30,199 nt of DNA from assembly GCA_965662895.1 (NCBI GenBank), contig CBFIJH010000017.1:1-30199 (forward strand). Reading direction: 5' to 3'. Below, in pieces: positions 1 to 30,199 of the stretch. The position numbers were made by a program, and so were the translations under genes. This DNA is from Candidatus Poseidoniaceae archaeon (lineage in GTDB: Archaea; Thermoplasmatota; Poseidoniia; Poseidoniales; Poseidoniaceae). The notes under the pieces are model-generated. The model did no database searches, was not told the origin of the DNA, and saw only the letters and a program-made list of their open reading frames with translations. Numbering within the stretch: position 1 is the stretch's first letter; each line of letters begins with the position of its first letter.

Positions 1-119
1 CGGGTGATTACTGTCACTTTGTGGCCACGTTGTGCCATGTGGCCTGCTAGGTGGTAGACGACAGAACCCATTCCACCCCATCGTGGAGGGTACTCTCCAG
101 AGACCATCACGATGTGCAT
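1..119 (-). CDS. Glycosyltransferase family 4 (GT-B), N-terminal fragment running off the window edge
   Basis: Not in the ORF track. Manual translation from ATG at 119 gives MHIVMVSGEYPPRWGGMGSVVYHLAGHMAQRGHKVTVIT, a typical GT4 N-terminus (EYPP-xxGG...GHxVxV). GGGGTG SD lies just upstream. Confidence 0.85.
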   Translation of the reverse strand, partial: MHIVMVSGEYPPRWGGMGSVVYHLAGHMAQRGHKVTVIT

Positions 120-229
120 GAACACCCCAGTGAACAATGTTGTTTGAAACTAACGTGAAGATTTTCTTGTTTCAATACGGATAACTTTCAGACTTGGACC
201 AATGCCGTGTTAAATCGGCTAGTGGAAGT

Positions 230-331
230 TGGTCCCCACTCCCGGACTTGAACCGGGGACACCCTGATGTCTGCTGAGACGTTGTTTCTTCCAACTACAG
301 TCAGGTGCTCTACCAACTGAGCTAAGTGAGG
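230..331 (-). tRNA. tRNA-Tyr(GUA) with 26-nt canonical 37/38 intron and encoded CCA
   Basis: Reverse complement folds as CCTCACT/AGTGGGG acceptor (C1:G72, A73), GCTC/GAGC D-stem, CCTGA/TCAGG anticodon stem with GTA at 298-296, and CCCGG-TTCAAGT-CCGGG T-arm, ending ACCA. Confidence 0.96.
269..294 (-). other. tRNA intron with bulge-helix-bulge splice motif
   Basis: Central helix CTGT/GCAG flanked by 3-nt bulges AG^T and AC^A; removal restores a 7-nt anticodon loop. Confidence 0.92.
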
Positions 332-387
332 TAGTCCCTGCGACCGCCTCGTTCTATTTATTCTCATCGTCAAGATTCAGATTCAAT

Positions 388-1902
388 TCACTTGAGATGG
401 GATGCTTTCTGGAAGCGACTGCGTTTACGGCTTCCATGCATAAGATAAACCAGTTTGGATCGACGTTTGGCTTCTGCATCTGCTTTCGCTTTGTAGGCTT
501 GGCTGATGCCTTCTTTCCTTGTCACCTTCTCATCAACGATGGGTTCTGGATAGTCTGTACCGATGATGCAGGATGCTTCGATCTGTTCTTCATCGGACAT
601 CAGCCAAGGTTCATGAATATGCTCTGAGGGCACATCCTTCAATTCAGGCACCCATCGCTTGATGAATTCACCTTCAGGGTCTTGGTCTTGAGATTGCTTC
701 AGAATGGAGTAGGCTCTCACTGAGTTGATACCAGTCACTCCAGATTGCATTTGAATTTGTGACCAATGAATCCCTGGCTCATAATCAAGAAATTGTCTGG
801 CAAGATGGGCCCCCGATGCTCTCCAAGGCAATGCGAGCGTGTAGGATGCAACCGATTGCAACATCGCTCGCATGCGGAAGTTGATCCAACCTGTTGCACT
901 GAGGTAACGCATGCATGCATCGAAGAACGGCCATCCTGTTGTTCCCTGTGACCAAGCACGGAACTTCTCCTCATTGAACGGTCGTTCGAGGAGAGCATCC
1001 AATTCTGGATTCATGGCTTGCTCATCGAGCGTGGCTTCTGCCTCGAGACGTTGCATGAAGTGGCAATGCCATGCGAGTCGGCTTTGGAACGATGAAAGAC
1101 TTCCGCTCCAGCCTCTGTTCTCAGCACTTCGTGGATTTGTTTTGATGCGACGCTGTTTGCGTTTCGTATGGTAGAAAATCTGCCGGATGCTGATGCATCC
1201 AGTACTCAAATAGGGGGACAATCGTGAACACATGACCTCTCCTGAGATTGGACTTGACATGCCTTTTCTGTATCCACGCCCACGTTCATCAAGGAACGAA
1301 AACAAAGTATCCATCGCTGCGGATTCACCTGGTTCAGGACGTTGTTGCAATTCTCGAACCTCAAATCCGAGTTCGGATGCATGAGGAATCTCATCCGATT
1401 GCACATTGTCCGGTGCTCGGATTCGTTGAGGTGCTTCAACGAGTGATGAATCAATACGTCGGTCTCGCAGAGCCTTCCAGTCGTCTCTTGAGCGTAATCG
1501 ACGAATGACACCATTTGAAGGAAACTCCTCGAACAATACGTCGTGTTCGTTGCACCACTTTGCAACCGATTTGTCTCGTTCCCATGACCACTGCAGGCCA
1601 GATTCCTCGTTTCCATAAATGGTGTGTATCTTGTGAAGGTCGTGAAGTTCATTCAACGAGTCAAGAATCTGTCCAAATCTGAACAGAACGACACCTCCTT
1701 TTCGTTCAATCTCTTCCCGGAGATTGTCCAAACAATCCAATTCCCATTGGACGTGAATGCCATCAACATCGTGCCGTCCTAGGCGTTCAGAATCCAAGTG
1801 AAACAGAAAGAGAATTGGACGGCCATCTGCTTTTGCTTGAGCTATGGCTGGGTTGTCTGCGAGACGTAAATCTCTTCTCAACCAAACCAAGGAGACAGTC
1901 AC
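388..1902 (-). CDS. Cryptochrome/DNA photolyase family flavoprotein (atypical active site)
   Basis: LVWLRRDLRLADN N-terminus, SRLSPYL, GTTGWPFFDACMRYL, DPEGEFIKRWVPEL and DYPEPIVD motifs. Confidence 0.92.
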   Translation of the reverse strand: MTVSLVWLRRDLRLADNPAIAQAKADGRPILFLFHLDSERLGRHDVDGIHVQWELDCLDNLREEIERKGGVVLFRFGQILDSLNELHDLHKIHTIYGNEESGLQWSWERDKSVAKWCNEHDVLFEEFPSNGVIRRLRSRDDWKALRDRRIDSSLVEAPQRIRAPDNVQSDEIPHASELGFEVRELQQRPEPGESAAMDTLFSFLDERGRGYRKGMSSPISGEVMCSRLSPYLSTGCISIRQIFYHTKRKQRRIKTNPRSAENRGWSGSLSSFQSRLAWHCHFMQRLEAEATLDEQAMNPELDALLERPFNEEKFRAWSQGTTGWPFFDACMRYLSATGWINFRMRAMLQSVASYTLALPWRASGAHLARQFLDYEPGIHWSQIQMQSGVTGINSVRAYSILKQSQDQDPEGEFIKRWVPELKDVPSEHIHEPWLMSDEEQIEASCIIGTDYPEPIVDEKVTRKEGISQAYKAKADAEAKRRSKLVYLMHGSRKRSRFQKASHLK

Positions 1903-2079
1903 GCCTTTTCCTTCAACTAATGTCCTTTTAATTCCTGTATGAATTCAACCACAGTTTGACAAAGGTAGAGGTTCATGTGGCTTGTGAATGCGACCTCAAA
2001 AATCGACCATTTTACCCCCGCTTCAAGCGCGGATGTTAATAGTCAGAAGAGAAGGCTTGCCAAATCAGGAAGTGTAGGG

Positions 2080-3276
2080 ATGGGACCCAGTAGTTCTTCC
2101 AGTTCAGGTAACGCAAGGGCGGAGAAAAATATGCATGACAAAGCACTCGCAGACATGGTTGCTGGGCTTCGTGATGAAGCCATCAACCGCGGTGCGACTG
2201 CCCTCATGGATGATGACGTCTCAACCCTCGGCGTACCAAACCCTCGAATCTTGATCGTTGGTTGTGGCGGCTCAGGAAACAATACACTCAATCGAATCAC
2301 ACATCTTGGTGTTGAAGGTGCTGTCACCGTCGCCATCAATACGGACAAACAGCATCTTGACAACACACGTTCACTTCAGAAACTCTTGGTTGGACGGCAC
2401 ATTACCCGTGGACTTGGAGCAGGTGGAGATCCATCCATGGGACGACGTTGTGCTGAAGCCGGCCGTGAGATGATTCGACGCATCGTCAACGGTGCAGATC
2501 TTGTGTTTATTGCCAGTGGGCTTGGTGGTGGTTCAGGAACCGGTATCTGCCCAATCGTTGCGGAAGAAGCAAAATCTGCAGGCGCTCTTGTCGTTGGTAT
2601 TGTTACAACACCGTTCCACGTCGAGCGTCGACTTCGAATGAAGAAGGCGCTTGAAGGATTGGAATCGCTCCGACGTGTTGCTGATGCAGTCCTTGTTCTC
2701 GACAACAATCGATTGTTGCATTACGTTCCAAACTTACCTCTTGAAGAAGCGTTCTCGATTATGGATCAATTGGTTGCTGAGATTGTCAAGGGAATTGTTG
2801 AGACCATCACACTCCCATCACTCATCAATCTTGATTTCGCAGACATTCGGGCCATCATGTCCAACGGTGGTGTCACCATGATGTTGTACGGTGAATCCGA
2901 TCGCGGACCAGAAGAAGTGGTTCACGAAGCACTCAATCATCCACTTCTCGACGTTGATATCACGGGAGCTACGGGCGTCCTGATTCACGTCACAGGTGGC
3001 CAGTACATGACGCTCGAATCCGCATCCCAAGTTGTCGATTTGATGACAGCACGAGTTAGTGAAGATGCAAACGTCATTTGGGGCGCTCGACAAGATCCAA
3101 CCTTTGGTGATACCATCAAAGTGATGGCCATCATTACAGGAGTTGGAGGTGCTGACATGCGAACGGCACGAATGGAACCAAACAAACTCGGAGACGTTCT
3201 CAAATTGACCAGGCAAACCCAACTGAATACGGGTGGGAACACAACGGGTAGCGTCGACATCCATCGGTTTGACTAA
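2080..3276 (+). CDS. ftsZ: Cell division protein FtsZ (archaeal FtsZ2-like); start 2080 or 2131
   Basis: [29 protein letters not shown] tubulin signature and INLDFAD T7 loop. [23 protein letters not shown] resembles FtsZ2 rather than FtsZ1. Confidence 0.96.
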
Positions 3277-3335
3277 TTGGTGTAATTCACACACCTGTTC
3301 AATAACCTCATATCTTTGTACACCTACGGATTATC

Positions 3336-4166
3336 ATGCGCAAAGTAGCATGTTTGGCCGTTTTTATGGCGCTGATGATGTTGGTTCCAGTACAAGCTGG
3401 AGACAATTATTCTGTTCAACAGGCAGACCCTGCAGACGACCCAAGGCAACCAACAGAGGAAAACAAGACGCTGTACATGTACTACAATGAGTCAAATTCG
3501 AAAGCTTGGACTCATTTTGCATCTCAGGATAACGAATCATTGGAATCCTACATGGAAGAAGTGGATGATGGAACCATTAATATCGATTTAAGATTCCGTA
3601 TGGAACCAATGTTAGCGAAGCGAATTTACATGGATCCCGATGGCCTGTTTCGAGGATCGTTCGATATTCTAGTCGAGGGCGATTGGACCGATGGAGACGG
3701 TGGTGCATGCGATGACAGTGGTGGTCAGCAACAAGATTGTGAAGAACTTAACATTTCGTTGATGGTTGGTCCAAACGTCATTGATACGCACCATGAAACC
3801 GGTCTTGTCCAAGGGCAGAACACCGTTGTTTTCAACTTCGGAATTGAAGAAGAAACGATCGTTGACTGGGATGGAAGCGATTACAATCCAGAGATTCGAA
3901 TCTCAATGAAGTTAATGGGGAATTATAACCCAGGTTTCATTGGTATTGGCCAAGGTGGCGAACCAGCAAAATTTGAGATGTCCATGGGCGAGAGCAGCAA
4001 GATAGAGATTCCAATTGACGATGCTTCATTTACTCAGGAATTTCAAGAAGGTGGAGAAATTGATGGTGGAAGCTCCTCTGAAGATACGCCAGGCTTCACA
4101 CTCGTTGTCGCATCAGCAGCGATTGCAATGGCTGTCTTTGTGAACGCTCAACGAGAAGAAGAGTGA
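3336..4166 (+). CDS. Secreted acidic cell-surface protein with PGF-CTERM sorting signal
   Basis: N-terminal signal peptide (..VPVQA), Asp/Glu-rich body, and C-terminal TPGF followed by a hydrophobic helix. Confidence 0.8.
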   Translation: MRKVACLAVFMALMMLVPVQAGDNYSVQQADPADDPRQPTEENKTLYMYYNESNSKAWTHFASQDNESLESYMEEVDDGTINIDLRFRMEPMLAKRIYMDPDGLFRGSFDILVEGDWTDGDGGACDDSGGQQQDCEELNISLMVGPNVIDTHHETGLVQGQNTVVFNFGIEEETIVDWDGSDYNPEIRISMKLMGNYNPGFIGIGQGGEPAKFEMSMGESSKIEIPIDDASFTQEFQEGGEIDGGSSSEDTPGFTLVVASAAIAMAVFVNAQREEE

Positions 4167-4170
4167 TTCT

Positions 4171-5511
4171 TCAACCGTTGAGTGCTGATAGGATTGATTC
4201 CGTATTGAGGGCAACTGGAAGTTGTTCCCCATCTGCAAGTCGCTTAACCGTTGCCTGTCCTTGTTCGACATCTCTTGGTCCAACGACAAGGGCGTGACTT
4301 GCACCAATGCTATTCGCCCAACCCATAGCCTTGCCAATCTTTCTTGATCGTAATTCAATTTCGACTCGGATTCCATATTGACGTAATTCTCGAACCATAT
4401 CGAGAATCTTGGATGGTTCAATATTGAACGGAATCATGGCGAGAAGAGGCGTTTCATCGTTTTGCCCGGGTACGATTTCACTGCGTCCTTCAGCCGCTGC
4501 CTGCATTTCCAGAGCGAGAAGTACTCGATCAAATCCAAGTCCAAATCCACAACATGGATCGAGATCTGCAAGTCCAAACAGGTGAAGGAGTTTGTAAGAA
4601 CCTCCTCCAAGGACTTGCCCTTCCCCACCCAATTCGGGAACGTGGATTTCAAACACTGTTCCCGTATAGTAATCGAGACCACGTGCGACAGTAAGATTCA
4701 CTGAGAGCGATGGGGGTGAAGGAGCAAGTTGCCCAATTGAATTGATGGTTGATTCAAGATCATCCAATGCATGAAGCGAAACGCCGTCCATTGTCGAAAG
4801 CAATTTGCGAGCAGATGCAATGGTTTCTTGTCCGCCTTTCATTTCTGAAAGTTGTTGCAATGGTGCAACGAAATCAGTGGAGATGGATTGAGACTCCAGT
4901 AATGTGCGTAATCCACTGAAGTCTGCTTTGTCCAAGAAACGCATGGCAGAGGCAAGCGGTGGTTCACCCGATTCGGATGCATCACTGAGGCCGATACCAG
5001 TAAGCACTTGTTTGAGAATTCCAACGTGGCCAATTCGTAATTCCCAATTCTTCAGACCAGCCTCGGTTAACATATTGATGGCAAGTGCAATCACTTCTGC
5101 CTCAACAAGCGGGCCAGTCGCTCCGATAAGTTCGACGCCGTATTGGTAGAATTCTCGATATCGCCCCTTCTTGAATTCTTCATAGCGGAAACATTGGCCA
5201 AAGTATGACAGTCGGAGTGGTTTTGTTTCATTGCGAAGTTCTTCCGCAACCATGCGCATGACTGGTGCAGTCAATTCGGGGCGGAGTGTAAGATCACGCT
5301 CCCCTTTGTCTTGAAACGCGTAAAGTTGTGAAACAACGCCTGGACCTGACTTTGCTGTGAACAAATCAAGCGATTCGAAGATGGGAGTCTGGACACGAGA
5401 AAAGCCGTGTCTGTTGGCTTGTTGTTCGAGGAGTGTTTCGAAAGCAAGCCGTTGTTTCATTTCCTTTGGCCCAAAGTCACGCGTACCTCTTGGACGTTGG
5501 ACCATGAACAT
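4171..5511 (-). CDS. hisS: Histidine--tRNA ligase
   Basis: RPRGTRDF, LRPELTAP, FRYE..GRYREFYQ, RGLDYYTG and GFGLGFDR motifs, plus a C-terminal anticodon-binding domain. Confidence 0.97.
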   Translation of the reverse strand: MFMVQRPRGTRDFGPKEMKQRLAFETLLEQQANRHGFSRVQTPIFESLDLFTAKSGPGVVSQLYAFQDKGERDLTLRPELTAPVMRMVAEELRNETKPLRLSYFGQCFRYEEFKKGRYREFYQYGVELIGATGPLVEAEVIALAINMLTEAGLKNWELRIGHVGILKQVLTGIGLSDASESGEPPLASAMRFLDKADFSGLRTLLESQSISTDFVAPLQQLSEMKGGQETIASARKLLSTMDGVSLHALDDLESTINSIGQLAPSPPSLSVNLTVARGLDYYTGTVFEIHVPELGGEGQVLGGGSYKLLHLFGLADLDPCCGFGLGFDRVLLALEMQAAAEGRSEIVPGQNDETPLLAMIPFNIEPSKILDMVRELRQYGIRVEIELRSRKIGKAMGWANSIGASHALVVGPRDVEQGQATVKRLADGEQLPVALNTESILSALNG

Positions 5512-5571
5512 TCGAAGCGCCTTCCCCTCTAATGCCCTTCGCTTGAATTGGAAAGATATCGATGATTCCTG

Positions 5572-6522
5572 TCACGTTGTATGCGCACCCTCGAGCGGTC
5601 CGAGTGGAATGATACGATACGTGTTGATGTTTTGATGCGACCAGAAATAATGCGCTTTGATGTGATGCCAGTGGCACGTTTCTCTTATTCCGGGTATGTT
5701 GATGACGCGCTCAACAAAAGATTGGAGATTCGGATAATCGATAATTCGGCGAAGATTGCACTTGAAATGAACGACATACACCAAATCGAATCTGACAAGT
5801 GTTGTGAACAAACAAATGTCAGCTTCCGTCAGTTGTCCTTTCCCTTCACCTACGAGCCACTCTCTACCCTCAAGATGATGTTCGAGTTCATCAAGACGAG
5901 CAAACAAGTCTGTTACTGCCTCGTCGTATGCTTCTTGTGTTCGGGCAAAACCAGATTTGTAAACACCATTGTTGACCGATTCATAATTCGCATCGATCAT
6001 CGCATCAATTTCTTGCATCAATTCAGGCGGACAAAGACGTGTGCCATTACCGAATCCTTCGTTCGAAAAAACATCCAACATCCGAATGATTTCCCTGCTC
6101 TCATTGTTGACGATGGTTCCGTGTTTTCGATCCCACAAGACTGGAACGGTTCCGATTCGACCACTCTCAATCCAACCATCGAAAGCCCTGTCGTAGATTC
6201 CTTCCAAACTTGTTTCACCATGGAGTGTGTCAGCAGTCGCACCTTCCTCATTCGGGTTGAAGGACCATGATCCATCTGAATTCATTCTCCAATCGACCAC
6301 ATCGACTGTGATGTGGTCTTCAAGACCGAGAAGAGTCCGAGTGATGAGCGTTCGATGTGCCCATGGACAAGCATGCGAGATGTAGAGATGATACCTTCCA
6401 CTTTCAGCATCAAACGTACCACCTTTCGAAATTGAATCCCGAAATTCACTTGATTTACGGACGAATTTGCCTGACTCGAAGGTTTTCGTCCAAGCGCCTG
6501 CTTGTTCATTTGGTGCTTCCAT
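5572..6522 (-). CDS. Glutathionyl-hydroquinone reductase (Xi-class GST, YqjG/ECM4 family)
   Basis: GRYHLYIS.ACPWAHR, TVPVLWD, VNNESREI, NNGVYKSGFA, LVRFDLVY..HFKCN and HIKAHYF motifs. Confidence 0.93.
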   Translation of the reverse strand: MEAPNEQAGAWTKTFESGKFVRKSSEFRDSISKGGTFDAESGRYHLYISHACPWAHRTLITRTLLGLEDHITVDVVDWRMNSDGSWSFNPNEEGATADTLHGETSLEGIYDRAFDGWIESGRIGTVPVLWDRKHGTIVNNESREIIRMLDVFSNEGFGNGTRLCPPELMQEIDAMIDANYESVNNGVYKSGFARTQEAYDEAVTDLFARLDELEHHLEGREWLVGEGKGQLTEADICLFTTLVRFDLVYVVHFKCNLRRIIDYPNLQSFVERVINIPGIRETCHWHHIKAHYFWSHQNINTYRIIPLGPLEGAHTT

Positions 6523-6582
6523 GTGTCGACTATCCGCGTATACCTAATGAAGGGTGGTTTTCAAGAAGCATTGCATAGATTC

Positions 6583-7185
6583 CTATTCTTCCTCGGTTAA
6601 CCATGAGTTGTAGTTTGCAGCAGTGGAGTCTTCAAGCATTGGAAGTGTTGGAGCCTCGGGAACTTCTGGATGAGGGATTTCCTCAGTTTCAGTTGATGTT
6701 GCGATTTGTTTGAGTCGTTCAACAAGTTCCCAATCTGGCTCTTGGGGTTCGTTTTGAACCAGCTCGTTGTTACCATCCCAAGCATCTTGACGTACGTTGA
6801 CCAAGTCTGGTACCTCTTCAACATCAGCATCGTTGGACTCGTCCTTGACATCATCTTCCGTCGAAGCCCTCTGATGGACAGGTGCTCCGAGGGATTCGAA
6901 GGCCTTTGAAACGGTCTTTGGATCAGGTGCAGTTCCAGAAGTAGCAGCGATTTCTCTTTTCATTTGAAACGCTGCTCTTTTTTCTGCTTCCTCCGCTTCC
7001 CGGCGCATTTGCATCTCAACAGATTCCCAAATCTTGCGTTCTTTGCGTTTTTCTTGCTGTTCTTTTTGGAATTCCAAAGCCGCTTCACTGGGTTGATCGT
7101 ATTTTTTCCAGAACCATCGTGCAATGAAAATAAACAGGACCGATACGATGAATCCTCCGAACAACCACTGAACGAGTGGTTCCAT
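6583..7185 (-). CDS. Hypothetical membrane-anchored protein (N-terminal TM, coiled coil, acidic tail)
   Basis: 200-aa ORF with GAGGTGA SD; hydrophobic residues ~4-25 followed by WKK and a charged helical segment. Confidence 0.78.
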   Translation of the reverse strand: MEPLVQWLFGGFIVSVLFIFIARWFWKKYDQPSEAALEFQKEQQEKRKERKIWESVEMQMRREAEEAEKRAAFQMKREIAATSGTAPDPKTVSKAFESLGAPVHQRASTEDDVKDESNDADVEEVPDLVNVRQDAWDGNNELVQNEPQEPDWELVERLKQIATSTETEEIPHPEVPEAPTLPMLEDSTAANYNSWLTEEE

Positions 7186-7200
7186 TAAGCATCACCTCAA

Positions 7201-8892
7201 TCAATCGACAGCTTCCGCAACCAATTCAGTCATATCCGTTGAGACATCAGCACCAAGCACAGTTACGAGTGGATCGTCTCCACCGGGAAGAAGGGAGATG
7301 TCAGCATCAGCACCCTCTGGAACGTTACGGTACAATGGTCGAGCAATGAGGAACTTGTTCAAAGAGATGAAAACGATTGCAACGACCGACCAAAATGCGA
7401 GAATTATGCCCAGGCCTTTCGGGTTTGCAGGATTCCAAACGTCTTCCGTATTGGCAATCATATCGCCAAAGTACGACAGCATGAGAACGCTAAAGAGAAT
7501 CGGGAAGGCGAGATAGAGCGACAAGTCCCACCATCGTCCAACCTCCATATCGTTATCCCCAGTGTTGATGTAATCATCACGGAATGCAGAGACTCCAACA
7601 CCAAGGTAACCTGAGAACCCAGGAGGTGCTTTACCCAATTCTACCTCTTTCTTCCACTTGATGTAACCGTACTTCCAAATCGAGAAGGCGATGAACAATC
7701 CGCTGAACATCAAACCGTAGCCCCAGATGTGATCTTGAACTTCGAGGAATTCTGGGAAAGCAACACCTGCGGCATCCAGTTTGACCCACATAACCGCAGA
7801 TGGTAGTCCGAAGAAGAAAATTGCAATCGAGGTAATGAGAACCGAACGCTGTCGTTCATAGCCATGATCAACGAAATTTCGAACGCACAATTCAACGGTT
7901 GAAATCATCGATGTTATCGCTGCAAAAGACAGTGCCAAAAAGAATCCTGCCATCATGACAAAGGCTCCGACTGCTCCTCCAGGTGCTTGTGCGAAGACTT
8001 CAGGTAGTGCAAGGAAAGTAATGGCTGATGAGCCGTTGGTTACGGTTGCAAGCGGGTCAGCGCTTACTGCAAAAATGGCTGAAAGTACTGCCAATCCTGC
8101 AATGATGGAAATGCTGTTGTTGGCAAAACCCATCGTGAAAGCATTGAGTACAGTATCCTCATCTTTACGCATGTACACTGCGTACGTAATCGCCATACCC
8201 ATTCCTGCTGAACACGACCAAGCCGATTGAGACAGACCGTTAATCCATACTTCCGGTTCGGACAACATTGCTGGATCGACAGTGAACATGAAAAGAGCAC
8301 CATCGAGACTGCCATCGGAAAGGTCCATCCACAAGGAAAGTCCGAGTGTCATAAACAGAAGAACGAACAACGAGGTCATGAGAATAACGTTCACCTTTTC
8401 GATGGCTTTTGCACCTTTCCAAATTGCAAGAAGTGTAATTGAGATAACAAGGAATTGGAATCCGATAACTTGGAGAGGGCTCTGCAAGAATGAATTCCAT
8501 ACCTCGGTTGTGTCAACACCATCGCCTGTCAATCCACCTGATATGCCGAGTTGGAAATACTTCAAACACCAACCAGCAACAATCGCATAATAGAATCCGA
8601 TAGCGGTCGAAATCCAAGCCGTCCAAAGTCCCATCCAAGCGAACTTCTTTCCAGCAAAAATACGGAACGTACCGACCGTCCCCGTTCGTGAACGCTTCCC
8701 CATGGCAAATTCAGCAATCACCAAAGGAATCGACCAAACGAACAAGAAAATCACCCATGGAATGAGGAAGGTTCCTCCACCGTTCGCACCAACCATTCGA
8801 GGGAAGCGCCAAATGTTTCCTGTACCAATGGCTGCTCCAATCGAAGCGAAAATAAGGCCGAGACGGCCTGAGAATTGATCACTTTGACCCAT
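7201..8892 (-). CDS. Sodium-dependent transporter, NSS/SNF (SLC6/LeuT-like) family
   Basis: GAAIGTGNIWRFP..GANGGGTFLIP TM1 signature and many TM helices. The GAGGCG SD supports ATG at 8892. Confidence 0.93.
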   Translation of the reverse strand: MGQSDQFSGRLGLIFASIGAAIGTGNIWRFPRMVGANGGGTFLIPWVIFLFVWSIPLVIAEFAMGKRSRTGTVGTFRIFAGKKFAWMGLWTAWISTAIGFYYAIVAGWCLKYFQLGISGGLTGDGVDTTEVWNSFLQSPLQVIGFQFLVISITLLAIWKGAKAIEKVNVILMTSLFVLLFMTLGLSLWMDLSDGSLDGALFMFTVDPAMLSEPEVWINGLSQSAWSCSAGMGMAITYAVYMRKDEDTVLNAFTMGFANNSISIIAGLAVLSAIFAVSADPLATVTNGSSAITFLALPEVFAQAPGGAVGAFVMMAGFFLALSFAAITSMISTVELCVRNFVDHGYERQRSVLITSIAIFFFGLPSAVMWVKLDAAGVAFPEFLEVQDHIWGYGLMFSGLFIAFSIWKYGYIKWKKEVELGKAPPGFSGYLGVGVSAFRDDYINTGDNDMEVGRWWDLSLYLAFPILFSVLMLSYFGDMIANTEDVWNPANPKGLGIILAFWSVVAIVFISLNKFLIARPLYRNVPEGADADISLLPGGDDPLVTVLGADVSTDMTELVAEAVD

Positions 8893-8902
8893 AGGAATCG
8901 CC

Positions 8903-11071
8903 TCAGACAACCTCTGCATCGATCAATTGATCTTCCTGAAGCATCAACCTCAGGCAGGCTCCAAGTCCGCCCCAAACAGCACTAGCGATAAACACGAACA
9001 GGAACAATGAACTCGCAAGATTTCCATAAGCAGATCTGTACTCAATACCAAGCTCGTAATACGTTCCATCGGCTGGATACTGATAGAAATCGGAACCGCT
9101 CAGAGTCGAAATTTGCGCTTTGTAATGCAATTTCCCAGTCGTCGATTCCGAGACGGGAATCTCTGCTCGCAAAATCGTGCCATTCCCATTCGAGGTCGTA
9201 CAAGCCTCATCAACGCGCTGAATCTCGACGGATTCCCATGGCGTTGTTGCCCATTCACGTGGCCCATAGTCGGATTGAGCGCGGCTCGGCTTGACCATTC
9301 GCCACTTGACGAAACTGTTGGATTCGCTGTAAGGGAATTCGTTGGAGACACACACATCAATCGGAATATCTCCAGATTCTGGAACCTCGATATCCGTTGA
9401 TGGAACGAGATAGTTCTGTTGGGAAATGTTATCCATGGCGAGGTTCGCTCGCTCTCGAGGATTGTCTGCAATCTCTAAAGCATAGAATGGGACACCAACA
9501 TTTCGAACTGCAATGTGGTTCACATCTTCTGGTCGCTGATGGAAGGCGGTACCAATCTCCATCGTGTAACAGAATGCATCATGGACACCGTATTGCCAAT
9601 CGCAGTAATCACCTGTGGTTGGATACAAATCGCTGCTCTGCATGTTGGTGTAATCGGTCATCTCAGCCATCTGATCACCATGGTAAATGAGTTGCTGATG
9701 GTCGGGCGTTTCGCATCCTGTGCAATGTCCCCAAGGGTAGAGGACAAGTTCAGAAAAGGAGTGCCAAGACAGTGTCATCTTGAAGTCAGAGGCAAGGTTG
9801 CCATCGTCATCGTTCATCTCTGTCAAATCTTGAACAAAGAGTGTTTCTGGTTCGCTGTTTCCACCTGCCCAATCTTCGTCCAATTGACCATCGTTGTCAT
9901 CGTCCTCACCATCGACGTTGTCTTCGTTCACCAATCCATCGCCATCGTTATCGGTGGTATCGTACGGTCCAGTGTAAACATCGTTGTTTGTGATTCCAGC
10001 ACGCTCATCCTCAGCGGGTGTGCACGTTCCGGGGACGAGAGGGACTGTTGCACCCAGTGGCCAACCCCATTCAAACTGGAAGTTGCGGTTGAGATCGACA
10101 CCGTCGCAGTCCTCATCAACTTCCTCGTTAAAATCAGGTAATGGTTGTGGACCATTGTTTCGCAGATTCTTTCTCCAACCGCCTGTTGGGCATGTCTCCC
10201 AGGCGTTTTCTCCACAGAATTCTTCCCGGTCGTAGCGATTTCCGTCAACGTTGAGCATTGGGACAAGGTAGATTTCACGGGTGTTGACCAGATCGGTGAG
10301 TTGCTGTTCGGAGAAGTCTTCATCGACACCGAGGTCGCCAGGGCCGCACGGATTCCCATCACCATTGGAATCTTGGTATTCTGCAGCAAGTGACAGACAA
10401 TCACCATCGTCATCAAGGATGCCATCACCATTGGAATCGCCCCAAGGATCTTCATCGACCAATCCATCGCCATCGTTGTCGACGCCAACAGATCCGTAAT
10501 AGTGAGCAAGCATCTCAAGGAACATCATTGGAACTTCGTAGGACATCCATTCACGTGCATGGAAGTTCCCGACCATTTGAACATCGGGGATATCAGCGTA
10601 ATTTCCACAATCGCCAACGAAATCGTTGCAATCGCCTCCATAGACGCCTTCAAGCTCTTCACCGCCTCCTGTAATCTTCATCCAAGGCGAAGCATGACTG
10701 TAATGATGACCTTTGTAACTGTCTGCGGTCATCTCGACATTTCGTTTGTTCATGCCGCCATTGAGCCCCTCGTGGAAGGACATAATTTCAACATCTTGAC
10801 CTTGATAGGAATACGATTGTTCCGCCAACTGCATCATGCGTTGACGCATGCTGTCGTAATCGTGGTATTGCTTGAATTGCAAACGGTCGTCGCCGCCCCA
10901 TGGATGGACATGGTTTGCATAATCTGCACTCCAGATTCCCTCTGGTGTATTTCCGGATTCATTTTCTTCAAACGATGTTGACACTGTAGATGAGACAGAG
11001 GTCAACATCATTGGCAACATGAGCAAGAAAATCGCAACAAAGGCTGAACGTTGACGACGAGTGGACGACAT
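8903..11071 (-). CDS. Secreted, C-terminally anchored M14 zinc carboxypeptidase (carboxypeptidase T-like)
   Basis: HAREW (HxxE), WRKN, DLNRNF, WHSFSELVLYPW, DLYPTTGDYCDW and YTMEI catalytic Glu; signal peptide and C-terminal TM helix. Start chosen at MSSTRR. Confidence 0.9.
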   Translation of the reverse strand: MSSTRRQRSAFVAIFLLMLPMMLTSVSSTVSTSFEENESGNTPEGIWSADYANHVHPWGGDDRLQFKQYHDYDSMRQRMMQLAEQSYSYQGQDVEIMSFHEGLNGGMNKRNVEMTADSYKGHHYSHASPWMKITGGGEELEGVYGGDCNDFVGDCGNYADIPDVQMVGNFHAREWMSYEVPMMFLEMLAHYYGSVGVDNDGDGLVDEDPWGDSNGDGILDDDGDCLSLAAEYQDSNGDGNPCGPGDLGVDEDFSEQQLTDLVNTREIYLVPMLNVDGNRYDREEFCGENAWETCPTGGWRKNLRNNGPQPLPDFNEEVDEDCDGVDLNRNFQFEWGWPLGATVPLVPGTCTPAEDERAGITNNDVYTGPYDTTDNDGDGLVNEDNVDGEDDDNDGQLDEDWAGGNSEPETLFVQDLTEMNDDDGNLASDFKMTLSWHSFSELVLYPWGHCTGCETPDHQQLIYHGDQMAEMTDYTNMQSSDLYPTTGDYCDWQYGVHDAFCYTMEIGTAFHQRPEDVNHIAVRNVGVPFYALEIADNPRERANLAMDNISQQNYLVPSTDIEVPESGDIPIDVCVSNEFPYSESNSFVKWRMVKPSRAQSDYGPREWATTPWESVEIQRVDEACTTSNGNGTILRAEIPVSESTTGKLHYKAQISTLSGSDFYQYPADGTYYELGIEYRSAYGNLASSLFLFVFIASAVWGGLGACLRLMLQEDQLIDAEVV

Positions 11072-11170
11072 GCTATCGTTCACTCCACATACTTCCCACA
11101 CTTGAAACCCTCGCGGAAGCGTTTTTGTCGGAAAGGAAAAAACCTTGAAGAAAAGGTTTCAGGAACCAAC

Positions 11171-12265
11171 ATGGGCCTGTATGATAATTTGACATATGAC
11201 AGCGATGAACTCTTCGGGTTTTCACAATCCACCTTGCTCATTTTTGCAGCGATTTTTATCATTTCTTTTATCCTTCGAGCAATCGTTAGCAACGTATCGC
11301 ACAGCTTTTTTGGCGTCATTGTACGGAACGATACGATTCGACAAAAAACGGTCAAAAAGGGCGACAAGGCGCTTGGAAGTGTTGCTGGCTATGCCTTTGC
11401 TTTTGTGACGTTGGACCTGCTGGTTGACGAACAGGTTGAGAACGCGAACATCCACATGCCATCTTGGGCTGAATACATCCCGTCCGTCTTGCAGTTTGTT
11501 CTCGTCATCTCAATCGTCGTTTGGGCTTTCCGACTGGTCAATCTCGTGTACGACCTTGTCAAGTTCCTCGACAAAGACGATGATCTTGATGGAACCGAGA
11601 AAACCCTCATCTCCGCACTTGAAAGCGTTCTTCGTTTCATCATTATTTTCGTAGGTGCAATCTTTGTCGCCGACGCTCTTGGATTTGAATTGACATCGTT
11701 GTTAGCAGGATTAGGAATCACAGGGTTGGCGTTTGCACTTGCTGCAAAAGACAGTATCTCGAACTTCTTTGGGGCCATTACAGTCCTTTTGGACCGACCT
11801 TTCAAAGTCGGAGACTGGGTCATTATCGGGACCTCAGAAGGCGAGGTCATCGAAATCAATCTCCGCACCACTTTGGTCCGTACATCGGTCGATACAATCA
11901 TCACGATTCCAAACGCAAACCTCGTCAGCACTCCGGTTGAAAATTGGGGCAAGCGTCGATGGCGTCGATGGCAGTCGATGGTTCACCTCGACATCAATTC
12001 GGATCCCGAGAAGGTCGAATCGTTCTGCAATCGTTCATTGGAATTGATTCAGAATCATGATTCTACAACGATGGAGGATGCATCCTGGTGCAGCATAAAC
12101 ACCATCTCAGCCCAGTCAATTGATATCGAACTCAACCTCTACTGGAACGTCAGTTCATCAATTGCGGAACGGAAAGCTCGTGAATCCCTGATTCTTGATT
12201 TGATGGACCTTGCAAACGAATTGCAACTCTCGTTTTACGACGGTCGTATTCGTCAACAGCGATAA
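11171..12265 (+). CDS. mscS: Small-conductance mechanosensitive channel (MscS family)
   Basis: LLAGLGITGLAFALAAKDSISNFFG pore helix, DRPFKVGDWV, GEVIEINLRTT and IPNA..VENW. Confidence 0.92.
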   Translation: MGLYDNLTYDSDELFGFSQSTLLIFAAIFIISFILRAIVSNVSHSFFGVIVRNDTIRQKTVKKGDKALGSVAGYAFAFVTLDLLVDEQVENANIHMPSWAEYIPSVLQFVLVISIVVWAFRLVNLVYDLVKFLDKDDDLDGTEKTLISALESVLRFIIIFVGAIFVADALGFELTSLLAGLGITGLAFALAAKDSISNFFGAITVLLDRPFKVGDWVIIGTSEGEVIEINLRTTLVRTSVDTIITIPNANLVSTPVENWGKRRWRRWQSMVHLDINSDPEKVESFCNRSLELIQNHDSTTMEDASWCSINTISAQSIDIELNLYWNVSSSIAERKARESLILDLMDLANELQLSFYDGRIRQQR

Positions 12266-13432
12266 TCAAAATGCTGGAGGATCTTTTCTCCAATAGAGGA
12301 GATTTGAGGTAAGTGAAGCAACAGCGCCAAGCGCTGCAAGTCCAATCGATTCAACTGCCGATGCTGAGCCGAGTTGCCACGCATAATACGCAACGACCAT
12401 GGTCGTGATTCCGACCCAGACACCGCTTTTCCAGATGCGAAGAACACCGAGATGCGCCTGAAGTCGTGAAACATCCTTCAACCATTTTTGAGCGGATTCA
12501 TATCTCGGTTGATTCTCATACAGTACCGATTCTGCATGAACGACAAGAACGTCATAGTAGCGCCAAATCCAGGCCCCTCCAAGCACAGTTGAGAGTGCTT
12601 TACGACTTGACCAAGCATTGGGTACTTCGCGTTTCCAATGGTTGAAGAGAACCTGAATCTGTTCCTTTGTGTACTCTTTCTCTTCGACCACTCGTCCTTC
12701 AAGTTGAATAAATTCTGCAATTCCTGGAAGACGTTCTGTTCCACAAAGCAACATTTCACTTACTGTCTGATTCAGTGGCAAAGCGTACTGTTGCTCTTCT
12801 GCAGTCACAATCCAATTCGGATGAATGCGTACGGCTGGAATGCCTACTGTTGACGATGCGTGTGGAGCGCGCCACAGTGTGTTCGGCTTGAGTTCATCCT
12901 CCAAATCTTTCAGACGCTGATTCCAGCGTTTCTGATCGTTCGGACTTGATAGTGGAGCCAATTTGCCTTGAATTTCTCCAAGGGTCTGGCCCAACCATTC
13001 GGGTGTTGCTTCAATGAATTCTGCATTTGGAAAAACCACCAACGCATCGTTTCCATCATGAAGCAGGCCTCCAAGTGGCATCAAAAGTTTGGATGACTCA
13101 AGCGCGGATTTGAGACTGGATACACGCTGCAGCGATGAGGTACGATTGCTCGTGGGAATTGAATAAGCAATCGCAATGTAAGCCTCATCAAGACGAAAAA
13201 CTGTTGCATTGCCTTCCTTTCGAAGTGTTTCAATGATTGAAGGATTGATGGAGGGAAATTCACCCCAAGCCCCATCATGCGATTGGTTCCACCACTCTCG
13301 AGAACGACATTGATCAACGTCCCAACAAGAAACAACGCCCCATTTTGTTTTCACTTGCCCCGATTCAAGAGCCTCGTCGATGGAAGAGAGGGCAACACCT
13401 TGAGGCCACCATGACTCGCCCTCCATGAACAT
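12266..13432 (-). CDS. Hypothetical protein with two C-terminal TM helices (possible degenerate kinase-like fold)
   Basis: 388-aa ORF filling the gap between mscS and uppS, with a hydrophobic hairpin at the C-terminus. Confidence 0.75.
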   Translation of the reverse strand: MFMEGESWWPQGVALSSIDEALESGQVKTKWGVVSCWDVDQCRSREWWNQSHDGAWGEFPSINPSIIETLRKEGNATVFRLDEAYIAIAYSIPTSNRTSSLQRVSSLKSALESSKLLMPLGGLLHDGNDALVVFPNAEFIEATPEWLGQTLGEIQGKLAPLSSPNDQKRWNQRLKDLEDELKPNTLWRAPHASSTVGIPAVRIHPNWIVTAEEQQYALPLNQTVSEMLLCGTERLPGIAEFIQLEGRVVEEKEYTKEQIQVLFNHWKREVPNAWSSRKALSTVLGGAWIWRYYDVLVVHAESVLYENQPRYESAQKWLKDVSRLQAHLGVLRIWKSGVWVGITTMVVAYYAWQLGSASAVESIGLAALGAVASLTSNLLYWRKDPPAF

Positions 13433-13519
13433 CCGATAGTGGCTCTCCCATTCAATGTGTCTTTGTTCTCAAAGGGATGGAATGAAACAAGAGAACCGTT
13501 TGGAAGTGACGGGACGGCC

Positions 13520-14299
13520 ATGGGGATCAGCGAAAAAATGGGTGACGTTCTCGGCCAAGCGGTTGAGGCAAAACTCCTTCGCGAAGTTCTTGACCATGAA
13601 ATTCAGCCAAAGCACCTCGCCATCATCATGGATGGCAACCGTCGTTTTGCATGGCGGTCGAACCTTGCAACGCATGTTGGTCACCGAATTGGCAAACAAC
13701 GACTGGAAGCCGTTCTCGATTGGGTGCTTGAACTTGGCATCCCTTGGTTCACCGTTTATGCGCTTTCTACGGAAAACCTGAATCGTCCGGAAGAAGAACT
13801 CCAAACGCTCTTCAAACTCTACATCGATGGTCTCAAATCGATTGCTGAAGACCCCCGTATTCATGAAAACAATGTTCGTGTTCAAATCATTGGACGGCGA
13901 GAACTTCTTCCAAAACACGTGAACGATGCAATCGATTATGCTGAATCAAAAACTGCAGACTACAACGATTTTGTGTTCACTGTGTGTCTTGCTTACGGTG
14001 CGAGAGAAGAGCTCATCCACGCAATTCAGAACATCGCCAAACTCCACAAATCCGAAGAACTGACCCTTGAGGAGATTACCGAACAAACGGTCTCAGAGCA
14101 TCTATACACGGCAGATATGCCTGATCCTGACCTCGTTATTCGGACAAGCGGTGAGGAGCGAATTAGCAACTTCTTGTTGTGGCAAATGGCGTATTCAGAA
14201 TTGTACTTTACCGACGTTTTCTGGCCCTCATTCAAAAAGAAAGACCTTCTCAAAGCGGTTCAGACCTATCAGATGCGGAAGCGAAGGTTTGGTGAATAA
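13520..14299 (+). CDS. uppS: Cis-prenyltransferase (polyprenyl diphosphate synthase)
   Basis: HLAIIMDGNRRFA, YALSTENLNRP and DPDLVIRTSGEERISNFLLWQMAYSE, ending RRFG. Start 13520 or 13538. Confidence 0.95.
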   Translation: MGISEKMGDVLGQAVEAKLLREVLDHEIQPKHLAIIMDGNRRFAWRSNLATHVGHRIGKQRLEAVLDWVLELGIPWFTVYALSTENLNRPEEELQTLFKLYIDGLKSIAEDPRIHENNVRVQIIGRRELLPKHVNDAIDYAESKTADYNDFVFTVCLAYGAREELIHAIQNIAKLHKSEELTLEEITEQTVSEHLYTADMPDPDLVIRTSGEERISNFLLWQMAYSELYFTDVFWPSFKKKDLLKAVQTYQMRKRRFGE

Positions 14300-14740
14300 A
14301 TGGCGCTTTGCGATGAATGTCAAGGTTATCTCAATCCAGCTCTTGCCGTCGATGCTTGTGTTCGTCAAGGCGATTCCATTCTGTTGGTGCAACGGAAATT
14401 CCCCCCCTCAGCAGGCTCGTGGGTTCTTCCTGGAGGATTTGTCGATCAGGGAGAGCGACCAGAGGAAGCCGTCCTTCGAGAATTGAAGGAAGAGGCAGGA
14501 CTTGATGGAACGAACCCGAGTCTTCTGATGGTCATGGGCGACCCAGAACGAGATCCAAGAAAACACGTTGTTAGCATCGTCTACGAAGTGGAGGCGAAAG
14601 GCATTCCCGTTGGCGGCGATGATGCACAAGATGCTCGCTTTTGGCCGATTTCAGACATCCTCGAAGGAGAACTGGTTCTTGCAGGCGATCACGGAGAAAT
14701 TGTCGAACGTTGGCTTAATCAATCAATTCAGAGCCAATAA
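14300..14740 (+). CDS. NUDIX hydrolase (ADP-ribose pyrophosphatase-like, RDPR subfamily)
   Basis: Nudix box GGFVDQGERPEEAVLRELKEEAGL, RDPRKH, GDDA and N-terminal CxxC. Confidence 0.9.
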   Translation: MALCDECQGYLNPALAVDACVRQGDSILLVQRKFPPSAGSWVLPGGFVDQGERPEEAVLRELKEEAGLDGTNPSLLMVMGDPERDPRKHVVSIVYEVEAKGIPVGGDDAQDARFWPISDILEGELVLAGDHGEIVERWLNQSIQSQ

Positions 14741-15701
14741 GTGCGGCAAATTGTTGACGAACGTTCGACCATTCAGGTATTTCAAGCGCATCTGTGAGGT
14801 GCAATCCGGCAAGAAATTGAGCGTGTATTTCTTCCACATTGTCTCCTTGTCGTAAACGAAACAATGGATATCCTTCGGACTCAAGCCGGTCGAGAAAACC
14901 ACGATCGGCATTGCTGACAAGAAGCGTGGGTACGCCCATCAAGGCCGCTTCGCTTGCAACGGTAACGGATTGCGAAATAACACCATCTTGCATCGAAATC
15001 ATCGAAGCAAAATTCCACGCGTCTCCATCATACATCCCTTCATCAGCTTGAGTCAAATCAATGCCATCAAGGAGCGATTCGGGTAAGGCGAGGATTTCAT
15101 CAGCATCATGAATCCCATCCCCAACCAAGCGACGAACAGCAATCTTTGGAACCGATGCAACTTCCTTTGGACGCAATTGCGGACGTAGGTGGACCATACC
15201 ATGCAGACCATCGAGACGATGAATTTCAGCCCCCTTTTTCTTGAATTTTTCAAGCCAACCGCCATCGATTGACTGCTTCCAATGTGTTGGAACGAGAACA
15301 TCTGTTGCGCATCCGGCTGCAAGCCGGTGAGCTACATGGTTGATCTCGGTATCTGTGATGTACCACCGATTTGGAATGTTCAATCGTTTTGCAACCCTCA
15401 ATTCAAGAGAAGCGCCAACGCAGATTATTCGCTCGATTTTCCCTCCGGCAATCTGGGCTTTTTTCAAGAAGGAGCGGACGCTTCGCATCCGTTTCCATGC
15501 ACGACGTAAACGCTTTTCGCCAACGGGTCGCTCGACCCATAACTGTTGACGTCTTGGCAGAACACCTTCGGATGAATCCAGTAATTGTCGAACCTCTTTT
15601 CGCTCTGTTGCAACAACAACATCGGATGACAAACCGCTGCGTATGAATGGAGCCAGCAATCGCACATGAGCAGGATGGTCCAAGACCCAACAGGTGCGCA
15701 T
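14715..15701 (-). CDS. DUF354-like GT-B fold putative glycosyltransferase
   Basis: N-terminal DHPAHV, DTE motif and SVTVASEAALMGVPT GT-B C-terminal motif. Confidence 0.75.
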   Translation of the reverse strand: MRTCWVLDHPAHVRLLAPFIRSGLSSDVVVATERKEVRQLLDSSEGVLPRRQQLWVERPVGEKRLRRAWKRMRSVRSFLKKAQIAGGKIERIICVGASLELRVAKRLNIPNRWYITDTEINHVAHRLAAGCATDVLVPTHWKQSIDGGWLEKFKKKGAEIHRLDGLHGMVHLRPQLRPKEVASVPKIAVRRLVGDGIHDADEILALPESLLDGIDLTQADEGMYDGDAWNFASMISMQDGVISQSVTVASEAALMGVPTLLVSNADRGFLDRLESEGYPLFRLRQGDNVEEIHAQFLAGLHLTDALEIPEWSNVRQQFAALIGSELID

Positions 15702-15757
15702 ACATCGCCCAGTGGCTCTTGGTTAATGTTCATGAGCATCCAAGGATTAGCACCTCC

Positions 15758-16123
15758 ATGAAAGAATCAATTTCGCTCGATGGAATCGTAACATATGCAC
15801 CCTACACGCCGGGTATACGCCACGGACAACATTTCTGGCTCTCTGGTCAAATCGCCATTGATGGACGCGACGACATCAAATCGCAGACGGAAGGTGCTTT
15901 GGCAAAAATAGACGCACTACTGAAAGCAGGCGGTCTTTCAAAAAATGACATCTGTTTTGCACAAGTCCTTCTTGATACCATCGAAGACTATGGAGCAATG
16001 AACGAAGTCTACGGCGCATGGGTTGCGGACATGGATATTCCACCAGCACGAGCAGCGTTTGAAGCAGGCGCATTACCAAAGGGTGCGCTCGTTGAAATCG
16101 TCGTCCAAGGAATCAAATCTTGA
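15758..16123 (+). CDS. RidA/YjgF/UK114 family enamine-imine deaminase
   Basis: APYT, LSGQI, MNEVY, PARAAFE (catalytic Arg) and LPKGALVEI. Confidence 0.92.
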   Translation: MKESISLDGIVTYAPYTPGIRHGQHFWLSGQIAIDGRDDIKSQTEGALAKIDALLKAGGLSKNDICFAQVLLDTIEDYGAMNEVYGAWVADMDIPPARAAFEAGALPKGALVEIVVQGIKS

Positions 16124-16133
16124 GGATCGCAAC

Positions 16134-16316
16134 ATGCCCGGTTCACCGTATCTCGACGAGCCACCCAAAGGCCTCCTTACTTGGCCAGTCTTGTTGAGAA
16201 CGATGATTCCAACCGTTTCGATACTTGCAATCGCTTCTTGGTGGATGGGTTATTTGGTTGAATTTCTCGTACTTCTAACCATCACAGGTCTTATCCTATT
16301 TGTTGTGCGTCAATAG
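16134..16316 (+). CDS. Small membrane protein (60 aa, two hydrophobic segments)
   Basis: GAGGA SD upstream of the ATG; fills the gap between the RidA and PMM genes; MPGSPYLDEPPKGLLTW then a hydrophobic hairpin. Confidence 0.7.
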   Translation: MPGSPYLDEPPKGLLTWPVLLRTMIPTVSILAIASWWMGYLVEFLVLLTITGLILFVVRQ

Positions 16317-16350
16317 GCATCCTTGATAATGAAGATGCTGAACAGAACGC

Positions 16351-17745
16351 ATGACGCAATGGCCAGTATCGTGCTTCAAAGCCTACGATATTCGCGGATT
16401 ATCTGGTGACGAACTCAGCGATGAATTCGCCTACAGGCTCGGTCGTGCACTCGCCACATATCTCGAATGCGATGCCTACGCTGTTGGACGAGACATTCGA
16501 GAATCAAGTCCAGGTTATGCATCAAATCTGATTCAAGGACTTGTCGATTCAGGCGTTCGAGTTCTTGATCTTGGTATTGTTTCAACAGGTTGCGTCTATC
16601 ATGCATGTTGGACGCTTCCCGTCGATGGAGGTGTCATGGTCACAGCATCTCACCTCCCCATGCCAACACACAATGGATTCAAGATGTGTCGCGGAACATT
16701 ACCGCTCGCAGGTGAAGAAATTCAAGAATTGAAAGACGTCTTTCTCGAAGGAAACTTCCGTGAAGGTCAAGGCGAACACATTGACCATCCACATGAGGAT
16801 GCATATCTCCAAGCCATCGTTGAATCGACAGGAACATTGGCACGTCCCGTCAAGGTCGCTGTCGACTGTGGGAACGCAGTTCCGGGTCCTGCGATGACCA
16901 AACTTCTCGATATGATCGGAGCAGAACACATCGATTTGTATTGCAATTGGGACAACACTGAACCCAATCACGGTGCAGATCCAACTCGCGAATACAACAT
17001 GGTCGACCTCGCAAAAGCAGTTGTTGACAATGGATGTGAACTCGGTCTTGGTGCTGACGGAGACGGTGATCGAATTGGAGCCGTTGATGAGAATGGAGAC
17101 TTCGTTTATCCTGACCGACTCATCGCCTTGCTCGCAGACGATGTCGTTGGAAGCGAGGAAGGAAAGGACCTCCTGATTTATGATGTCAAATGTTCAATGA
17201 ACGTTGAAAAAGCCATCCTATCAGCAGGTGGACGACCACTGATGGCAAAAACTGGACATTCGTTCATGAAGCGCGTCTTAGCTGAGCATCCAGATTCATT
17301 GATGGCTGCTGAAATGAGTGGACACATCTTCATGAACGATCGTGGATGGTTCGGATTCGATTGTTCCCTTTACAATGCAGCACGAATTCTCGAATTGTGG
17401 TCTCGAAGAGATTCCAAATTCAGTGAAGAATTGAATCGTCTCGCACCCAACCTTCCAACAACAGGAGAAGTCAAAGTTCCATGTGCAGAAGAAGACAAAC
17501 TGGAAACAGTGGAAGCCATCAAGAACGCATTCTCAGATTATGAAGCATCAACCATTGATGGTGTTCGAGTCCGATTCACAGAAAATGGAGAACAAACGGG
17601 CTGGTATCTTGCACGCAAATCGAACACAGAACCCATTCTTGTCATGCGTGTTGAAGCAAATAACCAAGAAAATCTCAACAAGATGCTAGAACTCATCGAT
17701 AAGCGTATCAGCCCAATCATCAACATTGAGAAACTACTCAACTAG
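16351..17745 (+). CDS. Phosphomannomutase/phosphoglucomutase (AlgC/ManB-like)
   Basis: FKAYDIRG, TASH phosphoserine loop, DGDGDR metal loop, AEMSGHIF and DGVRV..W.LARKSNTEP. Confidence 0.94.
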   Translation: MTQWPVSCFKAYDIRGLSGDELSDEFAYRLGRALATYLECDAYAVGRDIRESSPGYASNLIQGLVDSGVRVLDLGIVSTGCVYHACWTLPVDGGVMVTASHLPMPTHNGFKMCRGTLPLAGEEIQELKDVFLEGNFREGQGEHIDHPHEDAYLQAIVESTGTLARPVKVAVDCGNAVPGPAMTKLLDMIGAEHIDLYCNWDNTEPNHGADPTREYNMVDLAKAVVDNGCELGLGADGDGDRIGAVDENGDFVYPDRLIALLADDVVGSEEGKDLLIYDVKCSMNVEKAILSAGGRPLMAKTGHSFMKRVLAEHPDSLMAAEMSGHIFMNDRGWFGFDCSLYNAARILELWSRRDSKFSEELNRLAPNLPTTGEVKVPCAEEDKLETVEAIKNAFSDYEASTIDGVRVRFTENGEQTGWYLARKSNTEPILVMRVEANNQENLNKMLELIDKRISPIINIEKLLN

Positions 17746-17751
17746 TCCAAT

Positions 17752-18462
17752 TCATACATCAATGTCGTCAACATCAACGTACGGTGTAATCTCATAATCA
17801 AGAACGATGAGTTGAACTGTGTAGGTGACTGTTTCTCCGGAGTCTGAGTTCTCACAACCAAGCCTATTTCCAGTGTTTGCACTAACTGAAATTTCAATGT
17901 TATAATCTCCCATTCCAGCGCCCTTTGAATCAAGTTCATCAATAATCTGTGATTCTGATAGACCCTCTATTTTGTCTCCAATGACAGACGAATTATACCA
18001 CTCAGTAGAAACTTCATGTGAACCACTGCCACCCTGATTTTGTCCCTCTGCACTGTTTGAGTAGTTCAGGTGTGAAGCCATTCCTGAAATCGTGTCAGGT
18101 GCAGGTTGTGGCGATGCACCAAGACAGCCAGGGTCATTTCCATCTTCCTCATCCTCACCATACGACATGGAAACAAGAACACCAACGATATTCTTACCTT
18201 GATCTTCTGAACTTAGCGCGTCAGTGTTCAAGTCAAGAACGAATGGAGTACCATCAGCAATGGTTTCTTCGCCGGAGTCAAAATCAATGTACGAAAACTC
18301 TCCAGTTACGGAATACGTACCCACCCCACCCATTCCGGCTGGGTCATCGGTAGCAGCTGCTTTGATGAAGAAATACGATGGGAATGCGATCATGAAGAGT
18401 GCAACACATATCACTTGAATTTGCAAGGTTTGGTCTTCCTTTACATCATCAATGAAGCCCAT
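17752..18462 (-). CDS. Hypothetical membrane-anchored acidic protein
   Basis: GGAGGAG SD; single N-terminal TM followed by a beta-rich acidic domain with two Cys. Confidence 0.78.
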   Translation of the reverse strand: MGFIDDVKEDQTLQIQVICVALFMIAFPSYFFIKAAATDDPAGMGGVGTYSVTGEFSYIDFDSGEETIADGTPFVLDLNTDALSSEDQGKNIVGVLVSMSYGEDEEDGNDPGCLGASPQPAPDTISGMASHLNYSNSAEGQNQGGSGSHEVSTEWYNSSVIGDKIEGLSESQIIDELDSKGAGMGDYNIEISVSANTGNRLGCENSDSGETVTYTVQLIVLDYEITPYVDVDDIDV

Positions 18463-18518
18463 ACGTCTCTCCTCCTGTATCTGCCGAAGAGGTGGAGACC
18501 TCTATGTATTTCGGTAGA

Positions 18519-19031
18519 TTATTCTTCTTCATTTAGATTCATCCATTCTGATGTTGGAACGTATGGCCATGCGTTTTTCTCGGTGTTAAATCCGAGAGAG
18601 GTGAAGGAGCGTCGTGATTTTTTCCATGTTGGAAGGAGGAATCCAATCTTTGATCGTTCTCCAAATGTCCATCGCCATGGACATCGAGGAAGATTGGCAA
18701 CCCAATGTTGCAACAAGTGCTGAATCTTTGGATGCTGAGGACCGCCAGGTAGAATCCATGAACAGATGTGGACCGCTCCTGCTGAACCTCGAACTTCGGA
18801 CCATGTTGTCAATTCAAGCCCCATCAGAGGCCCATCAAGAACTTTCAATCCAAGTGTTCGTGCCGATTGAGCCATTGGCATAATGATGGCAAATCGATCG
18901 ACGAGGCGAGCGCCTTCGTTTCGTTCAAGCGACCAACCTTTCTCTTCACAGAGTTTGCGAAGTGACCGGATGCAATCAACGGGGGCGACGCTTAACTCAA
19001 TATCGAGACTGTTTCGTCGCACCATGTCCAT
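18519..19031 (-). CDS. Hypothetical protein (Trp-rich)
   Basis: ORF downstream of rpl12. The GAGAGGT SD favours ATG at 19031 over 19112. Confidence 0.65.
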   Translation of the reverse strand: MDMVRRNSLDIELSVAPVDCIRSLRKLCEEKGWSLERNEGARLVDRFAIIMPMAQSARTLGLKVLDGPLMGLELTTWSEVRGSAGAVHICSWILPGGPQHPKIQHLLQHWVANLPRCPWRWTFGERSKIGFLLPTWKKSRRSFTSLGFNTEKNAWPYVPTSEWMNLNEEE

Positions 19032-19083
19032 CGTACCTCTCACTCTGGCAAGAACCATGCGATGCTGGAATGACGCTGCGCGA

Positions 19084-19200
19084 ATCTCATCCACGGATGA
19101 GATGACCTCCACAGGTTGAGTTCACGCAACGCTTTGGATTCGGATGATGCCTTCGGCACCAACGATCGAGAGCGATGTGTTTCGAGTTCTGAACTCAACC
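19084..19200. repeat. Inverted-repeat cluster downstream of rpl12
   Basis: GGTTGAGTTCA (19114-19124)/TGAACTCAACC (19190-19200); ATCTCATCC (19084-19092)/GGATGAGAT (19095-19103); TGATGCC-TTC-GGCACCA (19145-19161). Confidence 0.8.
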
Positions 19201-19500
19201 AAAGAGCGAGCCAAGACCTTCGAAACCGCCAGCTTCCTCTTCTTCCTCTTCCTCTGCTTCTTCAGCAGCGGCAGGGGCGTCAGCAGCGCCACCTGCAGCA
19301 GGTGCTGCAGCAGCGGCAGGAGCAGCGACGGCTTGGGTCATTGCTTCAGCGATGTCAACACCAGCGAGTGAAGCAACAAGTGCCTTTACTCGGGATGCAT
19401 CCACATCGACACCAGCAGCCTTCAATGTGGCTGTGATGTTGTCTTCGGTCATTTCTTTTTCAGCAGCGTGCAGTAGCATAGCAGCATAAACGTATTCCAT
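19195..19500 (-). CDS. rpl12: Ribosomal stalk protein aP1/L12
   Basis: [12 protein letters not shown]-terminus, Ala-rich hinge, acidic run and GLGSLFG end; GAGGTGA SD. Confidence 0.98.
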
Positions 19501-19530
19501 TTCATTTCACCTCAATGTTTTGTGTTTGTT

Positions 19531-20550
19531 TCAGCCGAAGAGATCTCCGAGACCGGCGAATCCGCCGCCCTCTTCTTCCTCTTCCTCTTCTTTCTCTTCT
19601 GCCTCGGCTGGGGCATCAGACGCACTTTCAACGACGGCTGCAGCGGATGCTGCTGAAGCAGCGGCACCGAGCATAGCAGCCAGTTCGTCGTCAAGGGCGG
19701 AGGAGTCAAGCGAGCCTGCAATACCCAAAGCACTGCGGTGGGCTCGTCCAAGTAGATGAGGTAGCGTTTCAGCGGTTGTGATCGCTGCCTCAAGTGCAAC
19801 AGCAAGCGCTTCTCCGCTTGCCTTTGCGAGCAATGTTGGCATGGTTTGTGATGTAAACCACGTGATGTTGCAAGCAAGGTTGAATCCACCTGCAGCCATA
19901 CCGATGAGATCTTGCTCGAATTGCTCGTAGTCAATATCGAGTGTCGATGGAGAGAAAACAACGCCATCTTCGTAGGTTCCGCAAAGTCGCAGACCGGTAA
20001 CGATTGGCTTGATTCCGATTTGTCCAAGGAGCATACCGAGGTCGCCCTCGAAAACTTCACCAGCTTTCAGAGCAACGTGTTCCTTCTGGATGTGAACGGA
20101 TCCGCCCATGATCTTTGCAGGAATTCCGACGGAGTTCAAGTCACCAACAATAGGTCCTGGTGGCATACCAGTGTCTTGCTTCTCGACAATGATGTCTTCG
20201 GGAGCGATGTCACCAGGCTTTGCAGCACGACCAGCTTCGGTTTTCTTCAATTCTGAGAAAACTTCGAATGAGTTGTACTTTGATGTGGAAACAACAGCGG
20301 GTTGAACTGCGCCATCGAAGAGTTCTTCGAGAACGGCAACATCTTTCCCTGCCTGTTGCCAAGCAAGGCGCATCAATTGTTTCTTTGCAACGCGGATAGC
20401 CATGTTGTCACGAAGACCTGCTCGCATGCCAATCATGGTGTCAGCAGGAACGCCGTGAATGTCGATGACAGCGAGTGTTTCTCCGCTCTTGATAACGTTG
20501 AGCAAATCCTCAACTGTGTCACGCTTCCATGACATAACCTTTGGAATCAC
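19531..20550 (-). CDS. rpl10: Ribosomal protein uL10 (P0)
   Basis: AAKPGDIAP.DI...TGMPPGP and GIPAKI motifs, stalk helices, GLGDLFG end; GTG start overlaps the rpl1 stop (GTGA) with a GAGGTG SD. Confidence 0.97.
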   Translation of the reverse strand: MIPKVMSWKRDTVEDLLNVIKSGETLAVIDIHGVPADTMIGMRAGLRDNMAIRVAKKQLMRLAWQQAGKDVAVLEELFDGAVQPAVVSTSKYNSFEVFSELKKTEAGRAAKPGDIAPEDIIVEKQDTGMPPGPIVGDLNSVGIPAKIMGGSVHIQKEHVALKAGEVFEGDLGMLLGQIGIKPIVTGLRLCGTYEDGVVFSPSTLDIDYEQFEQDLIGMAAGGFNLACNITWFTSQTMPTLLAKASGEALAVALEAAITTAETLPHLLGRAHRSALGIAGSLDSSALDDELAAMLGAAASAASAAAVVESASDAPAEAEEKEEEEEEEGGGFAGLGDLFG

Positions 20551-21191
20551 AGAACCACCTCGACTCGGGTTGATGGTCCCATCGTCGTCTTAACAAAGAG
20601 GGATCGAATGTTGCCTGCACCACGCTCGAGACGTCCAACAACACGGTTGTAGACTTCCATAGCGTTTGCAAGGAGTTCTTCTTGGGATTGCTCAACGGTT
20701 CCAATAACAACGTGGAACGTCATCTTATCACCAGACTTGACGACAACGGTGGTTTGCAACCCTGTGGCAAGAGCGCCTGGGTCAAGCGTTGGTGGAACTG
20801 GACGAGGCATCTTTCCTCGTGGCCCGAGAACGGTACCGAGGTAACGTCCAATCAATCCCATGTGAGGGACTTCGGAGAGGAAGAAGTCGAATTGGTTAGC
20901 AATCTTCTTTGCACGACCCTTGTTTCCACCAAGTTCTTCAATTTCTGGAGGCGTAATGACGTGGATTCCAGCGTCACGGGCACGTGTTGCTGCTTCGCCA
21001 GCTGCGAACATTGCAATCTTGACTTCACGACCACGGCCGGAAGGAAGACGAATTTCTTCCTTGATACGGTTGGTTGGATTCTTCAAGTCGACATCCTTGA
21101 TGGTAAAGGCAATGTCAACCGATTGTACGAATTTGCGCTCTGGCGCGTCTTCGATGGCTTGCTTGATGGCGGTGTTGATGTTTTCTTCCAT
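20547..21191 (-). CDS. rpl1: Ribosomal protein uL1
   Basis: RKFVQSVD, LGPRGKMPRP and VKTTMGP motifs. Confidence 0.98.
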   Translation of the reverse strand: MEENINTAIKQAIEDAPERKFVQSVDIAFTIKDVDLKNPTNRIKEEIRLPSGRGREVKIAMFAAGEAATRARDAGIHVITPPEIEELGGNKGRAKKIANQFDFFLSEVPHMGLIGRYLGTVLGPRGKMPRPVPPTLDPGALATGLQTTVVVKSGDKMTFHVVIGTVEQSQEELLANAMEVYNRVVGRLERGAGNIRSLFVKTTMGPSTRVEVVL

Positions 21192-21197
21192 ATCGTC

Positions 21198-21234
21198 TCA
21201 CCTCTGCAGTCAGCGAGGCTTTCGCCTCTCCTGC
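21198..21234 (-). promoter_or_regulatory. Putative uL1-binding translational operator abutting the rpl1 SD
   Basis: mRNA reads GCAG-GA-GAGGC-GAAA-GCCUC-GCUGA-CUGC-A-GAGGUGA: two helices, an asymmetric internal loop and a GNRA cap, then the SD. Confidence 0.72.
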
Positions 21235-21250
21235 GGTTCGTGATGTTTGT

Positions 21251-21532
21251 TCAGTTAAAGCGCTCGTCCCATTCTCCTTTGCTAATGATTTCGAGGGCTT
21301 CGTTAGCCCAGTGACCTTCGACTTTGACTCTCATTGAGACACAGGTTCCGATGACTTCTCGGGTCTGTGCCTTGAGGTCGGCTCCAGTCAGGTGGCCGAG
21401 TTCTGCCTTTTCCCGAGCAACGTTCATTGCTTGTTCAAGGGTCAGGTTTTCGACTGCGGCGTCGAGACTTCCATTGCACTTCTGTACACCGAGTTGCTTG
21501 ATAATCAGCTTCGAGGTCCATGGCTTTGGCAT
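21251..21532 (-). CDS. rpl11: Ribosomal protein uL11, C-terminal rRNA-binding domain only (93 aa)
   Basis: PWTSKLIIKQLG, NLTLEQAMNVA, KAQTREVIGTCVSMRVKVEG and GEWD match the archaeal uL11 CTD; canonical position upstream of rpl1. Confidence 0.88.
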   Translation of the reverse strand: MPKPWTSKLIIKQLGVQKCNGSLDAAVENLTLEQAMNVAREKAELGHLTGADLKAQTREVIGTCVSMRVKVEGHWANEALEIISKGEWDERFN

Positions 21533-21585
21533 CGTGTCTCAACTCCTTCCATACGAACGTAGGCATCCCTCCGACCAAACTCCCC

Positions 21586-21597
21586 TATTTAATCGCG
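21586..21597 (-). promoter_or_regulatory. Putative BRE/TATA of the rpl11-rpl1-rpl10-rpl12 operon
   Basis: CGCGA-TTAAATA on the minus strand about 55 nt upstream of the rpl11 ATG, with GGAG SD between. Confidence 0.55.
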
Positions 21598-21695
21598 ACG
21601 CGGCTTATGGCTTTTCCAATTGTTCGTAAATTTCGTGCTTTTCTGTCAAAACAGCGTACCAATTTGCTTATACGAGCACCTTACGAGGCAGTGGT

Positions 21696-24002
21696 ATGAA
21701 CACACTCACACGCAGTGTTGGAATTGTCCTTGTTGCTCTCATGGTGCTAACGCTTCCGACCATGGAAGGAAAACAGAACGGAATTCACAACCAAGCAGGA
21801 AGTGGATGCACGTGCCACTACGGCAGCAGTGCTACCCTGAGCGAAAACTTCCCTTCCACTTACACGGGAGGACAAACGTACACCATCCAAATCTCTGTTT
21901 CCGGAGGCGTTTCCGGTAGCAATGGCGGGTTCAACGTTGTGGTCGACAAAGGAACGTTGTCTGTCCCAGGTATTGGAACCATGTCCGTGAAGATCGACAG
22001 TTCTGGCCAATCCGCCACGCACACAACCAACTCGTACCGCTCATGGTCGTTTGACTGGACTGCACCCTCCGCAGGAAGCGGAACAACAAATGTCGACATT
22101 GCAGTTTTGACTGCAAATGGTAACAGTGCTTCAAACGGTGATGGTTGGACGAGCACCTCAATCACCGTCCCAGAAGCAGGCCCATCCAACACTGCACCAA
22201 CTGCATCGAACGTGTACATCAGCGATACTGTCGATATCTCAACAGCGATAACACAAGCGTACTATGATGTTGATTTGTTGAGCAATTACGATTTCGACGA
22301 TGTGGATGGTGATGCAGAGTCGGGTACAGAAATCCGATGGATGCGCGGTGGAACGACCATGACGCAATACAATGACATGGACTTGCTCAGCAACAGTGCA
22401 ACCTCGATTGGAGACATATGGACAATCTCGATCACGCCAGGTGACGGAACAGATCTTGGCACGAAAGTTACCTCTTCAAACTCCGTGGAAATCATCGATT
22501 ACGATACGGATGGGGACGGATATGGTGACCAATCCGATGCGTTCCCGAACGATGAAAACGAATGGGCAGACTCGGACAGCGATGGTGTCGGCGACAATGC
22601 CGATGCATTCCCGAACGATTCTACCGAAACGATGGATTCCGATAGCGACGGTGTCGGTGATAATGCCGATGCATTCCCGAACGATTCTACGGAAACAACG
22701 GATTCCGACAGTGACGGTGTCGGTGACAATGCTGATGCATTCCCGAACGATGCAACTGAAACAACGGATTCCGACAGCGACGGTGTCGGTGACAATGCCG
22801 ATGCTTTCCCGAACGATTCTACCGAAACGATGGATTCCGACAGTGATGGTGTCGGCAACAACGCTGATGCATTCCCGAACGATTCAACGGAAACTACGGA
22901 TTCCGATAGCGACGGTGTTGGTGACAATGCTGATGCATTCCCGAACGATTCTACGGAAACAATGGATTCGGACAGTGATGGTGTCGGCAACAATGCTGAT
23001 GCGTTCCCGAACGATGCTTCTGAGACGATGGATTCCGACAGTGATGGTGTTGGAGACAATGCCGATGCTTTCCCAAGCGATCCGACCGAAACGATGGACA
23101 GCGATGGGGACACGGTTGGTGACAATGCTGATGCGTTCCCGAACGATGCCAGCGAATCAAGCGATGCTGACGAAGACATGATTGGCGATAACGCCGACAC
23201 GGACGACGACAATGATGGTCTCCTTGATACGGAAGAGGCGACGATTGGAACCGATCCCTTCGATGAGGATACCGATGGTGACGATGTCAACGATAAGGAC
23301 GATGCTCTGCCTCTCGATGCAACAGAGACCATCGATTCGGATGGTGATGGAATAGGCGATAATGCCGACACGGACGATGATAACGATGGCCTGTTTGATC
23401 TCGTTGAGCTTGCGAAAGGAACGGACGTACTCGATTCCGATTCCGATGATGACGGTGTTCTCGATGGCGAAGATGTGTTCCCGCTTGATGGTACAGAATC
23501 TGTTGATTCCGACAATGATGGCGTCGGCGACAATGCTGATGCGTTCCCGAACGACCCTCTTGAAACACTCGATTCGGATATGGATGGTGTTGGCGACAAT
23601 GCTGACGCCTTCCCTGAAGATGACAGTGAGACCATGGACAGCGATGGAGATGGAATGGGTGACAACGAACAAAAGGCCATGGAAGAGGAAGACGCTAAAC
23701 GAATGCAGTTGATGATTACCATCGGTGTTGTTCTTGTTCTCGCCGCAATTGGAGGCTTACTCTTCATGCGAAGAAACAAAGGCGATGCAATGGAGCCAAA
23801 GGTGACGACACCTCTGCCACAAACCGATGCGATTGAACCTTCACAACCCATGTACGCCACACCGACACCCGAGACTGTTCAGCCAGTGGTCGCAGAACCA
23901 ACCGTTGAAAATCAATGGACGGATGAGAACGGACACACATGGCGACAAATGAGTGATGGAACCACGTTGTGGTGGAATGGAACCGATTGGCAGAATGTTT
24001 AG
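21696..24002 (+). CDS. Membrane-anchored surface protein: reeler/choice-of-anchor-V-like domain, thrombospondin type-3-like Ca-binding repeats, TM helix, Trp-rich tail
   Basis: Signal peptide; GCTCH..YTGGQTYTI..GGFN..WSFDWTAP..ANGN domain; DSDSDGVGDNADAFPND repeats; TM followed by RRNK. Confidence 0.85.
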   Translation: MNTLTRSVGIVLVALMVLTLPTMEGKQNGIHNQAGSGCTCHYGSSATLSENFPSTYTGGQTYTIQISVSGGVSGSNGGFNVVVDKGTLSVPGIGTMSVKIDSSGQSATHTTNSYRSWSFDWTAPSAGSGTTNVDIAVLTANGNSASNGDGWTSTSITVPEAGPSNTAPTASNVYISDTVDISTAITQAYYDVDLLSNYDFDDVDGDAESGTEIRWMRGGTTMTQYNDMDLLSNSATSIGDIWTISITPGDGTDLGTKVTSSNSVEIIDYDTDGDGYGDQSDAFPNDENEWADSDSDGVGDNADAFPNDSTETMDSDSDGVGDNADAFPNDSTETTDSDSDGVGDNADAFPNDATETTDSDSDGVGDNADAFPNDSTETMDSDSDGVGNNADAFPNDSTETTDSDSDGVGDNADAFPNDSTETMDSDSDGVGNNADAFPNDASETMDSDSDGVGDNADAFPSDPTETMDSDGDTVGDNADAFPNDASESSDADEDMIGDNADTDDDNDGLLDTEEATIGTDPFDEDTDGDDVNDKDDALPLDATETIDSDGDGIGDNADTDDDNDGLFDLVELAKGTDVLDSDSDDDGVLDGEDVFPLDGTESVDSDNDGVGDNADAFPNDPLETLDSDMDGVGDNADAFPEDDSETMDSDGDGMGDNEQKAMEEEDAKRMQLMITIGVVLVLAAIGGLLFMRRNKGDAMEPKVTTPLPQTDAIEPSQPMYATPTPETVQPVVAEPTVENQWTDENGHTWRQMSDGTTLWWNGTDWQNV
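22503..23665 (+). repeat. Coding tandem repeat, 66-nt/22-aa unit (about 10 contiguous units, two longer variant units, then about 2.5 more)
   Basis: gc.ttccc motif recurs at 22605, 22671, 22737, 22803, 22869, 22935, 23001, 23067 and 23133, with mostly synonymous variation. Confidence 0.95.
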
Positions 24003-24046
24003 ATGTTCATAGGTATCTCTAAATTTAGCCTCACCGAGGCAGCAAC

Positions 24047-24841
24047 ATGGCCATAATCCATCTCAGTAATCTGAGCCGCCATTACGGTGAGGATGAAACA
24101 CTTGTCAAAGCGCTCGATGATATTTCTCTGACCATTGAAGAGGGGGAAATAGTGGCCCTTCTTGGCCCATCTGGATCTGGGAAAACAACGTTGCTCAACA
24201 CCATTGCAGCGCTCGATATTCCGACCAACGGAACGTACACGTTCAATGGTGAGCGTGTACCGCTTGGGCACGTCGAAAACATGACAACGTTTCGACGTGA
24301 AAATGTGGGCTACATTTTCCAATTTTTCAATCTCTTAGCCGATCTTACAGCGCTTGAGAATGTCCTCCTCGTTCAGGATTTAGCCGGCGCTCGAGACAAA
24401 CAAAAGGCATTGGATTTGCTCGATTCGGTTGGTCTTCGTGGGCTTGAAGACCGCTTCCCTTCGCAGATGTCTGGCGGTCAGCGGCAACGTGTTGCTATCG
24501 CTCGAGCTCTCGCAAAAAGCCCACGGATTATTCTCGGGGATGAATTGACTGGAAATCTCGATTCAGAAACGTCGAACATGGTCATGGAAGCCCTCGTCAA
24601 AACCTGCCGAAAAGAGAAGATGACAACCATCTTCGTCACTCACGACCAATCGCTCACTCGATTTGCAACACGTATCGTTCATCTCGACAGTGGGAAGATT
24701 GTCGAGGATGAGTCCGGTGGTCTGAAGAGCATCGCTATGACGGCCAAGCACACAGCAGAATCGGTTGTTGACAACACGGTTGACAGCGTCAAGAAAATCG
24801 GTTCGAAGATCAAAGATATGGCCCATTCAATGTTGGAGTGA
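24047..24841 (+). CDS. ABC transporter ATP-binding protein (LolD/MacB type)
   Basis: GPSGSGKTT, FQFFNL, MSGGQRQRVAIARAL, ILGDELTGNLD and VTHD motifs. Confidence 0.95.
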   Translation: MAIIHLSNLSRHYGEDETLVKALDDISLTIEEGEIVALLGPSGSGKTTLLNTIAALDIPTNGTYTFNGERVPLGHVENMTTFRRENVGYIFQFFNLLADLTALENVLLVQDLAGARDKQKALDLLDSVGLRGLEDRFPSQMSGGQRQRVAIARALAKSPRIILGDELTGNLDSETSNMVMEALVKTCRKEKMTTIFVTHDQSLTRFATRIVHLDSGKIVEDESGGLKSIAMTAKHTAESVVDNTVDSVKKIGSKIKDMAHSMLE

Positions 24842-27216
24842 AGGACTTGAACACGCTCTTGTTACGACGTTTGTCGCGTAGTTTAATGCGCACCAAACTG
24901 CGTATTCTTACAGTGGTTCTGCTGATCACAATCTCGGTCTATGCAGGCATCGTATTCTCGGAACATTCCAGGAATGCTGACCGCGTTTACGATGATTTCT
25001 ATGCTGAAACGAATTTTGCTGATCTTATGGCAACAAGTTACGATGTTGTCCACAAAGACAACCTCACCAACGCATGTGCCTCCATCGATCATCAAGGTTG
25101 TGAATCCAGTCTCATTCTTTCAGGACAATCACGAACCTCGAGCGAATGGATTGCATCAAAGTTCTATGGAATTGAACAAGGCGAAGTCAATACCTTGTGG
25201 ACGGTTGAAGGAGATTCAACACCCTCTGCTGGCGAAGTTCTTGTTGATGCCCACTTTGCCTTGAACGATGAAATCAACATGAAACTCGGCGATAGCTTCG
25301 AAATTCTTGTTGGTGAAGGTGGTGTTCAAACCTTCACTGTCGTCGGATTTGTCAACAGCCCATTGGAATTGTTTTATGCCAATCCTGATTCAATTCTGCC
25401 CCAAGAATCGAGTTATGTTGTCGCCTATTTTGATGTTGAAGTACTGGCAGACGCATCTGGAAACGACGCTTTTGCCCGGAACACGCTGAACATCGATTTG
25501 GTCGGCACGCCGAACTTTGATTTGAGCAATACCGAAGAAAACGAAGGCGTTGAATTGCAGCGAACAAAAGACGCTCTCCAACAGGCGATGAATGAATCTG
25601 AAGCAGATGGATACGTTCTCGATCGCGGTCAACTCAGTGCTGAATTGCTGCGTTTGGACAAAGACAGTTTGTCCAATTCAATTCCGTTCATTTTAGGAAT
25701 TCTTTTGTTCATTAGTGGCCTTGTGATTGCGGTCTCACTCGATCGATTGATTCGAACACAATCCCGTGAAATCGCAGTGTTAAGAACCATCGGTGCTTCA
25801 ACAGGTGACGTCATGACAGGGTACTTGTTGGTACCACTGGTCCTTGGCGTTCCAGGGGTTTTGCTCGGAATTCTGCTGGGTATTTCTTCGATCGGTTCGG
25901 GTGCATTCACAGCCTTTTACTTCTCATTCCTCGGCATACCCGTGGTAACGACGCATCACTATCTCGACATCATTGCAACCATCTCACTTTCCGCCTTGTT
26001 CATCACCTTCTTGTTTGGTATTCGTCCAGCCTGGAAGGCTGCTCGACTGCAACCACTCGACATTCTGGGTCAAGGTTCGGACAAAAAACCAAACCGGATT
26101 CTGACAAAAATTACCTCAGCGTTTCCTCCTGGTATTGGTCTTGGTCTGCGCTCGACCTTCCGCAAGCCTGCTCGTTTGCTTGCAACCTTGCTCGCCCTTT
26201 CGCTCGCTATGGTGATTCTCGGAGGCAACATGATGTTTGTTGCAGGGTTCACTGGAGCCTTTTCAGAAGCGACCGATGCTCAAGAAAACTGGGAATACCA
26301 AATCGCTGCCTTCCCATCTGGACTTGAGAACATCACGGAATGGGCACAAGAAAACACAACGTCGTTTGAGCTAACGTTGGTCGCACAAGCAACCATCAGC
26401 GGTACAACCAAAGCAATTGACCTCAAAGGCAACGATGTTCTTTCTGAAAACGACGATGCATTGCATCGATTAAATCTGCTTCAAGGTGGACTCCCGGTTT
26501 TAGGACAAACACCTGTTCAAGGCATTTTGGATGAGGGATCAGCGGAACTTGAAGGATACGCTGTGGGAGATACCATCAGCATCGAATTTGAGGGCGAGCA
26601 GCATACCATCGAAGTTGTAGGTATCGCTCGAGAGCTTAGCAGATCGATCTACATGCATCGAACCGATGCACAACCGATTGTCGGTGAAGAAGCAAACGGA
26701 GCACTGCTCGTGACCAAAGATGGAGCGAGCATCGAGGACATTCGATTCTCAACCGTTTCAATTGTTGAGAAAGAAATCATGGTTGCAACGTTTGAAGAAC
26801 TGATTGAACAACAAAAAGCAATCATGCAATCCATCTACGTTCTTGGAGCATTGATGGCCATTGCGATTCTCTTCAACACATTGCTCATCAATCTGAGCGA
26901 ACGTGATGCAGAACTCGCCACACTACGCGTTCTTGGCGCCAGCCGAACGCGCTTGGCGATCATCCTAACCGTTGAACACATGTTCATCGGTCTCGTTGGT
27001 GGATTTGCGGGAGCGCTCGCAAGCGTTGGATTCTACTCCGGTGTTGCAGGCGTATCCTCTACCTGGGTGTTCCATATTCCTGTCGTCATAGACTACACTG
27101 TTTTCTCGCAAATCATCGGCTTCGTTTTGTTTGCGGCATTGTTGACAACACCCGTCGGCGTGTACCGAATCGGTCGCATGAACCTGCTCGAAGTTGTCGC
27201 TCGACACGAGCGATGA
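24838..27216 (+). CDS. ABC transporter permease, duplicated FtsX/MacB type
   Basis: Two halves with REIAVLRTIGAS and ELATLRVLGAS motifs and large extracytoplasmic loops; GTGA overlap with the ATPase gene. Confidence 0.92.
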   Translation: MKDLNTLLLRRLSRSLMRTKLRILTVVLLITISVYAGIVFSEHSRNADRVYDDFYAETNFADLMATSYDVVHKDNLTNACASIDHQGCESSLILSGQSRTSSEWIASKFYGIEQGEVNTLWTVEGDSTPSAGEVLVDAHFALNDEINMKLGDSFEILVGEGGVQTFTVVGFVNSPLELFYANPDSILPQESSYVVAYFDVEVLADASGNDAFARNTLNIDLVGTPNFDLSNTEENEGVELQRTKDALQQAMNESEADGYVLDRGQLSAELLRLDKDSLSNSIPFILGILLFISGLVIAVSLDRLIRTQSREIAVLRTIGASTGDVMTGYLLVPLVLGVPGVLLGILLGISSIGSGAFTAFYFSFLGIPVVTTHHYLDIIATISLSALFITFLFGIRPAWKAARLQPLDILGQGSDKKPNRILTKITSAFPPGIGLGLRSTFRKPARLLATLLALSLAMVILGGNMMFVAGFTGAFSEATDAQENWEYQIAAFPSGLENITEWAQENTTSFELTLVAQATISGTTKAIDLKGNDVLSENDDALHRLNLLQGGLPVLGQTPVQGILDEGSAELEGYAVGDTISIEFEGEQHTIEVVGIARELSRSIYMHRTDAQPIVGEEANGALLVTKDGASIEDIRFSTVSIVEKEIMVATFEELIEQQKAIMQSIYVLGALMAIAILFNTLLINLSERDAELATLRVLGASRTRLAIILTVEHMFIGLVGGFAGALASVGFYSGVAGVSSTWVFHIPVVIDYTVFSQIIGFVLFAALLTTPVGVYRIGRMNLLEVVARHER

Positions 27217-27250
27217 TAAGATTTGAAAAGCATCACTTTGAGGCGGGCCC

Positions 27251-27652
27251 ATGCAACGGGTCATCGTTTCCATTTCGCTCATTCTCATCCTCTTCACTGC
27301 AGGTTGTACATCGTCATCCGAGAACTGGGAACGGGTCGATGTCGAAACGTTTGAAGCATCCATTGAATCCAATCCAAATGCGCTACTCCTTGATGTTCGG
27401 ACCCAAACCGAATGGGAGCAAGACGGGCATCTTGAGAACGCAACGTTGATCCCACATTCGGACTTAGAATCTCGATCGGATGAATTGCCTGAAGACAAAA
27501 ACGAGCTTATCTTGTTGTACTGTCGAAGCGGCAACCGTTCACAAGATGCAGCGAACACGCTTCTGGACTTGGGCTACACCAACATCGTTGAACTCAAGAC
27601 AGGTATCAATGGCTGGAAGAATGCCGACAAGCCGGTTTTGTATGGTGAGTGA
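27251..27652 (+). CDS. Rhodanese-domain lipoprotein
   Basis: Lipobox FTAGC; LLDVRT..EW..GHL and YCRSGNRS active loop. Confidence 0.9.
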   Translation: MQRVIVSISLILILFTAGCTSSSENWERVDVETFEASIESNPNALLLDVRTQTEWEQDGHLENATLIPHSDLESRSDELPEDKNELILLYCRSGNRSQDAANTLLDLGYTNIVELKTGINGWKNADKPVLYGE

Positions 27653-27654
27653 TT

Positions 27655-27966
27655 ATGTTTTCGTTCCTGAAATCGTTGTTCTCAAAAGGTCCGTCTCTGA
27701 CAGAAATTTTTGAGAAGAATCCCCACATTGTCGATGTTCGAACGGTTCAAGAATTTCGTTCTGGACACGTGAAAGGCTCGCAGAACATCCCACTCGATCA
27801 AATCAAGAACAACCTTACCAAGTTGTCAAAAAAGAACGTGCCAATCGTTTTGTGTTGTGCATCTGGGATGCGAAGTGGGAGGGCAACTCGGATTCTCCGA
27901 AAGCATGGTCTTGAAGCGTACAATGGAGGCAGTTGGCAGCAGGTCAATCAAACCCTCAAACGCTGA
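27655..27966 (+). CDS. Single-domain rhodanese (sulfurtransferase)
   Basis: VDVRT..EF..GHVKGSQNIPL, CCASGMRS and NGGSW; GGTGAG SD favours ATG at 27655 (alternative GTG at 27649). Confidence 0.9.
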   Translation: MFSFLKSLFSKGPSLTEIFEKNPHIVDVRTVQEFRSGHVKGSQNIPLDQIKNNLTKLSKKNVPIVLCCASGMRSGRATRILRKHGLEAYNGGSWQQVNQTLKR

Positions 27967-27970
27967 CTGA

Positions 27971-30177
<2,207 letters not shown>

Positions 30178-30199
30178 TCCAATTCAAATAAGAACGATG

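Follow-up and report, generated by a model that had tools for sequence, protein, structure and literature searches.

We present evidence that the order Poseidoniales possesses a form of the ribosomal protein uL11 that consists of the RNA-anchoring domain only, and we consider it probable, at roughly 0.85, that these archaea translate with a GTPase-associated centre that is naturally devoid of the uL11 N-terminal domain (N-domain). This domain is regarded as a universal part of the GTPase-associated centre: it shifts position in every factor cycle, touches the factors for elongation, initiation and release, and provides the thiopeptide pocket. To our knowledge, it is present in every other studied ribosome. 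Here an entire order, abundant across the globe, naturally has a universal ribosomal protein reduced to one domain out of two. We found no description of such a uL11 truncation in searches of the full-text literature.

The window, i.e. the whole 30,199-nucleotide stretch of archaeal DNA that we analyzed, carries on its reverse (-) strand a uL11 gene coding for the C-terminal rRNA-binding domain alone (21251..21532; stop codon 21251-21253, ATG 21530-21532). Its 93-aa product begins with MPKPWTSKLI, and an in-frame TGA on the same strand (21539..21541), three codons before the ATG, closes the frame at a stop-to-stop length of 95 aa. This short uL11 stands at the head of an operon with the order uL11-uL1-uL10(P0)-P1 on the - strand, in which it is followed by the gene for uL1 (20547..21191; PF00687, 155.7 bits), that for the 339-aa uL10/P0 stalk protein with its insertion domain present (19531..20550; PF00466 and PF17777), and that for the stalk protein P1, the archaeal L12 (19195..19500; PF00428, 64.2 bits). 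On the other side of uL11, the list of open reading frames places a divergent gene on the + strand (21696..24002; ATG at 21696), leaving a spacer of 163 nt (21533-21695), which cannot hold about 65 codons; hence, the room upstream of uL11 is too small for an N-domain. An earlier note on this DNA had described a 93-aa ORF beginning near the interdomain linker, along with the in-frame TGA, a GGAG Shine-Dalgarno motif, a TTAAATA box and a spacer of about 160 nt; each of these elements is present where that note had placed it, and the start aligns with the GTPP linker of full-length uL11.

The product of the divergent gene is 768 aa long, opens like a signal peptide, and has a C-terminal hydrophobic stretch and more than ten near-identical Asp-rich repeats (DSDSDGVGDNADAFPND). 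These repeats resemble bacterial thrombospondin type 3 repeats, with a score against the TSP3_bac model (24.9 bits) just below the 25-bit cut-off. Further along the + strand, ordinary neighbours encode an ABC ATPase and FtsX/MacB-type permease pair (24047-27216), a rhodanese-domain protein (27251-27652) and a 715-aa haem peroxidase-family protein (28030-30177).

A Pfam search with the 93-aa product recovered only PF00298 (Ribosomal_L11) with 40.1 bits, above the cut-off of 21.4 bits, with residues 3-71 spanning profile positions 2-69 of 69, and did not find PF03946, the N-terminal factor-facing domain. Against the NCBIfam archaeal L11 equivalog NF002232, the protein matched profile positions 71-158 of 164 with 64.3 bits, below the cut-off of 162, which a uL11 from the sister family passes with 176.6 bits; this shortfall fits the name 'hypothetical protein [Candidatus Poseidoniales archaeon]' that its relatives bear at NCBI. 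A profile built from an alignment of the short proteins aligns with residues 70-158 of Pyrococcus furiosus L11P (4v6u_BH, E 1.6e-23) and with residues 71-158 of Methanocaldococcus jannaschii L11, and in the same alignment the start of the short protein is level with the GTPP interdomain linker of the 156-aa uL11 from other families of the class. The AlphaFold2 model built on this alignment has a mean pLDDT of 91, and its best Foldseek match is M. jannaschii L11 from a stalk-base crystal structure (5d8h_C; TMq 0.86, rmsd 1.6 Å over 92 columns, 38% identity). Also among the matches were 1hc8_B (TMt 0.83) and 1mms_B, 70-residue L11 chains solved with an rRNA fragment. The 93-aa ORF is the whole uL11 C-terminal RNA-binding domain with the archaeal C-terminal tail, and contains none of the N-domain. 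Columns common to short and full-length uL11 stay conserved in the alignment, which also revealed an order-specific KCNGS loop in the short C-domain where full-length uL11 has KGSG.

We observed the same condition throughout the order. Among 41 Poseidoniales genomes (the window's own, 24 of the same genus, 2 of family f2 and 14 of family f3), PF03946 rose above its cut-off in none, the best weak match being 14.6 bits. PF00298 was detected in 33 of the 41 and in 18/18 high-quality ones, in open frames of 92-127 aa; the eight genomes with no PF00298 match belong to the window's genus and are 57-86% complete. Extending the sample to 121 genomes of the class, we found PF03946 in 0/97 Poseidoniales (0/58 of family f1, 0/38 of f3, and none in the window's own genome), with two single-contig genomes among them, and in 22 of the 24 genomes of the class's other two families (20/22 in f4, 2/2 in f5), where the scores are 72-90 bits save for one match cut by a contig end. 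Across 201 genomes of the phylum, the domain was found in 0/46 Poseidoniales and in 151/155 genomes of other Thermoplasmatota families. All 30 Poseidoniales loci that we fetched, each from a different species genome, contain a uL11 ORF of 90-100 aa with the same alignment start, the protein opening with M-PKPW in families f1 and f2 and with M-SARN, M-SARG or M-SDNW in f3. Likewise, the protein database holds 108 relatives of the short uL11 from many sources, nearly all of them 85-98 aa in length and with PF00298 only. Within the sampled Poseidoniales (Marine Group II), the N-domain-less uL11 is order-wide.

Gene order points to how the truncation arose. In six of the eight Poseidoniales loci examined (L012 and L022 of f2; L033, L034, L035 and L042 of f3), the short uL11 lies in the order spt5 - short uL11 - uL1 - P0, with P1 also seen in all four f3 loci, and the gap between the spt5 stop and the short-uL11 ATG is 61-96 nt. 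Another Thermoplasmatota genome (L063) has spt5 - full-length uL11 - uL1 - P0 - P1. Since the short uL11 has kept its ancestral position, after spt5 and before uL1, and so little sequence separates it from spt5, the part coding for the N-domain was deleted in place and not moved. In the remaining two loci, both of the window's own genus, uL11 stands apart from spt5, a separation that the comparison of gene orders marks as a later rearrangement. In a maximum-likelihood tree of the C-domain (35 rows, 93 columns, rooted only at the midpoint, with identical sequences and three further full-length rows omitted), the 23 distinct short proteins all group in one clade with support of 100/99 beside the full-length relatives; its subgroups follow families f1 and f3, and its stem is long (0.57 + 0.16 changes per site). 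Judged by operon position and descent, the short gene is a true uL11 ortholog, and the tree topology fits a single loss of the N-domain at the base of Poseidoniales.

The Spt5 frame of these organisms is also extended: its NGN and KOW domains are preceded by about 135-160 N-terminal residues that match no Pfam family. We observed the extended form in Poseidoniales (contig C6 of the window's own genome, 4336-5247 on the - strand, equivalent to L068:1537-2448; L033:3711-4664) and in the other Thermoplasmatota genome L063 (3199-4038); the Spt5 of sister family f4 is a plain protein of 187 aa. The own-genome frame begins right after secE, and the extension may be translated; in L033 and L063 it was read from stop-to-stop frames, such that the real start may lie further in.

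The region upstream of the short gene is likewise shared across the order. Three elements recur at fixed spacing in all three Poseidoniales families: a TATA-like box, a GGTCG motif and a purine-rich Shine-Dalgarno-like stretch. In the window (- strand), a TTAAATA box lies about 55-62 nt before the uL11 ATG (21586..21592), a GGTCGG motif about 40-45 nt before it (21571..21576), and a GGAG motif about 10 nt before it (21543..21546). In a comparison of 24 upstream sequences, an A/T-rich box (TTAAATA, CTCAAATA, TTATATA and variants) appeared at the same distance in nearly all, GGTCG in 23, across families f1, f2 and f3, with GGACG in the exception L045, and GGAGG or GGGGG at the Shine-Dalgarno place in most. 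The TTAAATA element is a putative promoter element of uL11, and the GGTCG motif may belong to the promoter-proximal region of the uL11-uL1 operon or serve its autoregulation. A structured RNA element in the leader was considered and rejected, given that the leader showed no Rfam match above noise and no stable predicted fold (z = +1.3).

We searched for the N-domain elsewhere in the genome. PF03946 had no match at E<=10 in the window's own genome (92% complete, 26 contigs), and the same search yielded matches in 14/14 control genomes. An HMM of ten sister-family N-domains, run with no filters (--max) against the six-frame translation of that genome, reached a best E of only 3.1. A profile of eight sister N-domains was likewise negative in five Poseidoniales genomes, two of them single-contig and three near-closed, the best E being 0.21 in a 476-aa frame. 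Three genomes of the same genus gave weak PF03946 matches (13 bits) in an ORF of 156 aa; we treated these as spurious, as this ORF carries an EAMKM motif, which we take to be of the biotin-carrier type. In the window's own genome, spt5, which usually precedes uL11, is on contig C6; a leftover N-domain piece behind it was considered and rejected, since an unrelated membrane protein follows directly with nothing between. Upstream frames of the Poseidoniales uL11 loci are neither conserved nor N-domain-like. The absence of the domain from the window's own genome rests partly on the closed relatives, this genome being 92% complete and having no 23S gene in its assembly.

The ribosomal partners of the missing domain show little change. 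We compared the 58-nt L11-binding RNA of the 23S rRNA (in relatives, e.g. L051:2581-2740) in 51 sequences (36 from Poseidoniales, 11 from other families of the class and 4 from other Thermoplasmatota, with one further sequence omitted). The loop sequences of helices 43 and 44 (H43 and H44) are unchanged in the 36 Poseidoniales genomes. One base at the H43-H44 junction, which we take to lie approximately at position 1083 in E. coli numbering, is G in 36/36 Poseidoniales versus U in 15/15 genomes with full-length uL11, and a stem pair in this RNA also covaries. A position numbered 1056 had seemed order-specific among eight sequences and proved not to be diagnostic, being common to 8/10 f4 genomes once 51 sequences were compared. 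An alignment of P0 from six Poseidoniales and seven others (relatives with full-length uL11) showed no large indel and no lineage-specific insertion, and the idea of a compensating P0 insertion was rejected.

Directly downstream of P1 lies the gene for P0109 (18519-19112, - strand), a protein of 197 aa that matches neither Pfam nor NCBIfam, carries a conserved CPWRWTFGERS motif and keeps its synteny with the stalk operon in genomes of f1 and f3. Language-model features make it look like a DUF2204/AbiEii-type nucleotidyltransferase-like protein. Its homologs occur in 105 of the 121 genomes of the class, including 20/22 of f4 and 2/2 of f5, and given its presence in these full-length-uL11 families, together with the nucleotidyltransferase-like features, we rejected it as a surrogate for the N-domain.

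Several other explanations have to be weighed against the reading of a genuine, order-wide loss. An artefact or decay, be it an assembly error, a pseudogene, a misplaced start, or a full-length uL11 hidden by frameshift or recoding, might be entertained given that the window comes from a metagenome-assembled genome, and that the DNA contigs from other public runs that cover this stretch (21272-21604 and 21575-22400) include no single listed one spanning the whole spacer. We give this practically no credence. Public runs from 10 studies contain the stretch or part of it, and contigs from two RNA libraries, which attest to presence and not to transcription, cover the uL11 ORF (21251-21603 and 21196-21673); the contig cover from X16, an rRNA-depleted RNA library, ends at 21605. 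The contigs from other runs thus cover the ORF with its 5' flank, against the misassembly at 21533-21600 that the earlier note had contemplated. The same ORF with the same start recurs at 30/30 loci, single-contig genomes included, the spacer and the upstream frames offer no N-domain, and the 108 database relatives come from many sources. Moreover, the gene is under purifying selection by the criterion of substitution ratios: the Nei-Gojobori dN/dS of short uL11 ranges from 0.020 to 0.130 among the pairs unsaturated at synonymous sites (8 of 15), the other seven having a pS of at least 0.746 and a pN of 0.078-0.337. These values bear out the selection that the earlier note had proposed to gauge by dN/dS, and its comparison of lengths came out the same way, as the close relatives have no full-length orthologs. 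Taken with the order-wide truncation, the single clade and the conserved leader, this selection upholds both its case against decay and its suggestion of an N-domain-less GTPase-associated centre. Its other suggestion, a split uL11 with the N-domain encoded elsewhere, found no support, the PF03946 and sister-HMM searches of the own genome and of closed or near-closed relatives being negative and the gap behind spt5 in f2 and f3 only 61-96 nt; nor did we find a full-length paralog in the own genome or its Poseidoniales relatives.

A subtler alternative is that the role of the N-domain is supplied in trans, either by a uL11 N-domain diverged past recognition or by an unrelated lineage-specific protein seated beside the short uL11 on H43/H44. 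Such a non-homologous or strongly diverged protein would escape sequence searches; the long branch of the short proteins and their KCNGS loop are consistent with a changed environment; and the costliness of uL11 loss in the laboratory, documented in PMC2175356, makes compensation plausible. We nonetheless regard it as quite unlikely, for no N-domain signal emerged in any frame of the own genome or in closed relatives, the ancestral gene order is kept in f2 and f3 with no extra ORF in the short gap, P0 has no insertion, and P0109, the one conserved neighbour tested, also occurs in families with full-length uL11. Less probable still, indeed very improbable, is the notion that the short protein has ceased to be a stoichiometric component of the ribosome, acting for instance as a regulator or an assembly factor, and that the mature ribosome is without uL11. 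Nothing direct favors it beyond the fact that L11-less ribosomes can work, as PMC2175356 indicates, and it sits poorly with a gene that still heads the uL1-P0-P1 operon, retains the entire RNA-binding fold with its shared columns conserved, evolves at a dN/dS of 0.02-0.13 and has a conserved rRNA site.

Returning to the reading that we prefer, we propose that the part of uL11 coding for the N-domain was lost by in-place deletion in the common ancestor of Poseidoniales. The remaining 93-aa C-domain would fold alone and bind helices 43/44 of 23S rRNA beside P0, lending stability to this part of the GTPase-associated centre. What such a ribosome would then lack is the surface facing aEF1A, aEF2, aIF5B and the release and rescue factors, along with the thiopeptide (thiostrepton/micrococcin) cleft, which the N-domain and the tips of H43/H44 normally form between them. 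Recruiting the factors and activating their GTPases would fall to the rRNA loops, which are unchanged, to the sarcin-ricin loop and to the P0-P1 stalk, and low thiopeptide sensitivity would be expected as a by-product. We infer the residence of the short protein in the ribosome, the manner in which the factors cope and the drug insensitivity from these considerations.

A ribosome of this kind is credible because the C-domain binds RNA autonomously, as the solved 70-residue chains 1hc8_B and 1mms_B attest, and because bacteria and yeast survive, if poorly, without the whole protein: bacteria without L11 and yeast without its ortholog are viable and grow slowly, according to PMC2175356. Thiazole antibiotics target the L11 N-domain together with H43/44 (PMC3505967), and loss of this domain should hence blunt such drugs; the thiopeptide insensitivity of Poseidoniales would be an extrapolation from bacterial and yeast work. 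Since laboratory strains without uL11 grow poorly, a cost-free natural loss implies compensation, for which we found no candidate beyond the one diagnostic rRNA base, P0 being without an insertion. It is conceivable, though we think it improbable, that no protein occupies the N-domain site and that the loss was selected for removing an inhibitor cleft (thiopeptide-like) from the GTPase-associated centre, conferring intrinsic insensitivity, with the junction base and the KCNGS loop as compensating changes.

Set beside known systems, the short protein is orthologous to canonical archaeal uL11 (M. jannaschii 5D8H/5COL; P. furiosus 4V6U), with which it shares the three-helix C-terminal RNA-binding domain, the archaeal tail and, in the f2 and f3 loci, the operon place between spt5 and uL1. 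The canonical protein has an N-terminal domain of about 65-70 residues (PF03946), all of which is lacking in the Poseidoniales version. The closest counterpart in size is the isolated L11 C-domain with 58-nt rRNA (PDB 1HC8), a 70-residue chain of matching fold whose solution with the GTPase-centre RNA supports the ability of the C-domain alone to bind RNA. This chain is a bacterial laboratory construct, whereas in Poseidoniales the single-domain form is naturally encoded and conserved order-wide, and it additionally bears the archaeal C-terminal tail. Translation without uL11 or parts of it also has a parallel in uL11-deficient strains, i.e. thiostrepton-resistant Bacillus megaterium without L11 and yeast without both RPL12 genes, which PMC2175356 describes together with the role of uL11 in governing thiostrepton sensitivity. 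According to the same source, these laboratory mutants have lost the entire protein and grow very poorly, with a doubling time of about 5 h in yeast. In Poseidoniales, by contrast, the N-domain alone is gone, the loss has become fixed across a lineage that is abundant and free-living, and strong purifying selection acts on the remainder of the protein.

These findings have practical consequences for genome analysis. The short uL11 fails the curated L11 model, and its NCBI relatives are accordingly named hypothetical proteins; completeness estimates that use PF03946 as a marker would come out lower in Poseidoniales; and this order leaves half a column block empty in phylogenomic alignments containing uL11. 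More generally, Poseidoniales, as an abundant, free-living order that would have done without the uL11 N-domain throughout its history, offer a natural experiment on what this domain is needed for in archaeal translation, and on what compensates for its loss. Were the reading of a selected loss to prove true, one of the ocean's most abundant archaeal groups would be intrinsically insensitive to thiopeptide-like inhibitors.
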